64,000 nt of DNA from assembly GCA_934446675.1 (NCBI GenBank), contig CAKSEL010000007.1:445-64444 (forward strand). Reading direction: 5' to 3'. Positions 1-64,000 of this stretch are shown in pieces (within the stretch, counting starts at the first letter, position 1; each line of letters opens with the position of its first letter). The DNA is from an uncultured Eubacteriales bacterium (GTDB taxonomy: Bacteria > Bacillota > Clostridia > Oscillospirales > CAG-382). A program made the translations under genes and the position numbers. The notes under the pieces are model-generated. The model had not been told where the DNA came from. It did no database searches and was given only the letters and a program-made list of their open reading frames with translations.

Positions 1-1
1 A

Positions 2-484
2 GCTGTGGATTGGGCAGTGGAGAACGGCATTACGCAGGGAACTGATGATACCCACTTCTCCCCGGACGGCATCTGCACCCGCGCACAGGCCGTGACCTTC
101 CTGTGGCGTACCGCTGGCAGTCCCGAACCAGAAACCCGTACCATGCCATTTACCGACGTTCCCGTGGGCAGCTACTACTATGACGCTGTGCTGTGGGCGG
201 TAGAAAACGGCATCACCAATGGCACCAGCGACACCACGTTCAGCCCCAACATGACCTGCTCCCGCGCCCAGATTGTTGCGTTCCTCTGGCGTTCTGAGAA
301 GTCCCCGGCAGCGGGTACAGCCAATCCCTTTGCCGATGTGAAGTCCACCGTCTACTATGCCGACGCAGTACTGTGGGCGGTCAAGGAGGACATCACCAAG
401 GGAACCACCAACATCACTTTCAGTCCCGATGCGGATTGCACCAGAGCGCAGATTGTGACCTTCCTCTGGCGCTGCAAGAAGTGA
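2..484 (+). CDS. SLH (S-layer homology) domain protein, C-terminal part; the 5' end lies outside the window
   Basis: The frame is open from the window edge. It has three tandem ~55-aa repeats (WAVENGIT.GT...FSP...CTRAQ.VTFLWR), the classic SLH signature. A hairpin terminator follows. Confidence 0.8.
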   Translation, partial: AVDWAVENGITQGTDDTHFSPDGICTRAQAVTFLWRTAGSPEPETRTMPFTDVPVGSYYYDAVLWAVENGITNGTSDTTFSPNMTCSRAQIVAFLWRSEKSPAAGTANPFADVKSTVYYADAVLWAVKEDITKGTTNITFSPDADCTRAQIVTFLWRCKK

Positions 485-543
485 ACGGCTGACATACGGC
501 TAAACATCAAAGCCGCTGGCATGACCCCATAAGCGAACATCGG

Positions 544-592
544 ACAGCGCAGCGGACGGGCATCTCGCCCCGAAGCTGCGCTGTTCTCTTTT
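544..592 (+). terminator. Rho-independent terminator
   Basis: Perfect 10-bp stem ACAGCGCAGC (544-553) / GCTGCGCTGT (575-584), followed by TCTCTTTT. Confidence 0.6.
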
Positions 593-661
593 CGCTACAA
601 GAAACAAATCAATGACATTTTGAGCTGCGCCGCTATCCCAGCGCGGCAAGGAGACAGCATT

Positions 662-976
662 ATGAAAAGAATCACAAGAATCATTCGTCCGATCATCTGC
701 ATGGCCGTCCTTCTCTTTGCCATGACCACGGCAGTCATGGGCTGCTATCAGAAAGAGGCGGAGCCTATCGACATTCCCGGCAGAACGCCTTCCGGCACAT
801 CTGCAGCTCAGCCATCAGCGACTCCCGCAGGCGAAGTTATCCCCTCGGTGGACAGACAGGCAGAGTTGGCAGAAGCCAGAGCGAAGAATCCCGACACCGT
901 GGCGTCGCTGTATATTCCCGGTGCGGAGGTAGACGATCCCGTGATGCAGGCGGAGGGCAACGGCTACAGACCATAA
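662..976 (+). pseudogene. Class B sortase-like gene, N-terminal fragment only
   Basis: ATG at 662 gives MKRITRIIRPIICMAVLLFAMTTAVMGC (signal/anchor). The segment KNPDTVASLYIPGAEVDDPVMQAEGNGY matches the conserved sortase-B N-terminal block (NPD.VGW..IPGT.IDYPVVQ..DN.YY). The ORF then stops after 104 aa, before any catalytic domain. Confidence 0.5.
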
Positions 977-1007
977 GGCGGATCCCGTTCAGGCCGTCAA
1001 GGCGCTG

Positions 1008-2201
1008 GTGGAGTCTGCCGACTTTACGAACACGGAATGGAACGAAGCTGCAATCAAGGCTAAGTCTACTGAAGTGCTGGCTGAAAAGGCCGACGCAAAG
1101 GTCATCTCTGTCAGCGTTTCCGACAGCACTACCAAGATCACGCTGCGTTACGGCTACTCCGAAGCCACTGCAACGATCTATACCCCGAGCGATGCTGCGG
1201 CGCAGTGGACCGCCCACATTGAGTCTACAAAGCTCGGCTCCACCACGGTTCCCGGCTCTGACATGAAGTGCAGCGAGACCCCGGACATTCAGAAGGCAAT
1301 GGCTGATGGCTATTCCGCCATCTGGGCTGCGAAGACCGAAGTTGATGCAACCAAGGCGCTGGAAGATTCCAAGGCTGCATTGCTGAAAGTTGTGCAGGAC
1401 TATGTCAAGTTCCTTGCCGACACTGTCTACAACAAGGGTGAGGCAACCGTCATCGGTGATAAGTCCTACACCGTCAGTGAAACCGACTATAACACGGCTG
1501 TTACCACAATCACCGGCGCAGAAAATGTTGCCAAAGTGCTGAACGCTTATAACACCATGCTGTCTGCGCAGACCAGCAAGCAGCACCCCTATCTGACCAA
1601 GACCGAAGCCAAGGCTGCGACTTACACAGAGACCGGCAATAATGAATACTACACCTGCTCTGTTTGCCAGAAGGTCTTTAAGGATGCGGCTAGTACACAG
1701 GAAACCACTGTTGAAGCGGAGATGATTGCAAAGCTGCCCCGTCCGTCCTCCGGCGGCTCCAGCAGCCGTGGGGATCGTGATCCCAGCTATGCAGTGACCG
1801 CACCCAGCACCAAGAACGGCGATGTGACCGTCAGCCCCAAGAATGCGTCCAAGGGCGACCGCGTGACCATCACCGTGACCCCCGATAAGGGCTACGAGTT
1901 GGACAAACTCACCGTCAAGGACGCCAGCGGCAATAAGCTCAAACTCACCGTCAAGGGCAACGGCAAGTATACCTTCACTATGCCCGGCAGCAAGGTCACC
2001 GTTTCCGCTGAGTTTGTCGAGGAGCAGGCGGCTTCCGTTTTTGCGGACGTTCCCGCCGACGCTTATTATGCCAAGGCTGTGGAATGGGCTGTAAAGAAGG
2101 GCATCACCAACGGCAAGGCCAACGGCCTGTTCGGTTCCAACGATCCCTGCACCCGTGGCCAGATCGTTACCTTCCTGTATCGCGCCTATCAGGGCAAATA
2201 A
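1008..2201 (+). CDS. SLH-domain cell-surface protein with an Ig-like/B-repeat module, apparently 5'-truncated (no signal peptide)
   Basis: C-terminal SLH motif FADVPADAYYAKAVEWAVKKGITNG...CTRGQIVTFLYR. Preceding beta-sandwich repeat GDVTVSPKNASKGDRVTITVTPDKGYELDKLTV. The frame opens at 945 with no ATG, the first possible start is GTG 1008, and there is no leader peptide. Confidence 0.6.
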   Translation: MESADFTNTEWNEAAIKAKSTEVLAEKADAKVISVSVSDSTTKITLRYGYSEATATIYTPSDAAAQWTAHIESTKLGSTTVPGSDMKCSETPDIQKAMADGYSAIWAAKTEVDATKALEDSKAALLKVVQDYVKFLADTVYNKGEATVIGDKSYTVSETDYNTAVTTITGAENVAKVLNAYNTMLSAQTSKQHPYLTKTEAKAATYTETGNNEYYTCSVCQKVFKDAASTQETTVEAEMIAKLPRPSSGGSSSRGDRDPSYAVTAPSTKNGDVTVSPKNASKGDRVTITVTPDKGYELDKLTVKDASGNKLKLTVKGNGKYTFTMPGSKVTVSAEFVEEQAASVFADVPADAYYAKAVEWAVKKGITNGKANGLFGSNDPCTRGQIVTFLYRAYQGK

Positions 2202-2228
2202 GGGGCATCAGCCTATATAATGCAAAGC

Positions 2229-2257
2229 GAGGCCACCGGAAATTATCCGGTGGCCTC
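2229..2257. terminator. Hairpin between convergent genes (possible bidirectional terminator)
   Basis: 12-bp perfect stem GAGGCCACCGGA / TCCGGTGGCCTC with a 5-nt loop. The flanking T-runs are weak on both strands. Confidence 0.4.
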
Positions 2258-2338
2258 GTGCTCTGCTCATGAACGGTATTTGGTTGATGCCCCTCTGCGG
2301 GGGTGCCTTATGCGTTCCGGGCTTTTTCTTATATTCCG

Positions 2339-3106
2339 TTAAGCGCCGCACCGCGGACTTTTGCCGTAAACTCTCTTGTATGTTCTGCAAAAATAGCTCA
2401 CATCGTTAAATCCGCAGCTTTGCGCGACCGCCGAAAGCTTTATGCTCGGATCGTACAGCATTATGCGCGAATGTTCAAGACGTATTTCGGTAAGCCTTTC
2501 AAATACGGTCTTTCCGAACGCCGCGTAAAAGTCGCGGCACAGCTTTGACTTTGAATACGGATAAAACTCAAGTATATCCGAAAGAGTTACGGGAAGAAAA
2601 TAGTTTGCCTCAAGATATTCTTTGACTTTGTATATATCGCTGCGTTCCGTCTGCAAAGCGGCTCTGAAAAACACCGAGGCGATCTCATACGTTTTTGCGC
2701 AGAGCATGGCGCTGTCGGCTGTGCTTCCGAATTCGCCGTAAAATCCGTCGATAAGCGCAAGAAAAGCGCGGCTGTCCTTTCCTTTATACACGCCGCTGCC
2801 GCCTGCGCCGAAATATCTGTACAGCTTTTCGGCATAATCTCCGTTAAAGCCGAGAAAAGCCGTTGTAAAGCTGTCGTTTCCGTAATATGAGTGCGGCACA
2901 TCTTTTCGTACAAAAAACATATCGCCCATTTCAAGCTCATATTCTTTTCCTCCGGCTTCAAAAACGCCCTCTCCGCCGCGTACCGCAAAAATCTGGTCAA
3001 ACACAAGCCCGTCCGGACGGACTACCTTTTCCTGCAAGTGGCGGTTTCCTATACTTATCGGGTAAAGAGGAAACATATCCTTATGTTCAAACACGCAGGT
3101 TTTCAT
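2339..3106 (-). CDS. AraC family transcriptional regulator (cupin sensor domain plus C-terminal HTH)
   Basis: 255 aa. N-terminal cupin-like region (GGEGVFEAGGKEYELEMGDMFFV) and C-terminal AraC HTH (SAVAQSCGFNDVSYFCRTYKRVYGKSP). Divergent from the GH2 gene. Confidence 0.9.
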   Translation of the reverse strand: MKTCVFEHKDMFPLYPISIGNRHLQEKVVRPDGLVFDQIFAVRGGEGVFEAGGKEYELEMGDMFFVRKDVPHSYYGNDSFTTAFLGFNGDYAEKLYRYFGAGGSGVYKGKDSRAFLALIDGFYGEFGSTADSAMLCAKTYEIASVFFRAALQTERSDIYKVKEYLEANYFLPVTLSDILEFYPYSKSKLCRDFYAAFGKTVFERLTEIRLEHSRIMLYDPSIKLSAVAQSCGFNDVSYFCRTYKRVYGKSPRCGA

Positions 3107-3241
3107 GATGTTCTTATCTCCGTTTGTGGAATATAGTTATATGATTTGAAAAATAATTATATTTACTTTCAAAATTACGTGCTATATAATTATATTACAT
3201 TAAACTGTTTCCAAAGTCAAGCAGAAAAGGAGAACCGAGAA

Positions 3242-5602
3242 ATGAAAAAAGTATGTATTTCAAAAAACTGGCTGTTTTGCTCCCCCGACTTTAACGGCAC
3301 GTCAACCGTCGATCTGCCGCACGATTACTCCATAAAGCTTCCGCGCGACAAAAACGCGCCTGATCACGGTTCCAACGGTTTCTTCACCGGAACAAGCGGA
3401 GAATATACAAAATATATGACGTTTGACGACAGCGCGCATACAATTCTCGATATAGACGGCGCATATATGTGCGCGAGAATCAGCTTTAACGACAATCAGA
3501 CGGATATGCACCCCAACGGATATATGCCGTACCTCGTGGATATTTCCGACAGAGTACGCCCCGGAAGAAACAACAAGATCTCGATACACGTTACAAACGT
3601 TCAGCCCTCAACGCGCTGGTATTCGGGTTCGGGCGTTTACAGAGATGTGTTTATATGGACGGGCGGAAAAATAAGAATAGAGCCGTGGGATCTCTACGTC
3701 ACAACCGAAAGCATATCCGAAAAAAGTGCAAGAGTCGCGGTGCGCACCTGTATAAGCGCTGATTACGGCGCAAATATAAAGCTCGAATTTGACTTTGCCG
3801 ACAAAAACGGAAATACCGTTCTTTCAAAAACTCAGAATGTTGACGTTGCCGCAGGCAAAAATGATTTTGTGTTTGACTTTGACATCGGAAATCCCATGCT
3901 TTGGGACTGCGATAATCCAAACCTCTACACTCTCGGCGTAAAAATTTTTTCGTCTGACGTATGCGAGGACGAATTTACCTCTCGTTTCGGAATAAGAACG
4001 GTACAGACCGACGCCGAAAACGGTCTGCGCCTTAACGGAAAGTCCGTAAAGCTTCACGGCGGCTGCATACATCACGACCATGCCCTGCTCGGCAGCGCAG
4101 AATATCCGGCAGCCGTCAGAAGAAAGCTTGAAAAGCTGAAATCCGTCGGATTTGACTCGGTTCGCACGGCACACTGTCCTCCGTCGCTTACATTTCTCGA
4201 GCTTTGCGACGAAATGGGCATAATCGTAATGGACGAGGCGTTCGACGTGTGGAACAAGCCAAAAAAAATCATGGATTACAGCCTTTGGTTTGCCGATTGG
4301 TGGGAAAGGGATATAAGCTATATGGTAAAGCGCGACAGAAGCCACCCATGTGTATTCTCTTACTCTGCCGGAAACGAAATAATCGAATGCAACGGAAGTT
4401 CCGACGGTTACGTATGGGCGAAAAAGCTGGCTGACGAAATAAGAAAATACGATACGACGCGCCCCGTCACAAGCGCTGTATGCTGTATCCGCGACGAGCC
4501 GAATCCATATGCGCCCGACGATTATAAGCAGGATTACAAAAAGCTTGTAATGCTCGATTATCCGGATACAAACAGCTCATGGGACGAAAGAACCGAAAAA
4601 TACATGGATCCGTTGGACATTGTCGGGTACAATTATATGTTTGAAAGATATGCCAAAGATCGCGAAAAATATAAAGACCGTGTTATATGGGGTTCCGAAA
4701 CGCACGCGCTTTATTTCTATGATTCATGGAAAGCCGTAACGGAAAATCCTAACGTAATAGGCGACTTTACATGGACGGCATACGACAATCTCGGAGAAGC
4801 AGGAACAGGAAGATTCGGCTGGGGCGGCGACGGCGTTTATATCCGCGGAATTTCCATTGCGGACTATCCGTGGAGAGCCTGCTATCAGGGAGATTTTGAC
4901 CTTTGCGGAAACCGCAGACCGCAGTCTTATTTCAGAGAGGCAATCTGGAAGGACATGACAGCGCCGCACATTTTCACAACTCACCCAAAGCGCAACGGCG
5001 ACTGTTTTTCGGGTACGGTCTGGCACTGGTACGACGTTCACGAAACATGGACGTTTGACGAAGAATACATAGGACAGCCCGTAAAAACCGACGTATACAC
5101 AACAGCAGACGAAGTTGTATTCTATCTCGGCGAAAAGGAAGTCGCAAGAGCCGTTCCCGAAAAAGCCATAGCCACGGCATATATTCCGTATCAGCCCGTA
5201 AAACTGACTGCCGCCGCATACAGAAACGGCAAAGAGGAATGCAAATTTTCGCTTTGTCCCGTAAACAAGGCGCACGGGCTGACAATAACTCCCGACAAGG
5301 ATAGTATCAGAGCCGACAACCGCGATCTGTGCTACTTTGACATAAGCGTGACCGACAGAGACGGAAATCCCGTGACGGACGGAGAGCACGAGATCAGCGT
5401 TACGGTTTACGGTGCGGAACTCATAGGCGTGTACGGCGCAAATCCCTGCAACGAAGATATGTACGGAACGAACAAATGCCACACCTTTGAAGGAAAAGCG
5501 CTGGCGGTGGTAAAGGCGGCGTCGCCCGACTATGTAAGAGTTTTTGTAAGCTCGTGCGGACTTAACGGCGCGGTTGCTTTCATTCCCGCGATACAGCCTT
5601 AA
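3242..5602 (+). CDS. Glycoside hydrolase family 2 (beta-galactosidase/beta-glucuronidase-like)
   Basis: Start chosen at MKKVCISKNW, with AAGGAG ~9 nt upstream. GH2 blocks are VRTAHCPPS, MDEAFDVW and RDRSHPCVFSYSAGNEI. No signal peptide. Confidence 0.85.
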   Translation: MKKVCISKNWLFCSPDFNGTSTVDLPHDYSIKLPRDKNAPDHGSNGFFTGTSGEYTKYMTFDDSAHTILDIDGAYMCARISFNDNQTDMHPNGYMPYLVDISDRVRPGRNNKISIHVTNVQPSTRWYSGSGVYRDVFIWTGGKIRIEPWDLYVTTESISEKSARVAVRTCISADYGANIKLEFDFADKNGNTVLSKTQNVDVAAGKNDFVFDFDIGNPMLWDCDNPNLYTLGVKIFSSDVCEDEFTSRFGIRTVQTDAENGLRLNGKSVKLHGGCIHHDHALLGSAEYPAAVRRKLEKLKSVGFDSVRTAHCPPSLTFLELCDEMGIIVMDEAFDVWNKPKKIMDYSLWFADWWERDISYMVKRDRSHPCVFSYSAGNEIIECNGSSDGYVWAKKLADEIRKYDTTRPVTSAVCCIRDEPNPYAPDDYKQDYKKLVMLDYPDTNSSWDERTEKYMDPLDIVGYNYMFERYAKDREKYKDRVIWGSETHALYFYDSWKAVTENPNVIGDFTWTAYDNLGEAGTGRFGWGGDGVYIRGISIADYPWRACYQGDFDLCGNRRPQSYFREAIWKDMTAPHIFTTHPKRNGDCFSGTVWHWYDVHETWTFDEEYIGQPVKTDVYTTADEVVFYLGEKEVARAVPEKAIATAYIPYQPVKLTAAAYRNGKEECKFSLCPVNKAHGLTITPDKDSIRADNRDLCYFDISVTDRDGNPVTDGEHEISVTVYGAELIGVYGANPCNEDMYGTNKCHTFEGKALAVVKAASPDYVRVFVSSCGLNGAVAFIPAIQP

Positions 5603-5669
5603 ATCTGTAAACACAAATTTCCAACCCGGTCCGGTATGCTTTTGTGCCGTTCCGGGTAATTTTATATGC

Positions 5670-5699
5670 AAAAAAAGCCCTCCGTTTCAAGGAGAGCTT
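5670..5699 (-). terminator. Rho-independent terminator of galE
   Basis: Minus strand reads AAGCTCTCC-ttgaaac-GGAGGGCTT followed by TTTTTTT. Confidence 0.6.
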
Positions 5700-5721
5700 T
5701 GATCTGCAATTCGTTTTTTAA

Positions 5722-6738
5722 TCAGTCGCCGTAGCCTGTGGGATTGTTCTTCTGCCAGTTCCAGGAATCGCGGCACATATCTTCAAGGTTCTTCTTTGCA
5801 GTCCAGCCGAGAATTTCTTTTGCCTTTGCGGGATCTGCATAGCACTCGTCAATATCTCCAGCGCGTCTGGGAGCTATAACATACGGAATCTTTACTCCGT
5901 TTACCTTTTCAAACGCCTTTACCATGTCAAGAACGCTGTAACCTATACCGGTTCCGAGGTTGATTATATCCGTACCCTTGAACTTTGTCGCATATTCGAG
6001 TGCGTCAACATGACCTGCTGCAAGGTCTACTACGTGAATGTAGTCGCGCACACCCGTGCCGTCGTGCGTCTTGTAATCGTTTCCGTAAACGGACAGCTGC
6101 TTTAACTTTCCTACGGCAACCTGCGAGATATACGGCATAAGGTTGTTGGGTATGCCCTGGGGATCTTCGCCCATAAGTCCGCTTTCATGCGCACCGATAG
6201 GATTGAAGTAACGCAGAAGCACGCAGGTAAGCTCTTTGTCGGCGGTCGCTGCGTCGGTGAGTATCTGCTCGATCATATACTTTGTCCAGCCGTAAGGATT
6301 TGTGCAGCCGGTCTTTTTCATTGTTTCGACAAGCGGCACTTTTTCGGGCACACCGTAAACGGTAGCTGACGAGCTGAACACTATCTTCTTTACGTCATGT
6401 CTTCTCATGCTTTCAAGCAGCGAGAGTGTGCTGTCGATGTTGTTTCTGTAATATTCGATAGGCTTTGCGCAGGATTCGCCTACTGCCTTGAGTCCGGCAA
6501 AGTGAACGACCGCGTCTATCTTCTGCTCGGAAAATATCCTGTCAAGTGCAGACGCGTCGCATACGTCTGCCTGATAAAACACCGGGCGCTTGCCTGTTAT
6601 TTTTTCAATGCGGTTAAGAACCTCCGGCTTTGAATTGACAAAGTTGTCGGCGATTACGACGTCGTAATTTCTGGAGAGCAGCTCAACTGCCGTGTGGCTT
6701 CCGATATAACCTGTTCCGCCTGTAAGAAGAACTTTCAT
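5722..6738 (-). CDS. galE: UDP-glucose 4-epimerase
   Basis: 338 aa. N-terminal Rossmann motif MKVLLTGGTGYIGSH, full-length similarity to GalE (YG.TK active-site region, VRDYIHVVDLA). Confidence 0.95.
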   Translation of the reverse strand: MKVLLTGGTGYIGSHTAVELLSRNYDVVIADNFVNSKPEVLNRIEKITGKRPVFYQADVCDASALDRIFSEQKIDAVVHFAGLKAVGESCAKPIEYYRNNIDSTLSLLESMRRHDVKKIVFSSSATVYGVPEKVPLVETMKKTGCTNPYGWTKYMIEQILTDAATADKELTCVLLRYFNPIGAHESGLMGEDPQGIPNNLMPYISQVAVGKLKQLSVYGNDYKTHDGTGVRDYIHVVDLAAGHVDALEYATKFKGTDIINLGTGIGYSVLDMVKAFEKVNGVKIPYVIAPRRAGDIDECYADPAKAKEILGWTAKKNLEDMCRDSWNWQKNNPTGYGD

Positions 6739-6916
6739 TTCAATATACCTCCGGATAAAGTTTCTTTTTTTCTTTTATTTTATCCCATATTTTCCGAGTT
6801 GTCAACACCAAAATCATGTCATTTTGTTACTCTTTTTTCAAAAATTGCCTCATATGTGAATACATAAAAAAATGACGGTTAATAATAACACATAAATAAG
6901 GGTGCGGAGGTAAAAA

Positions 6917-7225
6917 ATGATAAAAGGCTGTACAAAAAGAGTGATAGTTGTAAAGGACGTAAGGAGCGATATATTTGAAGAGGCGTATTTTATTCTTCGT
7001 CCGTCGCAGCAAAGCAATGCCCCGGAGAAAAGCCGTAACGACATTCTCACCGAGGCAAACAGAATAGTATCAACTTGTGAGTGCGACGCGCCGAGAGGCA
7101 CGGTCGGAATATCCTGCAAAAAACAACAGAAATTCAAAATACGCGACTTTTTGTTTTTCACCTGCGGATTTGCTTTCGCAGCTGCGTGCTATGCGGCGGT
7201 ATGCGCGCTGGGTCTTGCACTTTGA
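6917..7225 (+). CDS. Small hypothetical protein with a C-terminal transmembrane helix
   Basis: 102 aa with GGAGG 6 nt upstream of the ATG. The N-terminal block KRVIVVKDVRSDIFEEAYFIL resembles a small conserved clostridial protein of unknown function. Hydrophobic C-terminus FLFFTCGFAFAAACYAAVCALGLAL. Confidence 0.5.
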   Translation: MIKGCTKRVIVVKDVRSDIFEEAYFILRPSQQSNAPEKSRNDILTEANRIVSTCECDAPRGTVGISCKKQQKFKIRDFLFFTCGFAFAAACYAAVCALGLAL

Positions 7226-7259
7226 AACAAATGTGTTTTTTTACACGGACGGCGAAACT

Positions 7260-10200
7260 TTACTTTGTCGTCTTTTGTTTTTTTGCCCTGCGTTTCTTCT
7301 TCAGGACTATCGCGATAACTGCCGCGATTATACCGAGAATACCGCCGCAGAGAACATATATAAGCGTTACCGACTTTGCGTCGCGCCAGCCGTATATTAT
7401 GCAGAAAGTTTCGGTCTTTCCCGACATTTCGGTAATGATATAACTTCCGCGGTTTTCGGATTTAAGGCGTTTCCACTTGCCGTCGTCAAGTTTCCAGACA
7501 GCGGCTTTCTTTTTGTCGGGATTGAGAATTCGCACCTGTGTTATATCGTTTTCGCCGAGGTCTGTTCCGAAAAGCTCGGCGTCAAGCACGACCGCGGTCT
7601 GTTTTGCATGGAGAGAGGCGGCAGGGCTTGTGTTGCCGAATTTTACGTTTATATAGGCTTTATCGGTAAACTTGCCCTCTGCGATTATCATGGGCAGCGT
7701 ATATCCGTCGAGAATTCCGCTTTCAATGGTTTCGATATACGGCAGATACAGCGCGTTTACCGTGACGTCGGCTCTTATATTATTGCAGTCGGATATATTT
7801 TCCCAGGAGCCGTAAAATCCGTCGCGTTCGGGCACTTCGGGTATTCTTTCTGCTTCAAGCGACGAGCCGTAATCGGCATAAAGCACATACAGCGTTTCGG
7901 GTTCGTCCTCATCGCCGTCGGTAAAGGTAATTTTAAGCTTTGAAAGCGCTTCGGGAGCGCCCTCGATCGAGCTTACCGCGTCAAATCCGACAGCCGTCGC
8001 GCGTCCCGTATAGCTTACGCCGTCTATCGCGCCCACTCCGCTGTCAACGTATATATTGTCCTTTATCTTTTCAAGGTCGCCGAAACCGCCTGCCACTGCG
8101 CCTGCCGCCTCATCAGAGCTGACTCTGCATACCGAAACGCAGCCCGTAAGCGTTTCTGCGCGTCCGGCAATGCCGCCTGCGTACTTTTCCGCGCTTACCG
8201 CGCACTTTGCATAGCTCTTTCTTACAGACGACGAGCTGAAACCGGCAACTCCTCCGGCATATTTTCCGGCGGTGCTTTCAACGTCGCCGAAACCGTAGCA
8301 GACATACACCGTTCCGAGGTTCATCCAGCCGACAATACCGCCTATGCAGTCCTTTTTGCCGGTTATCCTGCCGAAGTTCTCACATTCCTGAAGTATGGAC
8401 TTTGTACGGTAGGTAAAATTGAGAGTATCGGGCTTTTCTATATCGTCCTCGGGGTCAGACGTATATTCCACAGCCATAGAACCGGCAATACCGCCGACAT
8501 TTCTGTCTGCGTCGATTTTGCCGTAGTTGCGCGACGATTTTACCTTTCCTTCGCGTGTAGCCTCTATGTTTTCCTCCGACGCGTCCTCAAGATAATCGTC
8601 TAAATTATTGTTTCTGAGTTCGTCAACGGCGTCTTTGAGCACGTTATTAATAGAAGAAAAGCGGTCGTATATCTTTCTGAGATCGGCGTCTATGGTATCG
8701 GCTTTTCCCGAAAGTTTGCCGTTAATCGAGTCTATTTCCTTGCCTATCGACTCCATGGCGTCGAAGATATTGTCGCTTGAGGTTCGCGTTTCCTCGCTTA
8801 TCTTTACAAATTTGAAGTCCTTTTCGGAAAGGTCGGAGATAATATCTCCCGTCTTGTCAACGGCGTCGGAAAGAATATCGCTTGTTTCGGAGAGCTTGTC
8901 AAAAGCTGCGGAAAGATCGTCGCAGGCAGCGTTTATCTGATCTGCGGTTTCGTTTGCAAAGTCCTTGTACAGCGTTCTTTCCTCGTCTATGGCATCGGAC
9001 AGCGTATCGACCGCCGAATTCATCTTCTTCATTGCAAATGACAGCGATTTTGACGCGCTCTGCAATCTGTCCGTAAAGCTCTCAAACGAGTCTATATCGA
9101 ATTCCACGTTCTGCGACACCGTAAGCATTGCGTTCATAATGCCGTTCAGTGCGTCGCTCATGTCCGAAACCGAGCCTGCTATGTTTTTAAGGTACTTTGA
9201 CAGGCTCTTGTAGATAAGCAGCACTTCGTCTATGTTTTCGGGAGGAAGTTCATCCATTACGCCCTGAATTTTGTCGAGCGAATTTCCGAGCTTTGTATTT
9301 GCCTGCACAAGAAGCGCGAACGAATCCGCCATATCCTTGAACGCCGACTTTACTTTGCTCTTGTTCTTGATTACAAATGCGTCCTCAAGGTCGCTCATTG
9401 CAAGGGAAAGCTTGTCGAAAGCCGAGCTTAACGCGTCAACCGAGACCTGCATTTCGTCAACTCCGTCGCACAGCTTGTCGTAAGCCGCGTCAGAATCGGG
9501 AAGATTTATATCTATGTTGTCCACGGCTTTTTTCAGAAGATCCATGGATTCGGACAGTCCGTCAAAACCGTCCCTTATCTCGTCGGTCACGGGTTCGAGT
9601 TTGTCGAGTGTGTCGGACAGCGTATTGAAAATATCGTTTACGACGTCGATATTCTCGTCGGCAAAGTCCGTAACTCCGTCGGCAAGGTTTTCGGCATTTT
9701 TGCGCGCCTCATCTGTAAGACCGTTAATGCTGTCAACACTCTGTGAAATGTCGTCCGACGTTTCGGAGGCATGGTCTGTAAGGGTGTTCATCTCGCTGTT
9801 AAGTCCGTCAAGCTCGCGCTTTAATTTATCGAGTGCGCTTTCCGAAATAGACAGCACAATAAACGGTTCGGCCTGCCCGACAATACCGCCTACGTCTTTT
9901 CTTCCGTATATTCTGCCGTAGTTTGAGCAGTTTTCGATATATCCCGACTGACGTCCGGCAATACCGCCGATATTGTAGCCTATATGCTGATAACCCACAA
10001 CGGCATTGTTTCGGCAGTTGTTTATAGTTCCGTCGGAAAATCCCGCGATACCGCCGGCGTCCGAATGACCTGCGACTATTGATTCTTCATTCTGCTCGCG
10101 CGAAATGCGGAATTTTTCCAGAGCCGCGCTGAAATCCGTATCCAGTCCGTCAAGAGAGGTTGATGTGCTTTTCTCATACGAGTTTACGTCGCCGTTGTTT

Positions 10201-10829
10201 ATACAGCCGCTTATCGTACCGGAATTCTTGCCTGCGATACCGCCGGTATAACGCTTGCCCGAAATGCTTGCATACGACGTGCAGTTCCTTATATACGCGC
10301 CCTGTTTGTTTATTCCGGCAATACCGCCGATATAAAGGCTTCCCGAAAGAGTGCCCGTAAAGGTGCAGTCCGATATGGTGCCTTCGTTGCTTGCGGCAAT
10401 GCCTGCTATATAGTTATCCGTTCCCTTGGGACTTATATCTCCCGAAACGTTCAGATTCTTTATAACGCCGCTTTTAAGCACATATCTGAACAGAGCCTTA
10501 TATTCTCCGCCCGACGTTATTTTAAGTCCCTTTACGGTATGTCCCGCGCCGTCGAACACGCCCGAAAACGCAGGCACGCCCGAAAACGAGGTCTTTGAAA
10601 GGTCAATGTCGGCTTTCAGAACAAAGGTCTTGCCCGACGAATAGGTATCAAGCGTGCAGAGATCTGCAAATTCGAGAAAATCCTCGGTGCTCGAAATAAG
10701 ATACGTATTTTCCGCCGCGGCAGCCGATACATAAAGACCGGGAATATACGAAAGGCTCTGCAAAACCGGCGAAAACGCGCACATTAAACAAAGAACAAGG
10801 CTTATTATCTTTTTTGCCGTATTTTTCAT
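7260..10829 (-). CDS. Large surface protein: signal peptide, GLUG-motif repeats, ~430-aa acidic coiled-coil core, more GLUG repeats, B-repeat/Ig-like region, C-terminal TM anchor
   Basis: 1189 aa. Signal peptide MKNTAKKIISLVLCLMCAF. About 14 GGIAG/GGIVG-centred GLUG-type repeats. The central D/S/L-rich helical region resembles YhgE/Pip-type extracellular helical repeats. C-terminal TM LIYVLCGGILGIIAAVIAIVL is followed by KKKRRAKKQK. Its RBS (GGAGG) lies inside the last codons of the upstream MMPL gene. Confidence 0.8.
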   Translation of the reverse strand: MKNTAKKIISLVLCLMCAFSPVLQSLSYIPGLYVSAAAAENTYLISSTEDFLEFADLCTLDTYSSGKTFVLKADIDLSKTSFSGVPAFSGVFDGAGHTVKGLKITSGGEYKALFRYVLKSGVIKNLNVSGDISPKGTDNYIAGIAASNEGTISDCTFTGTLSGSLYIGGIAGINKQGAYIRNCTSYASISGKRYTGGIAGKNSGTISGCINNGDVNSYEKSTSTSLDGLDTDFSAALEKFRISREQNEESIVAGHSDAGGIAGFSDGTINNCRNNAVVGYQHIGYNIGGIAGRQSGYIENCSNYGRIYGRKDVGGIVGQAEPFIVLSISESALDKLKRELDGLNSEMNTLTDHASETSDDISQSVDSINGLTDEARKNAENLADGVTDFADENIDVVNDIFNTLSDTLDKLEPVTDEIRDGFDGLSESMDLLKKAVDNIDINLPDSDAAYDKLCDGVDEMQVSVDALSSAFDKLSLAMSDLEDAFVIKNKSKVKSAFKDMADSFALLVQANTKLGNSLDKIQGVMDELPPENIDEVLLIYKSLSKYLKNIAGSVSDMSDALNGIMNAMLTVSQNVEFDIDSFESFTDRLQSASKSLSFAMKKMNSAVDTLSDAIDEERTLYKDFANETADQINAACDDLSAAFDKLSETSDILSDAVDKTGDIISDLSEKDFKFVKISEETRTSSDNIFDAMESIGKEIDSINGKLSGKADTIDADLRKIYDRFSSINNVLKDAVDELRNNNLDDYLEDASEENIEATREGKVKSSRNYGKIDADRNVGGIAGSMAVEYTSDPEDDIEKPDTLNFTYRTKSILQECENFGRITGKKDCIGGIVGWMNLGTVYVCYGFGDVESTAGKYAGGVAGFSSSSVRKSYAKCAVSAEKYAGGIAGRAETLTGCVSVCRVSSDEAAGAVAGGFGDLEKIKDNIYVDSGVGAIDGVSYTGRATAVGFDAVSSIEGAPEALSKLKITFTDGDEDEPETLYVLYADYGSSLEAERIPEVPERDGFYGSWENISDCNNIRADVTVNALYLPYIETIESGILDGYTLPMIIAEGKFTDKAYINVKFGNTSPAASLHAKQTAVVLDAELFGTDLGENDITQVRILNPDKKKAAVWKLDDGKWKRLKSENRGSYIITEMSGKTETFCIIYGWRDAKSVTLIYVLCGGILGIIAAVIAIVLKKKRRAKKQKTTK

Positions 10830-10831
10830 GA

Positions 10832-13339
10832 TTATTTTACCTCCTCTTTGCTTTGCGGCGCGTCATTTTCGGCGTCGCTCTGTTTATCGGGACTGCCGTC
10901 ATCGGTCGTACCGCCGGTATTCTGCGTATCCGTACCGTTTTCCTTTACGCCGGACAGTTTTGCGTCTATCTCTCCGTTTACCGTACCGTAGAATATACCG
11001 TCAAGACGTCCGTTTACGTTTCCGTGGATTATTCCGTTTACGGCTGTTATGCCGCCTGTCGTAACGGTTCTTGTGCCTGCCTTGAATTTGAGCGAAGTCT
11101 TATCTATAATAAAGTCTCCGAGAAGCAGAAGCTGCGGAAGTATAAGCATTACGAGAACCATTGATATAAGAGTTCCGCGTCCTAAGCACGAACCTATGGA
11201 GCTTATTGCGGCGTCTGACGAAAGAAGTCCGATAAACGCGCCGGCGCAGGCAAGAATCGTACCCGATGTGAGTATTGTCGGGAACGCAAAGTTGAGAGAT
11301 TCGACAATAGCCTGCTTTTTGGGCATTGTCTGGCGGAATTCCGTATATCTGCTCGTAATTACTATCGCGTAGTCGATATTCGCGCCCATCTGAATAGAGC
11401 TTACAACCAGGTAGCTTAAGAAGAACAGCGGTTTGCTCTGAAGATATGGGAACGAGAAGTTTATCCATATACTTCCCTGAATTACAAGTATCAGTATAAC
11501 GGGAAGTCCTGCGGACTGGAACGTGAATAACAGTATTGCCATGACGAATACGACGGACAGCACGCTTATAAGCACATTATCCTGTCCGAAGGTGCTCGAA
11601 AGGTCAAAGTCGCTCGTAGAGTTTCCGGCAAGCACAACATCATCGCCGTAATATTTCTTTGCGGTATCTCTTACGGTGTCGAGAAAAGCAAATGTCTCCT
11701 CGCTCTCTTCCGGAATATTCAGGTCAAGCACAAGACGCGAATGTTTCGGACCTTTAAGCTGCTTTTTGCCGTCCTCAAGCTGTTCGTGAAGATCCTCAAG
11801 GTCGTCCATAAGATCGTCGTCAAGAGTTACGTACCCTTCGTCAACCTTATCATATACGAATGTAAACATATCTATAAGCGGAACGCCGTAGGAGTCTATT
11901 CCGCCGACTACCGCGCCGTAGTTTTCCGAATCGACGGCATATGCGGCATACAGAAAGTCAACGACTTCTATATCCATGTCTATAAGCTCAGAGAAATTTC
12001 TCGGCGTAAGCTTATCCGCAAGGCAGTATCCGTCTATCGCCTCGATATTTGCAATGCCCATTGCGGTGTCTATCTCGTCATAGGCTTCAAGCTCGGTAAG
12101 CAGAGCCTTTTCCTTTTCGTAATCTCCCGTCGGGACAAGAACCGCAAGCGTGTTTGAACTGCGGAAGGTATCGCGTATCATCTCGTCGGCGATCTGCGAA
12201 TCGTTCTTGGCTATTGTGGTAAGATTTGTGTAGCTGTACGCATACGGGCACATATTCGAGAAGAAAAATCCTGCGACTATAAGCACCGCAAATATCACGG
12301 GAGTTATGTATCTGAGCTTTACAACGATCTTGCCCCAGATATTTATTTTCGGAACAAAGTTTTTGTGGTGCGTCTTGTCTATAAGCGCCGAGAAGGACAT
12401 GAGAAGTCCCGGCATGAGCGTGAACACGCAGACAATGCTGAGCAGCACCGCCTTTATGAGTATGATACCCATATCATAGCCGAGTCTGAAATGCATGAAC
12501 ATCATTGCCGCAAGTCCCGAAAGCGTTGTAAGACAGCTGCCGGAGATTTCGGGTATCGCCTTTGAAAGCGCCGTGATAACAGCCTCTCTCGCGTTCATCT
12601 TTTCGCGTTCCTCGGTATATCTGTGGCAGAGTATTATCGCGTAGTCGATAGCAAGCGCAAGCTGGAGTATTACGGCTATCGAGTTTGATACGAACGATAT
12701 GGTTCCGAACATATAGTTTGTGCCTACGTTAAGCAGCGCCGCCATTCCGAAGGTCAGAAGCATTACCGGAATTTCCATATACGTCTGCGACGTAAAGAAC
12801 AGAACTATAAGTATAATAATTACGGTTATCACCATTACGACGTTTATCTCGTTCTGAATGGTGTTTGCCTTTGTGTCGCCAAGCTCTGCCGAAACGTAGG
12901 TGTCGTATCCCTCAAGTAGCTTTTGCGCGTTCTCAAGAGCCTCCGCGCTTATGGGATCGTCATCCTCGCCGTCAAAGGTCAGCGTAAACATCGCCGCGGA
13001 ATTTGCATAGTGCTTTTCGGTGTCGTCAAACGCAACCTCTTTTACGCCCTCGACGTCCTCAAGCCTGCTGCAAAGACTTTCCGCCGTATCGTAGGAAATG
13101 TTGTCCACCATTATCTGCGCCGTGGCATACGTCACAAATTCCTCGTCCATTATGGAAAGTCCTATGTGCGTTTCGGTGTCGTCGGCAAGATAGTCCGATA
13201 TGTCGTTGTTTACCTTTACCCAGCCGTTTGAAACAACGCTGAACACGGCAAGGCATATGTACACAAGATAAAACGCCTTTCGTTTGTCTACTATGAACGC
13301 CGCAGCCTTCTCCACCGGCGACGTCTTGTTATTTCCCAT
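10832..13339 (-). CDS. MMPL/RND-superfamily membrane transporter with a C-terminal bactofilin-like tail
   Basis: 835 aa with two 6-TM bundles separated by large extracytoplasmic domains, the typical firmicute MMPL layout. Its stop is 2 nt from the start of the GLUG gene. The last ~90 aa are not membrane-like. Confidence 0.85.
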   Translation of the reverse strand: MGNNKTSPVEKAAAFIVDKRKAFYLVYICLAVFSVVSNGWVKVNNDISDYLADDTETHIGLSIMDEEFVTYATAQIMVDNISYDTAESLCSRLEDVEGVKEVAFDDTEKHYANSAAMFTLTFDGEDDDPISAEALENAQKLLEGYDTYVSAELGDTKANTIQNEINVVMVITVIIILIVLFFTSQTYMEIPVMLLTFGMAALLNVGTNYMFGTISFVSNSIAVILQLALAIDYAIILCHRYTEEREKMNAREAVITALSKAIPEISGSCLTTLSGLAAMMFMHFRLGYDMGIILIKAVLLSIVCVFTLMPGLLMSFSALIDKTHHKNFVPKINIWGKIVVKLRYITPVIFAVLIVAGFFFSNMCPYAYSYTNLTTIAKNDSQIADEMIRDTFRSSNTLAVLVPTGDYEKEKALLTELEAYDEIDTAMGIANIEAIDGYCLADKLTPRNFSELIDMDIEVVDFLYAAYAVDSENYGAVVGGIDSYGVPLIDMFTFVYDKVDEGYVTLDDDLMDDLEDLHEQLEDGKKQLKGPKHSRLVLDLNIPEESEETFAFLDTVRDTAKKYYGDDVVLAGNSTSDFDLSSTFGQDNVLISVLSVVFVMAILLFTFQSAGLPVILILVIQGSIWINFSFPYLQSKPLFFLSYLVVSSIQMGANIDYAIVITSRYTEFRQTMPKKQAIVESLNFAFPTILTSGTILACAGAFIGLLSSDAAISSIGSCLGRGTLISMVLVMLILPQLLLLGDFIIDKTSLKFKAGTRTVTTGGITAVNGIIHGNVNGRLDGIFYGTVNGEIDAKLSGVKENGTDTQNTGGTTDDGSPDKQSDAENDAPQSKEEVK

Positions 13340-13383
13340 AATTTCACAACACTCCTCATCACAAAAATTTAACCGAAAAGATT

Positions 13384-13399
13384 ATTGACAAATGTCAAT
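13384..13399. promoter_or_regulatory. Candidate TetR operator (inverted repeat)
   Basis: ATTGACA-AA-TGTCAAT, 7-bp perfect arms. It overlaps the -35 of the tetR promoter and lies just downstream of the predicted MMPL-operon start site. Confidence 0.5.
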
Positions 13400-13413
13400 T
13401 AAAAGAATATAAT
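13385..13413 (+). promoter_or_regulatory. Sigma-70-type promoter of the TetR gene
   Basis: TTGACA (13385-13390), 17-nt spacer, TATAAT (13408-13413). Confidence 0.55.
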
Positions 13414-13415
13414 AT

Positions 13416-13444
13416 ATTATATCAGCAAAAGTACATCATTTCAA
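13416..13444 (-). promoter_or_regulatory. Sigma-70-type promoter of the MMPL/GLUG operon
   Basis: Minus strand: TTGAAA (13444-13439), 17-nt spacer, TATAAT (13421-13416). Its -10 abuts the tetR -10 within the palindromic TATAATATATTATA. Confidence 0.5.
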
Positions 13445-13507
13445 GACACAATTATTAAATTCACATTACAAATATGCAAAAATTATGATAATATGAAAGG
13501 CAGCACC

Positions 13508-14086
13508 ATGAATACAACAACCGACAGACGCGTCAGACGCACAAAAAAGCAGCTTACGGACAGTCTTGCAAAGCTGTTATGCGAAAAGCCGCTAAAGAAT
13601 ATAACGGTAAGAGAAATATCCGAGCTTGCGGATATAAGCCGCGGAACCTTCTATCTTCACTACCGCGACGTATACGATATGGTAGAACAGCTCCAGAACG
13701 AGATGTTTGAAAAGCTTAACGACATAATAGACGGCTGCGACAAAGAAGCGCCGGCGGAAAGGCTAAACAGCATATTAAAAGCCATGCTCGAGCTGCTTGA
13801 CGAAAACAGGGAGCTTTCAAAGTGCCTGCTCAGCAAAAACGGAGACGCCGTGTTTACCGACCGCGTAAAACAGCAGATACTCACGAGATGTTTCCAGCCG
13901 ATATACGACAACCGTTCGTTCAATCCCGCGATAGACTTCAAGTATTTTTCAAACTTTATAATTTCCGGCAGCGTCGGCGTTATAAGCGAATGGCTTGAAA
14001 CGGGCAGCCTTGACACTCCCGACGAAATTGCGGCGCTTCTCGAATCCCTCATCAAAAACGGGGCGTCGGCTCTTATAAATATGTAA
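13508..14086 (+). CDS. TetR/AcrR family transcriptional regulator
   Basis: Start at MNTTTDRR (GAAAGG 7 nt upstream). N-terminal HTH ITVREISELADISRGTFYLHY. Divergent from the MMPL gene. Confidence 0.9.
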   Translation: MNTTTDRRVRRTKKQLTDSLAKLLCEKPLKNITVREISELADISRGTFYLHYRDVYDMVEQLQNEMFEKLNDIIDGCDKEAPAERLNSILKAMLELLDENRELSKCLLSKNGDAVFTDRVKQQILTRCFQPIYDNRSFNPAIDFKYFSNFIISGSVGVISEWLETGSLDTPDEIAALLESLIKNGASALINM

Positions 14087-14109
14087 AAACAAGGCTTTAT
14101 ATTACAAAT

Positions 14110-14176
14110 CAGACCTTTGCAAAGCTGTTTTCCGCACAGTCTTACGGAAAAGCAGGTAAAGGTCTGTTTTTATTTT
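14110..14176 (+). terminator. Rho-independent terminator (long hairpin)
   Basis: CAGACCTTT (14110-14118) pairs with AAAGGTCTG (14158-14166) around an inner stem, then TTTTTATTTT. Confidence 0.6.
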
Positions 14177-14259
14177 GCAAAAATACGGCAAAGTGCATAA
14201 TTTGTCCTACGAAAGCAAATAATAGCTGCGAACATAAAAAATGAAAGGAAGAAGATACA

Positions 14260-15609
14260 GTGAAAATATCAAAAAAGACATTGTGCCTGACAGCAGCCTT
14301 TGCAATAGCCGTTCTCACGGCGGCAGCCCAGTTTGCCTCGCTCTCTCCGGCAATAGACGTTATAAAGGACAGCATGGAACTTAAAAAATGCGGAGTTATA
14401 AACTGCGACGTAATGTTCTCGCAGAACGACTTTGACTCGTCGCTTACCGAAAAGGTCGAATACGTCACAATCTCGTCTCTGCCGGACAGCTCCGTCGGAA
14501 CTCTCTGCCTTAAAGACGTGCCGGTAATTCAAAACCAGACCGTCTCGCGCGAAAATCTCGGCGAACTGCGCTTTGTTCCTGCCAAAGATACCGCCGGAAA
14601 CACAAGTTTTAACTTTTCCGACGCACGCGACAGCAGCGTAAGCGCCGTATGCACGGTAAACGTGCTTGATGAAATTAATTTAAGCCCCGAAACCGCCGAC
14701 CAGACGCTTACAACGCAGAAAAACATTGCCGCGTTCAAGTTTCTGATGGCAGCCGATCCCGAAAACGACAGCATGACCTTTAACGTGGTAAGTTACCCGA
14801 AAAACGGCTTTGTCTCGCTTAAGGATTCTTCAAACGGCGGCTTTGAATACGTCCCGTCGGACGGATATATCGGCAAGGACAGCTTTGTATACACCGCGAC
14901 AGACGTATACGGCAACACCTCGTCTCCGGCAAAGGTCAGCATAGACGTAATAAAGCCCGCGTCGGACGTATACTTTGACGACATGAAAGACCACTGGGCG
15001 CACAACAGCGCCGTTGAAATGGCTGCAACCGGTCTTATGTGCGGCACGGACGAGGACGGAAAGCTCATGTTCTATCCCGAAAGCGGCATTTCGCGCGGAG
15101 ATTTTCTTGCAATATCGCTTATTATGGCAGGACGCGAAAACGATATACCAGAGGTGTCCGTCACAAGCTTTGCCGACGACGGCTCCATTCCGTCAAACAT
15201 CAAAAGCTACGCCGAATACGCGCTTAAAAACGGCATAATTTCGGGCTATACTTCACCCGACGGAATAAATTTCAAAAGTACCGAACCCATAACGCGCTCC
15301 CAGGCAGCCGTGATTGTGGATAAGCTGCTCTCGCTTCCCGAAATCTCCTCCGACAGCCGCGAATTCAGCGACGCGTCAGCCGTTCCCGACTGGGCAAACA
15401 GCTCTGTATGCTCTCTTGCCGCCTGCGGTATTCTCAACGGCAACGGCAGCGGAGAGATATCTCCCGAAAGCACTCTTACAAAGGGTCAGGCGGCTCAGAT
15501 GCTGTGCAATGTCTCGGATTATCTCGAAAGCCGCGAAAACGAACAGCGCGACAGTGAAAAAGACGCGCCCAAAAAGAATATTTTTAATCTGTTCGGACTT
15601 TTGGGATAA
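14260..15609 (+). CDS. Secreted protein with a cadherin-like/Ig-like repeat and C-terminal SLH domains
   Basis: GTG start and signal peptide KISKKTLCLTAAFAIAVLTAAA. The segment FNVVSYPKNGFVSLKDSSNGGFEYVPSDGYIGKDSFVYTATDVYGNTS is typical of cadherin-like/VCBS-type repeats. SLH-like repeats follow from FDDMKDHWAHNSAVEMA. Confidence 0.75.
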   Translation: MKISKKTLCLTAAFAIAVLTAAAQFASLSPAIDVIKDSMELKKCGVINCDVMFSQNDFDSSLTEKVEYVTISSLPDSSVGTLCLKDVPVIQNQTVSRENLGELRFVPAKDTAGNTSFNFSDARDSSVSAVCTVNVLDEINLSPETADQTLTTQKNIAAFKFLMAADPENDSMTFNVVSYPKNGFVSLKDSSNGGFEYVPSDGYIGKDSFVYTATDVYGNTSSPAKVSIDVIKPASDVYFDDMKDHWAHNSAVEMAATGLMCGTDEDGKLMFYPESGISRGDFLAISLIMAGRENDIPEVSVTSFADDGSIPSNIKSYAEYALKNGIISGYTSPDGINFKSTEPITRSQAAVIVDKLLSLPEISSDSREFSDASAVPDWANSSVCSLAACGILNGNGSGEISPESTLTKGQAAQMLCNVSDYLESRENEQRDSEKDAPKKNIFNLFGLLG

Positions 15610-15633
15610 GCGTCAATAAACGTATAACCTTGC

Positions 15634-15671
15634 TTACCCGGCTTATTTTATCTGAGCCGGGTAATTTTTTT
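15634..15671 (+). terminator. Rho-independent terminator
   Basis: TTACCCGGCT / AGCCGGGTAA 10-bp stem followed by T8. Confidence 0.8.
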
Positions 15672-15985
15672 GCGCCGTAATCAAAACATATAAAAACTAT
15701 TGAAAAACCTCTTACTTTGCGGCACGATATAATCAATTGTAATTGTTTTCGCGGACAAAACAAAGCTTTCCTCCGAGAAAAACTACATATCTTCTGACAG
15801 GCTCAAAAAGAGCATAAACACCGTGGATTCGGAGAATTCAGAAAACCGAAATTCCGACGAAAAGAGCAGTCACGCGTATAGCATCGTTTCAGCAATCGGA
15901 ACAATTCGTTTGACTTACGATATCTGACAGAACCGTTTATCACACAGAATGGGATCAAGGCTAAGTTTCCAATGTGATAAAGCAA

Positions 15986-17212
15986 TCATCTCAAACCGCA
16001 CATTTTTTTGACATCAGCAAGGCTCATATTGTTCTCTCTTGCAATACGTGCAAGATCCTCAAATTCGTACTTTTCTCTTGTAACGCCGAATCCCGACGAT
16101 ATCTTTTTACGCACTTGTCCGTATTCAGTCATTACCGAATCAAAAGAGCGTGAAAGGGTATATCTTCGGCTGATATTCTCCCTCACCCCGAGAGTTGTTG
16201 TATGCCTGAATATCAGACGTATTATTTCATCTTTATTCTTTTCACAGCACATAACCGTAAGCAGCGTTCCCGGTCTGGATTTCTTCATTTGCACCGGTGC
16301 CGTATATACTTCAACAGCTCCGGCAGCAAAGAAACGTTCTTGTGCAAATCCTATCGCCTCGGCAGTCATGTCATCAAGATTGCAGACAAGTTCAACGATT
16401 GTATCACTCTTTTCATTCGTCTCGCCAAGCAGTGCTCTTACGCAGTTTGCATTTTCAAAATCCTTTTTTCCCATACCGTAACCTATTGCCGACACTTTCA
16501 TTACCGGCATATCTCCAAAGTCCGACGCAAAATGTTTAAGCAGTGCGGTGCCGGTAGGAGTACACAGCTCACTTTTGATTTCGCCGCTGTAAAAAGGAAT
16601 GCCCTGCAGAATATATGCTGTTGCAGGTGCCGGAACCGGCAGAATTCCGTGGGCGCATTTTACCTGACCGCTGCCCGTATTTACAGGTGATACCACAACA
16701 TTCTCTGCGGACAGGTATTCCATTAACATACAAACCGCCGTTATATCCGCAACAGCGTCCATTGTCCCCACTTCGTGAAAATGTATCTGTGAGACGGGAA
16801 CGCCATGAACATGGCTTTCCGCCTGTGCGATAATTGAATAAACCGCCATAATATCGTTCTTTACCTTTTCCGACACATTCAGATTCTCAATAATGTGCTC
16901 TATCGCGTGCATACTGCTGTGGTGATGCGTATGTTCTTCACCATGCGAATGTATGTGGTCATGATGTAAGTGCTGACCGTTTTCATGCGAGTGCGGCATT
17001 TCCGATTCCACTTCTCCGCCGGCTTTTACCGTAATATGTGTGCCTTTGATTCCGCACTTTACCGAAGTTTCGCATATAAATTCAACTTCCGGAATACCGG
17101 CATGATTAAGCTTATCAACAAATTCCGCCTTGTCGGAAACAAGTTCAAGCAATGCCGCCGTAAGCATATCTCCGGCTGCTCCCATACCGCAGTCCAAATA
17201 TAGTGTTTTCAA
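15986..17212 (-). CDS. larC: Nickel-pincer cofactor biosynthesis protein LarC (nickel insertion, DUF111 family)
   Basis: 408 aa with a TTG start 1 nt after the larB stop. N-terminus MKTLYLDCGMGAAGDMLTAALLEL. His-rich metal segment HSHENGQHLHHDHIHSHGEEHTHHH. Confidence 0.9.
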   Translation of the reverse strand: MKTLYLDCGMGAAGDMLTAALLELVSDKAEFVDKLNHAGIPEVEFICETSVKCGIKGTHITVKAGGEVESEMPHSHENGQHLHHDHIHSHGEEHTHHHSSMHAIEHIIENLNVSEKVKNDIMAVYSIIAQAESHVHGVPVSQIHFHEVGTMDAVADITAVCMLMEYLSAENVVVSPVNTGSGQVKCAHGILPVPAPATAYILQGIPFYSGEIKSELCTPTGTALLKHFASDFGDMPVMKVSAIGYGMGKKDFENANCVRALLGETNEKSDTIVELVCNLDDMTAEAIGFAQERFFAAGAVEVYTAPVQMKKSRPGTLLTVMCCEKNKDEIIRLIFRHTTTLGVRENISRRYTLSRSFDSVMTEYGQVRKKISSGFGVTREKYEFEDLARIARENNMSLADVKKMCGLR

Positions 17213-17213
17213 T

Positions 17214-17966
17214 TTATTTTACCTCCATATGATTAATCATGCTTGCAAGATACCCTGCCCCGAATCCATTGTCGATATTGACCGCAGACACTCCGCTTGC
17301 ACAGGAATTCAGCATAGATAAAAGAGCGGATAGTCCGTTGAATGACGCACCGTATCCGACGCTTGTGGGAACTGCTATTACCGGACAGTCCGCAAGTCCT
17401 CCGATCACACTTGCAAGCGCGCCCTCCATTCCGGCTACGGCAATTATAACGCTTGCGCTCATTATTTCGTCAAGGTGTGACAGCAGCCTGTGCAGTCCGG
17501 CAACGCCGACATCATATAACCGCACAACTTCATTTCCGTGCACTTCCGCGGTAAGCGCAGCCTCCTCAGCCACCGGAATATCGCTTGTTCCGCCAGTTGC
17601 CACAACAATTTTACCGATCCCGTCAGCGTCCGGAATTTTCCCTATGATTCCGATTTTTGACTGTTCATGATAATCAATATCGTATCTTTCGGCTATTTTT
17701 TCGGCAGCTTCCGTATAAAGCCTTGTAACAAGTATGGTCTTCTGCCCGTTTTGCCTCATTTTTTCTATTATCCCTATTATCTGTTCCGGAGTTTTACCGG
17801 CTCCGTATATAACCTCCGGCATACCTTGACGAATATTGCGGTGCAAATCTATTTTAGCATAGCCTATGTCCTCAAACGGTTCTTTTTTCAAAGCCAATAC
17901 AGCGTCGTCAACCAAAATACTCCCGTCGCGTACTTTTTCCAATATTGTTTTTAAACCGGTCTTCAT
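17214..17966 (-). CDS. larB: Nickel-pincer cofactor biosynthesis protein LarB (PurE-like carboxylase/hydrolase)
   Basis: 250 aa. DLHRNIRQGMPEVIYGAGKTPEQI and a PurE-like C-terminal half. ATGA start/stop overlap with larE. Confidence 0.9.
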   Translation of the reverse strand: MKTGLKTILEKVRDGSILVDDAVLALKKEPFEDIGYAKIDLHRNIRQGMPEVIYGAGKTPEQIIGIIEKMRQNGQKTILVTRLYTEAAEKIAERYDIDYHEQSKIGIIGKIPDADGIGKIVVATGGTSDIPVAEEAALTAEVHGNEVVRLYDVGVAGLHRLLSHLDEIMSASVIIAVAGMEGALASVIGGLADCPVIAVPTSVGYGASFNGLSALLSMLNSCASGVSAVNIDNGFGAGYLASMINHMEVK

Positions 17967-18709
17967 TTGCGCACCTCCAAATCAAGCAGAACGCCGGAAT
18001 AATACTTTTTTAATTCCGAAATAATAATTTCACGCTTTTCGAGTACCTGTGCAAGCTGATCGGCAGGTACCTGTATTTTTGCTGAATTTCCCGTTTTTCT
18101 CACTCTGAAATTACTGAATCCGAGAGAAAACAAATAATTTTCCGCCATCTCCGTCGCTCTCAGTTTTTCCTCTGTAATACGTTCGCCTGCCGGAATACGG
18201 GTTGCAAGACAGGCATAGGCCGGCTTATTCCATGTGAACAGCCCGGCTTCTTTTGAAAGCCGGCGAATTTCGCTTTTTGTCAATCCGCACATACGCAGAG
18301 GAGAAAATACGGACAGTTCTTGCAAGGCTTTCATACCGGGACGGTCCTGCGCATCATCAGACGCATTTGTTCCGTCAAGCAAAACTGTAAATCCGTCATC
18401 TGCCGCCTGCTTTTTTATGGTTTCAAATATTGTTTTCTTGCAGTAGTAACAGCGATTGTTCGGGTTAGACGCTGTTTTTTCATCAGCAAGCACATCTATA
18501 TGCAGCGTTTTCATCTCCGCACCAACCTGTTTTGCCAAACGCACGGCGTCCTCGTATTCAAACTGCGGCTGAAAAGCCGATTTTGCATAATATGCGCACA
18601 CTTTTTCCGCATGGAGCTTTGCAAAATAGAAAAGATATGACGAATCGACGCCGCCGGAAAACGCGACCGCAACCTTTGTATGTTCCCTGAAAAAATCTTC
18701 TAAATTCAT
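17963..18709 (-). CDS. larE: ATP-dependent sacrificial sulfur transferase LarE (PP-loop ATPase)
   Basis: Start moved to MNLEDFF (AGGGG 7 nt upstream). PP-loop VAFSGGVDSS and CYYCK motif. Confidence 0.9.
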   Translation of the reverse strand: MNLEDFFREHTKVAVAFSGGVDSSYLFYFAKLHAEKVCAYYAKSAFQPQFEYEDAVRLAKQVGAEMKTLHIDVLADEKTASNPNNRCYYCKKTIFETIKKQAADDGFTVLLDGTNASDDAQDRPGMKALQELSVFSPLRMCGLTKSEIRRLSKEAGLFTWNKPAYACLATRIPAGERITEEKLRATEMAENYLFSLGFSNFRVRKTGNSAKIQVPADQLAQVLEKREIIISELKKYYSGVLLDLEVRK

Positions 18710-18725
18710 ATGATACCCCTGTATT

Positions 18726-18762
18726 AAAAACGGGCAGCTCCGCAAATCATACAGAGCAGCCC
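18726..18762 (-). terminator. Weak hairpin plus U5 between the small membrane-protein genes and larE (possible partial terminator)
   Basis: Minus strand: GGGCTGCTC...GAGCTGCCC (one mismatch) followed by gTTTTT, in the 62-nt gap before larE. Confidence 0.3.
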
Positions 18763-18771
18763 TGCGGCTGT

Positions 18772-19086
18772 TTATTTCTTTCCGAATAATACGTTCTTAA
18801 CAACGCCTTTGGGATCTTTAACAAGCAAATTTACGATCCAAATGCAAAGTCCGAATGCCACGGCAGACAAGCCCAGATAAAAATCGTTAAGCATATCTGC
18901 CGGCGAAGGCGTAAAATACGCTGTTCCGAGTTCCGCATATTCAAAAATTGCATCGGCAAGCCACATGAATGAGGCACCCCAATACATAAGTGTCAGAAAA
19001 CCTAAATTTATATCGCTTTTCGGAGCATTGTTATACCAGATGACCGTGCAGATAACTGCCGCAAATACCGTTGTCAGCAAAGTCAT
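18772..19086 (-). CDS. Small 3-TM membrane protein, unknown family (paralogous to the upstream gene product)
   Basis: 104 aa from MTLLTTVFAAV (AGAGGG 9 nt upstream). Three hydrophobic helices and the motif LMYWGASFMWLADAIFEYAE. Confidence 0.6.
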   Translation of the reverse strand: MTLLTTVFAAVICTVIWYNNAPKSDINLGFLTLMYWGASFMWLADAIFEYAELGTAYFTPSPADMLNDFYLGLSAVAFGLCIWIVNLLVKDPKGVVKNVLFGKK

Positions 19087-19088
19087 AA

Positions 19089-19502
19089 TTATATGCCCTC
19101 TTTTGCGGTTTCCGGTACACTTAACGCTTTCTTTTCGATAACAGTGCTTACCGCAACCATGCCGAGCCACACCGCTGTGACAATAGCAGACATCAATACT
19201 CCCGTGCTTCCGATTTCTGCGAGCATCTCAGCTGTTTCTCCGGTTTTGACTGCCGTAAGAAACGGAAAGAATGGAACAACTTCACCGTGCCATACATGCT
19301 CAAAAGCAAGCAGTGCAGAACCTCCCCACAGCATTTTGTTGAGCCAGCCGAGTTTTACGGAAAACGGAATCTTTACCGTCTCCACCGTTGTTTTTTCGGA
19401 AAGAGAAATACTTTCGTTTTCTCTCTTTTCCTGTGATTTAACCGCCTTTGCCGCGATTGTTGTGATGACTGCTTCAGCAGCCGGAGCAATAAAACATGCC
19501 AT
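19089..19502 (-). CDS. Small 3-TM membrane protein, unknown family, His/Glu-containing loop
   Basis: 137 aa from MACFIAPAAEAV (AGGAGG 8 nt upstream). Motif KMLWGGSALLAFEHVWHGE parallels that of the downstream gene. Its stop abuts the next start. Confidence 0.6.
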   Translation of the reverse strand: MACFIAPAAEAVITTIAAKAVKSQEKRENESISLSEKTTVETVKIPFSVKLGWLNKMLWGGSALLAFEHVWHGEVVPFFPFLTAVKTGETAEMLAEIGSTGVLMSAIVTAVWLGMVAVSTVIEKKALSVPETAKEGI

Positions 19503-19670
19503 GATCAAAAACCTCCTGAAATTTCCGGCGAAAATATATAAAAAAGAAGGCATAACGGCTCTCTTCTGAAAAACCGCATACCTTCATAGTACACATAATC
19601 GCCTGTATTGATTTAAAATTTTGTTAATATCCGTATGCTTCGGCATACATATCGGAATTCATATTCCGAT
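19503..19670 (-). promoter_or_regulatory. Structured ~165-nt 5' leader (candidate riboswitch/attenuator) of the membrane-protein/lar genes
   Basis: Two perfect hairpins sit at the predicted 5' end: ATCGGAAT/ATTCCGAT at 19651-19670 and GTATGC/GCATAC at 19633-19648. An intrinsic terminator lies at 19540-19585, upstream of the RBS. Confidence 0.45.
19540..19585 (-). terminator. Leader-internal rho-independent terminator
   Basis: Minus strand: GAAGGUAUGCGG-loop-CCGUUAUGCCUUC followed by U6, ending 38 nt before the start codon at 19502. Confidence 0.55.
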
Positions 19671-19676
19671 GGGAAT

Positions 19677-19705
19677 ATTTTACCATATTTTAAGAGTGAT
19701 GTCAA
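19677..19705 (-). promoter_or_regulatory. Sigma-70-type promoter with extended -10
   Basis: Minus strand: TTGACA (19705-19700), 17-nt spacer ending in TGG, TAAAAT (19682-19677). Confidence 0.6.
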
Positions 19706-19722
19706 TATTTAACGGCAAAGTT

Positions 19723-20355
19723 TTACTTTATTTCTTCAAAAACCTTAAGCCATTCGCGAGCTATAAGCTCATGTCCGGCAGGTGTCGGATGAATACCCTC
19801 ACCCGTCCAGAATCCGTTTACCGGATACTTTTCATAAGCCTCATCAAAGGCTTTCTGAAGCGGCACATACTTTAAATTATACTTTTCTGCAATGAGTTTC
19901 GCTTTTTCCGCGCGAAGCCCGACCTCGTACTTAAAATCGTTCCATACGGTGTCCGTAAACGAGCCGTGCGTCACATAAGGCTCCATAATCATTATTTTGA
20001 TATCCGGCAATGCCTCAAGAACTTCTTTTATAAGCATATCATAAATCATAAAGTATTTATCCGCGTCAACGCCGTTTCTGTATTCCTCGAACTCATGCCA
20101 GACGTCATTTACGCCGACAAGTATACTCATAACGTCGGGCTTTAAATTGATTATATCCACCTTGATGCGGGCATACAGGTCAACAATTCTGTTTCCGCCG
20201 ATACTGCGGTTGTAAAATTTGTATTCTCCGGGATTCTCATAGTCCATCTTTCCGACTATTCTTAACGGATAGCCTTGTCCCGGAAACTCTTTGCCGCGTT
20301 CTCTCGGACGGCAGCAGTCTGTTATGGAATCTCCCTGAAAAAGTATTGTTTTCAT
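19723..20355 (-). CDS. SGNH/GDSL hydrolase (carbohydrate esterase-like)
   Basis: 210 aa. Block I MKTILFQGDSITD, block III GVNDVWH, C-terminal DGIHPT. Confidence 0.85.
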   Translation of the reverse strand: MKTILFQGDSITDCCRPRERGKEFPGQGYPLRIVGKMDYENPGEYKFYNRSIGGNRIVDLYARIKVDIINLKPDVMSILVGVNDVWHEFEEYRNGVDADKYFMIYDMLIKEVLEALPDIKIMIMEPYVTHGSFTDTVWNDFKYEVGLRAEKAKLIAEKYNLKYVPLQKAFDEAYEKYPVNGFWTGEGIHPTPAGHELIAREWLKVFEEIK

Positions 20356-20437
20356 AGTTGTTTTCTCCTTCTTGTAACTTTTTTATGTTTAATATTATAG
20401 TGTTTTAAAACCGTTTTCATTAAAACTTGCGCTGCTT

Positions 20438-21283
20438 TTATTCCATATCAAGTACATCTGTAAGGTTCAGTTCGCATATAACCGCGCGTTCAAACGGGGA
20501 TCCATTGGGGGCATGCATAACAAACATAGTTTTTCCCTCAAAAGTATTGAAAATCATGCCATGTCCGCCCTGTTCTGAAAACAGCGGAGTTTTTTTGACC
20601 GTCCAGTTTCCGTCTATATCGCCGTTGCTGCTGACTGATACCAACTCCGTATAGCCGTTTTTATTAAAGCTTGACCATATGCATATGAGCTGACCCTTGC
20701 TTACTCTATACAGAAACGGGCCGTCCGTAACATACGATTTTTTGTCAGGAAAAGCATTTGCAACATCTTCATAGTCCGACGCCCTCCACAAAACGCGCGG
20801 TTCGCTTACGGCTTTCGTTAAATCTTCCGATAATTCCATTTCACAAATTGTTCCGTCGCCAATCTGCGCCCATTCATGGCAAAATACTATATGCGGACGG
20901 TTATTTATATCCACATATAAAGTTCCGTCAAGGCAGTCCCAGTCACGCGGAGTTACGGGATATTCGGTAATGGGAGCAAACAGACCGTCGGGAGTATCAC
21001 AAACCAGAATCTGAGTCCCTCGGCAATATCCGTTTGCCTTAAATGACGCAAACATATAGAATTTTTTGTTGTAAATGTGAACCTCCGGCGCCCAAAAATC
21101 CCTGTCCGCCCAAAAATTTTCCGATGGCAGAAACACAGTTTCGGGCAAAGACCATTCAACAAGATCTTTGCTTTTATAAACGCAAAAATTCTGCGTTCCG
21201 TCAACCCCTTTACTGTACATGTAATATGTGCCGTCATACGTCAGTATAAAAGGATCTCTTATATTGATGTCTTTTAATTCCAT
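20438..21283 (-). CDS. Glycoside hydrolase family 43 (arabinofuranosidase/xylosidase-type five-bladed propeller)
   Basis: 281 aa. IRDPFILTYDGTYYMY, FWAPEVH and LDGTLYVD blocks typical of GH43. No signal peptide. Confidence 0.85.
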   Translation of the reverse strand: MELKDINIRDPFILTYDGTYYMYSKGVDGTQNFCVYKSKDLVEWSLPETVFLPSENFWADRDFWAPEVHIYNKKFYMFASFKANGYCRGTQILVCDTPDGLFAPITEYPVTPRDWDCLDGTLYVDINNRPHIVFCHEWAQIGDGTICEMELSEDLTKAVSEPRVLWRASDYEDVANAFPDKKSYVTDGPFLYRVSKGQLICIWSSFNKNGYTELVSVSSNGDIDGNWTVKKTPLFSEQGGHGMIFNTFEGKTMFVMHAPNGSPFERAVICELNLTDVLDME

Positions 21284-21352
21284 TTTGATTTCTCCTTATT
21301 CATTCCGGTATGATTGTACATCGACAGAAAAACACTAATTCAAGAATTACGT

Positions 21353-21757
21353 TTACAGTATTTTTTCAAGCTCTTTTACAGCGTTATCTATCAGCTGTAC
21401 GACAGTAAAGCTTGAAGCGCCGGCAACAATGTTGTCGCAGTGGTTCATGGGCAGCAAAATACGTTTCGCCATGCTCTGTCCGACGGCAAGCGCCATTGAC
21501 GGTGTGATCTCTCCGTACATTGCGTCTGCAATTACGATACCGATAGGCCCCATAATAATATCAGCTTTGCGGCAGCCGACAATAACAGCGTTCTCACCGG
21601 TTGCGGCATGATCCGCACCGGCTTTTAACATTGCCGCCGTTGCGATTGTATTTGTTCCCACCGCCGTTATTACGGCTTTCGGCACTTTTTCTCTTATTGC
21701 CGCAACAAGCTGCCTGCCTATGCCGCCGCCCTGCGCATCTATGATCAATATGTTCAT
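21353..21757 (-). CDS. DUF3842-like small protein
   Basis: 134 aa. MNILIIDAQGGGIGRQLV N-terminus, recalled from the DUF3842 family. Confidence 0.65.
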   Translation of the reverse strand: MNILIIDAQGGGIGRQLVAAIREKVPKAVITAVGTNTIATAAMLKAGADHAATGENAVIVGCRKADIIMGPIGIVIADAMYGEITPSMALAVGQSMAKRILLPMNHCDNIVAGASSFTVVQLIDNAVKELEKIL

Positions 21758-21806
21758 TGTTATTCACCCAAGCACATCAGATATCCGTTTTGTTTAAAAA
21801 CTTTCG

Positions 21807-22775
21807 TTAAAAGCACAGACAGATTGTAGCGGCGACGCCGCACATAATACCGCCCCACTGCTTTAAGGTAAGCCTTTCTTTAAACAGCAAGACACCTGCC
21901 ATTATATTAAGTATAAGCCCTCCGCCGTTTAAAATCGGAAAAAGCACCGCGCTTTCCACAACTCCCGACAAATACAGGTTAAAATAGTTATTCAAAGCAA
22001 TGCATATACCCGATATTATCAGAATCAAAACAAACACTGCGCGCATTTTCCTGCTTTTTGTCTTATTTCCGTCATCTGCGGCTGCAAACTGAACGTTCTT
22101 GTTTTCTGCTTTGCGCCTTGTTTCAATTTTGTATGCTGCAACCGAAAAGACAAACGACACCGCGAATGCAATAATTAAAAACGGAACAAGTTCGCCGCTG
22201 TGTTCTGAGCTTTGATGCACCTTTTGCATTATTCCTATTCCGGCAGTAGCGACAGCCGCGGCAAAAGCCAATATCAGCCATTTTACGGAAAAAGTTTTTT
22301 CTTCGTCATCTTTTCCGACTGCAAGCACAAAACAAAACATCATGAGAATTATACCGGTAATTTTAAGCGCATTAAGCTTTTCGTGCCAAAAAATAAAACC
22401 CGAAAGCGATGTAATAACCGTAGAAAAAGAAATAATTACAGAAGTATACGACCAGGGACCGACTTTGAGAGCCATAGTTGTAAAAACAGTGGCAGCCATA
22501 GTTACAATACCGAAAAGCACTGCCATAATAACAGTATACAGCGACGCGCTTAAACGAAATCCGGCTATAACCGCCAAAGTTGCGGCACACAATACGCTTG
22601 TTACACCGTTATACACGTAATTGCCGCTTTTTTCGGTTATAAAGGTATTGGAATAGTAATTGCGGAAAATTCCGCAAAGAAGATACGCCGCCATGGAAAC
22701 AACTATAATAACGGCAGTTGGCATTGATGCTAAATTCATTTTCAAAACGGCAATACCGGGCTTTTTGCCCGACAT
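21807..22775 (-). CDS. Polytopic membrane permease, DMT/EamA-like (about 10 TM)
   Basis: 322 aa. Two 5-TM halves separated by a charged loop (RRKAENKNVQFAAADDGNKTKSRK). The family assignment comes from topology only. Confidence 0.55.
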   Translation of the reverse strand: MSGKKPGIAVLKMNLASMPTAVIIVVSMAAYLLCGIFRNYYSNTFITEKSGNYVYNGVTSVLCAATLAVIAGFRLSASLYTVIMAVLFGIVTMAATVFTTMALKVGPWSYTSVIISFSTVITSLSGFIFWHEKLNALKITGIILMMFCFVLAVGKDDEEKTFSVKWLILAFAAAVATAGIGIMQKVHQSSEHSGELVPFLIIAFAVSFVFSVAAYKIETRRKAENKNVQFAAADDGNKTKSRKMRAVFVLILIISGICIALNNYFNLYLSGVVESAVLFPILNGGGLILNIMAGVLLFKERLTLKQWGGIMCGVAATICLCF

Positions 22776-22830
22776 TCTCCCTTTCTCTTAAATAACTTTG
22801 CGAACGGATAAACGGTAACGTTATTTTACA

Positions 22831-24198
22831 TTATAATCTCAGTGAAGTTTTAAAAGCGAAATCCGCATCTTTCACAAGCTCGTCATCATTAATGCCGCAT
22901 TTGACATTTTCGCACTCAATTTTTCCCTTGCTCCAAACTGTTATCAGGGAATCGCCGCCGTAATTTTCAACAACTACATTATTAAACGAGATCAAATCAT
23001 AGTTGCACGCATGCATAAAACAGTATTTTGCGGATTTTTCACGAAAACCGACCTTGGCATTATTTAATCTTACCGTAACCTTGTTTTCCGCGTCTCCGTA
23101 AACAACAAACGGCATAATTATTCCGGTTGCATTTATGTTTTTAAATGTAATGGAATCCAAAGGACGGTTCTGCTGCCAGATTTCACTGCCGGAATAATTA
23201 TAATACAAAAATCTGTCGGCATTTTCAATCGTGCAGTCCGATATGACAATATTGCCCGGACGGTGCTCTATATCCACCGAAAAATCCGAGTAATATGTAA
23301 ACACGCTCAGCATATTGTTGCGGTGTCCTTCGACGGTGGGTTTTATACCGTTCTTCTTCTCTTCCACGCTTAAGCTGCCGCGGAAAAGATACCTGCACGG
23401 TCCGTATATGTGACACTTTTCAACAAAAACATTTGTGCCGCCGAATCTCATTGCATTGCACGCGGAATTGAGTTCGCACCCCTTTACAAGCACATTTGTG
23501 TTGGCAAAGCCTGCGACGCAGTCATCTCCGGTATAAAACTTGCAGTCCGTTATTTTAACATTATTGCAAACCGTTATATGTATGCCGTCGTGTCCTGCCA
23601 ATACCGTAATGCCGTCTGCCGTAATGTTATCGCAGTAAAAAGCCGCCGTCGCCCAATTTGCGCTGTCTTTTATCGTATAGCCTTGCAGACGGATATTTTT
23701 ACAGTAAAACATATTAATACAGTGCGGTCCGCGGTAGTATTCTTCTCCGAGTTCGTCATAGCAGTCGCTTCCGTCAAGAACAGAGCCCTCGTCGCCGATG
23801 ATCGCAATATTTTCGGCATTTATCGCCCTTATAAGAGCATTATTCCATCTGCTGCCGGGAATACGCATAAACCGGTAATCCTTTACCTCGTCATATTCGG
23901 TTCGTTTCCAGGGTGCGTCGGTTACAAGCCCGGGCGCTAACGGCTCTGTTTTGTCATTTAAATATCCAAAATAATCTTCGGGATTCTTGCTGCCTTTCAA
24001 TACGGCATTTTTCAGCAAATGCAGCGTAACGTTGCTGCGGAGTCTGATTCCTCCCGTTAAGAATACTCCCTCCGGGATCTGTACTTCGCCGCCGCCCAAA
24101 TTAAAGCAATAATCAATCGCGTTCTGAATTTTTGCGGTCTGAAGTTCATTATTCCTTTCAGCGCCGAAATCACATATTGATACTATCGTTCCTGACAT
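22831..24198 (-). CDS. Right-handed beta-helix glycosidase, GH28-like (polygalacturonase/rhamnogalacturonase superfamily)
   Basis: 455 aa. The N-terminus ICDFGAERNNELQTAKIQNAIDYC...GGGEVQIPEGVFLTGGIRL is typical of GH28. HDGIH and TGDDCVAG blocks. No signal peptide. Confidence 0.7.
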   Translation of the reverse strand: MSGTIVSICDFGAERNNELQTAKIQNAIDYCFNLGGGEVQIPEGVFLTGGIRLRSNVTLHLLKNAVLKGSKNPEDYFGYLNDKTEPLAPGLVTDAPWKRTEYDEVKDYRFMRIPGSRWNNALIRAINAENIAIIGDEGSVLDGSDCYDELGEEYYRGPHCINMFYCKNIRLQGYTIKDSANWATAAFYCDNITADGITVLAGHDGIHITVCNNVKITDCKFYTGDDCVAGFANTNVLVKGCELNSACNAMRFGGTNVFVEKCHIYGPCRYLFRGSLSVEEKKNGIKPTVEGHRNNMLSVFTYYSDFSVDIEHRPGNIVISDCTIENADRFLYYNYSGSEIWQQNRPLDSITFKNINATGIIMPFVVYGDAENKVTVRLNNAKVGFREKSAKYCFMHACNYDLISFNNVVVENYGGDSLITVWSKGKIECENVKCGINDDELVKDADFAFKTSLRL

Positions 24199-24216
24199 AA
24201 TAACCTCCTGAAAGCT

Positions 24217-24849
24217 TTAGATTGCTTCGAGAAATTTTTTCAGCTTTTCAGCCAAAACACGGTTTCCGGCATCATTCGGGTGAAGTCCGTCCGGGCAAAA
24301 TGCTTCTTTCTGTTCCGGAATGTCCGGACAAATGCCGAACGACGCAAACAAATCAAGCACCGGAAGTGAGTACATTTCAGCAGCCTCGCGGATTACATCA
24401 ACATAATCCTTTAACACTTTTTGATTTGAGCTGTTAGGCTTGTAATCGTGTATACGGTGCATGGGAGTAATTATAATTATAGGCTTTGTCGGGTACTTTT
24501 CGATAAGACCTCTGAACAGGTAATGAACCGCGCCGCAAAAAGTCTGGGGTGTACGATCCGTAAATTCTCCGAACGGCGCGTCGCCGTGACCGTAATCGTT
24601 TGTTCCGCCGAAAACAACAACCGCATCGGCGTCATCGTCCATGCCGGAAAAACGCGCGCAGAAATCCGTCGTATCGGGGCACGCTATCTGTCTTGCTATA
24701 CGCGTTCCGCCTATACCGTAGTTCCGTATTTCCGAAAGACCCGCCGTTTCCTTCAATACGCACGTAAAGCGCGCCGCCTCGCAGCTTGTTCCGGAGCCTT
24801 CCGTAATGCTGTCGCCCAAAAAAGCAATTTTCTTTCCATTCAGTTCCAT
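24217..24849 (-). CDS. SGNH/GDSL hydrolase (carbohydrate esterase-like)
   Basis: 210 aa. FLGDSITEG, GGTNDYGH, DGLHPN blocks. Confidence 0.85.
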   Translation of the reverse strand: MELNGKKIAFLGDSITEGSGTSCEAARFTCVLKETAGLSEIRNYGIGGTRIARQIACPDTTDFCARFSGMDDDADAVVVFGGTNDYGHGDAPFGEFTDRTPQTFCGAVHYLFRGLIEKYPTKPIIIITPMHRIHDYKPNSSNQKVLKDYVDVIREAAEMYSLPVLDLFASFGICPDIPEQKEAFCPDGLHPNDAGNRVLAEKLKKFLEAI

Positions 24850-24933
24850 ATTAACCTACCTCCGCGACTTAACTTTTGCCTTATCTTAACATAACAGGCT
24901 GAAAAAAACAATCATTATATTTGACAAAAACTA

Positions 24934-24962
24934 TTGCAATATTGACACTTTTATGGTATAAT
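24934..24962 (+). promoter_or_regulatory. Promoter of the AraC gene (possibly giving a leaderless mRNA)
   Basis: TTGCAA (24934-24939), 17-nt spacer ending in TGG, TATAAT (24957-24962). The ATG at 24969 begins 7 nt after the -10 and has no SD. Confidence 0.5.
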
Positions 24963-24968
24963 AGAACC

Positions 24969-25775
24969 ATGAAAAATACAGTTTTTAAGGAACATCAGGA
25001 GTTCAGTTTAAAAAAGCCCTGGGAATACAAAATTCATACTTTTCCTACCGACAGAGTCGTTCCGCCGCACTATGCCGAAACGCTCGAAGTGCTTATTTAC
25101 GACAATCTTATCGGTGAAACGCACATAGGAGGTCACCGTCTGAAGCTCGGCGGAAAACAGGTCTTTTTTGTAGGGCCGAATGTTGTTCACGCCATGTATT
25201 ACAAGAAAAACGACGGCAAAAACATAACTCTTAAAATAGATACGGAATTGCTCAAGCCCATATTCGATATTTCCGCCTATCTCGACTATTACGGAACAAA
25301 CTTCACCAATCTTCCTATGGAAATATTTGATTTTGATAAGATAATCGAAATTTCCGAGGTGTTTCTGAACGGAGAAATATGCGATGTTATACCGGCAATT
25401 ATCAGACTGTTTTCTATCCTGATTTCACATTCCGACGATTACAGTCATTTTCCTTTTCCGCAGAGCAACGATATGCTTGCGATTATCTCCTGGACCGAAA
25501 ACAATTTCAGCAGAAAAATAACGCTTGAAGAAGTTGCAAAGCAAGTCGGTTACAGCAGGCATTATTTATGCCGCAAATTTAAGAACGAAACCGGCACGAC
25601 TTATTTATCATATCTCAATTTTTTGCGTATCAGCAATGCCTGCAAGCTTCTGAAAGCAGGTCAGCCGATACCGGTAGTCTCCGAAAGCTGCGGTTTTGAA
25701 GATATATCGTATTTCACACAGCTTTTCAAGAAAATTGTCGGAGTTACGCCGAAAAAATACACGCAGCTTCACTGA
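24969..25775 (+). CDS. AraC family transcriptional regulator
   Basis: Start at MKNTVFKEH. C-terminal HTH KQVGYSRHYLCRKFKNETG...ESCGFEDISYFTQLFKKIVGVTP. Confidence 0.85.
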   Translation: MKNTVFKEHQEFSLKKPWEYKIHTFPTDRVVPPHYAETLEVLIYDNLIGETHIGGHRLKLGGKQVFFVGPNVVHAMYYKKNDGKNITLKIDTELLKPIFDISAYLDYYGTNFTNLPMEIFDFDKIIEISEVFLNGEICDVIPAIIRLFSILISHSDDYSHFPFPQSNDMLAIISWTENNFSRKITLEEVAKQVGYSRHYLCRKFKNETGTTYLSYLNFLRISNACKLLKAGQPIPVVSESCGFEDISYFTQLFKKIVGVTPKKYTQLH

Positions 25776-25799
25776 ACAAACTAAGATCTCACATTCATT

Positions 25800-25831
25800 T
25801 CCGCCGCCAAAAACGGCGGATTTATTTTTTT
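25800..25831 (+). terminator. Rho-independent terminator
   Basis: TCCGCCG-ccaaaaa-CGGCGGA followed by TTTATTTTTTT. Confidence 0.8.
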
Positions 25832-25834
25832 CAT

Positions 25835-25870
25835 AAAAAAAGCCCTGACAGACAGTTAAGTCCGTCAGGG
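25835..25870 (-). terminator. Rho-independent terminator ending the long minus-strand glycan-gene array
   Basis: Minus strand: CCCTGACGGAC-ttaact-GTCTGTCAGGG (one mismatch) followed by T7. Confidence 0.65.
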
Positions 25871-25959
25871 TCCGCTTTATACAACTAAAAATTGCAGATT
25901 AAGATAGGAGAGAGTAAAAAAACTGCGGATTGTATGTTGTTGTATAAGAGCCGGTGAAG

Positions 25960-26085
25960 TTAATGGAAAAGTTCAGATGTGTCAAAGAGATTCTCTTTTT
26001 CGGGTGTTTCGCCGCTGCCTTCGAGAATGTCCTCTGCACTCATCATAAACTTTTCAAGTTCGGGTGAAGAATAGGTCTTTTTCAT
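25960..26085 (-). CDS. 41-aa acidic peptide ORF (below the ORF-track cutoff)
   Basis: MKKTYSSPELEKFMMSAEDILEGSGETPEKENLFDTSELFH. GGAAAGGGG RBS 8 nt upstream. It starts 17 nt after the stop of the 923-aa gene and is followed by the terminator at 25835-25870. Confidence 0.35.
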   Translation of the reverse strand: MKKTYSSPELEKFMMSAEDILEGSGETPEKENLFDTSELFH

Positions 26086-26102
26086 TAATTTTTCCCCTTT
26101 CC

Positions 26103-28874
26103 TTAACCCTCGGTTGACTGTGAAGCAAGCCACTCATTATACTTATCTATAAGCGGCTGTGCTGCAGCTTTTCTTTCATCATCAAGGCTGTTCAGTATTT
26201 CAAGAATGGAAACGCTCATAGGTGTGCCGTACTGATACTCGCCGTCAACAAGCGACCATGCACGTACGGTAAACTTGTCGCCGTAGTGAGCCATCGGAAT
26301 GTTTACAAGTACACAGCTGAATACGTCTGCCTGAAGATCAGTATCAGGACCAAGCTTAAGGTCGGTGCCTGTTTCCTTGTTATAGTTAGCGTGTGAAATA
26401 AACGGCGTTACCACACCTTCCGGCTTAAATGTGTGAGTAAGTTCAGCATTATCAGCCGCCTTGAGAACGTCGGTGCGCGCTACGATAAAGCCGTATTCTG
26501 TAAGCTTTTCGTCGTTTTTGTAATCATATCCAATATAACCCTTGAATCTGAGACCGCTCTTGTTGTCAATGACATTTCCTTCGGTGTCTTTCTGAACGCG
26601 GATTGAGGTAACGTCCTTTGGATCGGTTGCGTCATTGTACCAGTGCGGTGCATACTTGGTATCAGCTGTCGGATCATAGGGAGTAAACGCAACGGAGAAC
26701 TCGTCGAACAATATTTTAGTGGTAACAGAAGATGTACCGATGTAGAACATCATATTCTGAAGCATTCCGTCGGTATATTCTTTTTCAATTACAGGACTGT
26801 TCTCTACTTTGTTGTTTTCGGTATATCTGATGTAAAGAGTTCCGTCCTTGTCAAATACTTCAATGTCGAACAATACGGTTATATATCCGTCGTCGTCGGC
26901 AATATACTGATTTACCCAGCCGGCAGATGTGCTGTATTTGCCATTTTTATCGTTAAGAACGAAACTTCCTGCGTCCAAGTCGGTTTTAAGAACAACTTTA
27001 AACTGATATGTTCCGACTTCCTTGATGCCGGAGAGTCCGTAAAAACCGAGTGAATGATACTGCTGCGCACTCTTGTCTGCAAATTCAAGAACATTTCTTC
27101 CGTTTACGGTTTTGGTTGTTAAAACTTTAGCATCGTTGAAATCCGCTGCGGCAAGACCGCCGTCATATCCGGGCGCTTTATATGAGAAATCATGAATAAT
27201 ACCCCCGGCTGTTGAAGGCACGGTATGGATATATCTTTTTCCGAAGTTTTCTCTTAAAACAATATTCGTTTCACTTACGGTGAACTGAATTTCCGAAACA
27301 CCGTCAGATACATAATATGCTTCGCCGGGCAGATAATCCTCGCCGTCAATTTCAAACGAAGGGTTGTAATCAAGTCCAAGCTCTGCCGCTGTCGGGAGAA
27401 TGTATCTGCCTTCAAAGCATTCTGCAGTTTCGCTGAAAACAGTTGTGCTGCCGGAAACAAATTTTGCGGTTACTGTTTTGGGTGCTTCATATATTATGCT
27501 CAGATCGTCAACATATACAACAACATTTGCTCCGCTCGGTGCGAAATATACCTGCCATGTTGCGTCGCCGAATGCCGAATCAGCTTCAAAGCTGTTAACA
27601 TTACCGCTTGAATTAGATATTGTATAAGTATACTTGCCGCTGCTGTCTTTGCTTACATCGACAGTCCAGCCAAGTGTGTGCCATACGTCAGCCGGCAAAG
27701 AATTAATACGTTCCATGCTAGGTGCTTTCGAGCCGAGTGCCTGTGTCCACAGTCTGCCGGCTAAATTTCCGCTTTCCATCTTGGCATTAACATTTATATG
27801 ATAAGTACCGGGTTCTGTAAAGTTAAGGTGAAGGAATTTAAATCCTACGCATGAATATCTACCTTTGCTGCCGGTAATTTTCGCAACGGTATTGCCTTCA
27901 TCATCAACGGTTGTAATATAAAGACCGTTATTGCCGGGTTCATCACCGTTTACTATTGATACATTTCCCAAACCGTCATACGAAGGTTTCGCGGTAAAAT
28001 CTTTACCTGCGGTATTGAAATCATGACCGGCGCCGATAGTGTCAAATCCTTCGTATACAAGAAGATTTGTTTCGCCGACAGTCAGCTCAATATCTTCAAA
28101 ATTCAGAGGATAAGAAGCTCCGGGTAAATATTCTGCGCCGCTGCTTGTTATATATACCGGATAGAACTCGGTACCAAGTTCGGATTTGGAGGGAAGCTTG
28201 AACGAAGTCTGATCGGGTTCTACATAAACTTCCTTAAGAACGGATCCGTCAGAATTCTTATATGTTACCTTGTAAAACGGCATTACAGATATGTCGTCAT
28301 AATAATCGGTATACGGTGCTGAAGCGTGCTGGACATGTGTTCCAATCTTTTCGTCTGCATTAAGGACGTCAAGGTCAGCGTAATATGTTGTCCAGCCATT
28401 GCTCGTGCTTGCTGCAGTTGTACCGACTTGCTGTGTAGTTGTTCCATTATTACGACGCACTAATAAACCTGTGTTTTTGACTGTAGACTTATACTTGAAC
28501 GTCACACGCACCTTTCTGTCAACGACAGTACCGGCGGGCCAGAAAATAACACCGTTATGCCATACATTAGTAGATGCATTTGATGCAGATATTACCGAAT
28601 TATCACCGTCCATAACAAGTTCAACATCATCGTCCCATCGGGAAACATAATTGCCGAGACCTAAATCAAAGGTATACGGGGTGCCGTCGCCGGTAAGAAG
28701 ATTAATTCCGGGAACAGCCTCGGACATGAGATCAGCATTTTCAGAAACACGCGCGTCATTCTGAACGGAAAACTCGTCGCTTGTTTCTACGTCAACAGTC
28801 TCAAGAGCAAAGGCATTTACAGAGGACGCAACCATTAACATTGAAACGGCGAGTGCAAGGAATTTGCTTTTCAT
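26103..28874 (-). CDS. Secreted multi-CBM-like glycan-binding protein (paralogous to 39640-43080)
   Basis: 923 aa. Signal peptide MKSKFLALAVSMLMVASSVNAFA. Repeated CBM4/9/22-like beta-sandwich modules ending in YYDDISV / VYVDDLSI / ILFDEFSV. The C-terminal SGLRFKG...EYGFIVAR module is shared with the 1146-aa protein. Confidence 0.75.
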   Translation of the reverse strand: MKSKFLALAVSMLMVASSVNAFALETVDVETSDEFSVQNDARVSENADLMSEAVPGINLLTGDGTPYTFDLGLGNYVSRWDDDVELVMDGDNSVISASNASTNVWHNGVIFWPAGTVVDRKVRVTFKYKSTVKNTGLLVRRNNGTTTQQVGTTAASTSNGWTTYYADLDVLNADEKIGTHVQHASAPYTDYYDDISVMPFYKVTYKNSDGSVLKEVYVEPDQTSFKLPSKSELGTEFYPVYITSSGAEYLPGASYPLNFEDIELTVGETNLLVYEGFDTIGAGHDFNTAGKDFTAKPSYDGLGNVSIVNGDEPGNNGLYITTVDDEGNTVAKITGSKGRYSCVGFKFLHLNFTEPGTYHINVNAKMESGNLAGRLWTQALGSKAPSMERINSLPADVWHTLGWTVDVSKDSSGKYTYTISNSSGNVNSFEADSAFGDATWQVYFAPSGANVVVYVDDLSIIYEAPKTVTAKFVSGSTTVFSETAECFEGRYILPTAAELGLDYNPSFEIDGEDYLPGEAYYVSDGVSEIQFTVSETNIVLRENFGKRYIHTVPSTAGGIIHDFSYKAPGYDGGLAAADFNDAKVLTTKTVNGRNVLEFADKSAQQYHSLGFYGLSGIKEVGTYQFKVVLKTDLDAGSFVLNDKNGKYSTSAGWVNQYIADDDGYITVLFDIEVFDKDGTLYIRYTENNKVENSPVIEKEYTDGMLQNMMFYIGTSSVTTKILFDEFSVAFTPYDPTADTKYAPHWYNDATDPKDVTSIRVQKDTEGNVIDNKSGLRFKGYIGYDYKNDEKLTEYGFIVARTDVLKAADNAELTHTFKPEGVVTPFISHANYNKETGTDLKLGPDTDLQADVFSCVLVNIPMAHYGDKFTVRAWSLVDGEYQYGTPMSVSILEILNSLDDERKAAAQPLIDKYNEWLASQSTEG

Positions 28875-29061
28875 AATTTTTTCTCCTTTATATTTTTTGT
28901 AGCAGTTTTTATTCCCCTCCGGGAATTGTGATTCGAGCAGAAAATCACATTTTATGAGAACATATGCTTTCCGCGGACAGTCCGGCGGCAGCCGGAAACA
29001 TAATTCACACTTAAATATTCATCAAAAAGCGCTTATGTATGTTTCCGGTGCCGAAAAACAG

Positions 29062-32000
29062 TTACGAAAGGCGTATGTAGTCAATATAAGCTTCAGAGGC
29101 ATAGTTGAACGGGTCAATTCTTAATCCCGTTACAATGCCCTTCCAGTCAGCATTCGTCGTCATATCGAATGTTGCCTCGTAAATCTCGCCGTCAACAAGT
29201 TTTGACGCATTATAATTATGCATAACACTCTTTTCGGCAGTGAGATCGGGCGCTGCGGAAGTAGTAAAGAACACCTGCATAAATCTGTCGGTCATTGCTT
29301 CCTTATTAACCTTTATGCCGACAGTTACCTTCTTTGCCTTTGCTGCGTCAATATTCAGATTTCTGAACATGAAATTGACGTCGGGGCTTGTCGGATATTT
29401 CATCGTAAGCATACCGTTTTCAACAGCAAAGTAGTCTACGTTATACGGCGTACAGTCTTTGATATCGGCTTCCGAATTAAATTCATATGCAAATACCGTA
29501 CCTGCAGGGCTTTGCGCCGGCTGTGCAGGCTGCTGTGGGTTCTGATTATTGGAATTTCCGGAATTTGTACCGGTTCCCTGTGCAGTGTTTTTGCAGAAAA
29601 CTATATAGTCAATGTGCGAATCAGCGATTGCATTGAAAGGATCGAATCGGAGCATTGTTATTGTGCCGTTCCAGTCCTTATTCGACTTCATGTTAAACGT
29701 AAGCTCGATTATTTCGCCGTCCTGAACACCGGTAAGGTTATAATTTACACCCTTGCTCATCTCTGCATTAAGTCCGGGTTTGGAATCGGTTGTGAAGAAT
29801 ACTTCAAATTTTCGATTGCTCATGTTTGCGACGTCTGCTCTGATACCTACTTTAACAGTATCAAAATCCGACGCGCTTATTCCGACTTCTTTAAGCAGTG
29901 CATTTTGGTCTGTAGTTGTTGTGTTTGTCAGGTTCAGACAGCTGTCCGAAACAGAAGCGGTGCAGTTTGTAGGAACGAACAAATTACCTTCAGATGCGGA
30001 ATCAAAGTCATAGCGCTTGACAACTTCATAGCTTTCTGAGCTGAGAGATGCCTGATCCGAAACAAAGTGAATATAATCTATGGCACATTCGAGCTTTGCG
30101 CTGCAAACATCAATTCGTAAGAATTTTACTCTTCCCAACCACTTGGGGTTCTTTGAAAGGTCGATTTCAAACTCGAACAGTTCACCCTCTTTTATAAGCG
30201 ACGGATCATAATAATACTTTACACTCTTTTCCTCGGTAAGAGCGTCTCCGGCATGGAAGAACATCTGGAAAAACTTTCCTTCAACATCTTCGGGCTTGAC
30301 GTACATTCCGACCTTCAGTTTCTTGTACGCCGAAGCGTCAAGCGAAATGCCGTCATCAATATACATCTGCATATCGTCCTGAATCGAATTATTGATATAC
30401 ATATTGCCGTTTGCAACGGTAAGCGGCGAAAGTCTGCTGTACCAGCCTTCGGTATTTCCTGTATTGTCAAAGTCCCAGCCGTAGTAATCCTTCTTCAGAG
30501 GAGAATCGGAGTGAACGGTGTCAGTGCTTACGATGTCCATGACATCATTTTTAAGGCTTACCTTAAAGCCGAGCATTTCGCATAACTTATTAAGACGTAT
30601 TACCGGCAGACCGTCCCTTAAGGAGAACGTATATCCGAGTTCGGTCTCATTTCCGTCAACGATCGCTTTATCTGAGCCTACCGTAAGAGTTACGCTGTGA
30701 GATTTGCTTTCAATAAGAAGCTTTCCGGTAAATCTGTTATATGAATGGTGCAGATTGAGCATTGTGAAGAATCCGAGTCTCGGATTAGCGGTTACTTCAA
30801 CATCTCCGTCGGAAGTGTATGCCGTGGGGAAATCAAACTGCATTTCATTGCCGTTTGCCTTTACCGCCGCACCGGTGGAAACAACGTCAAGCAATTCAAC
30901 GAGAGCCACTTCAAATTCTCCGGTATGTCTTACGGCGTCTATACGAAGTCCGTAAAGTTCTCCGGTCCATGCGGGATTATCCGAAAAGTCAATGTAATAA
31001 TCTACAAATTCGCCCTGAGTCTGAACCGGAATACTCTTGCGCTTGGTTTCAAACTCATACTGCATGGAATCCGTCGTTGCAAAGAAGACGTCCATTACGG
31101 AAGCTTCACTTACTTTGAGCCTTACATGAAGAACCGGCTTTGAAGCAAGGCTTACCGACAGCGACTTTGTAAGCATCTGCGGGTCTGCGGTAAGACCGCG
31201 AATCTTAATTCCGTCTGCAGTCTTTTCGGGAGGATTTACATTGCTGTAATTCCAGTCGTTTATAGCGTCATCTGTTTTGAAATCCCATGTCTTAACCGGC
31301 GCATATGTAATCTGCGACGAAGCATTCTCCAATCTGAAAATGCGTATGGGAGTGTAAGTAAGCGGACTCATCTTTGTAATGCGCTCTTTCTGGCTCGCGG
31401 TGGGTTTTACGTCGAGTGCCGTATGATCGCTCTTATCGTCCGTGAATACATCTTTTATGTTTTCAAGGTATCCGTATCCGAAATCTCCGGACGGCAGCAG
31501 ATAGTGTCCTTCAGAGTACTCGTTCCAGTTTGAAACAAAAAGCGTATTGTCTTTCCATGTTCCGGTTTTCTTTGAAGCAAGATAACCGTCTCTGATATAC
31601 TCTGCAACCTGCTTATGACCTTCAAGAGAAATAAGGCTGCTTCTGGTATCGTTTCTGCCTATATCGTTATGACCGACAGCAACGGTGGGGATTGTATGCA
31701 TATCTGTGCCGACAGCATCTTTTAATGTGTTTATCTGATGCTCGGCAGAACTGCCCGCCTGTGCATAATGAACATAGTAGGTTGCGTCAAAGCCGAGAGA
31801 CTCAGCCTTTTCATTTCTGACGGTGAGACCGCCGCCGATAATGATAATATCGTCGAAGCCGAGAGTTTTTATATCCTCGCGCATAAATGCAACGGCTTCC
31901 TTTGCGTTTTCAAGTCCGCCGAAGAATTGAATGAAATTATCATAGTTCCAGACAGACATTACGGGCTTATTGTCGAGCACTTCATAGCGCGAATCGCTAA

Positions 32001-34161
32001 AATAGTACTCTTTCCAGTATTTCCAATAGTATTCCTTAAATTTTTCAAGCGAACCGCCTCTGGCATTTCCCTCGTTTTCCCACAGCAGGCAGAACTTGAC
32101 CATATCGCTGTATTTTGCATTGAAGTATCCGTCATGGAGGGCAGCATAGCTTGTAGTGGTTTTCTTGATAGGCTCGTTGACGACAGTGTTCGGTGTATAC
32201 CAGCAAACGTGCTGGAAGTCAATACCGTGCTCTGCCATCATCTTGATTTCCCAGTCGGCGACTTCCGGAGAACCCTCGTCATAGAAACCGAGATAAGGTT
32301 CCAGTTCCGGGAACGGAGTTACTGCCTGCCAGCCTTCTCTTGTTACGGCGTCGTGCCAGAGATTGCAGACATATATACCTATGTTATATCCGCCGTTATT
32401 GTTTGCTTTCGGAACGGGCGTATAGTCGTCGTGATCGACAGACATTCCTGCCTTTATATCGTCAAACCACATAATTCCGTCTTTGTCGGGATTTATGCCT
32501 ATCTTTATGCCGTCGATATAGTCGGCGGAAATTGCAACCTCTCCGGCTTTCTTTCCGCATATTTTGATAAGCGCCTTTTTAGCCGAAGTATCCGTTTCGA
32601 TTCTGAGCGTCTGCCATACGTTTTCGGTATAATTTCTGAGCTTGGTATCGCCGGCATACCATGCGCCGTCTTTGGATACGACCTTTACGACCTCATTTCC
32701 GCCGCTTGTCAGGGTGAAATAAGCGCCGTTCAGATTTTCGGGAAGTAAAATGTATGATTCAAATATTCCCTTTTCGTAAATACGTGCAAAGGTCTTTGAC
32801 GCACTGCTTTCCTGACCCTTCTTTGCATCAATTTTTGCGCTGTGATTATCTTTTGAGGACTCAGACGTATATTCTTCAATCGTAATATTTCCGGAAACGT
32901 CCATTGTATATATGGACTTATCGGTCATAGACGAAGACACGGCAAAAGTCTCTGCAAATGCATAGTTATTATATATTCTTACATGAGACGGTATTGCAAT
33001 ACCGGTTCCGGACGGTGTAGAACCTATCGACATGCTCGATACGCTTGCCGCCGGATCTATTTCAACGGTTTGAGTAAGCTTTCCGTTGATATACGCATAC
33101 ATTTCCTTGTTGTCAAAATCCGTAAACAGCAATATTGCATATTCTACCGGATCTTTTGTTGCCACCGCAATATCGGTTTTAACAGTATTTTTGCCTTTCA
33201 GTGCAAAATATCCGTTCTGCGTTGCAATGCCGGCGACAAGATTTTTGTTTTCATCTGTAAAGCCGAGATATATTCCGTCATCTTCGGAACAAATATGCAC
33301 ATATACTTCCGCAATCAGGCGTCCCGAATTCACTTTGCCGATATCTCTGTAAAGACGGGTATACTCTTCTTTTGAATTATCGGTAATTGACGGACCAATT
33401 TTTCCGTCCTTGATGAATTCAACATTTTTGTTATCGCACTGCCAGCCGTTAGGCAAGCTGAAAATGGAACCGTAAGCCATATATGTAGCGTCGGCAAGCA
33501 TACCGGAATCCTGCTTTGGCATTACGTCAAAACTCCTTTTTACACGTATGTCAGGTGTAGCGACACGGTTGATAAGCGCGGAGAATTCTGCCCGTGTAAT
33601 ATTTGTATCGGGGTTGAATGTTCCGAAAACATCGCTTCCCATTGCAATACCGGCACGGTAGAGCAAAATAAGCTCGTTGTAGGAATCGTTATCTGCTTTG
33701 ACATCGGGTATGTTATATACCTTGTTTATCTGAGAGAAATACTCTGCGGGCAAAGATTTTGCAAGCAGTCTTGCAACTTCGATTCTTTTTGCAGATCTTG
33801 TATAAGAATCAAATTCATCTTTGGCGATTATTCCCTTTTCCATGGCATAATCGACATATCCCTGATACCATTCCCCCGACTTGTCGGGAATTTTTGCGTT
33901 GTTATAAACAGCATTGAGTCTTGATGCGAGGGTAACAGCCTGAGCGACCGTTACGGTGCCTGTCGGGTTAAACATATTCTGTCCGACTCCGTTTACCAGA
34001 CCGAATTCATATGCGCTGATAACATCAGACGCATACCATGCATCGCTTGCAACATCTGTAAACGTACCGTCGCTGTACTTTACGGTTTTGTTAAACTGTG
34101 CCGCAAGAGCCGTTGCCGACAAAAGCAATGCGAGCATTACTGCCGAAATTAACCTTTTCAT
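29062..34161 (-). CDS. Giant SLH-anchored secreted protein: 3 SLH domains, LamG-like domains, WbsX/GH99-like catalytic-type domain, amine-oxidase-N-like domain, 4 copies of a ~150-aa C-terminal repeat module
   Basis: Start at the second ATG (MKRLIS, AAGGAG 8 nt upstream). SLH repeats FTDVASDAWYASDVISAYEFGLVNG. Central block PELEPYLGFYDEGSPEVADWEIKMMAEHGIDFQHVCWY resembles the Glyco_tran_WbsX / GH99-like family. Four C-terminal modules each end in L(R/K)(I/F)D(P/A/V). Confidence 0.75.
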   Translation of the reverse strand: MKRLISAVMLALLLSATALAAQFNKTVKYSDGTFTDVASDAWYASDVISAYEFGLVNGVGQNMFNPTGTVTVAQAVTLASRLNAVYNNAKIPDKSGEWYQGYVDYAMEKGIIAKDEFDSYTRSAKRIEVARLLAKSLPAEYFSQINKVYNIPDVKADNDSYNELILLYRAGIAMGSDVFGTFNPDTNITRAEFSALINRVATPDIRVKRSFDVMPKQDSGMLADATYMAYGSIFSLPNGWQCDNKNVEFIKDGKIGPSITDNSKEEYTRLYRDIGKVNSGRLIAEVYVHICSEDDGIYLGFTDENKNLVAGIATQNGYFALKGKNTVKTDIAVATKDPVEYAILLFTDFDNKEMYAYINGKLTQTVEIDPAASVSSMSIGSTPSGTGIAIPSHVRIYNNYAFAETFAVSSSMTDKSIYTMDVSGNITIEEYTSESSKDNHSAKIDAKKGQESSASKTFARIYEKGIFESYILLPENLNGAYFTLTSGGNEVVKVVSKDGAWYAGDTKLRNYTENVWQTLRIETDTSAKKALIKICGKKAGEVAISADYIDGIKIGINPDKDGIMWFDDIKAGMSVDHDDYTPVPKANNNGGYNIGIYVCNLWHDAVTREGWQAVTPFPELEPYLGFYDEGSPEVADWEIKMMAEHGIDFQHVCWYTPNTVVNEPIKKTTTSYAALHDGYFNAKYSDMVKFCLLWENEGNARGGSLEKFKEYYWKYWKEYYFSDSRYEVLDNKPVMSVWNYDNFIQFFGGLENAKEAVAFMREDIKTLGFDDIIIIGGGLTVRNEKAESLGFDATYYVHYAQAGSSAEHQINTLKDAVGTDMHTIPTVAVGHNDIGRNDTRSSLISLEGHKQVAEYIRDGYLASKKTGTWKDNTLFVSNWNEYSEGHYLLPSGDFGYGYLENIKDVFTDDKSDHTALDVKPTASQKERITKMSPLTYTPIRIFRLENASSQITYAPVKTWDFKTDDAINDWNYSNVNPPEKTADGIKIRGLTADPQMLTKSLSVSLASKPVLHVRLKVSEASVMDVFFATTDSMQYEFETKRKSIPVQTQGEFVDYYIDFSDNPAWTGELYGLRIDAVRHTGEFEVALVELLDVVSTGAAVKANGNEMQFDFPTAYTSDGDVEVTANPRLGFFTMLNLHHSYNRFTGKLLIESKSHSVTLTVGSDKAIVDGNETELGYTFSLRDGLPVIRLNKLCEMLGFKVSLKNDVMDIVSTDTVHSDSPLKKDYYGWDFDNTGNTEGWYSRLSPLTVANGNMYINNSIQDDMQMYIDDGISLDASAYKKLKVGMYVKPEDVEGKFFQMFFHAGDALTEEKSVKYYYDPSLIKEGELFEFEIDLSKNPKWLGRVKFLRIDVCSAKLECAIDYIHFVSDQASLSSESYEVVKRYDFDSASEGNLFVPTNCTASVSDSCLNLTNTTTTDQNALLKEVGISASDFDTVKVGIRADVANMSNRKFEVFFTTDSKPGLNAEMSKGVNYNLTGVQDGEIIELTFNMKSNKDWNGTITMLRFDPFNAIADSHIDYIVFCKNTAQGTGTNSGNSNNQNPQQPAQPAQSPAGTVFAYEFNSEADIKDCTPYNVDYFAVENGMLTMKYPTSPDVNFMFRNLNIDAAKAKKVTVGIKVNKEAMTDRFMQVFFTTSAAPDLTAEKSVMHNYNASKLVDGEIYEATFDMTTNADWKGIVTGLRIDPFNYASEAYIDYIRLS

Positions 34162-34213
34162 ATACATATCTCCTTCATTGTAGTTGTTGACTTGCGATTT
34201 AGCACAAAAATTA

Positions 34214-37200
34214 TTACTGTTTTACTTTAAGCCGTATTGTCTTTACTTCAAACGCCCTGAAATTAAGCTTAATTGTATCGTCTGTCACCGCAACACATTC
34301 CGCGTCCTCCTCAAGCATATTTGTTAAATATGCCTCTTTGACCGCAAATCCGAGTTTCACGCTGCACATTGTGTAGTTGTTTGTTTCCTCGGCAAGTCTG
34401 ATAATAATATCACCTTTCCCATCCTCAGAAATTTTCGCGGCGGTAAGAACGACATTGGGTTGTGAAATGCTGAGCGCGGACTGTTTGCCTGCATATCCCG
34501 GAACAACCTTCACCGGGCAGTTAAGCTCAAATGCAGCATTTACAATATTACTGTTATAAAATGTTCCGCAGAAAGGCATGAAACAATAAGTAAAGCGCTG
34601 TATTCCCATATCTGCGTTAAGCGCGGGATTCTGCGGAGCTTTAAGCAGCGTAAGACTCATTCGTCCTCCGTCTGCGCTTATACCGTATTTGCAGTTGTTG
34701 AGAATTGCGGCTGCTCTGTTGGATTCTGCAAGTGCAGACCACTTATGCTGGCAAACTTCAAATCTGTCGGCATCATACTTTCTGTTTCTATGCGTAGGTC
34801 TTTTTACAAATCCGTACTGCGTTTCCGAGATAAGCTCTTCGGTATTGAAGTTGGTATCAAAATCGACTTTAAGCAGCTTATGACGTTCTTTCCAGTCTAT
34901 CTGAGTATCAAATTCAATCGCTCTTGAACCCTTGCGCAATGTAACTTTCTGTACAAGCGTCGAATTGTTGATTTCACGCTTTATTACCAATGAAGATGCA
35001 AGCGTTCCGGACTGAATACTCTCTATTTTTGCCGGTTCTGCAAGTTTTACTTCATTGTTTTGATATATGCTGTCGATATCCCATGCATCATGCGCCGCAG
35101 TCTGATCCTCATACATACGCAGGCGGTTCGATCTGCCGGACAAAAACTCAATTCCCGTCTGTTTGTCCACTACGCTTGAAAGCTCGCCGTTTTCATTAAA
35201 CTCTGCACGGACAAGATCATTCTCGAGGATCGGTTTTGTTCCTGAGCTGACTGCATTTGCCTTTTCTTTGCCCAAAACAAACGACGCATATCCGCATGAC
35301 GGAACATCAACAGCGGCAAAAGTGCCGTTTGCGTCGGTTTCGCATTCATATGCCTTGCCGTCCGAAGCACAGATTGAAGTATAACCTTCGGGAAGTTTGA
35401 TATAGGCTTTTCTGTCCCACGAAAGCGAGTTGAAAACCGTAATAACTCCGTCCTTTGTTTCGGAAACGGTTTCAAGAACATCTTTGGTTATATTTTCCGC
35501 CTTTTCCGCAACTTCAGAAAGCTCGGATTCGGCTCTTTCATATACCTCGGCAATCGACGAACCCGGAAGAATATCGTGGAACTGATTGAACAGTACAGTT
35601 TTCCACAGCGGATCGGTCTTTTCTTTTGTATCCTGCCTTAAAAATGCCGACCAAAGCTCTGCGTCTCTCAGTTCATTTTCGCACTTTCTGTTCAGCAGCT
35701 TTGTCTTTGCCTGTGATGTGAATGTTCCCCTGTGAAGCGCATAGTAAAGCTCTCCGACATAGGTTTTGTCTATCTCACATTCATTCTCAACATCATGGAA
35801 AAATTTATTCGGAGAGGCCTGAATTACTTTAGGCATTCCCTCAAGATCATGCTCACGCTTGAGCTGTTCGTAATAAAATCTCGTTGCTCCTCCGCCGCCG
35901 TCGCCGAAGCCGTAAGGATATAATCTGTACGGAATATTGTCCCTCTCGCTGTTAAATCCCCAGTGGACCTTTGTCTGGCTGGGATATGTGCCGTTTGCAT
36001 AGCCGCGTATTATGTTGCAAAGCACTTCGGAGCCGTCGTTTCCTTTCCAATTAAACATACTGTAAGGGAATACATCTCCGCCGTTTATAAGCCACATAAG
36101 CTTTGCGCTCATAAAATACTTAATTCCGCACCCTTTAAGGATCTGAGGGAAAGCGCCGCTGATTCCGAACGTATCCGGGAGCCACAGTATCTCGCTGTCT
36201 ACGCCGAATTCATTTTTCATAAACTTTTTGCCGAAAACAAACTGACGGATAATACTCTCGCCCGCAGGAATATTTGCGTCGGATTCAACCCACATTCCGC
36301 CCTCGACAACAATATTTCCGCTTTTGACCGCCTGCTTTACCCTTTCGTAAAGCTCCGGGTAATTGTTTTTGACGGTTTCAAGGATCCATGCCTGCGACTG
36401 AATATACTTGCAGTCGTCGAACTCATTTATAAGTTCAAGCTGATTACCTATTGTTCTGGCGCATTTTCTTGTTGTTTCATTTACCGTCCACAGCCACTCC
36501 AAGTCAAGGTGAGAATGGCTTATCGCATACATGGTCGGCACTGTCGGACCGTTATGGCAATCAAACAGCGGTTTTAATATCTCGCGCGCCTGCTTCACAT
36601 TTTCGGCGAATTCGTCATAAGGCAATTCAAGATCGACAAAGTCGGCAATTTTTCTTATTGCCTTTTCTATCTTTGCTCTGCGCAAAGACGTTTCCTCCTG
36701 GCACTTTGATAAATCAACCAGCACCTCAATGTCTACATAAAGCTGGAAAACATCATCGCGGAATATACCGTAGGTTCCGTTTGAAACGCATTTCTGCGTA
36801 ACATCTTCGGGAAAAGGCTTTATATTAAGTTCCGGAATAAGCGCAGTGTAATGCATGACGTCCTTAATCATTTCATCACCGTGTCCGGCATAAACCTCAG
36901 CGGCTATATCAAACGTTTCGCCTGCCTTGGCAGATGCGGACAGCATTATTTCCTTATGTGCATGATCAAGCGCGCCGACCACTCTGCCGTTTACATAAAC
37001 CGTGCTTTCTACAAGGTCAGCCTTAAAGCATATACGTTTTCCCTCGCACTCTTTCGGAACGGTTATCTGTGTAAAGAACCAGCCGTACTCCCATTTGCGT
37101 CCCCATCTGAGCCCCTGAGGAAGTTTTTGCCTGTCATGCTTTACGGCGTCTTCATACGATAACCTGTCGTATGTAAAAAAGCCCTCAAACTCCGTCGTTC

Positions 37201-37276
37201 CGACAGGCACGTAAAAACGTGACGGAAGCTTGCCCCGAAGCCGGTCAATTTTCTTTACATATTCTTCGCTAAACAT
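34214..37276 (-). CDS. Glycoside hydrolase family 38 alpha-mannosidase (cytoplasmic)
   Basis: 1020 aa. GH38 metal/catalytic block YAISHSHLDLEWLW, FNQFHDILPGSSI, and a full-length layout typical of bacterial GH38. No signal peptide. Confidence 0.9.
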   Translation of the reverse strand: MFSEEYVKKIDRLRGKLPSRFYVPVGTTEFEGFFTYDRLSYEDAVKHDRQKLPQGLRWGRKWEYGWFFTQITVPKECEGKRICFKADLVESTVYVNGRVVGALDHAHKEIMLSASAKAGETFDIAAEVYAGHGDEMIKDVMHYTALIPELNIKPFPEDVTQKCVSNGTYGIFRDDVFQLYVDIEVLVDLSKCQEETSLRRAKIEKAIRKIADFVDLELPYDEFAENVKQAREILKPLFDCHNGPTVPTMYAISHSHLDLEWLWTVNETTRKCARTIGNQLELINEFDDCKYIQSQAWILETVKNNYPELYERVKQAVKSGNIVVEGGMWVESDANIPAGESIIRQFVFGKKFMKNEFGVDSEILWLPDTFGISGAFPQILKGCGIKYFMSAKLMWLINGGDVFPYSMFNWKGNDGSEVLCNIIRGYANGTYPSQTKVHWGFNSERDNIPYRLYPYGFGDGGGGATRFYYEQLKREHDLEGMPKVIQASPNKFFHDVENECEIDKTYVGELYYALHRGTFTSQAKTKLLNRKCENELRDAELWSAFLRQDTKEKTDPLWKTVLFNQFHDILPGSSIAEVYERAESELSEVAEKAENITKDVLETVSETKDGVITVFNSLSWDRKAYIKLPEGYTSICASDGKAYECETDANGTFAAVDVPSCGYASFVLGKEKANAVSSGTKPILENDLVRAEFNENGELSSVVDKQTGIEFLSGRSNRLRMYEDQTAAHDAWDIDSIYQNNEVKLAEPAKIESIQSGTLASSLVIKREINNSTLVQKVTLRKGSRAIEFDTQIDWKERHKLLKVDFDTNFNTEELISETQYGFVKRPTHRNRKYDADRFEVCQHKWSALAESNRAAAILNNCKYGISADGGRMSLTLLKAPQNPALNADMGIQRFTYCFMPFCGTFYNSNIVNAAFELNCPVKVVPGYAGKQSALSISQPNVVLTAAKISEDGKGDIIIRLAEETNNYTMCSVKLGFAVKEAYLTNMLEEDAECVAVTDDTIKLNFRAFEVKTIRLKVKQ

Positions 37277-37459
37277 AAATTACTTTTCCTCCGTTTTATG
37301 TTGTTTTTCGGAATGTATTTCAAGTTATTTGTTATTATATTATTAGTTCAAGTTAATTATATTGCAAATATAACTAAAAATAAAGCAATAATATTGACAA
37401 ATTATGTTGTTTTGTTGTCTTTAGCTTTTCCGGGCAGCAGCTTTAATCGCTTATACAAA

Positions 37460-39616
37460 TCACTTTTTAAGTAAAAGCATAATTACGCTGCTTGCCGGAA
37501 CGGTAAGCTCTTTGACACCGCCGTCCAAATGCCCGGTAACGTTTCCGTTTTCATCTATTATTTCCGCACCGTCCGTTTCAGACAGGTCAATTTTGCATTT
37601 TACATCTTCCGCAAGATAGTTTGCAAGGAACTGTGCCTTTGTGCCGCCGTCTTCTTCGGTCCATGCCGTTGTAAGAACTGCGGGATAGTCGGTGGAATAA
37701 TCGTAATTTACCTTATACATCGGCACACCCGGCGCTTCGACATTGCACGGCTTTGCCATTCTGCCGAATACGAGATATTTCTTTCCGGGACCTCTTCTGT
37801 AAGCCGTAGCGCATTTTACGAATTTCATCATGGGCTTTCTAGGAGGAAGCACCGAAAAGTCGCGCTCTCCCCAGCTCCATACAATTTCGCCGTCCTGGTT
37901 TATAACAAGCGTTATCAGGTCTCCGGCAAGGAATGAATAAGCAATGCGCATAAGATGGCAGTCGGGCGACTTTTTAATATCTATAAAGTCAAGAGAGGCA
38001 ACGGAATTTCCGGAAAAGTTGTGCAGATACTCATGATAAATATATCCGTAAAGCGGAACGGTGCGTCCGAAGTGGTAGTTAATATTAAATCTGTTATCGC
38101 TGAGCTTTAAATAAGGAATATAAGCCTCGGAGGAAGCCGATTCGCAGCCGAGCAGCACCTTATCGCCGACAGCTTTTTTCAGCGATGACAACAGCTTTCT
38201 CATATCCTCAACCATCCACTTTCCGGGTACGGGAGGGTGTCCGTGCTTATCGCTGAAACAAAAATACGGTGTGCCGCCGTGATTCTGGTCAAGAATCTGT
38301 ATGTAATCAAGGTCGCTTGTAGCTATTTTTGCAGCCTCGTCAGTCAATGTGTTTAACGTAAAGTCCTGCGAAACACACATATCGTAGCTTTTTCGCTGTC
38401 CCTGACAAATATTTGAAACGGGATCCGATCCGTCCGGCGGAGCGCACATAAAACGCTTTAAGCCTTCCTTTTCGTATCGCTCTTCATTTCCGTAGTCGTT
38501 CAGATTGCTGTGAATCGTATATCCGACGCCGCTGCAATAAACGCCGAGAAGAAATTTACGTTCATGCAGTCTGTCGGCAAATTCGTGTAACAGCTTTTCT
38601 CCTCCCAGCGGTGGCCACACATACGGCGGCGCCCAGGGTGCGGTACCTTCCCAATGCATAAGCAGAGCCATAATTCTGCTGTTTGTTTCTTCGGCAATTC
38701 CGTCAAGCACCGGGAGAGCATTGTCATACGGGAAAAGTCTGTTGGGTTTGGGTTCGTCCATGTCATGTATGCCCTGAACGGGGTATGTAACTATCAAAGG
38801 CGAATCCGAATACCATTCAGGCATTTTTTCACCGTGTCCGAGCTTTTCAAGTCCCTCGGGAAGATTGTTTTCAAACCATGTGCGGTAAAGCTCCGCTGCG
38901 CTGTGCCAATCGCCGGTGAAGAAATCCATAACAACGGCAAACGGAATCTCATACCCGGTTACATTCGCCTCAACACCGGGATAAAGCTTGAACTGAAGTC
39001 TTATACCGTTTCCGTCGGTGCGGAAATCAACTCCCTTTATCGAACGTTCCGGATCTTCCGCAGCAAAATACAGACCTGCTGTACCGTCATAATAAGCCAT
39101 GAACTGACTCTGAACAACTGCCGGGAACATTGCGCCCAAACCTCTGCTCGGATAGCAAAGCTCTCTGTAAGGAGAAAACTTTTCCTTGAGCGCCATATCT
39201 TCGATAATAAGTCCTTCATTGGAGTCTATAAGCAGGCGTCCGCTGCCGCCGTTTCTCACGAGGTCATCAGGCACGGCTATAAGCGGAAAATCCACCCACT
39301 CAACACACATTCCGGTACGGTTTTCAAAAGAAATACGCCATTCAATTCTGTCTGAAAACAATGCTTTTACACGGAAAGAAAGATCAAGATTTCCGAAACC
39401 CGAATACTCAATACTTACACTGTCGCCGCCCTTGTCAACAGTTACCTTTTCGGCGCAGTCGGAGGTGTAACCGGCGGTGTCTTTGCCCTTTCTCATCTGA
39501 AATGAAAACAGAGGCAGTTTCTGACCTATAAACTCTTTACCGTTACTTACAAGAGAGTTTATGGATCCGTTATTTTCATCAAGCGCAATGCAATATTTAT
39601 TATTTTCAAACTGCAT
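37460..39616 (-). CDS. Uncharacterised putative glycosidase (DUF-type; possibly the DUF6259 family), cytoplasmic
   Basis: 718 aa with no signal peptide. N-terminus MQFENNKYCIALDENNGSINSLVSNGKEFIG resembles unassigned glycan-locus proteins. It lies between the CBM protein gene and GH38, 23 nt after the upstream stop. Confidence 0.5.
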   Translation of the reverse strand: MQFENNKYCIALDENNGSINSLVSNGKEFIGQKLPLFSFQMRKGKDTAGYTSDCAEKVTVDKGGDSVSIEYSGFGNLDLSFRVKALFSDRIEWRISFENRTGMCVEWVDFPLIAVPDDLVRNGGSGRLLIDSNEGLIIEDMALKEKFSPYRELCYPSRGLGAMFPAVVQSQFMAYYDGTAGLYFAAEDPERSIKGVDFRTDGNGIRLQFKLYPGVEANVTGYEIPFAVVMDFFTGDWHSAAELYRTWFENNLPEGLEKLGHGEKMPEWYSDSPLIVTYPVQGIHDMDEPKPNRLFPYDNALPVLDGIAEETNSRIMALLMHWEGTAPWAPPYVWPPLGGEKLLHEFADRLHERKFLLGVYCSGVGYTIHSNLNDYGNEERYEKEGLKRFMCAPPDGSDPVSNICQGQRKSYDMCVSQDFTLNTLTDEAAKIATSDLDYIQILDQNHGGTPYFCFSDKHGHPPVPGKWMVEDMRKLLSSLKKAVGDKVLLGCESASSEAYIPYLKLSDNRFNINYHFGRTVPLYGYIYHEYLHNFSGNSVASLDFIDIKKSPDCHLMRIAYSFLAGDLITLVINQDGEIVWSWGERDFSVLPPRKPMMKFVKCATAYRRGPGKKYLVFGRMAKPCNVEAPGVPMYKVNYDYSTDYPAVLTTAWTEEDGGTKAQFLANYLAEDVKCKIDLSETDGAEIIDENGNVTGHLDGGVKELTVPASSVIMLLLKK

Positions 39617-39639
39617 ATCATTAAATCCTTCTTATATTA

Positions 39640-42600
39640 TCAGTTGTAGAGATCGGAAATATCAAATTCGGTTTCATACTTTCTTACGGTTTCAAGGATT
39701 TTCTCGATAAATTCCATATTATTCTTGTACAGCTCACCGTTTTCATCTTTAATTCTCTGTGCCGCATGTGCAAGAGTATCGGTATAAACGTCACTGTAAG
39801 AATACACGCTTCCGCTCTTTACAAAAGCTCTTACGGAAAGCTTTTCAAGATAACTCTTTTCAGGAATATTTATGAGTGCTGCCGCAAAAACCGTCTTGTC
39901 GTCGCCTTTTGCAAAAATAATATCAATATTATGATCCTTGTCATAAGCAATACCTTCAACGGCTTTTACCGTACCGTTGTTCATATTTGCATGATTGAGT
40001 TCCGCCTTGGACAGATCCGAAGCGCGCGCAACGATAAAACCGTACTGTGAAACCTCGGCTCTTTCGGTATTGTCAATGCTTGCTTTAAAGCGGAGACCGG
40101 AGGGCTCTTTAATTCTTACAGAAGTTTCATTTTCAACGGCAACGCTTGTCTTCTTTATAAAAGCGATTTTATCGACAGAAGCAGTGCACTCGCTCATCGA
40201 AACCTTTACGGTAAATCCGGTAATTGTTCCCGTAAGTCCGGAAATATCAAAAGAGTAGGTTCTCATCGAAGAATCGGGTATCTCCGCCGTGAAAACTTTA
40301 TCTCCGTTTGTCGTGTTCAGCGTCACGGTGTAACTCTGATTGCTTTCTGAGCTTAACACTTTTGCCGCGAAAGAGAAAGTTTCAAAATCGGCAGCATTGA
40401 TAAGGAGATTATCTGCCGAGAATGAAAGACCTGTCTGATAAGATATGCCGTTCAAAGTTCCGTCCTTTACGGAAACATTAAATGCATTCATACTTACGCC
40501 TTCGTCATAACCGTCAGTATTAAAGTCCCAGAAATACGCAAATTCCCATACTGCGTAAACCGTTGTATCTGCAGTAATAACAGTTTCGGTTACGGTATCT
40601 CCGTTTTCCGAAAGCGCCCAGCCGACAAATTTATAGCCTGCTCTTGCCGGTGCCTGCGAAGAAAGAATATACCTGCCTTTTGCGTATTCATCTGTTTCGG
40701 GAAGATTTGTGACGCTGTCCTCGCATCCGGCAGCGTAAGTGAGTCTGAAGTGCTCGGTCTGACCGGTTATGGTTACGGTCTTTGAAGAACTGATGCTTGT
40801 GTCATACGCATATTTTGCAGTTATTGTTACTGTTCCGTTATTCAGCGCGGTAAGAACGCCTGCGTCAGATATTGACGCAATGTTTTCATTGTCAACCGAC
40901 CAGATTACAGCCTTTTCCGCCTTTGAGGGATTCATAATTACATCATACGATACGCTTTTGCCTTCATCGGAAATTGTATCGGCGCCCGTAATCTGTATGC
41001 TTTCGGGAATATAGCGGTATTCAAGCGGAATTGATGCCGGTATCGCGCTCTCAAGGCAATTAACCGCCTGCTGCGCAATATATTCCATGCCGAAGTCTCC
41101 GGGGTGCGATCTGAACTCGATACCGGGGACATAATCCGGATACTGTCTGAATGCGAGATAATTATTGGATTCATTAATGCCAAGACTGCCTATGTAAGAT
41201 GTGTCCGCAAACTCAAATCCGTATTTTTCAGCATACTTCTTTGCTACATGGTGTCTGTTATCGTCCGGCAGCCATATCGAAATGCATACGACAACGCTGT
41301 TTTTAGGCATTTCTTTTGCTACCATGCCGTACAGTGTATCATAAAACAGCGAAAGAGCAGCCTCGTCGGTCGTTTTTATATTTTCTGCAAGCTGAATAGT
41401 CAGAATGTTGGGCTTGAATTCCCTTATCTTATTCCGAAATTCAATAAATGCCGCGGAATCTTCATAGGTGTCCTTTGTTGCCGTTGTTGAGCACAAGCCT
41501 TCAAAAGCTGACATACTTTTGCGCTCTGCCGTTATTGATGAGTAGAATTTTGCAGAAAGTTTCGACTGTATCTGATTGAAATAATCCTTTGAAACATCGC
41601 TTGCAGCCATACCCATTCCGCCGACATCAGACCAGCCCTTGAGCGGCGGGTGTACAAGGAAAGAGTTTCCGACGGCATAGTATCTGAACGAATAAGATGA
41701 AGTCTTTGCAAGCTGACCGGAAATTTCAACGGTAATTTCCGCCTTTGTTTCTGTATTCTGCTTATCATAAGCCGTAATCACAACGCTGCCGTTATTAATT
41801 GCGGTAAGCTTTGCGCTGCCGTCGCTGTTTTTCTCAAGCCATGCCGATTCGCTGCTTGAACAATTCCATTCAACGCTTGATGAAGGCGCGTCTGCATAAA
41901 ATACGCGTCCGTCAAGATCAAGTGTTCCGGCATCTTCGGTTATGCTGTCAGAGCCGGCAAATATTCTTACGGCGCTGTCGCCCGATGTATAATCCGACAA
42001 TATATAAATCTCGGCAAAAGTATCCGTTCCGGCAATCCCGCAGCGGATCTTTGCAAGTCCCTCTTTCATAGAAGTAACCGTTGCGGTTCCGTCTCCGTTA
42101 TCTGAAATGCTGACTGTGTCCGCACCCGAAACAACGCTGAAAGAAAGCTTAGGCTTCGATGTATCGCCGTATTTTACGTACTCGCCCGTAACAAGCGCAC
42201 TTTTTCCCGCAGCCGTGAGCAGGCTTATATCTTCATTAATATAAACATGCGCATTTTCATCGTAAACGGCATAAAGCGTTATATCTTCATGCAAAAGAGC
42301 AACGTTTTCATCAGCGGTTTTGTCGTTTTCCACTGACCAGCCTATTCTGTAAAGCGCCTTGTCCTCGTCTGTTAAAACCGGTTCAAAGCTTTCTTCGTCA
42401 AAATAATCGTATTCCTCACGTATAAGACTTCCGTCGGTATCACGATAAGTAATCTTATAAGACGGTATTATGGAGAAGTCGTCAAAATATGCCTCTTCAT
42501 GGATATTTTCCGTATCATTATTATCCCTTGCCCACTGTATAATGAATTTTTCTATATCCGAAGTGTCAAGCACACCGTTATTGTCATACAGTTTTCCAAA

Positions 42601-43080
42601 GTTTTTCAGAACATAGGAATGTTCCGTCCATGAAGCTGCGTTCGGCGCAAAATTGCCTATATAGTTTACAACCTGCCAGCCTGCTCCGCCGTTTTTCATA
42701 AGCCAAAGCGAGGCGTCGGTGCCGTATCCGGCATCTGCACGTTTATATGATTTGAAAGAAAACTTATATGCACGTTCTTTCGGGTATTTGAGCAAAGAAT
42801 TGCTGAAAGAAACCCACATATATTTACCTCTCGGTTTGGACACAAGCACGCTGTTGTTATCGTCACCGTTCACGGGGCTTTCTGTGAGAGCACAGCCGGC
42901 TTCGATAGCTATTCCTTCGGGAAAAGTCATGCTGTCGCACGTCCACACCGAGGTGTCCCCGGTAATAATATTGTAACCCGGAACTACTTTTTCTTCTGCA
43001 GCGGCCGTTACGGAATTACCGAAAAGCGGCATTACGGATAATGCCAGGCATGCAAAAGCGCCGATAAAACGTTTTTTCAT
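39640..43080 (-). CDS. Secreted multidomain protein: CBM4/9/22-like module, Ig-like domains, SGNH-hydrolase-like domain, Big_2 and Listeria-Bacteroides (Flg_new) repeats, C-terminal module shared with 26103-28874
   Basis: 1146 aa. Signal peptide MKKRFIGAFACLALSVMPLFGNSVTAAA. AYFDDFSIIP (CBM end). YYAVGNSFLVHPP (SGNH-like). VIWSVDNENIASISDAGVLTALNNGTVTITAKY (Big_2). YKFVGWALSENGDTVTETVITADTTVYAVWE (Flg_new). Confidence 0.75.
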   Translation of the reverse strand: MKKRFIGAFACLALSVMPLFGNSVTAAAEEKVVPGYNIITGDTSVWTCDSMTFPEGIAIEAGCALTESPVNGDDNNSVLVSKPRGKYMWVSFSNSLLKYPKERAYKFSFKSYKRADAGYGTDASLWLMKNGGAGWQVVNYIGNFAPNAASWTEHSYVLKNFGKLYDNNGVLDTSDIEKFIIQWARDNNDTENIHEEAYFDDFSIIPSYKITYRDTDGSLIREEYDYFDEESFEPVLTDEDKALYRIGWSVENDKTADENVALLHEDITLYAVYDENAHVYINEDISLLTAAGKSALVTGEYVKYGDTSKPKLSFSVVSGADTVSISDNGDGTATVTSMKEGLAKIRCGIAGTDTFAEIYILSDYTSGDSAVRIFAGSDSITEDAGTLDLDGRVFYADAPSSSVEWNCSSSESAWLEKNSDGSAKLTAINNGSVVITAYDKQNTETKAEITVEISGQLAKTSSYSFRYYAVGNSFLVHPPLKGWSDVGGMGMAASDVSKDYFNQIQSKLSAKFYSSITAERKSMSAFEGLCSTTATKDTYEDSAAFIEFRNKIREFKPNILTIQLAENIKTTDEAALSLFYDTLYGMVAKEMPKNSVVVCISIWLPDDNRHHVAKKYAEKYGFEFADTSYIGSLGINESNNYLAFRQYPDYVPGIEFRSHPGDFGMEYIAQQAVNCLESAIPASIPLEYRYIPESIQITGADTISDEGKSVSYDVIMNPSKAEKAVIWSVDNENIASISDAGVLTALNNGTVTITAKYAYDTSISSSKTVTITGQTEHFRLTYAAGCEDSVTNLPETDEYAKGRYILSSQAPARAGYKFVGWALSENGDTVTETVITADTTVYAVWEFAYFWDFNTDGYDEGVSMNAFNVSVKDGTLNGISYQTGLSFSADNLLINAADFETFSFAAKVLSSESNQSYTVTLNTTNGDKVFTAEIPDSSMRTYSFDISGLTGTITGFTVKVSMSECTASVDKIAFIKKTSVAVENETSVRIKEPSGLRFKASIDNTERAEVSQYGFIVARASDLSKAELNHANMNNGTVKAVEGIAYDKDHNIDIIFAKGDDKTVFAAALINIPEKSYLEKLSVRAFVKSGSVYSYSDVYTDTLAHAAQRIKDENGELYKNNMEFIEKILETVRKYETEFDISDLYN

Positions 43081-43180
43081 AAAAAAACACGCTCCTTAAA
43101 AAATACTGTTTAATGTTTTAGATAAAACCCGGGTTGCATATCATTCGTTTTTTGATGATAATACCCACAAATCCATATAT

Positions 43181-43208
43181 ATTTTATCACACCATATGTC
43201 AAAATCAA
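43181..43208 (-). promoter_or_regulatory. Promoter of the 1146-aa protein operon
   Basis: Minus strand: TTGATT (43208-43203), 16-nt spacer, TAAAAT (43186-43181). Homologous in layout to the SDR promoter at 50819-50846. Confidence 0.45.
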
Positions 43209-43210
43209 CA

Positions 43211-43240
43211 AAAGATATTAACAAAAAATGTGTCAATATT
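43211..43240 (-). promoter_or_regulatory. 30-bp upstream element shared with 50849-50878 (candidate activator site)
   Basis: 27/30 identity to 50849-50878. Minus-strand reading: AATATTGACACATTTTTTGTTAATATCTTT. AATAT half-sites are 21 bp apart, and the element abuts the -35. Confidence 0.5.
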
Positions 43241-43335
43241 AACCCGACATTTACGGCGTGAAACATAGTCCTGCAATTTGCATTGCCGCACATTCATTGA
43301 ATATGCACACATAAGCCATAAAACGCAAGCACCGT

Positions 43336-43372
43336 ATATTGAAACAGCCTTTGCAATAATGACCGCAAAGGC
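43336..43372 (-). terminator. Probable terminator of the HAD-to-mutarotase operon
   Basis: 8-bp stem GCCTTTGC / GCAAAGGC with a 10-nt loop. A moderately U-rich tail (CUGUUUCAAUAU) follows on the minus strand. Confidence 0.45.
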
Positions 43373-43386
43373 AGGCGTTTTCCGTT

Positions 43387-44241
43387 TCAAACCTGCAAAA
43401 CGGTAATTTTGTGTACCGCGTTGTATGTCTGTCCCTTGTCCAGTTTTATTATGCCTTCTTTTTTTGTAATATCATAATCCGAACCGACAATATCCTGTAT
43501 TCCGTCCCACGGCTCAAGACATATATACGGGGCATTCTGTTTATGCCAGATAAGGAAATACGGAGCAAAATCAAAATCAATCTTTACAGCCCTTGTGCCC
43601 GTCCTGCTTCTCAGAATTGCGGACTTTGATTTAAGTTCTTTGAAAACAAGGGCGTCTACCGTAAAGTATTTTTCGTAAAGCGGAAGTACATTACAGTCTT
43701 TTATGATCGGCAAAAGCTGATCTGAAAGAAGGTTTCCGTAAAGCACATACGAATTAAGCGTTTCGGGCTGAGGAAATACAACATCGTAATTTTCTATACC
43801 TTCCGGTGTGTAATATCCCTCGTGCGCTCCTATGGAAAAGTACATTGCGCCCTTTGATTTATTATCTACACGATACGAAATACCGAGAGACGTATTTTTC
43901 AGCTCATACGTTATTCTCAGCTCGTAGTCAAAGGGATAGCAACGCTTTGTTTCATCATTTGACTTGTGTACGAGAACTACTTTTTTGTCGTCTGCATATT
44001 CGGTAACGAAAGAAACCGTACTGCCGAAACCGTGCTTGGGCAAAACATATTCTTTTCCGTTATACGTGTACTTATCGTTCTTCAGTCCGCCGCATATCGG
44101 AAATAATAGCGGAGAAGATCTGTTCCATATCTCTTTGCACGACTGCCATATATACTCTTTTTCGTCGCAGACCATGCTTTTCAGTTCCGCACCGAGTTCA
44201 TTTATCTTTACTTTTACTCTGTCGTTTTGTAAAGTCAGCAC
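43387..44241 (-). CDS. Aldose 1-epimerase family protein (mutarotase-like)
   Basis: Start set at GTG 44241 (GAGGTGG 6 nt upstream). LTLQNDRVKVKINELGAELKSM and FPICGGL...YNGKEY.LPKHGF are typical of LacX/aldose-epimerase-family proteins. Confidence 0.8.
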   Translation of the reverse strand: MLTLQNDRVKVKINELGAELKSMVCDEKEYIWQSCKEIWNRSSPLLFPICGGLKNDKYTYNGKEYVLPKHGFGSTVSFVTEYADDKKVVLVHKSNDETKRCYPFDYELRITYELKNTSLGISYRVDNKSKGAMYFSIGAHEGYYTPEGIENYDVVFPQPETLNSYVLYGNLLSDQLLPIIKDCNVLPLYEKYFTVDALVFKELKSKSAILRSRTGTRAVKIDFDFAPYFLIWHKQNAPYICLEPWDGIQDIVGSDYDITKKEGIIKLDKGQTYNAVHKITVLQV

Positions 44242-44317
44242 AAACTTCCACCTCACTAAATTTACCGACGCTGCTTTGTTGCCGCCGTAACAAGAGCAAA
44301 AAGCAGATCATCTGTAA

Positions 44318-45289
44318 TTATTTTTTCAAGACCTCAAGTATTTCATGTATTGTTGCGCTTCCGGTCGTACCTATCTTTTTTATAGTAACTGCACTTGCCG
44401 CATTAGCGAAGAGCGCTGCTTTTTCAGGTTCAAAACCGCTTGCCCAGAACGTCCCGAACGCCGCCATAAACGTATCTCCGGCACCGCAGAAATCTATCGG
44501 AGGTTCAACGTCAAACGCCGGAATTTCGTAAATCGCCGTGCCGTCCGAAACAAGGCAGCCCTTACCGCCGAGCGTTACTATTGCGGGTTTTTGATTTTTC
44601 TGAGAAAGAAGCTTTGCCGCAGAGTGCAGATCGTCTGTTTCCACAGCGCGCGCCGCCTCAACCTCATTGGGTTTTACCGTGACATTTGAATACAGGCTTA
44701 CCCGGTCGCGGCTGTCAACGATTATCTTCATGCCGCTTTTTCCGAGTTCGGAAATTTCCTGCCTGAGCTTATCCGTGATACAGCCGCACTTCATCTGGTC
44801 GCACACGCATAAAACGTCTATTTTATCTTTAATTGCCAAAAGTGCTTTTAAAATGCTTTCTTCGGTTTCATCGCTGATTTTTTCGTAATTCTCAAAATCA
44901 AGGCGCGGATCTTCATATTTTACATCGGATATTCCGCAGCGTATCGGTTTTATATAGGTGTTTGTAAATCTGCCGTCGCATTTTACAAGCCCTTCCGTAT
45001 CAATTCCGCTAAATGCAAGCTGTTCCGAAAGCGCCTTGCCGCGCCAGTCATTGCCGATACAGCCTATTGCATAAACCTTGCCGACGCCGAGACTTGACAC
45101 ATTCACTGCAACATTTCCGGCGCCTCCGGCAGACATTCTTTCTTCGACAACCGGCAGAGGATAGTGCGGTGTTTCACGGGAAAGCTCGCTTTTCTTCATA
45201 TCGGCAGTCCAGTATACATCAAGACAGAAATCGCCTATTATTCCGACTTTCAGGTTCTTGATTTGCCCGAAATCCTTTTCAGTCCACAT
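44318..45289 (-). CDS. PfkB-family sugar(-phosphate) kinase, RfaE domain-I-like
   Basis: 323 aa. KVGIIGDFCLDVYW...PVVEERMSAGGAGNVAVNVSSLG closely parallels the N-terminus of heptose-7-phosphate kinase (RfaE/HldA). C-terminal GAGD motif. Overlaps the upstream gene by 11 nt. Confidence 0.75.
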   Translation of the reverse strand: MWTEKDFGQIKNLKVGIIGDFCLDVYWTADMKKSELSRETPHYPLPVVEERMSAGGAGNVAVNVSSLGVGKVYAIGCIGNDWRGKALSEQLAFSGIDTEGLVKCDGRFTNTYIKPIRCGISDVKYEDPRLDFENYEKISDETEESILKALLAIKDKIDVLCVCDQMKCGCITDKLRQEISELGKSGMKIIVDSRDRVSLYSNVTVKPNEVEAARAVETDDLHSAAKLLSQKNQKPAIVTLGGKGCLVSDGTAIYEIPAFDVEPPIDFCGAGDTFMAAFGTFWASGFEPEKAALFANAASAVTIKKIGTTGSATIHEILEVLKK

Positions 45290-46262
45290 TAAAATTCCAT
45301 CCTTTCTTTTTCAGCTCGTCGTAGAGTGCGGGAATAGTCTGCTTATGATCTCCGACAAAGTGGAATCCCATACCGTTAAGGCTGACGGGACGGTTCACGA
45401 TATTTTTTCTCGGACGGTAATAATAGTTAGGATCGTCATAACCTATTTTGCATTTGTAATTGCCGAGATTTATCAAATCAAAGTTTGCGGTAGTAATATC
45501 AAATGTATCGTATCCGAGATTTCTCGAAATAGACAGCGCCTTTAAGAATACCTCAGGTCCGATAACGCTTGAACCGAAGTTCATATAAACTCCTTTGTCA
45601 AGATGTGCTACCGAATAGCACATTCTGTGAAAATCGGTTCCGCTTGCAGCGCCTATCGCAGAAAAATCAACAATCGGATGCTGATGAATTATATCGGTTC
45701 CGAGAGCAATGTGATATGTAGCCGTAACATTGTGCTTATATGCCTGATACAGCACGCAATCGTCCTTGTACGGGAATTTTTCGGGATTTTCGTCGATATA
45801 TCTTGCAAGGCTCTCGCCGTATCCCCAGCCTTCTCTCGCACCTTTTTGAATTGCCTCATTCATCCATCTGCCTGTCTGCTCCCACATACCGAACGAGCCG
45901 TCCTCGATTGCCGTGGGGACATCTTCGGATGTTCCGCCGAGATACGCCAGTTCAAAATCGTGTATCGAACAAGCACCGTTTCCGGAAATATGCGTTATGA
46001 GTCCGGATTTTATAAATGCAATAAGATAACGCGACAGACAGTTCTTTATAACGTGCGCACCCTGCGACCAGATAACGGTTCTGCCGTTTCTGCGCGCCTC
46101 AAGTATTCTGTCAACAAGTGTATCAAAATTTGCATCTTTGTTTTCCCACGGCATTGATTCGGAAACGCCGGGAGTCAGAAGTGTGTCTATTCTTACAAGA
46201 TTGTGACGTTCGGCCGCCGAATACGTTTTGATGTTGTCAAATTTAAGTTCATTGTACTTCAT
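45279..46262 (-). CDS. Conserved protein, deoxyhypusine-synthase-like fold (function unknown)
   Basis: 327 aa with GGAGGG 8 nt upstream. ISGNGACSIHDFELAYLGG and HIALGTDIIHQH resemble the TTAGGVEEDLIK and ILGGGVVKHH blocks of deoxyhypusine synthase. The gene call is solid; the family call is tentative. Confidence 0.5.
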   Translation of the reverse strand: MKYNELKFDNIKTYSAAERHNLVRIDTLLTPGVSESMPWENKDANFDTLVDRILEARRNGRTVIWSQGAHVIKNCLSRYLIAFIKSGLITHISGNGACSIHDFELAYLGGTSEDVPTAIEDGSFGMWEQTGRWMNEAIQKGAREGWGYGESLARYIDENPEKFPYKDDCVLYQAYKHNVTATYHIALGTDIIHQHPIVDFSAIGAASGTDFHRMCYSVAHLDKGVYMNFGSSVIGPEVFLKALSISRNLGYDTFDITTANFDLINLGNYKCKIGYDDPNYYYRPRKNIVNRPVSLNGMGFHFVGDHKQTIPALYDELKKKGWNFNVD

Positions 46263-47055
46263 TGTCTTTTCCCTCCATAAGCGACATTATTTTACCGAGT
46301 TCAAGGTAATCTCCGATTATTACGTCGGCTCCTGCCTTTATAAGACGTTCTCTTTTCTTGGCGTTTACCCCGCACAGCTTTTGCTCGTCGCTGGCAACGC
46401 CTATTGTCAGCGCTCCGGCATTGTTTCCGAGTGCAATTTCCACCTTTCCGTCTCCGGCAACGCAAAGCTCATCGCCCGAATATCCGCATTTTTCCAAGAG
46501 TTCGGACATTACCTTTTCCTTTGAGCAATCCTCGCATCTTTCCGGGGCGCCGCACAGCTCGTCAAAGTATTTGTCTATTCCGAGAAGCTTTGCTTCTTTT
46601 ACAACGTCGGCATGATCCGTGCCGCTGGCAACAAATATTTTAATTCCTGCTTCTTTCAGACTCTTCAATAGCTTTTCCGATCCGGCTACAAGAAATTCCT
46701 CAGGCTTTGCCGTTCCTTCTTCAAGAGACTTTTTCTTGTCGGCAAGCATTTCCATAAGCATATCGTTGTAGTCGGCTTTGTAATCCCACATATCCTTGGC
46801 TTTGCCCGTTCTTTCAAGCGATTGCTGCACAAGCCACTTCATCTGTTTGACAGTCTGTATTCCGGTTGAATAATCTATGTATTCATCAACCGTCTTTTCA
46901 AGCTCCGCATCATCTTTTCCGTTTGAAAGAACCTTCAGCATGAGCTTTCGCATTACACCTTCCCAGCCGCAGCGCAATGTGGAAAAAGTGCCGTCAAAAT
47001 CAAACAGCACCGCCTTTATTTTTCTCCCTTTTTTTATATCCTTGCAAAATTCCAT
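46249..47055 (-). CDS. HAD-superfamily hydrolase/phosphatase
   Basis: Start at MEFCKD (AAGGTG 6 nt upstream). Motif I VLFDFDGTF, motif IV GDGKVEI. 14-nt overlap with the downstream gene. Confidence 0.8.
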   Translation of the reverse strand: MEFCKDIKKGRKIKAVLFDFDGTFSTLRCGWEGVMRKLMLKVLSNGKDDAELEKTVDEYIDYSTGIQTVKQMKWLVQQSLERTGKAKDMWDYKADYNDMLMEMLADKKKSLEEGTAKPEEFLVAGSEKLLKSLKEAGIKIFVASGTDHADVVKEAKLLGIDKYFDELCGAPERCEDCSKEKVMSELLEKCGYSGDELCVAGDGKVEIALGNNAGALTIGVASDEQKLCGVNAKKRERLIKAGADVIIGDYLELGKIMSLMEGKDNEVQ

Positions 47056-47080
47056 ATCTATCACCTTTTATACCTTATTT

Positions 47081-47098
47081 TGTGCTCAGTATAGCACA
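47081..47098. promoter_or_regulatory. Inverted repeat overlapping the predicted -10 of the HAD-operon promoter
   Basis: TGTGCT-N6-AGCACA. On the minus strand the spacer contains TGcTATACT (an extended -10). Confidence 0.35.
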
Positions 47099-47198
47099 GC
47101 CTTACATGGTTTTCATGTTTGATTTTGCTTTTTGTATTGCATTTTTTGATGTTTTGTGTATAATAGTAAAAAGAAGCAACATAACAGGGAGACAATGC

Positions 47199-48032
47199 AT
47201 GGAAAAGAAATATACGAAAATACTGCTTGATAATAAAGCAGGTGCTATGAAAGAAGTATTTATAAGAAAACACGCTTTGAAAAACTATGTTCTTCACCGT
47301 CACGACTGTTTTGAATTCGAGCTTGTAATAAGCGGTTCGGCACGGCACACGGTAAACGGAGAAACAAACACCATTTCACGCGGCGACATGTATCTGATCC
47401 TCCCGACGGATATACACGGTCTGGAGCTTGAAGAAGAAGGCGAACTCTATAACATAATGTTCCGCGAAAGTATCATAAGCAAGGACATTCTTCTCGAATT
47501 TCTTAACTTCAACTCAAATACCGTACATTTATCGGACGAAGATTTTACGCGGATCTGTTTTCTGATTGAAAGTGCCATAAAGGAATCTACGGAAAAAAGG
47601 CGTTTTGCATCGCTGTTTATGCACAATCTGATAGAGTGCATTTTTATCACATTTCTGCGCAACCAGGCACCGAATGTAAAGAAAACAATACCGCAGCAAG
47701 GCGCCGTTCACACTGCTCTTATCTACATTCAGTCGCATTACACCTCAAATCTTTTCCTGCATGATGTCGCTGCACACGTTTTTTTAAGCGACAGCTATTT
47801 CAGCAGACTTTTTCACATAAAAACCGGAGTAACATTCAAGAAATATTTATCAAATCTGCGTCTTGTATACGCAACAAAGCTGCTGCGTTCTTCTTCGCTT
47901 TCGGTTACGGAGATATGCTTTGACTGCGGCTTTACATCATTCTCGCATTTTTTGCGTTCTTTCCGTGAAATGTACGGAACTTCTCCCGGAGAGTACAGAA
48001 ACAACACCGCTCTGAACAAAACCGAGAAATGA
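47199..48032 (+). CDS. AraC family transcriptional regulator
   Basis: Start at MEKKYTKILL (AGGGAG 7 nt upstream). The promoter TTGCAT-16-TATAAT lies upstream. C-terminal HTH ICFDCGFTSFSHFLRSFREMYGTSP. Divergent from the HAD operon. Confidence 0.85.
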   Translation: MEKKYTKILLDNKAGAMKEVFIRKHALKNYVLHRHDCFEFELVISGSARHTVNGETNTISRGDMYLILPTDIHGLELEEEGELYNIMFRESIISKDILLEFLNFNSNTVHLSDEDFTRICFLIESAIKESTEKRRFASLFMHNLIECIFITFLRNQAPNVKKTIPQQGAVHTALIYIQSHYTSNLFLHDVAAHVFLSDSYFSRLFHIKTGVTFKKYLSNLRLVYATKLLRSSSLSVTEICFDCGFTSFSHFLRSFREMYGTSPGEYRNNTALNKTEK

Positions 48033-48051
48033 TACCTATACACAATGCCGG

Positions 48052-48091
48052 CAAATCAAAAGATGAGTCCGGCATATCTCCGAACTCATCT
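48052..48091 (-). terminator. Terminator of the GH127-like gene
   Basis: 8-bp stem AGATGAGT / ACTCATCT, followed on the minus strand by TTTTGATTT. Confidence 0.5.
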
Positions 48092-48140
48092 GAAAGCAGG
48101 CTGTTTTATATACCGGTTTCCACAAATTCCGCACACAATC

Positions 48141-49970
48141 TCAAACGTTCTTTACAAGCGGAATCTCGGTCATTCTCAAATTTGTGCAACCATATGGGAT
48201 AAGCTGGATCTTCTGCACATTTCCCAACGGCGCCGTTGACACCGGAAGTCTGTCGCAATGGCCGCAGTTAAACCTCCAGTCTATTTCAACCATATCCGCC
48301 ATAAGCGATACGGGCGGATTTTCGGGATTAAACGGCGCATCAAACTCATGCTCGGAAATTTCAAACCTGTCGTCTGCCAAAGCGTAATTCCATTTTGATT
48401 CGGGATATATGTAATAATCGCAATACGGATATTTTCTTTCCACTCCGTTTTTAACGTACTCTACCCTCTCACGTTTTTCTTTGACAGGGATTGAGTAAAA
48501 AAGCGGTCCTCTGCGCACACAAACCATATTTTCAGGACGTTCAACAATCTCTGTTTCAAAACCGAATTCTGCATAAATCTCTGTTTCTCCGTCCCAGCAT
48601 TTTGATATTTCCGCAAACTCGCCGCATTTTACATCTTTGCCATCAATTTTTGCCGATTTTGCAAATGACGGTATACGTATAAACAAGCTGAATTTAACCG
48701 GCGAGTCGGTTTTAACCGTATATTTGAGCGTGCCTCTGAACGGATATTCCGTCGAAAGTCCGCACTTTACATTAACTCCGTCAATTACTGTTTCAACAGC
48801 CGAGGGCAGCAGAACGCACGACGCAATTCCTTTGCCGTTTTTGAAAAATGTACTCAGTGCAAGTTTCGGAAAGCCCTGCCCGAAATTCGCGGTGCAGCAG
48901 CCGAAATGCGGTTCAAGACCGAACAGATGAGCCTCGTTGTTATTTGTTCTGAACGGCTGCTTTGACATCGGGAATGACGCAGCCTGATTTATCATCTGAT
49001 CGTACTGATGCGTCCACATATCCGGACTTACCGCTGCCGGAAGTGAATTATATGCCAGCATTTCCAAACGGTCAAGGAATTTTATATTTCCGGTTATTGA
49101 AAACAGTATCTCATAAGAGTACATGAGTTCAACTATGCTGCAAAGCTCGGCGCCCTGTATCGGCGAATTGCCCGAAAGGTTTTCATCACCGTTGAAATGT
49201 CCGACGGCAGTGCCGTGTTTTTTATCAAGGTATTCAAGCGCGGCAAATACAAATCCTTCAGCGTCGCAATCTCCGAAAAGCGACCACAACGCCTCCGATT
49301 TAAGCATCATTGCAACGTTTACTATATGCGAATAATACTCCCATTCATCAGTGCAGTCGTCAAGAAGGTAATTTTTGAACAGGCTGTTCCAGTCAAAGCC
49401 CTGAACACGAAGTTTTTTTGCAAGTGTAATCAGCCATTTCTCTCCGGTCTTTTCGTAAAGCCAGTATATTGATATTAATCCTTCAAACCATCTTGCCGCA
49501 CCCCAGTTGCGCAGTGTATTGCGGTTTATATGCGTGTTAAACTGTTTCAGGCACTTTTCTATTACAATGATTACCGAATCGTCATTTGAACAATCGCAGT
49601 ACAGACACAGCACCTTGCATACGAGAAGTACAGCCCATGTATCATAATTATTTCTTTCATGATCGGCACAGGGGCAGATCCAGCCGTCGTTCTTCTGCGC
49701 GGCGATTATTGCATTTATGTACTTTTTCGCCCTTGAGATCATATCTTCATTGCCGAGCAGATATGCAAGCGGAATAAAGCCGTCAAGCCAATACGGGACT
49801 CTTTCCCAGCCTTCTCTGTTTCCGCCTATCCACGCACTGTCACGGACATCAGGCCATACTTTGTCAAGATTTCCGCACAGTCCGTCCGCCTGAATTTCAA
49901 GCTGCTTTTTAAGCCAGCCCTCAGGCTTTATTTCGTTTGTCGTAAAAAACTTATATTTCGGTGTGTTCAT
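48141..49970 (-). CDS. Beta-L-arabinofuranosidase-domain protein (GH127/GH146-like six-hairpin glycosidase)
   Basis: 609 aa. N-terminus IKPEGWLKKQLEIQADGLCGNLDKVWPDV...PYWLDGFIPLAY and the FGCCTANFGQG Cys pair are typical of the DUF1680/GH127 clan. Confidence 0.7.
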   Translation of the reverse strand: MNTPKYKFFTTNEIKPEGWLKKQLEIQADGLCGNLDKVWPDVRDSAWIGGNREGWERVPYWLDGFIPLAYLLGNEDMISRAKKYINAIIAAQKNDGWICPCADHERNNYDTWAVLLVCKVLCLYCDCSNDDSVIIVIEKCLKQFNTHINRNTLRNWGAARWFEGLISIYWLYEKTGEKWLITLAKKLRVQGFDWNSLFKNYLLDDCTDEWEYYSHIVNVAMMLKSEALWSLFGDCDAEGFVFAALEYLDKKHGTAVGHFNGDENLSGNSPIQGAELCSIVELMYSYEILFSITGNIKFLDRLEMLAYNSLPAAVSPDMWTHQYDQMINQAASFPMSKQPFRTNNNEAHLFGLEPHFGCCTANFGQGFPKLALSTFFKNGKGIASCVLLPSAVETVIDGVNVKCGLSTEYPFRGTLKYTVKTDSPVKFSLFIRIPSFAKSAKIDGKDVKCGEFAEISKCWDGETEIYAEFGFETEIVERPENMVCVRRGPLFYSIPVKEKRERVEYVKNGVERKYPYCDYYIYPESKWNYALADDRFEISEHEFDAPFNPENPPVSLMADMVEIDWRFNCGHCDRLPVSTAPLGNVQKIQLIPYGCTNLRMTEIPLVKNV

Positions 49971-50045
49971 GTTTTTCTCCCGGTATATTATTACATTGCC
50001 CGAAAACGGCTGATTATGAGACCTTCAAAACCAAATACAGCCTGT

Positions 50046-50783
50046 TTACTGTTTCTTTCTGCAACCGTCAATCTGAATACTCTGACCCGATATGTAGCTT
50101 GCTTCATCGCTCGCAAGAAAACATATAAGATTTGCATTTTCTCTGTCGGTGCCGGTTCTGCCCATAAAGGAAAGTTCACTGGGTTCATAATAATCCAAAT
50201 CCGGGTTTTCGCAGGGACTTACGCTGCCCGGAGATACACAGTTTATTAAAACATTCTTGTCAGCAACTTCTTTCGCTAGTGCTTTCGTCATTGAAATAAG
50301 CGCGCCTTTGGTTGCGGAGTAATGTACCATATTGGCATTGCCGTACACACCGGCAACCGACGCTACATTTATGATTCTGCCGTATTTTCTTTCAATCATG
50401 CCAGGAAGAATTGCCCGTGTCAAATAAACAACCCCCATGACATTCACGTCAATAAACTTTTTCCAATCTGCAACAGGCGTCTCGGTGAACGGTGCCCAAC
50501 ATCTCCAGATTGCCGCATTGTTTACAAGAATATCTATTGCACCCAGCTTTTCGCTGCCTTCTTTTACTACTTGGTTTACTTGAGTCTCATCACTAACATC
50601 ACATACAAATTTCAAAACATCATTTGTATATTCCTTTATTTCTTCTTCAACCAATCGCAGCTTTTCCTCATTTATATCCAGCAAGATAAGTTTTGCACCG
50701 CCTTTTGCAAGCAGGATAGCAGTCGCTCTGCCAATTCCAACCGCCGCGCCGGTGACCAATGCTGTTTTACCTGTAAATCTCAT
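50046..50783 (-). CDS. Short-chain dehydrogenase/reductase (FabG-like)
   Basis: 245 aa. TGAAVGIGRA cofactor motif, NNAA, and YSATKGAL catalytic Y..K. Confidence 0.9.
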   Translation of the reverse strand: MRFTGKTALVTGAAVGIGRATAILLAKGGAKLILLDINEEKLRLVEEEIKEYTNDVLKFVCDVSDETQVNQVVKEGSEKLGAIDILVNNAAIWRCWAPFTETPVADWKKFIDVNVMGVVYLTRAILPGMIERKYGRIINVASVAGVYGNANMVHYSATKGALISMTKALAKEVADKNVLINCVSPGSVSPCENPDLDYYEPSELSFMGRTGTDRENANLICFLASDEASYISGQSIQIDGCRKKQ

Positions 50784-50818
50784 GTTTCATTCTCCTTAAA
50801 AAAAGTAGTGTTTTTTTA

Positions 50819-50846
50819 ATTATAACACCTGATAACACTATTTCAA
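50819..50846 (-). promoter_or_regulatory. Promoter of the SDR gene (extended -10)
   Basis: Minus strand: TTGAAA (50846-50841), 16-nt spacer, TGtTATAAT (-10 at 50824-50819). Confidence 0.5.
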
Positions 50847-50848
50847 AT

Positions 50849-50878
50849 AAAGATATTTACAAAAAATGTTGCAATATT
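50849..50878 (-). promoter_or_regulatory. 30-bp upstream element shared with 43211-43240
   Basis: Minus-strand reading: AATATTGCAACATTTTTTGTAAATATCTTT. 27/30 identical to the other copy, in the same register relative to the -35. Confidence 0.5.
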
Positions 50879-51044
50879 GATTTTTTTCGTGATATGCTGA
50901 CAGCATGAATATAATTATAAGATAACAAACGGCGCGGACGGTTAAATATGTCATTTTGTAATTTAAAAAAGTCACTTTTTCCCATTTTTCCAATGTTTTT
51001 TTATGTTATAATCGAAACCACGAACAAAAAAGGAGGAAAAATAA

Positions 51045-52178
51045 ATGTTTGTAAATACGCCGCCTATGGGCTGGAACACATGGAACACCTTTGGTCATAA
51101 CATCAACGAAGAACTTGTGCTTAAAATGGTCGATCTCTTTGTCGAAAAGGGATATAAGGACGCAGGATACGAGTATGTCGTAATTGACGACTGCTGGTCT
51201 GAAAAAGAAAGAGATGAAAACGACAGATTGGTTGCAGATCATGAAAAATTCCCGCACGGAATGAAGTATATCGGAGACTATATCCATTCAAAAGGATTGA
51301 AATTCGGTATGTATTCCTGTGCCGGAACAAGAACCTGCGCAAACTATCCGGGAAGCTACGAACATGAATACATCGACGCAAAGACCTTTGCAGAATGGGG
51401 CGTCGATCTTCTTAAATACGACTTCTGTTTTTACGACGGCGTCGATTCAAAACGCTCATACCTTACAATGAGCATGGCGCTCAGAGCCTCGGGCCGCGAT
51501 ATACTTTTCTCGGCTTGCCAGTGGGGAATGAACAATCCCGCGCAATGGATGCGTTCTATCGGTGCGCATATGTTCCGTTCCACCGATGATATTAAAGATA
51601 TATACGAGTCGCAGCTCGATATTATCACAAAGCAAAAAAACAATTTCAACGGAAACGCCGCCGGCTGTTTCAACGACCTTGATATGCTAACCGTCGGAAT
51701 GTACGGAAACGGACATGTAGGCCGCCCGACAAAGATGACCTTTGACGAATATGAGCAGCAGTTTGCGTTCTGGTGTTTTATGGGAAGCCCACTTATGATG
51801 GGCGCAGATCTTTCAAAAGTAGACGATGATTGTTTAAAGCTTATGCAAAACAAGGAACTCATTGCAATAAACCAGGATAAAGAGTGCAGACCGGCATATC
51901 TTTTCTGCGAAACCGACAACTGGGTAAAAAATACACTCAAATACATCAAACAGCTCGAAAATAACGAGTTTGCCATCGCAATTTTCAATCTGCGCGATAG
52001 TGATATAACCGACATACTTACCTTCTCTCAGTTTGGTATTCCTTTCGTGTCCAGAAGAAATATCGACATGAAAGATATTATGACCGGTGAAGTTTTCAAG
52101 GAAAAGCATCATGAATTCCAGACAGTTGTAAAGGCGCACCACTTCAAGATCTTCAGATGTAAGTACTCAGAGGTGTAA
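51045..52178 (+). CDS. Glycoside hydrolase family 27 alpha-galactosidase
   Basis: 377 aa. PPMGWNTWN, YVVIDDCW, KFGMYSCAG, LKYDFC blocks. AGGAGG RBS. No signal peptide. Confidence 0.9.
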   Translation: MFVNTPPMGWNTWNTFGHNINEELVLKMVDLFVEKGYKDAGYEYVVIDDCWSEKERDENDRLVADHEKFPHGMKYIGDYIHSKGLKFGMYSCAGTRTCANYPGSYEHEYIDAKTFAEWGVDLLKYDFCFYDGVDSKRSYLTMSMALRASGRDILFSACQWGMNNPAQWMRSIGAHMFRSTDDIKDIYESQLDIITKQKNNFNGNAAGCFNDLDMLTVGMYGNGHVGRPTKMTFDEYEQQFAFWCFMGSPLMMGADLSKVDDDCLKLMQNKELIAINQDKECRPAYLFCETDNWVKNTLKYIKQLENNEFAIAIFNLRDSDITDILTFSQFGIPFVSRRNIDMKDIMTGEVFKEKHHEFQTVVKAHHFKIFRCKYSEV

Positions 52179-52181
52179 GAA

Positions 52182-52397
52182 TTGGCACCGTTTCCCGTGT
52201 GTGAGGTGTGCGAAAAGCGCATAACGTCTGACAATGCGGCTCTTTGCGTCAAGTTTTTCGGAGTCGATCCTCCGCCTATGCTTTGCTATGACTGTATCGC
52301 GGCAAGGTGCGAGTGTTCGGTTGAACAGGTAAAGGAAGTTGAGCTGAATTACAGACGTCTCGGCTGCACACTGTTTTCACCGCTTGAAGAAGAATAA
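52182..52397 (+). CDS. Small Cys-rich (two CxxC) zinc-ribbon-like protein
   Basis: 71 aa. TTG start 4 nt after the GH27 stop, with GAGGTG 7 nt upstream. CEVC...CYDC motifs. A terminator follows. Confidence 0.4.
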   Translation: MAPFPVCEVCEKRITSDNAALCVKFFGVDPPPMLCYDCIAARCECSVEQVKEVELNYRRLGCTLFSPLEEE

Positions 52398-52403
52398 TTT
52401 TTA

Positions 52404-52442
52404 GGCGAAAGTTGCACTCAAAACGCGGCTTTCGTCTTTTTT
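52404..52442 (+). terminator. Rho-independent terminator
   Basis: GGCGAAAG / CTTTCGTC stem (one G-U pair) followed by T6. Confidence 0.6.
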
Positions 52443-52666
52443 GCGTTGATTATTAAGACGTTCTGTAAACTTATATGTCCGAAAAATGCAACAATGTAAT
52501 GTCATAAAATAAAAAGGCGGATTTTATGCCTGCCTCTTTTTTATATGCATTTAAAAGAAATTTATATCATCTTTTTATACTCTCTTGACACATTTTTTCC
52601 TTTTGCCGCAATATGTTGCATATTTGTTTATTTTTGTTGTAATGTTGACTTTAAAACATGCAAGTG

Positions 52667-52695
52667 TTGACAAAATTGCATTTGTATATTATAAA
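52667..52695 (+). promoter_or_regulatory. Promoter upstream of the mutarotase pseudogene
   Basis: TTGACA, 17-nt spacer, TATAAA. Confidence 0.5.
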
Positions 52696-52808
52696 CTTAT
52701 TGGTAAATCAAAGCACGTATGCCGTTTCAGAATCTATTATTCTATTCCCAAAATGCACAAGATTTTTTGCGCAGAGTCTTTATAAAATGATAGTGAAGTG
52801 ATTAAAAA

Positions 52809-53728
52809 TTGAAAAATATAATAACTTTAGTCGGCGGAGCTTATTCGGCTGAAATAAACTTAAGCAGAGGTGCAAACTGCATAAGTCTCAGAAATTCCGA
52901 ATATAATGCGAAAATTCTGCGTGAGCCGGATTTTTCGGCTGAATTGGACAATCCGTATCTTTACGGAATGCCGATTCTGTACCCCGTAAACAGAATAGAA
53001 AACGGAAAATTCGTTTTTGAAAACAGACAATATTCTTTTCCGATAAACGAACCAAAGACAAATTGTCATATTCACGGTTTTGTACATGAAACTCAATTTG
53101 ACGCGGTGCAGGTTAACGAAAGCTGCGTAAACTGCAGCTATGAGGGACAGTTTGCCGATTGTAAACAAAAATTCAGAATCGAATTGTATTATGAAATATC
53201 CGATAAAGGTCTTTTGCAAAAAACAACAATAACCAATTTATCCGATAAAAATATGCCTGTTTTTTAGGATTTCATACCACCTTTAATGTCCCATTTATAA
53301 ATAATTCAGATGCAAAAAACATAAGAGTTCGTGTTGATAATGATTTAGAAGTGCAAAGAAATACGGACACGTATCTCCCGACCGGAAAACTTCCTGATCC
53401 CGACGATGTTACACAAAGTCTTAAAGACGGAAATTTCGTTTCGCACGGCAGACCTATAAGCCGCCATTACAGAGCAGGGGCATCAGGGGCAATGGAAATA
53501 TATGATGTTAAAAACAAGCTAAAAGTTGTTTATGAAAATGATAAAAAGTTTGGCTGGAGATTGATATATAACGGTAACGGTGAAGATTATATATGCCTTG
53601 AACCTCAGACCTGCATGGTTAACTGTCAAAATTCCGGGCTTGACAGAGAATTTACGGGTTTTGACTATATAAAGCCCGGATCATCAAAGGAATATGTGTC
53701 GAAAATTTATATAAATAAAATGCAATAA
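52809..53728 (+). pseudogene. Aldose 1-epimerase family gene interrupted by a frameshift in a T6 run
   Basis: ORF 52809-53267 (YGMPILYPVNRIENGKF...HIHGF) ends ...MPVF*. The family continues in the next frame as LGFHTTFNVPF from 53264 and on into ORF 53351-53728. One extra T at 53260-53265 would restore a single reading frame. Confidence 0.75.
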
Positions 53729-53747
53729 TTAAGGAGTGTAATTTTTG

Positions 53748-54830
53748 ATGAATTCAGTATGGAGTAAAGAAAAAGCATGGGAATGGTATAATTCAAGAAA
53801 GTGGATCCGCGGATGCAATTTTATGGGAAGCGACTGCGCCAACCGAATAGATCAGTGGCAGGAACTGGGTTTTGAAGAAAGGCTTAAAACTGCGGACCGT
53901 GAATTGGAGCTGGCAGCGAGCACCGGTTATAATTCAATAAGAATTGTATTGGAATTCATTGTGTGGAAAGAAGAACATGATGGATTTATGAACAGGCTTG
54001 AAGAATACATCAAAACAGCCGATAAACATGGCATATCCTGTATGATCGTTTTCGGAAATGACTGTATGCTGCCAAAAACAGAGGGCTGGAAACCGCAGAA
54101 ACTCGGTGTTCAATCATACGATTGGGGATATCACGGCGGAAGAAAATTCTCTCAGCACGGAACATTTGATATTCCCGGCTATCATTTGCTTGATGAGCCG
54201 GAGCTTGCCGAAGAGCATTATAAATGGGTAGCTGAAATTGTTACAAAGTATAAAGATGATAACAGAATAATAATTTGGGACGTGTTTAACGAACCGGGCA
54301 ATTCACACAGAGGCAATATGTCCTTCCCGCATATAAAGAAATTTTTTGAAATAATCCGTGAAATAAACCCCATACAGCCGCTGACGTCCGCGATTTGGTC
54401 AAACACAAAGCATATTGATGAGCTTCCGGAAATAGAAAAATTTGCACTTGATAATTCCGATATTGTATCATTCCATAATTACTTTTCATATATAGATAAC
54501 ATCGAAACCATAAAAGAGCTTAAAAAGCTTGGCAGACCCATTATTAATACAGAATGGCTTGCACGCTGCTTACATAATAATGTTGCGGAATTGTTCCCTC
54601 TTTTTTATCTTGAAAAGATAGGCTGCTACAACTGGGGATTTGTTGCCGGCAAGTATCAGACATATGAACCCTGGAATTCCATGTGGGACGTATATGAAAA
54701 AAATCCGAAAGTTAATTATGATTTTACCAAATGGTTTCATGATTTATACAGACCCAATTTTCATCCGTATGATCCTAAGGAAATCGAAATTATTAAAAAG
54801 TTCTGCGATCTGGCAGATAAAGAAAATTAA
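53748..54830 (+). CDS. Clan GH-A (beta/alpha)8 glycoside hydrolase, family uncertain (GH5-like)
   Basis: 360 aa from the ATG (TTG at 53745 is an alternative start; AAGGAG at 53731). IIWDVFNEPGN acid/base block and TEW nucleophile-type block. No signal peptide. Confidence 0.65.
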   Translation: MNSVWSKEKAWEWYNSRKWIRGCNFMGSDCANRIDQWQELGFEERLKTADRELELAASTGYNSIRIVLEFIVWKEEHDGFMNRLEEYIKTADKHGISCMIVFGNDCMLPKTEGWKPQKLGVQSYDWGYHGGRKFSQHGTFDIPGYHLLDEPELAEEHYKWVAEIVTKYKDDNRIIIWDVFNEPGNSHRGNMSFPHIKKFFEIIREINPIQPLTSAIWSNTKHIDELPEIEKFALDNSDIVSFHNYFSYIDNIETIKELKKLGRPIINTEWLARCLHNNVAELFPLFYLEKIGCYNWGFVAGKYQTYEPWNSMWDVYEKNPKVNYDFTKWFHDLYRPNFHPYDPKEIEIIKKFCDLADKEN

Positions 54831-54982
54831 AAGTGAAGTATACGGAAACCGCAAAACTTGAATTGATAATTGTAAGGGCAGCCCGACATTAAACCCCGCT
54901 CGCTTTTCCTGCATAAAAACATGAGAGAATTTGTGTGTTTGTACTATAATTCCTTGTATCATTTAAGATAAGGAGAATGTAA

Positions 54983-56395
54983 ATGAAATTCAGAAAGCCA
55001 CTTGCTCTTCTGGCTGCTGCACTGATGCTTACCTGCATCGGCTGTAAAAAGTCGGAAACCCAAAAGAACAATACAGACGTTACTATTGATGAAAACGATC
55101 CGTATACTTCAAACCTTGAAATTAATAACTATGACGGCTACAATTTCCGCATGCTTGTACGTCCTTCGTGGATCAAAGACCAGTATCTCGAAGAAGGAAG
55201 CGGCGACCCGATTGAAGACGCTATTTACAAGAGAAACCTTATGGTTGAGGCGATGTACAATATTACAATAAGCGCCACGCCGTCATCTGACAGCAACTAT
55301 GAGACGGACGCGCTCAACTCGATCCTCGCGGGAGATGACGCATATGACGTAATCTACCCACATTCGAGAGCTGCGTTCTCTTATGCAACCCAGCACGCAC
55401 TTCTCAACATAAACGAGATCGACTCCATACATCTTGAAAACCCCTGGTGGGCAAAAGACATTGTTGAGAGTGCCGACATAAACGGCAACCTTTACGTGCT
55501 CGACGGAGATATTACTCTTGCAAGATACAAGAACGCCATGTGTCTGTACTTTAACAAGAGAATATTCGACGAACTCGGTCTCGACTATCCTTATCAGATG
55601 GTAAAAGACGGCACATGGACATTTGACGAATTCGCAAAGCTCGCCAAGAGCGGCGCAAAAGACCTCAACGGTGACGGAGTTATGGACGTTGAAAACGACC
55701 AGTACGGTTTTCAGACCGGCGAATGGCTGTCGCCGATAGCAATTCTCTACACCGGCGGTCAGAGAATTTACAACAAGAATGACGAGGGTATTCCGGAGCT
55801 TACGCTCAACACACCAAAGACTGTTGATATATTCGACAAGTACTTTGACCTTATGGATTCTACGGGAAACGTTATTTACGCTGATAATATAGTTACAGGT
55901 CCGGATATGTTCAGAGAAGGACGCGCAATGTTCAGTGACGGCGGTCTGAACAGCGCACAGGGTCTCAGAAGCATGGACGACAACTTCGGTATTCTTCCCT
56001 ATCCTAAGTTTACCGAAGATGATAAATACGCAAGCATAGTAAACGGCTCCGCGCACCTGCTCATCATTCCGCTTACTGTTTCGGACGCGCACAGAACCGG
56101 TAACATTATCGAGGCTCTCTGCGCAATAGGTTCGCGCGACGTTGTTCCCGCATTCTACGAACAGTCTCTTAAATCAAAGTTCAGCCGTGACAACGAGTCT
56201 GAAGAAATGATCGACATTATCAGAGACAGCATCATATACGATCTCGGCTATGTTGCCAACGGCACGTTTGATTCCATAGGACGCAATCTTGCGAGAAGCA
56301 CAACTCACGACTTTTCCTCCACATATGCCTCCCAGGAAGCTGTTGCACTTGCAGCGCTTAAAAATTTCAACAAGGCTTACGGAGAAATCGAATAA
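54983..56395 (+). CDS. ABC-transporter extracellular solute-binding lipoprotein (sugar-type), with no adjacent permease genes
   Basis: 470 aa. Lipoprotein-type signal MKFRKPLALLAAALMLTCIGCKK. Size and sequence style match family-1 sugar SBPs. Confidence 0.8.
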   Translation: MKFRKPLALLAAALMLTCIGCKKSETQKNNTDVTIDENDPYTSNLEINNYDGYNFRMLVRPSWIKDQYLEEGSGDPIEDAIYKRNLMVEAMYNITISATPSSDSNYETDALNSILAGDDAYDVIYPHSRAAFSYATQHALLNINEIDSIHLENPWWAKDIVESADINGNLYVLDGDITLARYKNAMCLYFNKRIFDELGLDYPYQMVKDGTWTFDEFAKLAKSGAKDLNGDGVMDVENDQYGFQTGEWLSPIAILYTGGQRIYNKNDEGIPELTLNTPKTVDIFDKYFDLMDSTGNVIYADNIVTGPDMFREGRAMFSDGGLNSAQGLRSMDDNFGILPYPKFTEDDKYASIVNGSAHLLIIPLTVSDAHRTGNIIEALCAIGSRDVVPAFYEQSLKSKFSRDNESEEMIDIIRDSIIYDLGYVANGTFDSIGRNLARSTTHDFSSTYASQEAVALAALKNFNKAYGEIE

Positions 56396-56424
56396 TCGGA
56401 TACCAATATTAATTTAAAACTTTG

Positions 56425-56447
56425 CCCGGTCTTTACGACCGGGTTTT
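56425..56447 (+). terminator. Rho-independent terminator
   Basis: CCCGGTC-tttac-GACCGGG followed by TTTTCTT. Confidence 0.7.
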
Positions 56448-56597
56448 CTTGTATAGAGAAAACCACGCGATAGTTGCGCGGTTCAAAAGGTTAACCGGTA
56501 AATCCCCCGTTTTACGGTTGATATTTATTGTATTATAAAAATTGTATTTAAGGTATAAATAAAATTGATTCAATGTATGAAAATATAATTTCGAGTA

Positions 56598-56626
56598 TTG
56601 ATAAACTTGAGCAAATATGATATAAT
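56598..56626 (+). promoter_or_regulatory. Consensus-like sigma-70 promoter
   Basis: TTGATA, 17-nt spacer, TATAAT. Confidence 0.5.
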
Positions 56627-56677
56627 AAATATGTTATACTAGCTTTTTTCTCAATAGTGAGAAAGGAGTCTATAGAT

Positions 56678-56752
56678 ATGTGGGAAACGCTATCGCAGGT
56701 TTTGGAGTACATAGATAGAATTACCGTAAAAACAACGCCGGATCAACGCTGA
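56678..56752 (+). CDS. 24-aa ORF downstream of a strong promoter (uncertain)
   Basis: MWETLSQVLEYIDRITVKTTPDQR with AAAGGAG 8 nt upstream. It could be a gene remnant or a leader peptide. Confidence 0.25.
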   Translation: MWETLSQVLEYIDRITVKTTPDQR

Positions 56753-56865
56753 AAGCCGTACAACAATTTGAAACAAAAACAATATAATAAAATGGTGTAG
56801 AAATGGTGTAAATCATTTTTCGCAAACGCCGAAACACCAGTAAAATCAAGGAGATGTAACATAAA

Positions 56866-57960
56866 ATGAAACTAGGTATAGTAGGACTTCCGAACGTCGG
56901 AAAAAGCACGCTTTTCAACGCAATAACAAACGCAGGCGCGGACGCAGCAAACTACCCGTTCTGCACGATAGATCCGAACGTCGGCATTGCTCCCGTACCG
57001 GACAAGCGCCTTGACGTGCTTGCGGAAATGTATCACCCCGAAAAATACACGCCCGCCGTAATCGAATTCGTAGACATCGCAGGTCTTGTAAAAGGCGCGT
57101 CTAAGGGCGAGGGCTTGGGCAACAAGTTCCTTTCGCACATAAGAGAGGTTGACGCGGTGGTTCACGTTGTACGCTGCTTTGAAAACGACGACATAATCCA
57201 CGTAAACGGTCACATTGACCCGGCAGACGACGTAAACACCATAAATCTTGAGCTTATTTATTCGGATATCGAGATAGTCGAACGCAGACTTGACCGCGCA
57301 AAAAAACTTCTCAAGGGCGACAAGTCCGCGCAAAAGGAAATTGACCTGCTTGAAAAGATCCTTGAGGTGCTCAATTCCGGCAAAAAGGCAAGCTCGCTCG
57401 AATACACAAAGGACGAGCTTGAAATATTGAAGGAGGTTCCGCTGCTTTCGATGAAACCCGTAATCTACGTTGCAAACATCAACGAGGACGAGGTCGGCAC
57501 GGATCTTACCAAAAATCCCTACTACATGAGCTTAAAGGCTATCGCCGACGAAGAACATTCCGGAATTATCAGCATATGCGCCGGAATAGAGGCGGAGATC
57601 AGCGAGCTTGAGCCTGAAGAAAAGAAAGCTTTTCTCAACGATCTCGGCATAGAAAACAGCGGTCTTGACGTGCTTGTTTCTGCGTGCTACGAGCTTCTCG
57701 GACTTATAAGCTTTCTTACCGCAGGACCGCAGGAAGTCCGCGCATGGACAATAGAAAAGGGCACAAAAGCTCCTCAGGCGGCAGGTAAAATACATTCAGA
57801 CTTTGAACGCGGCTTTATACGCGCGGAGGTCGTTTCGTTTGACGATCTTGTTGCGTGCGGCTCTACCGCTGCGGCAAAAGAAAAAGGTCTTATGCGTTCC
57901 GAAGGCAAGGAATATGTCATGAAAGACGGAGACGTAGTTCTGTTCAGATTCAACGTCTGA
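56866..57960 (+). CDS. ychF: Redox-regulated ribosome-binding ATPase YchF
   Basis: 364 aa. [20 protein letters not shown]-loop, [10 protein letters not shown], and the conserved C-terminal TGS-like region [18 protein letters not shown]. Confidence 0.95.
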
Positions 57961-58007
57961 TTTTGTCGTTTTTTGTCCCGGATTGTCGTCCGCACGTCCT
58001 TTTTGTG

Positions 58008-58037
58008 TAAGTTGTGCCGCTATTTGTGTTAGTTGTG
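58008..58037 (+). promoter_or_regulatory. Pair of 9-bp direct repeats with a 12-bp spacer (LytTR/AgrA-type site architecture)
   Basis: TAAGTTGTG (58008-58016), 12 nt, TTAGTTGTG (58029-58037). AGTTGTGCC is identical in both copies, with a 21-bp period. A TATAAT lies at 58068-58073, 30 bp downstream. Confidence 0.5.
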
Positions 58038-58112
58038 CCAAAGGCCGCACAAATGAGTTTTCGGGTGTATAATGTATACATCAAATGAAAACAAAAAAGG
58101 AGGACACAAGAA

Positions 58113-58244
58113 ATGTTTGAACTTATAAGCAGCCTTCTCACAGGCGCAGCTTACGACGCAGCAATCGATTCCGTAGGTCTTGCATCATGCAACGGTCTTT
58201 ACGAAATGAAGATGCCCGAAGCTCTCAACGAAATCGCAAAGTAA
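58113..58244 (+). CDS. agrD: AgrD-like cyclic-lactone autoinducing peptide precursor (43 aa; absent from the ORF track)
   Basis: MFELISSLLTGAAYDAAIDSVGLASCNGLYEMKMPEALNEIAK. AGGAGG lies 9 nt upstream. It has a hydrophobic/amphipathic leader, a single Cys plus 4 residues, then a charged tail with the P-E-x-L motif typical of AgrD. It has its own terminator. Confidence 0.65.
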   Translation: MFELISSLLTGAAYDAAIDSVGLASCNGLYEMKMPEALNEIAK

Positions 58245-58270
58245 GTTTTTTTCAAAGCTTAAAATGCGTA

Positions 58271-58305
58271 AAAGGCGGTACTTTTCGTGCCGCCCTTTCT
58301 TTTTG
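58271..58305 (+). terminator. Rho-independent terminator
   Basis: AAAGGCGGTAC / GTGCCGCCCTTT stem (one G-U pair) followed by CTTTTT. Confidence 0.7.
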
Positions 58306-58529
58306 CCGTTTTGCGGAAAAAAGTGTCTTAATTTATAAAAATTACCTTAAATAACTTTTGGCTTTATGCAAACAATAATAGCGTAGTCACGGGAAAGACA
58401 AAAGCGCGGTGCGACCGGCACGGCTTTATCAAAAGTTTTTTCACGCGGCTAAAAAACAAAAGCCGCAAACGGTGTTTATACAAAATGCCGGCGCGCGGCA
58501 AAAAAGTAATTTTTAAGGAGAAATTGATT

Positions 58530-58727
58530 ATGAATAGCAAGAGACTCGTTCCCGAAGCAAAGGAAGCAATGGATAAGTTCAAGATGGAAGCAGCAAACGA
58601 AGTAGGCGTTAACCTCAAGCAGGGTTACAACGGCGACCTCACCTCCAAGCAGGCAGGTTCCGTAGGCGGTCAGATGGTTAAGAAAATGATCCAGAACGCC
58701 GAGAACGCAATGAAGAACAACGGCTAA
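58530..58727 (+). CDS. Small acid-soluble spore protein, alpha/beta type
   Basis: 65 aa from MNSKRLVPEAKEAMDKFKMEAANEVGV...SKQAGSVGGQMVKKMI, the canonical alpha/beta SASP sequence. AAGGAG RBS. Confidence 0.9.
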   Translation: MNSKRLVPEAKEAMDKFKMEAANEVGVNLKQGYNGDLTSKQAGSVGGQMVKKMIQNAENAMKNNG

Positions 58728-58756
58728 TCACAACCCTTAATCAAAAGCTATACCAC

Positions 58757-58790
58757 GGCGCGGCGGTTAATTCCGCCGCGCTTATTATTT
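58757..58790 (+). terminator. Rho-independent terminator
   Basis: GCGCGGCGG-ttaatt-CCGCCGCGC followed by TTATTATTT. Confidence 0.75.
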
Positions 58791-58850
58791 ACCACGTTTA
58801 AAAATCTATTCCGTACATATTCCTCTCTCCCGTATTTTTGATTTTTACTG

Positions 58851-58879
58851 TTGACAAGCGGATTTTGCAATGTTACAAT
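58851..58879 (+). promoter_or_regulatory. Consensus sigma-70 promoter
   Basis: TTGACA, 17-nt spacer ending in TGT, TACAAT. Confidence 0.65.
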
Positions 58880-58909
58880 TCAATAAAATCAAAGACGCAG
58901 GAGGACAGC

Positions 58910-60631
58910 ATGGACATCAGAAACGTAAGAAACGGAGATCCCATTCCCGTAATGAATTACAGCGATCAGCCGTATGTTGTAAAGACAAACGACGGCGGCT
59001 GGCTCATGGCCGTAACGACCGGAATCGGCGAAGAAGGCAGCCGAGGGCAGCACATAACGTCCGCAAAGAGCTTTGACTGCGGAAAAACATGGTCTGAGCC
59101 TGTATGCGTGGAGTCTCCCGACAGTCCCGAATCGTCATATGCCGTGCTTTACAGGACGGACTTCGGCAGAATATACTGCTTTTACAATTACAACGCCGAA
59201 AACAGGCGGTTTGTCCTGTCCGATCCCGGAACGCTGAACGGCGGCAAAAGCTTCCGCGTGGATTCGCAGGGCTCTTTCGTATACAAATACACCGACGACA
59301 ACGGTCTTACATGGTCTGACAGGCGGTACGACATTCCCATGCGTATCTTCGACGTTGACAGAAACAATCCTTACGGCGGAAAAGTCCTTTACTTCTGGAA
59401 CGTCGGCAAGCCTTTTACGCTAAAAAACAGCGTATATGTTCCATTATACAAAATAGGCGGACTCAAAAATACGTTTATGTACAACACAGAGGGCGTGCTT
59501 TTGAAATGCGATAACATAAACTCTGAAAAGGACGCGTCAAAACTGCACTGGGAGACGCTCCCCGACGGTGAAAACGGCATAAAAGTCCCGAGAGAGATAA
59601 GCGAGATATCCGAGGAGCACAGCTTTGTAACTTTAAGCGACGGCAGCATTTTCTGCGTATTCCGAACCGTGTCAGGCAACCCTTACTGTTCTTACAGCCG
59701 CGACGGAGGACACACCTTCAGCCCTCCCGAAAAAATGACCTATGCCGACGGCAGGGCAATGCGCCACCCGCGGGCCGCAAATTTCATATGGAAATGCAGC
59801 AACGGCAAATACCTGTACTGGTATCACAACCACGGCGGCAAAGGCTACGACGACAGAAACCCCGTATGGATCTCCGGAGCTGTCGAATATGAGGCGTCCG
59901 ACGGCATACGTCTGAAATTTTCCCAGCCGGAAATTCTGCTGTACGACAAAGACGTTATGATACGCATGAGCTATCCCGACATGATAGAACAAAACGGAGA
60001 ATACTACTTTACCGAAACGCAGAAGAACGTTGCAAGAACGCACCGCGCAGATAAATCCCTGATAGAGGGATTATGGAGTCAGTTTGACGCGGACAGCGCC
60101 GTAAAAACACACGCAACGGTACTTAAAAACGGAGACGCAATGCCGGCTCTATCACCGTTTATCGAGCGTGACTTATCGTATACAGACAGCCGTTCAAAGG
60201 ACGTCTGCAAAGGCTTCAGCATCTGCATTGACGCGGAGCTTGACAAAAGCGGCGTGCTGTTTTCGACGTTTGATAATGAGCGCAGGGGCATGAACGCGGT
60301 TTTCGACGGTGAAAAGATAGTTTTCACCATGAGCGACGCAAGGCGTACCTGCTGTTTTTATTCGGACAAACAGCCGCTGTCGGCAAAAGGACGGCACAAG
60401 ATAACAATTCAGGTTGACGCAGGTCCGAGAATAGTGTCCATGATTACGGACGGCAGGCTCTGCGACGGCGCAGATGAACGTCAGTTCGGCTACGGCTGGT
60501 TTGACCGCGGCATGATAAGCGCAAACGGTGCAAAAAACATCTTTATTTCCGACAGCGTAAAGTCGTTTGAGCTGTTTACGGAAATGCTCACAAACTCGCA
60601 AGCCTGCATACTCCAAAACAAGCATGGTTAA
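58910..60631 (+). CDS. BNR/Asp-box repeat glycosidase of the sialidase fold, with a C-terminal LamG/concanavalin-like domain
   Basis: Start at MDIRNVRNGD (AGGAGG 7 nt upstream). Asp-boxes SFDCGKTWS, TDDNGLTWS, SRDGGHTFS. No signal peptide. Confidence 0.75.
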   Translation: MDIRNVRNGDPIPVMNYSDQPYVVKTNDGGWLMAVTTGIGEEGSRGQHITSAKSFDCGKTWSEPVCVESPDSPESSYAVLYRTDFGRIYCFYNYNAENRRFVLSDPGTLNGGKSFRVDSQGSFVYKYTDDNGLTWSDRRYDIPMRIFDVDRNNPYGGKVLYFWNVGKPFTLKNSVYVPLYKIGGLKNTFMYNTEGVLLKCDNINSEKDASKLHWETLPDGENGIKVPREISEISEEHSFVTLSDGSIFCVFRTVSGNPYCSYSRDGGHTFSPPEKMTYADGRAMRHPRAANFIWKCSNGKYLYWYHNHGGKGYDDRNPVWISGAVEYEASDGIRLKFSQPEILLYDKDVMIRMSYPDMIEQNGEYYFTETQKNVARTHRADKSLIEGLWSQFDADSAVKTHATVLKNGDAMPALSPFIERDLSYTDSRSKDVCKGFSICIDAELDKSGVLFSTFDNERRGMNAVFDGEKIVFTMSDARRTCCFYSDKQPLSAKGRHKITIQVDAGPRIVSMITDGRLCDGADERQFGYGWFDRGMISANGAKNIFISDSVKSFELFTEMLTNSQACILQNKHG

Positions 60632-60672
60632 ACCCGTTATACATCAAAATTATTTCAAAATAGCATAAAAAT

Positions 60673-60710
60673 GCGCGGCGGTTTGATTTTCCGCCGCGTT
60701 TACTGTTTTA
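60673..60710. terminator. Bidirectional terminator between convergent genes
   Basis: CGCGGCGG-tttgatttt-CCGCCGCG with A/T-rich runs on both sides. Confidence 0.7.
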
Positions 60711-60718
60711 ATCGTGTT

Positions 60719-61369
60719 TTATTTTCCGCTTATCATATTTTCAAGCAGTCCGTAAAGCTCTTTTGTGGTATATGCAATAAAATCGGGTTTGTTCTGCTTT
60801 ATTGCCGCAGCGTCCGCGTCCTTTGACCATGCTGCGGAAATAACCCTTATACCTGCGTTTTTCGCGCATATTATATCGGTCACGGCGTCGCCGACGTATA
60901 TCGACTCATCGCGCTGTATTCCGAGAGTTTCAAGCGTGGTATTTATGTTGGCTGTCTTGTTTATCTTTTCGGGGTGTCCGGGTTCAATGTGCGAGAATGT
61001 ATTTTCAAGTCCGAACTGTCTTAGCGTCACGTCAAGCGACGGTTTTCCCTTGCCCGTAACCAGTGCGCACTTTACGCCGTTTTTCTCAAGCAGCTCAAAG
61101 ACTTCTTTCATTCCGTCAAACATATCGGGGCACATTACCGGGTGAAGTTCGGTATACTTCTTTAAATAAAGCGCTGTTCCCTCCTCTATCCCGTCGGGTG
61201 CGAAAGCCTTTATTGTCGCCACTTCGTTCGGACCGAACGTCGCGGTAATCTCGTCCGACGAAGGAGTTTTTCCCGTAAGCTCATAAACTGCCCTCTTGAA
61301 AGCCTCTATACAAAGCGGAAGCGTGTCGGCAATCGTCGCGTCCATATCGAATATTACACATTTAATCAT
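60719..61369 (-). CDS. HAD-superfamily hydrolase (phosphatase/beta-phosphoglucomutase-like subfamily IA)
   Basis: 216 aa. MIKCVIFDMDATIADT motif I, VTGK, and YVGDAVTDI motif IV. Confidence 0.85.
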   Translation of the reverse strand: MIKCVIFDMDATIADTLPLCIEAFKRAVYELTGKTPSSDEITATFGPNEVATIKAFAPDGIEEGTALYLKKYTELHPVMCPDMFDGMKEVFELLEKNGVKCALVTGKGKPSLDVTLRQFGLENTFSHIEPGHPEKINKTANINTTLETLGIQRDESIYVGDAVTDIICAKNAGIRVISAAWSKDADAAAIKQNKPDFIAYTTKELYGLLENMISGK

Positions 61370-61398
61370 TTTTGTTTTCCTTTCCGTATTCTTACCCT

Positions 61399-62169
61399 TT
61401 ATTTACTGTTTATATGCAAAAGCGGCGCGCTGTTTCTGAATTTTGACGGCGACATTCCCTTGTGATACTTATAATAGTTTACAAAGGCGTTTGGGCTGTC
61501 AAATCCGAGAACGTCGGCAATCTGCTTTACCGAAAAATCAGAATTGCACAGATAATTGTCCGCGTCGCGTATTATATGCGTGTTTATAAGCGCCTTTACG
61601 GATATGCCGTAGTAATTCTTTATAAGTTTTGTCAGATACTCGCAGTTATATCCGAAATGCTCTCCGACGTCCGAAACAGAAATGCGCGCGCTTGAGTTTG
61701 CGCCTATCCACGCGTATACCTCCGCTGCAAGTTTGCTCTTCGGCGCGCTGCCGTCTGCGCACAGCTCTCCGAGAAGATACGCAAGCTTTGTCTCCGAAAC
61801 AATATCCCTTTCCGCGGCGCACACCGAATGTATTATCTCCTTGAACAGATACGCCTTGCCGAATTTTTCAAACACGTTTGATTTTATCGGAAGATCGCGG
61901 TACAGATCGTCGCAGAAAAAGTGCAGCCAGTAAAATTCCGTTCTGCCGTAACTGTATTTGTACCCTTTGTGAAATCCCGGCTTTAATATTATCACGCTGC
62001 CCTTGGTGAGATGATATTCCTTTCCGTCCTCGGAAATATACGCTTCTCCCAAAAGCATACAGATTATTTCATACGTCTTTTCGGTAATTGCAGGGTGAAT
62101 CCAGCGTCTGTCAGTCGAAAAAAGTCCGCAGCCCGAAATTTTAATTTCACAGTCTCCTATACGAATCAT
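61399..62169 (-). CDS. AraC family transcriptional regulator
   Basis: Start taken at MIRIGDCEI. Cupin-like N-terminus and C-terminal HTH IADVLGFDSPNAFVNYYKYHKGMSP. Divergent from the GH127 gene. Confidence 0.85.
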   Translation of the reverse strand: MIRIGDCEIKISGCGLFSTDRRWIHPAITEKTYEIICMLLGEAYISEDGKEYHLTKGSVIILKPGFHKGYKYSYGRTEFYWLHFFCDDLYRDLPIKSNVFEKFGKAYLFKEIIHSVCAAERDIVSETKLAYLLGELCADGSAPKSKLAAEVYAWIGANSSARISVSDVGEHFGYNCEYLTKLIKNYYGISVKALINTHIIRDADNYLCNSDFSVKQIADVLGFDSPNAFVNYYKYHKGMSPSKFRNSAPLLHINSK

Positions 62170-62292
62170 ATCGGTTTTTCTCACCCTTTATCTGTTTTTG
62201 ATTATTGATTTTAGGCATTAAATATTATATTATAAATACAGCGATATGTCAACAGTCAGCTCAAAAAGAGCGTATAAAGTAAAGGAGTGCGC

Positions 62293-64000
62293 AATGAATT
62301 ACATAAATTACAAAAACGCCGACATTACAGGCGGATATTGGAGCAAAAAACAAAAGCTGAACCGCGACGTTACAATAAACGCGGTATATGACAGATTTCT
62401 GCACACCGGAAGAATAGACGCATTCAAATGCAACTGGCGCGAGGGCACCGAAAACAAGCCGCATTACTTCTGGGACAGCGACGTTGCAAAATGGATTGAG
62501 GGCGCTGCTTACATTCTCGCCAAAACGCCCGACAAAGAGCTTGAAAGCAAGGTCGAGAGCATTATAGACGACATTGAGAAAAACATGGGTGCAGACGGAT
62601 ATTTCAACATATATTTTACCGCGATAGAACCGTCAAAGCGCTTTTCCAACCGCGACTGCCACGAGCTTTACTGCGCGGGACACCTTATCGAGGCTGCCGT
62701 CGCGTACTTTGACGCCACGGGAAAAGACAGATTTTTAAAGCTCATGTGCAGATACGCAGACTATATATACGACGTGTTCTGCGTAAAACATTCCGCAGCC
62801 TTTGAAACTCCGGGACATGAGGAAATAGAGCTTGCTCTGTACAGGCTTTACAAGTGTACGGGCAACAAAAAACATCTTGAGCTTATGACGCACTTTCTGC
62901 TTGTGCGCGGAAACAATCCAAAGGACACCTACATGCCCTTTTACAACTATTCGGGCTATGCTCAGGACTATGCGCCGGTATTTGAACAGACGCACGCAAT
63001 AGGTCACGCCGTGCGCGCAATGTATCTTTACAGCGCAATGGCGGATCTTGCAAAGGAAACCAAAAATCCCGTATACGTAAAAGCCTGCCGCACGCTTTTT
63101 GACGAAATATATTCTTCAAAGATGTACATAACAGGCGCACTCGGCTCGACGCGGCACGGCGAAGCCTTTACAAAGCCGTATGATCTGCCGAATTCCGAGG
63201 CATATGCCGAAACCTGCGCGTCAATAGGGCTTATGTTCTTTGCAAAGAGAATGTCGGAGCTTGAAAACGACGCAGTTTTCGCGGACGTACTCGAAAGAGC
63301 AATGTACAACGGCATGATTTCCGGACTTTCGCTTGACGGAAAGAGCTTTTTCTACGAAAATCCGCTTGAGATAGATCTTGAAAAGCGTGACAGCCTTTAT
63401 TACCGCGACGCAAACGCGCCTATATACGGCATAACTCAGCGCGCCGAGGTTTTCAGCTGTTCCTGCTGCCCTCCAAATCTCAACCGTCTGCTTTCTTCGC
63501 TTTCGGGTTACATATACGCGCTGGATAAAGACACGGTTTTTATAAATCAGTATATGCAAAGCACGGCGCACCAAGACGGCGTTACGGTAAGCACCGTTAC
63601 GGACTATCCGCTAAACGGCGGCATAAAGATAAACATCGGCGGTGCAAAGAAAGCGGCGCTCAGAATTCCGTCGTGGTGCAAAAGCTTTAAGCTGAACAGG
63701 CAGTATACGCTCAAGGACGGATATGCTTACACCGATACCGACGGAGAAATTCTGCTTGAGCTTGACATGACGCCCTCCCTTGTCTATGCGAATCCCAAAT
63801 GCCGCGACCTCTGTTCAAGAGCTGCGGTGCAGAGAGGCCCCATAGTATACTGCGCCGAAGGCGTTGACAACGGCGGCACAAACCTTAACAACCTCTTTCT
63901 TGACGCAAACGCCGCATTTTCCGAACAATACAGCGAAGATCTTGACTGCACCGTGTTAAAAACAACGGGTTTAAGTGCCGTCGGAAGTGCAAATCTTTAC
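62293..64000 (+). CDS. Glycoside hydrolase family 127 beta-L-arabinofuranosidase (HypBA1-like); the 3' end lies outside the window. Not in the ORF track because no stop is reached.
   Basis: ATG at 62293 with AAGGAG 6 nt upstream. MNYINYKNADITGGYWSKKQKLNRDVTINAVYDRF..., HELYCAGHLIEAAVAY, and the FSCSCCPPNLNR Cys cluster typical of GH127. The frame stays open through 64000. Confidence 0.85.

Follow-up and report, generated by a model that had tools for sequence, protein, structure and literature searches.

A probable stand-alone agrD transcription unit in an uncultured gut member of the Clostridia shares its promoter box with a solitary agrB gene

AgrB of Staphylococcus aureus releases a 14-residue C-terminal peptide, and the LytTR regulator of the same bacterium has been described as binding to the promoter and thus bringing about autoinduction (PMC12312760). 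The rings of autoinducing peptides normally consist of five residues, and rings closed as lactones by serine are known: they include RIPT[STGFF] of S. pseudintermedius, NSA[SSWVA] of agr2 of Clostridioides difficile, and GBAP of Enterococcus faecalis (PMC12312760). Fragmented agr loci have been documented in clostridia, both agrBD without agrCA and agrBD and agrCA as separate operons (PMC12312760). In C. difficile, agrB1D1 (Agr1) is activated by an unlinked LytTR two-component system, RgaS-RgaR, and the sites recognized by RgaR are VirR-like direct repeats with critical G-51 and G-72, which are 21 bp apart (PMC10602386). The VirR motif itself has been given as CCAnTT(n15)CCAGTT(n3)Cac (PMC4963840). 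Clostridium autoethanogenum has an agrD2-agrC2 operon without agrB, and processing of its peptide in trans by the single AgrB1 has been proposed (PMC8748961).

The DNA analysed here, referred to as the window, is a stretch of 64 kb from an uncultured Eubacteriales bacterium. Positions 57999–58304 of the window probably constitute an independent transcription unit for the agrD of an agr-type quorum-sensing system, the genes of which are dispersed. The parts of the unit are:

57999–58039, plus strand: pair of direct repeats, 20 nt each with a period of 21 bp, found by repeat search and read as an AgrA/LytTR-type activator box
58004–58018 and 58025–58039, plus strand: cores of the two boxes, TGTGTAAGTTGTGCC and TGTGTTAGTTGTGCC, respectively
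58068–58073, plus strand: −10 hexamer TATAAT, 28 nt 3′ of the proximal box, with no good −35 element
58085–58120, plus strand: leader mini-ORF, MKTKKEDTRNV and a stop codon, which overlaps the start of agrD and resembles the 3′ end of agrB
58098–58103, plus strand: Shine-Dalgarno sequence AGGAGG, read from the sequence, 9 nt 5′ of the agrD ATG
58113–58244, plus strand: agrD, a 43-codon ORF for a predicted autoinducing-peptide precursor of 43 amino acids, MFELISSLLTGAAYDAAIDSVGLASCNGLYEMKMPEALNEIAK (ORF list, homologues, leave-one-out HMM, and column statistics)
58113–58184, plus strand: leader of AgrD, residues 1–24
58185–58199, plus strand: predicted ring of AgrD, S25-C26-N27-G28-L29
58200–58241, plus strand: C-terminal recognition tail of AgrD, Y30–K43, with P35 and L38
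58274–58304, plus strand: intrinsic terminator, GGCGGTAC-TTTTC-GTGCCGCC followed by CTTTCTTTTT (fold and hairpin scan)

The unit resembles the S. aureus agrBDCA system, with its AgrA-activated P2 promoter, in specifying a small precursor that has a leader, a ring region predicted to form a five-residue ring, and a charged tail of 14 residues, which in S. aureus is removed by AgrB. Unlike in S. aureus, the agrD of the window is alone in its transcription unit and has no linkage to agrB, agrC, or agrA, and the family to which its product belongs conserves serine, not cysteine, as the predicted nucleophile. Furthermore, the staphylococcal Pfam model of AgrD has no match here, no RNAIII-like partner was seen at the gene, and a scan of positions 57600–58900 against Rfam returned sub-threshold noise only. 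The likeness to Agr1 of C. difficile lies in the 21-bp repeats and in the position of the signal-production genes away from those of the kinase and regulator; however, agrB1 and agrD1 form one operon in C. difficile, whereas here the two genes are split and each has its own boxes. The VirR motif shares its 21-bp period and AGTT core with TAAGTTGTGCC of the window. As in C. autoethanogenum, there is an agrD without an adjacent agrB. However, agrD2 of C. autoethanogenum is paired with a kinase gene and its AgrB1 keeps agrD1, whereas in the species of the window agrD and agrB are both solitary and have one type of promoter. The features that are new here are an agrD fully apart from agrB, the duplication of an activator box onto both genes, and a serine-type branch of AgrD.

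The ORF, ribosome-binding site, terminator, direct repeats, and −10 box on which the original prediction was built are all present. The G+C-rich stem-loop of the terminator (58274–58294), with its T-run directly 3′, has a folding energy of −18.7 kcal/mol (z = −2.9 relative to shuffled sequences) and marks the end of a monocistronic unit with a length of about 225 nt. Conservation of the ORF had been proposed as a check, and the ORF is intact in about 255 metagenome and genome contigs of one species, in which it is always located between ychF and the gene for a small acid-soluble spore protein (SASP). The corresponding 90% cluster comprises eight variants, all from human-gut assemblies and all in the arrangement ychF-ORF-SASP. 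In 20 contigs, a 52-residue gene has been called from the upstream ATG of the mini-ORF (P0003). Synteny through YchF was considered and set aside, as a 90%-identical YchF of another metagenome-assembled genome (P0246) lies in an unrelated context.

The leader of the peptide had been described as amphipathic. This holds for residues 1–11, the hydrophobic moment of which was matched by 10 of 2000 shuffles, but not for residues 1–18 or 1–20, for which the moment was not significant in the shuffle test. The 14-residue tail contains five charged residues together with the invariant P35 and the near-invariant L38. Positions 58085–58186 align with the 3′ end of agrB and the 5′ end of agrD from locus L015 (69% identity, blastn E 2.7e-4), and in loci where the two genes are linked the Shine-Dalgarno sequence of agrD sits inside the 3′ end of agrB. 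The mini-ORF may conceivably be the scar of a deleted agrB; however, the likeness to L015 could reflect constraints on the Shine-Dalgarno sequence and the N-terminus of AgrD alone. The scar is not relied on here, because these bases also serve as the Shine-Dalgarno sequence and start of agrD, which would be conserved anyway.

The window peptide has no match in Pfam or NCBIfam at E ≤ 10. The absence of a hit to a curated AgrD profile counts formally against the original prediction of an AgrD-like peptide, whereas homology and genomic context speak for it. A first, word-indexed homology search returned only the cluster of the same species. By contrast, an exhaustive phmmer search gave 139 matches (E up to 1e-3) of two kinds. 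Most are large BspA-type leucine-rich-repeat proteins with multiple repeats, aligned to residues ~17–42 of the peptide, and five are small proteins that match end to end with 55–62% identity. A profile built from the small proteins recovered 102 proteins, nearly all of which are 42–61 residues long and all but one of which match at E 2.4e-10 or better. The family follows the pattern MFxW[IL]SxLFAGAAxDxAIYSAGLAS-x-x-G-[ML]-[HY]-Q-M-K-E-P-E-x-L. When the window peptide was excluded and an HMM was built from 94 members from other species, this leave-one-out model scored the peptide at 70 bits over residues 1–43 (E 9e-15, scaled to 1.8 billion sequences).

Among 95 members of the family, 30 match the profile TIGR04223 (quorum_AgrD) at E of 1 or better, with a best value of 3.6e-5, and none match the Pfam AgrD model (PF05931). 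TIGR04223 does not detect the peptide of the window or two thirds of its family. One member, P0234, is named cyclic lactone autoinducer peptide by NCBI. A profile search of the PDB found no AgrD chain, and the family motif (HQMKEP or its variants) turned up in no paper in a literature search. The family, which is widespread in gut Clostridia and partly carried on mobile or conjugative elements, is a divergent branch of AgrD that is mostly missed by annotation pipelines. In our assessment of the sequences, the evidence from the family outweighs the missing match to a curated profile. Relative to the relatives compared, dN is 0.27–0.47, and dS is saturated, which precludes a dN/dS ratio. The window peptide departs from the family at the near-invariant sites W4 (to L), Y19 (to D), Q31 (to E), and E34 (to M), and the substitutions at Y19 and E34 are unique in the family.

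All five family genes that were looked up directly (P0234, P0184, P0241, P0167, and P0161) are located immediately after a gene for AgrB (PF04647), which they often overlap, and each of these five loci has genes for a LytTR response regulator and a HATPase_c_5 kinase upstream of agrB. The canonical gene order in the family is agrA-agrC-[promoter]-agrB-agrD. Among the loci that were fetched, every complete family agrB with enough 3′ sequence is followed by a family agrD, with the sole exception of the species of the window, which is also the only one in which a family agrD does not adjoin agrB. The automated screen missed two loci, L022 with a GTG start codon and L035 with an agrB-agrD fusion, yet both carry agrD. 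In L015 (the same locus as L021), agrAC is split from agrBD by a 6-kb insertion. Canonical loci of the family carry agrAC without a box. Judged by homology and genomic context, the family belongs to AgrD.

Residues S20, A24, S25, G28, and P35 are invariant across the 95 members. Next to the serine, which is present in 95 of 95, position 26 is the most variable column of the family (G19 N18 S13 H12 A10 T9 Y6 I5 C2). Cysteine thus occurs at this position in two of 95 members, and L051 also has ASCNG. Hypervariable positions 26 and 27 beside the invariant Ser25 are as expected if they are the specificity residues of a ring. Counting 14 residues back from the C-terminus would place the cleavage after L29, so that the predicted product is probably the lactone S25-C-N-G-L29, cut from a 14-residue tail at a site assigned by analogy to S. 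aureus. The thiolactone CNGLY that was originally proposed is probably off by one residue: its tail would have to be 13 residues long, and it would depend on a nucleophile not shared by the family. In the species of the window, cyclization through Cys26, which would give a thiolactone, is a less likely alternative. In the replacement of cysteine by serine in the ring, the family resembles the described serine-lactone peptides; unlike in those, the predicted ring, S-x-x-G-[M/L], is small and contains glycine, and in the species of the window a cysteine is placed beside the serine.

The two copies of the box, at 57999–58018 and 58020–58039, are identical at 18 of 20 positions and start 21 bp apart. 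LytTR regulators bind to sites composed of 9-bp repeats with a 12-bp spacer. The 9-mers noted in the original prediction, TAAGTTGTG (58008–58016) and TTAGTTGTG (58029–58037), are indeed separated by 12 bp, and the second ends 30 bp 5′ of the TATAAT; however, the repeat is longer than claimed and extends over two times 20 nt. The 15-mer core TGTGTWAGTTGTGCC is present at only two places in the 64 kb, both of them in the box pair, and its chance expectation in the window is 0.15 matches when up to two mismatches are allowed. A generic sigma-70 scan called no promoter at 58068–58073, and the poor −35 region is as expected of an activator-dependent promoter. A hairpin at 58033–58052 that overlaps the second box is probably incidental, as it has no conserved counterpart in the copy of the promoter at agrB.

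The box pair matches that of the L017 agrB promoter at 40 of 42 positions (blastn E 2e-14), whereas the agrD coding DNA of L017 is not detectably alignable with the window by blastn. A repeat pair with a period of 20–21 bp precedes agrB in nearly all sampled loci of the family, and the −10 hexamer of these agrB promoters follows about 28 nt after the box, which is the same distance as at agrD. When six loci are aligned, the columns without variation map to the two boxes and the −10 hexamer. The box-bearing agrB promoters of relatives adjoin genes for LytTR regulators. The interpretation of the repeats as LytTR-type, and the expectation that they would be conserved, are supported across the family. 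Compared with these loci, the unit of the window appears to be an agrB-type (P2-like) promoter, predicted to be activator-dependent, that is placed directly before agrD.

A scan for the box pair covered 185,579 species genomes and found it at four loci. Two of these (L021, which is L015, and the canonical L022) are the family loci described above, and the other two (L023 and L020) belong to UMGS1387, the reference genome of the species of the window. L023 is the agrD locus of UMGS1387, recorded as 'uncultured Clostridiales bacterium', and shares a contig with L001, with about 97% identity to the window. On another contig of UMGS1387, the box pair of L020 is followed after 28 nt by TATAAT and then by a gene for AgrB:

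L020, 3268–2684, minus strand: solitary agrB, 195 amino acids (PF04647, E 8e-37)

The solitary AgrB retains the family-invariant GGFH...LC motif, which we take to hold the catalytic histidine and cysteine. Its gene is followed by a terminator, and tblastn and HMM screens found no agrD after it in L020. The protein is 36–45% identical to the seven other AgrBs of the family with which it was aligned. A metagenome scan with the solitary AgrB gave one locus with an identical protein, a sub-lineage with a 93%-identical AgrB has the same solitary arrangement, and the cluster of the solitary AgrB comprises at least 165 contigs. The species of the window has thus split agrB and agrD, which in UMGS1387 are on different contigs, each with its own copy of the box promoter. 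The original prediction had raised the search for AgrB in the genome as a check and had offered service of the peptide in trans as one option; the intact-looking solitary agrB behind the same box in the same genome answers the former and makes the latter the favoured one.

A search of the 64-kb window by tblastn with 19 AgrA, AgrB, and AgrC proteins of the family gave nothing (best E 0.12) and found no receiver domain, which agrees with the originally noted lack of agrB, agrC, and agrA near the peptide gene. Neither agrA nor agrC is present within 10 kb of agrD in eight strains, or within 10 kb of the solitary agrB, and at the metagenome locus with the identical AgrB, agrA, agrC, and agrD are all absent within 10 kb. 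Among the best 120 of 451 matches to an AgrC profile, none is assignable to the species of the window. The abundant AgrC candidates P0368 and P0343 were rejected, since both are parts of full agr cassettes that other organisms carry on mobile elements. The failure to find agrAC near agrD or agrB is weak or no evidence of its absence, because canonical agrAC lacks the box and can be separated from agrBD, as in L015.

Comparison of the agrD and agrB promoters within one genome shows identity at 38 of 41 positions of the boxes and at 13 of 28 positions (46%) of the spacer between boxes and −10. From the boxes to the −10 hexamer, the agrB promoters of two sub-lineages differ at one of 72 columns, in contrast to 83 of 372 columns in the flanking non-coding DNA (Fisher p = 2e-6). 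The variability of the promoter is thus about 16-fold lower than that of its flanks, and both sub-lineages already have the split arrangement. Among 14 strains, the agrD locus has no segregating site in the 75 positions from the boxes to the −10 hexamer, compared with 19 of 285 in the non-coding DNA downstream (p = 0.018). The agrD ORF has two segregating sites in 132 positions, one synonymous and the other causing S6G, at a residue that is variable among family members too. Over the whole span between the boxes and the ORF end, 3 of 246 columns vary; comparison with the 19 of 285 in the non-coding DNA downstream gives p = 0.002. These results argue, but do not prove, that the boxes are still bound by a protein and that selection still acts on the peptide.

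In the proposed mechanism, a phosphorylated AgrA-type LytTR regulator would bind to the two boxes with their 21-bp spacing and activate the −10 promoter 28 nt downstream. The resulting short mRNA would be translated into the 43-residue AgrD precursor. The membrane peptidase AgrB, produced from the separate locus with the same box, would remove the 14-residue C-terminal tail (YEMKMPEALNEIAK) and join the new C-terminus, L29, to Ser25, which would yield the five-residue lactone [SCNGL] with a short N-terminal tail. An AgrC-type kinase would sense the exported peptide and re-activate AgrA, so that the unlinked agrD and agrB would be co-induced through a positive feedback loop.

On balance, we favour a fully dispersed agr circuit, for which we consider the chances to be slightly better than even. 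According to this explanation, agrD and agrB are single-gene units joined by the shared AgrA-type box, and the sensor pair is encoded elsewhere; the signal is a serine-lactone of a previously undescribed AgrD branch (A-S-x-x-G-M/L followed by H/Y-Q-M-K-E-P), in which the cysteine beside the ring serine is free or is the alternative cyclizing residue. It is also possible, although unlikely, that the locus is a decaying relic: an agrBD operon came apart, the genes for the kinase and regulator disappeared, and the solitary agrD, perhaps together with agrB, is a non-functional leftover that has not yet acquired disabling mutations. Such decay would account for the failure to find agrA and agrC in the DNA of the species that was examined, the substitutions in the peptide at near-invariant positions, the position of AgrB as the most divergent of the aligned set, and the location of agrD in strain-variable DNA. 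However, W4L, Q31E, and E34M together with a divergent AgrB fit co-evolution of the pair as well as relaxed constraint, and canonical agrAC, being without a box and not always beside agrBD, makes its non-detection weak evidence. A relic is also difficult to reconcile with an ORF, Shine-Dalgarno sequence, terminator, and boxes that are intact in about 255 contigs, with an agrB present in at least 165, and with the retention of all six family-invariant residues in the window peptide. Moreover, the boxes have been kept at two loci while the spacer to the −10 hexamer diverged, the agrB promoter is far less variable than its flanks, and agrD with its promoter varies less than the adjacent non-coding DNA.

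The remaining explanations concern the identity of the peptide, and the dispersed agr circuit is to be preferred to both of them. That the ORF encodes a small protein with another role, for example a peptide related to sporulation or to the membrane and associated with the SASP gene, and is merely an AgrD look-alike is very improbable. The gene adjoins that for the SASP in all strains and its product matches no curated AgrD profile; however, the terminator of agrD precludes co-transcription with the SASP gene, the peptide is homologous over its full length to peptides that always follow agrB, and its promoter is of the box-bearing agrB type. The similarity to BspA-type surface proteins raises the question of whether the ORF is a fragment of a leucine-rich-repeat protein or has arisen by chance, since most of the phmmer matches are large multi-repeat proteins such as P0013, with repeats like ASCKRLTEISLPENLNSIG. 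This explanation has a negligible probability and was rejected. The peptide is a single unit without a match to the LRR_5 model of Pfam, its likeness to the repeats rests on Cys26, which is not conserved in the family, and the ORF is fully accounted for by the small-protein family, the linkage of that family to agrB, and a promoter and terminator of its own. Given the family and the agrB context, the resemblance to the repeats is judged to be convergent.

Genome mining for autoinducing peptides is usually anchored on adjacency to agrB or on curated AgrD profiles, and the agrD of the window fails on both counts. It is also below common cut-offs for ORF length; therefore, searches of uncultured gut Clostridia systematically overlook signals of this kind. 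The arrangement described here indicates that complete separation of agrD and agrB is compatible with their being kept as one regulatory unit by duplicated boxes, which widens the range of fragmented clostridial agr loci. The shared box provides a simple DNA pattern for finding regulons in metagenome-assembled genomes. The family, in which the serine is invariant and two positions of the ring are hypervariable, may supply many uncharacterized lactone signals in the human gut.

The ychF–agrD–SASP core of the window, which includes the gene for the 43-residue AgrD-type peptide precursor, is flanked on both sides by DNA that varies among strains (window 54900–60700 and the contigs L001–L008 with the same gene order). 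Upstream of the core, some strains have a gene for an integrase of the phage type or for a ParE toxin; downstream, depending on the strain, there is an RNase III gene or a 597-residue BNR/sialidase-like open reading frame. Two features of the window accompany agrD:

58085–58120, leader mini-ORF MKTKKEDTRNV*, overlapping the start of agrD
58838–60631, BNR/sialidase-like open reading frame of 597 residues, downstream of the ychF–agrD–SASP core

In 20 contigs, a 52-residue gene (protein P0003) is called from the upstream ATG of the mini-ORF (MKTKKEDKKMFELIG...), which implies that the agrD leader of some strains carries an indel. The C-terminal half of the window peptide (residues 17–42, 58161–58238) is similar to one BspA-type leucine-rich repeat unit (C..L..i.lPe.l..I). 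This likeness, judged to be convergent, is the source of most of the 139 significant phmmer matches, all of which are to large surface proteins.

The SASP gene adjoining agrD (58530–58727) is 83% identical over 89 nucleotides to the SASP gene of locus L015 (707–904), which adjoins agrA and has the opposite orientation. The similarity may be left over from an ancestral linkage, or it may simply reflect that SASP genes are conserved. In L015, agrAC and agrBD are kept apart by a 6-kb insertion. The same locus contains an inverted second pair of predicted activator boxes (9115–9151; also L021 2257–2292), located about 170 nucleotides upstream of the agrB box and pointing toward a divergent cluster of small, functionally uncharacterised genes, for which it may be a P3-like divergent target promoter.

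The solo AgrB from the reference genome of the window species ends in ...YNGKCAENN* (3′ end of agrB, L020 2681–2720). In linked loci, the K-K-G-G-K codons of agrB (AAGGGAGGA) form the Shine–Dalgarno sequence for agrD; their loss from the solo agrB fits the lack of an agrD downstream.

Locus L009 carries a tandem pair of agr modules (4256–10156), the first of which encodes a different, 61-residue peptide (MMGLFSSFFAGFASYLEDIYLDSYGFASKSAAYEPEM...); in this peptide, too, an A-S motif stands ahead of a YEPE tail. Two LRR_5/Cu_amine_oxidN1 proteins are encoded downstream of the modules.

Complete agrA-agrC-[box]-agrB-agrD cassettes of the window agrD family reside in integrative or mobilisable elements (L024–L036 and L039–L048; for example, L024 9273–12229). 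These cassettes have boxes of the type TGCGTCAACTGTCAC, encode a 53-residue AgrD, and are followed by genes for SLH-domain surface proteins; the elements are marked by relaxase, MobC, ArdA, TTRAP, and a tyrosine integrase. In one variant, agrB and agrD are fused into a single 247-residue open reading frame (L035 7488–8231), presumably by a frameshift at the overlap. The agr cassette of another locus, L017, adjoins T4SS, RepA_N, and resolvase genes. Gut Clostridia therefore seem to possess mobile quorum-sensing modules.
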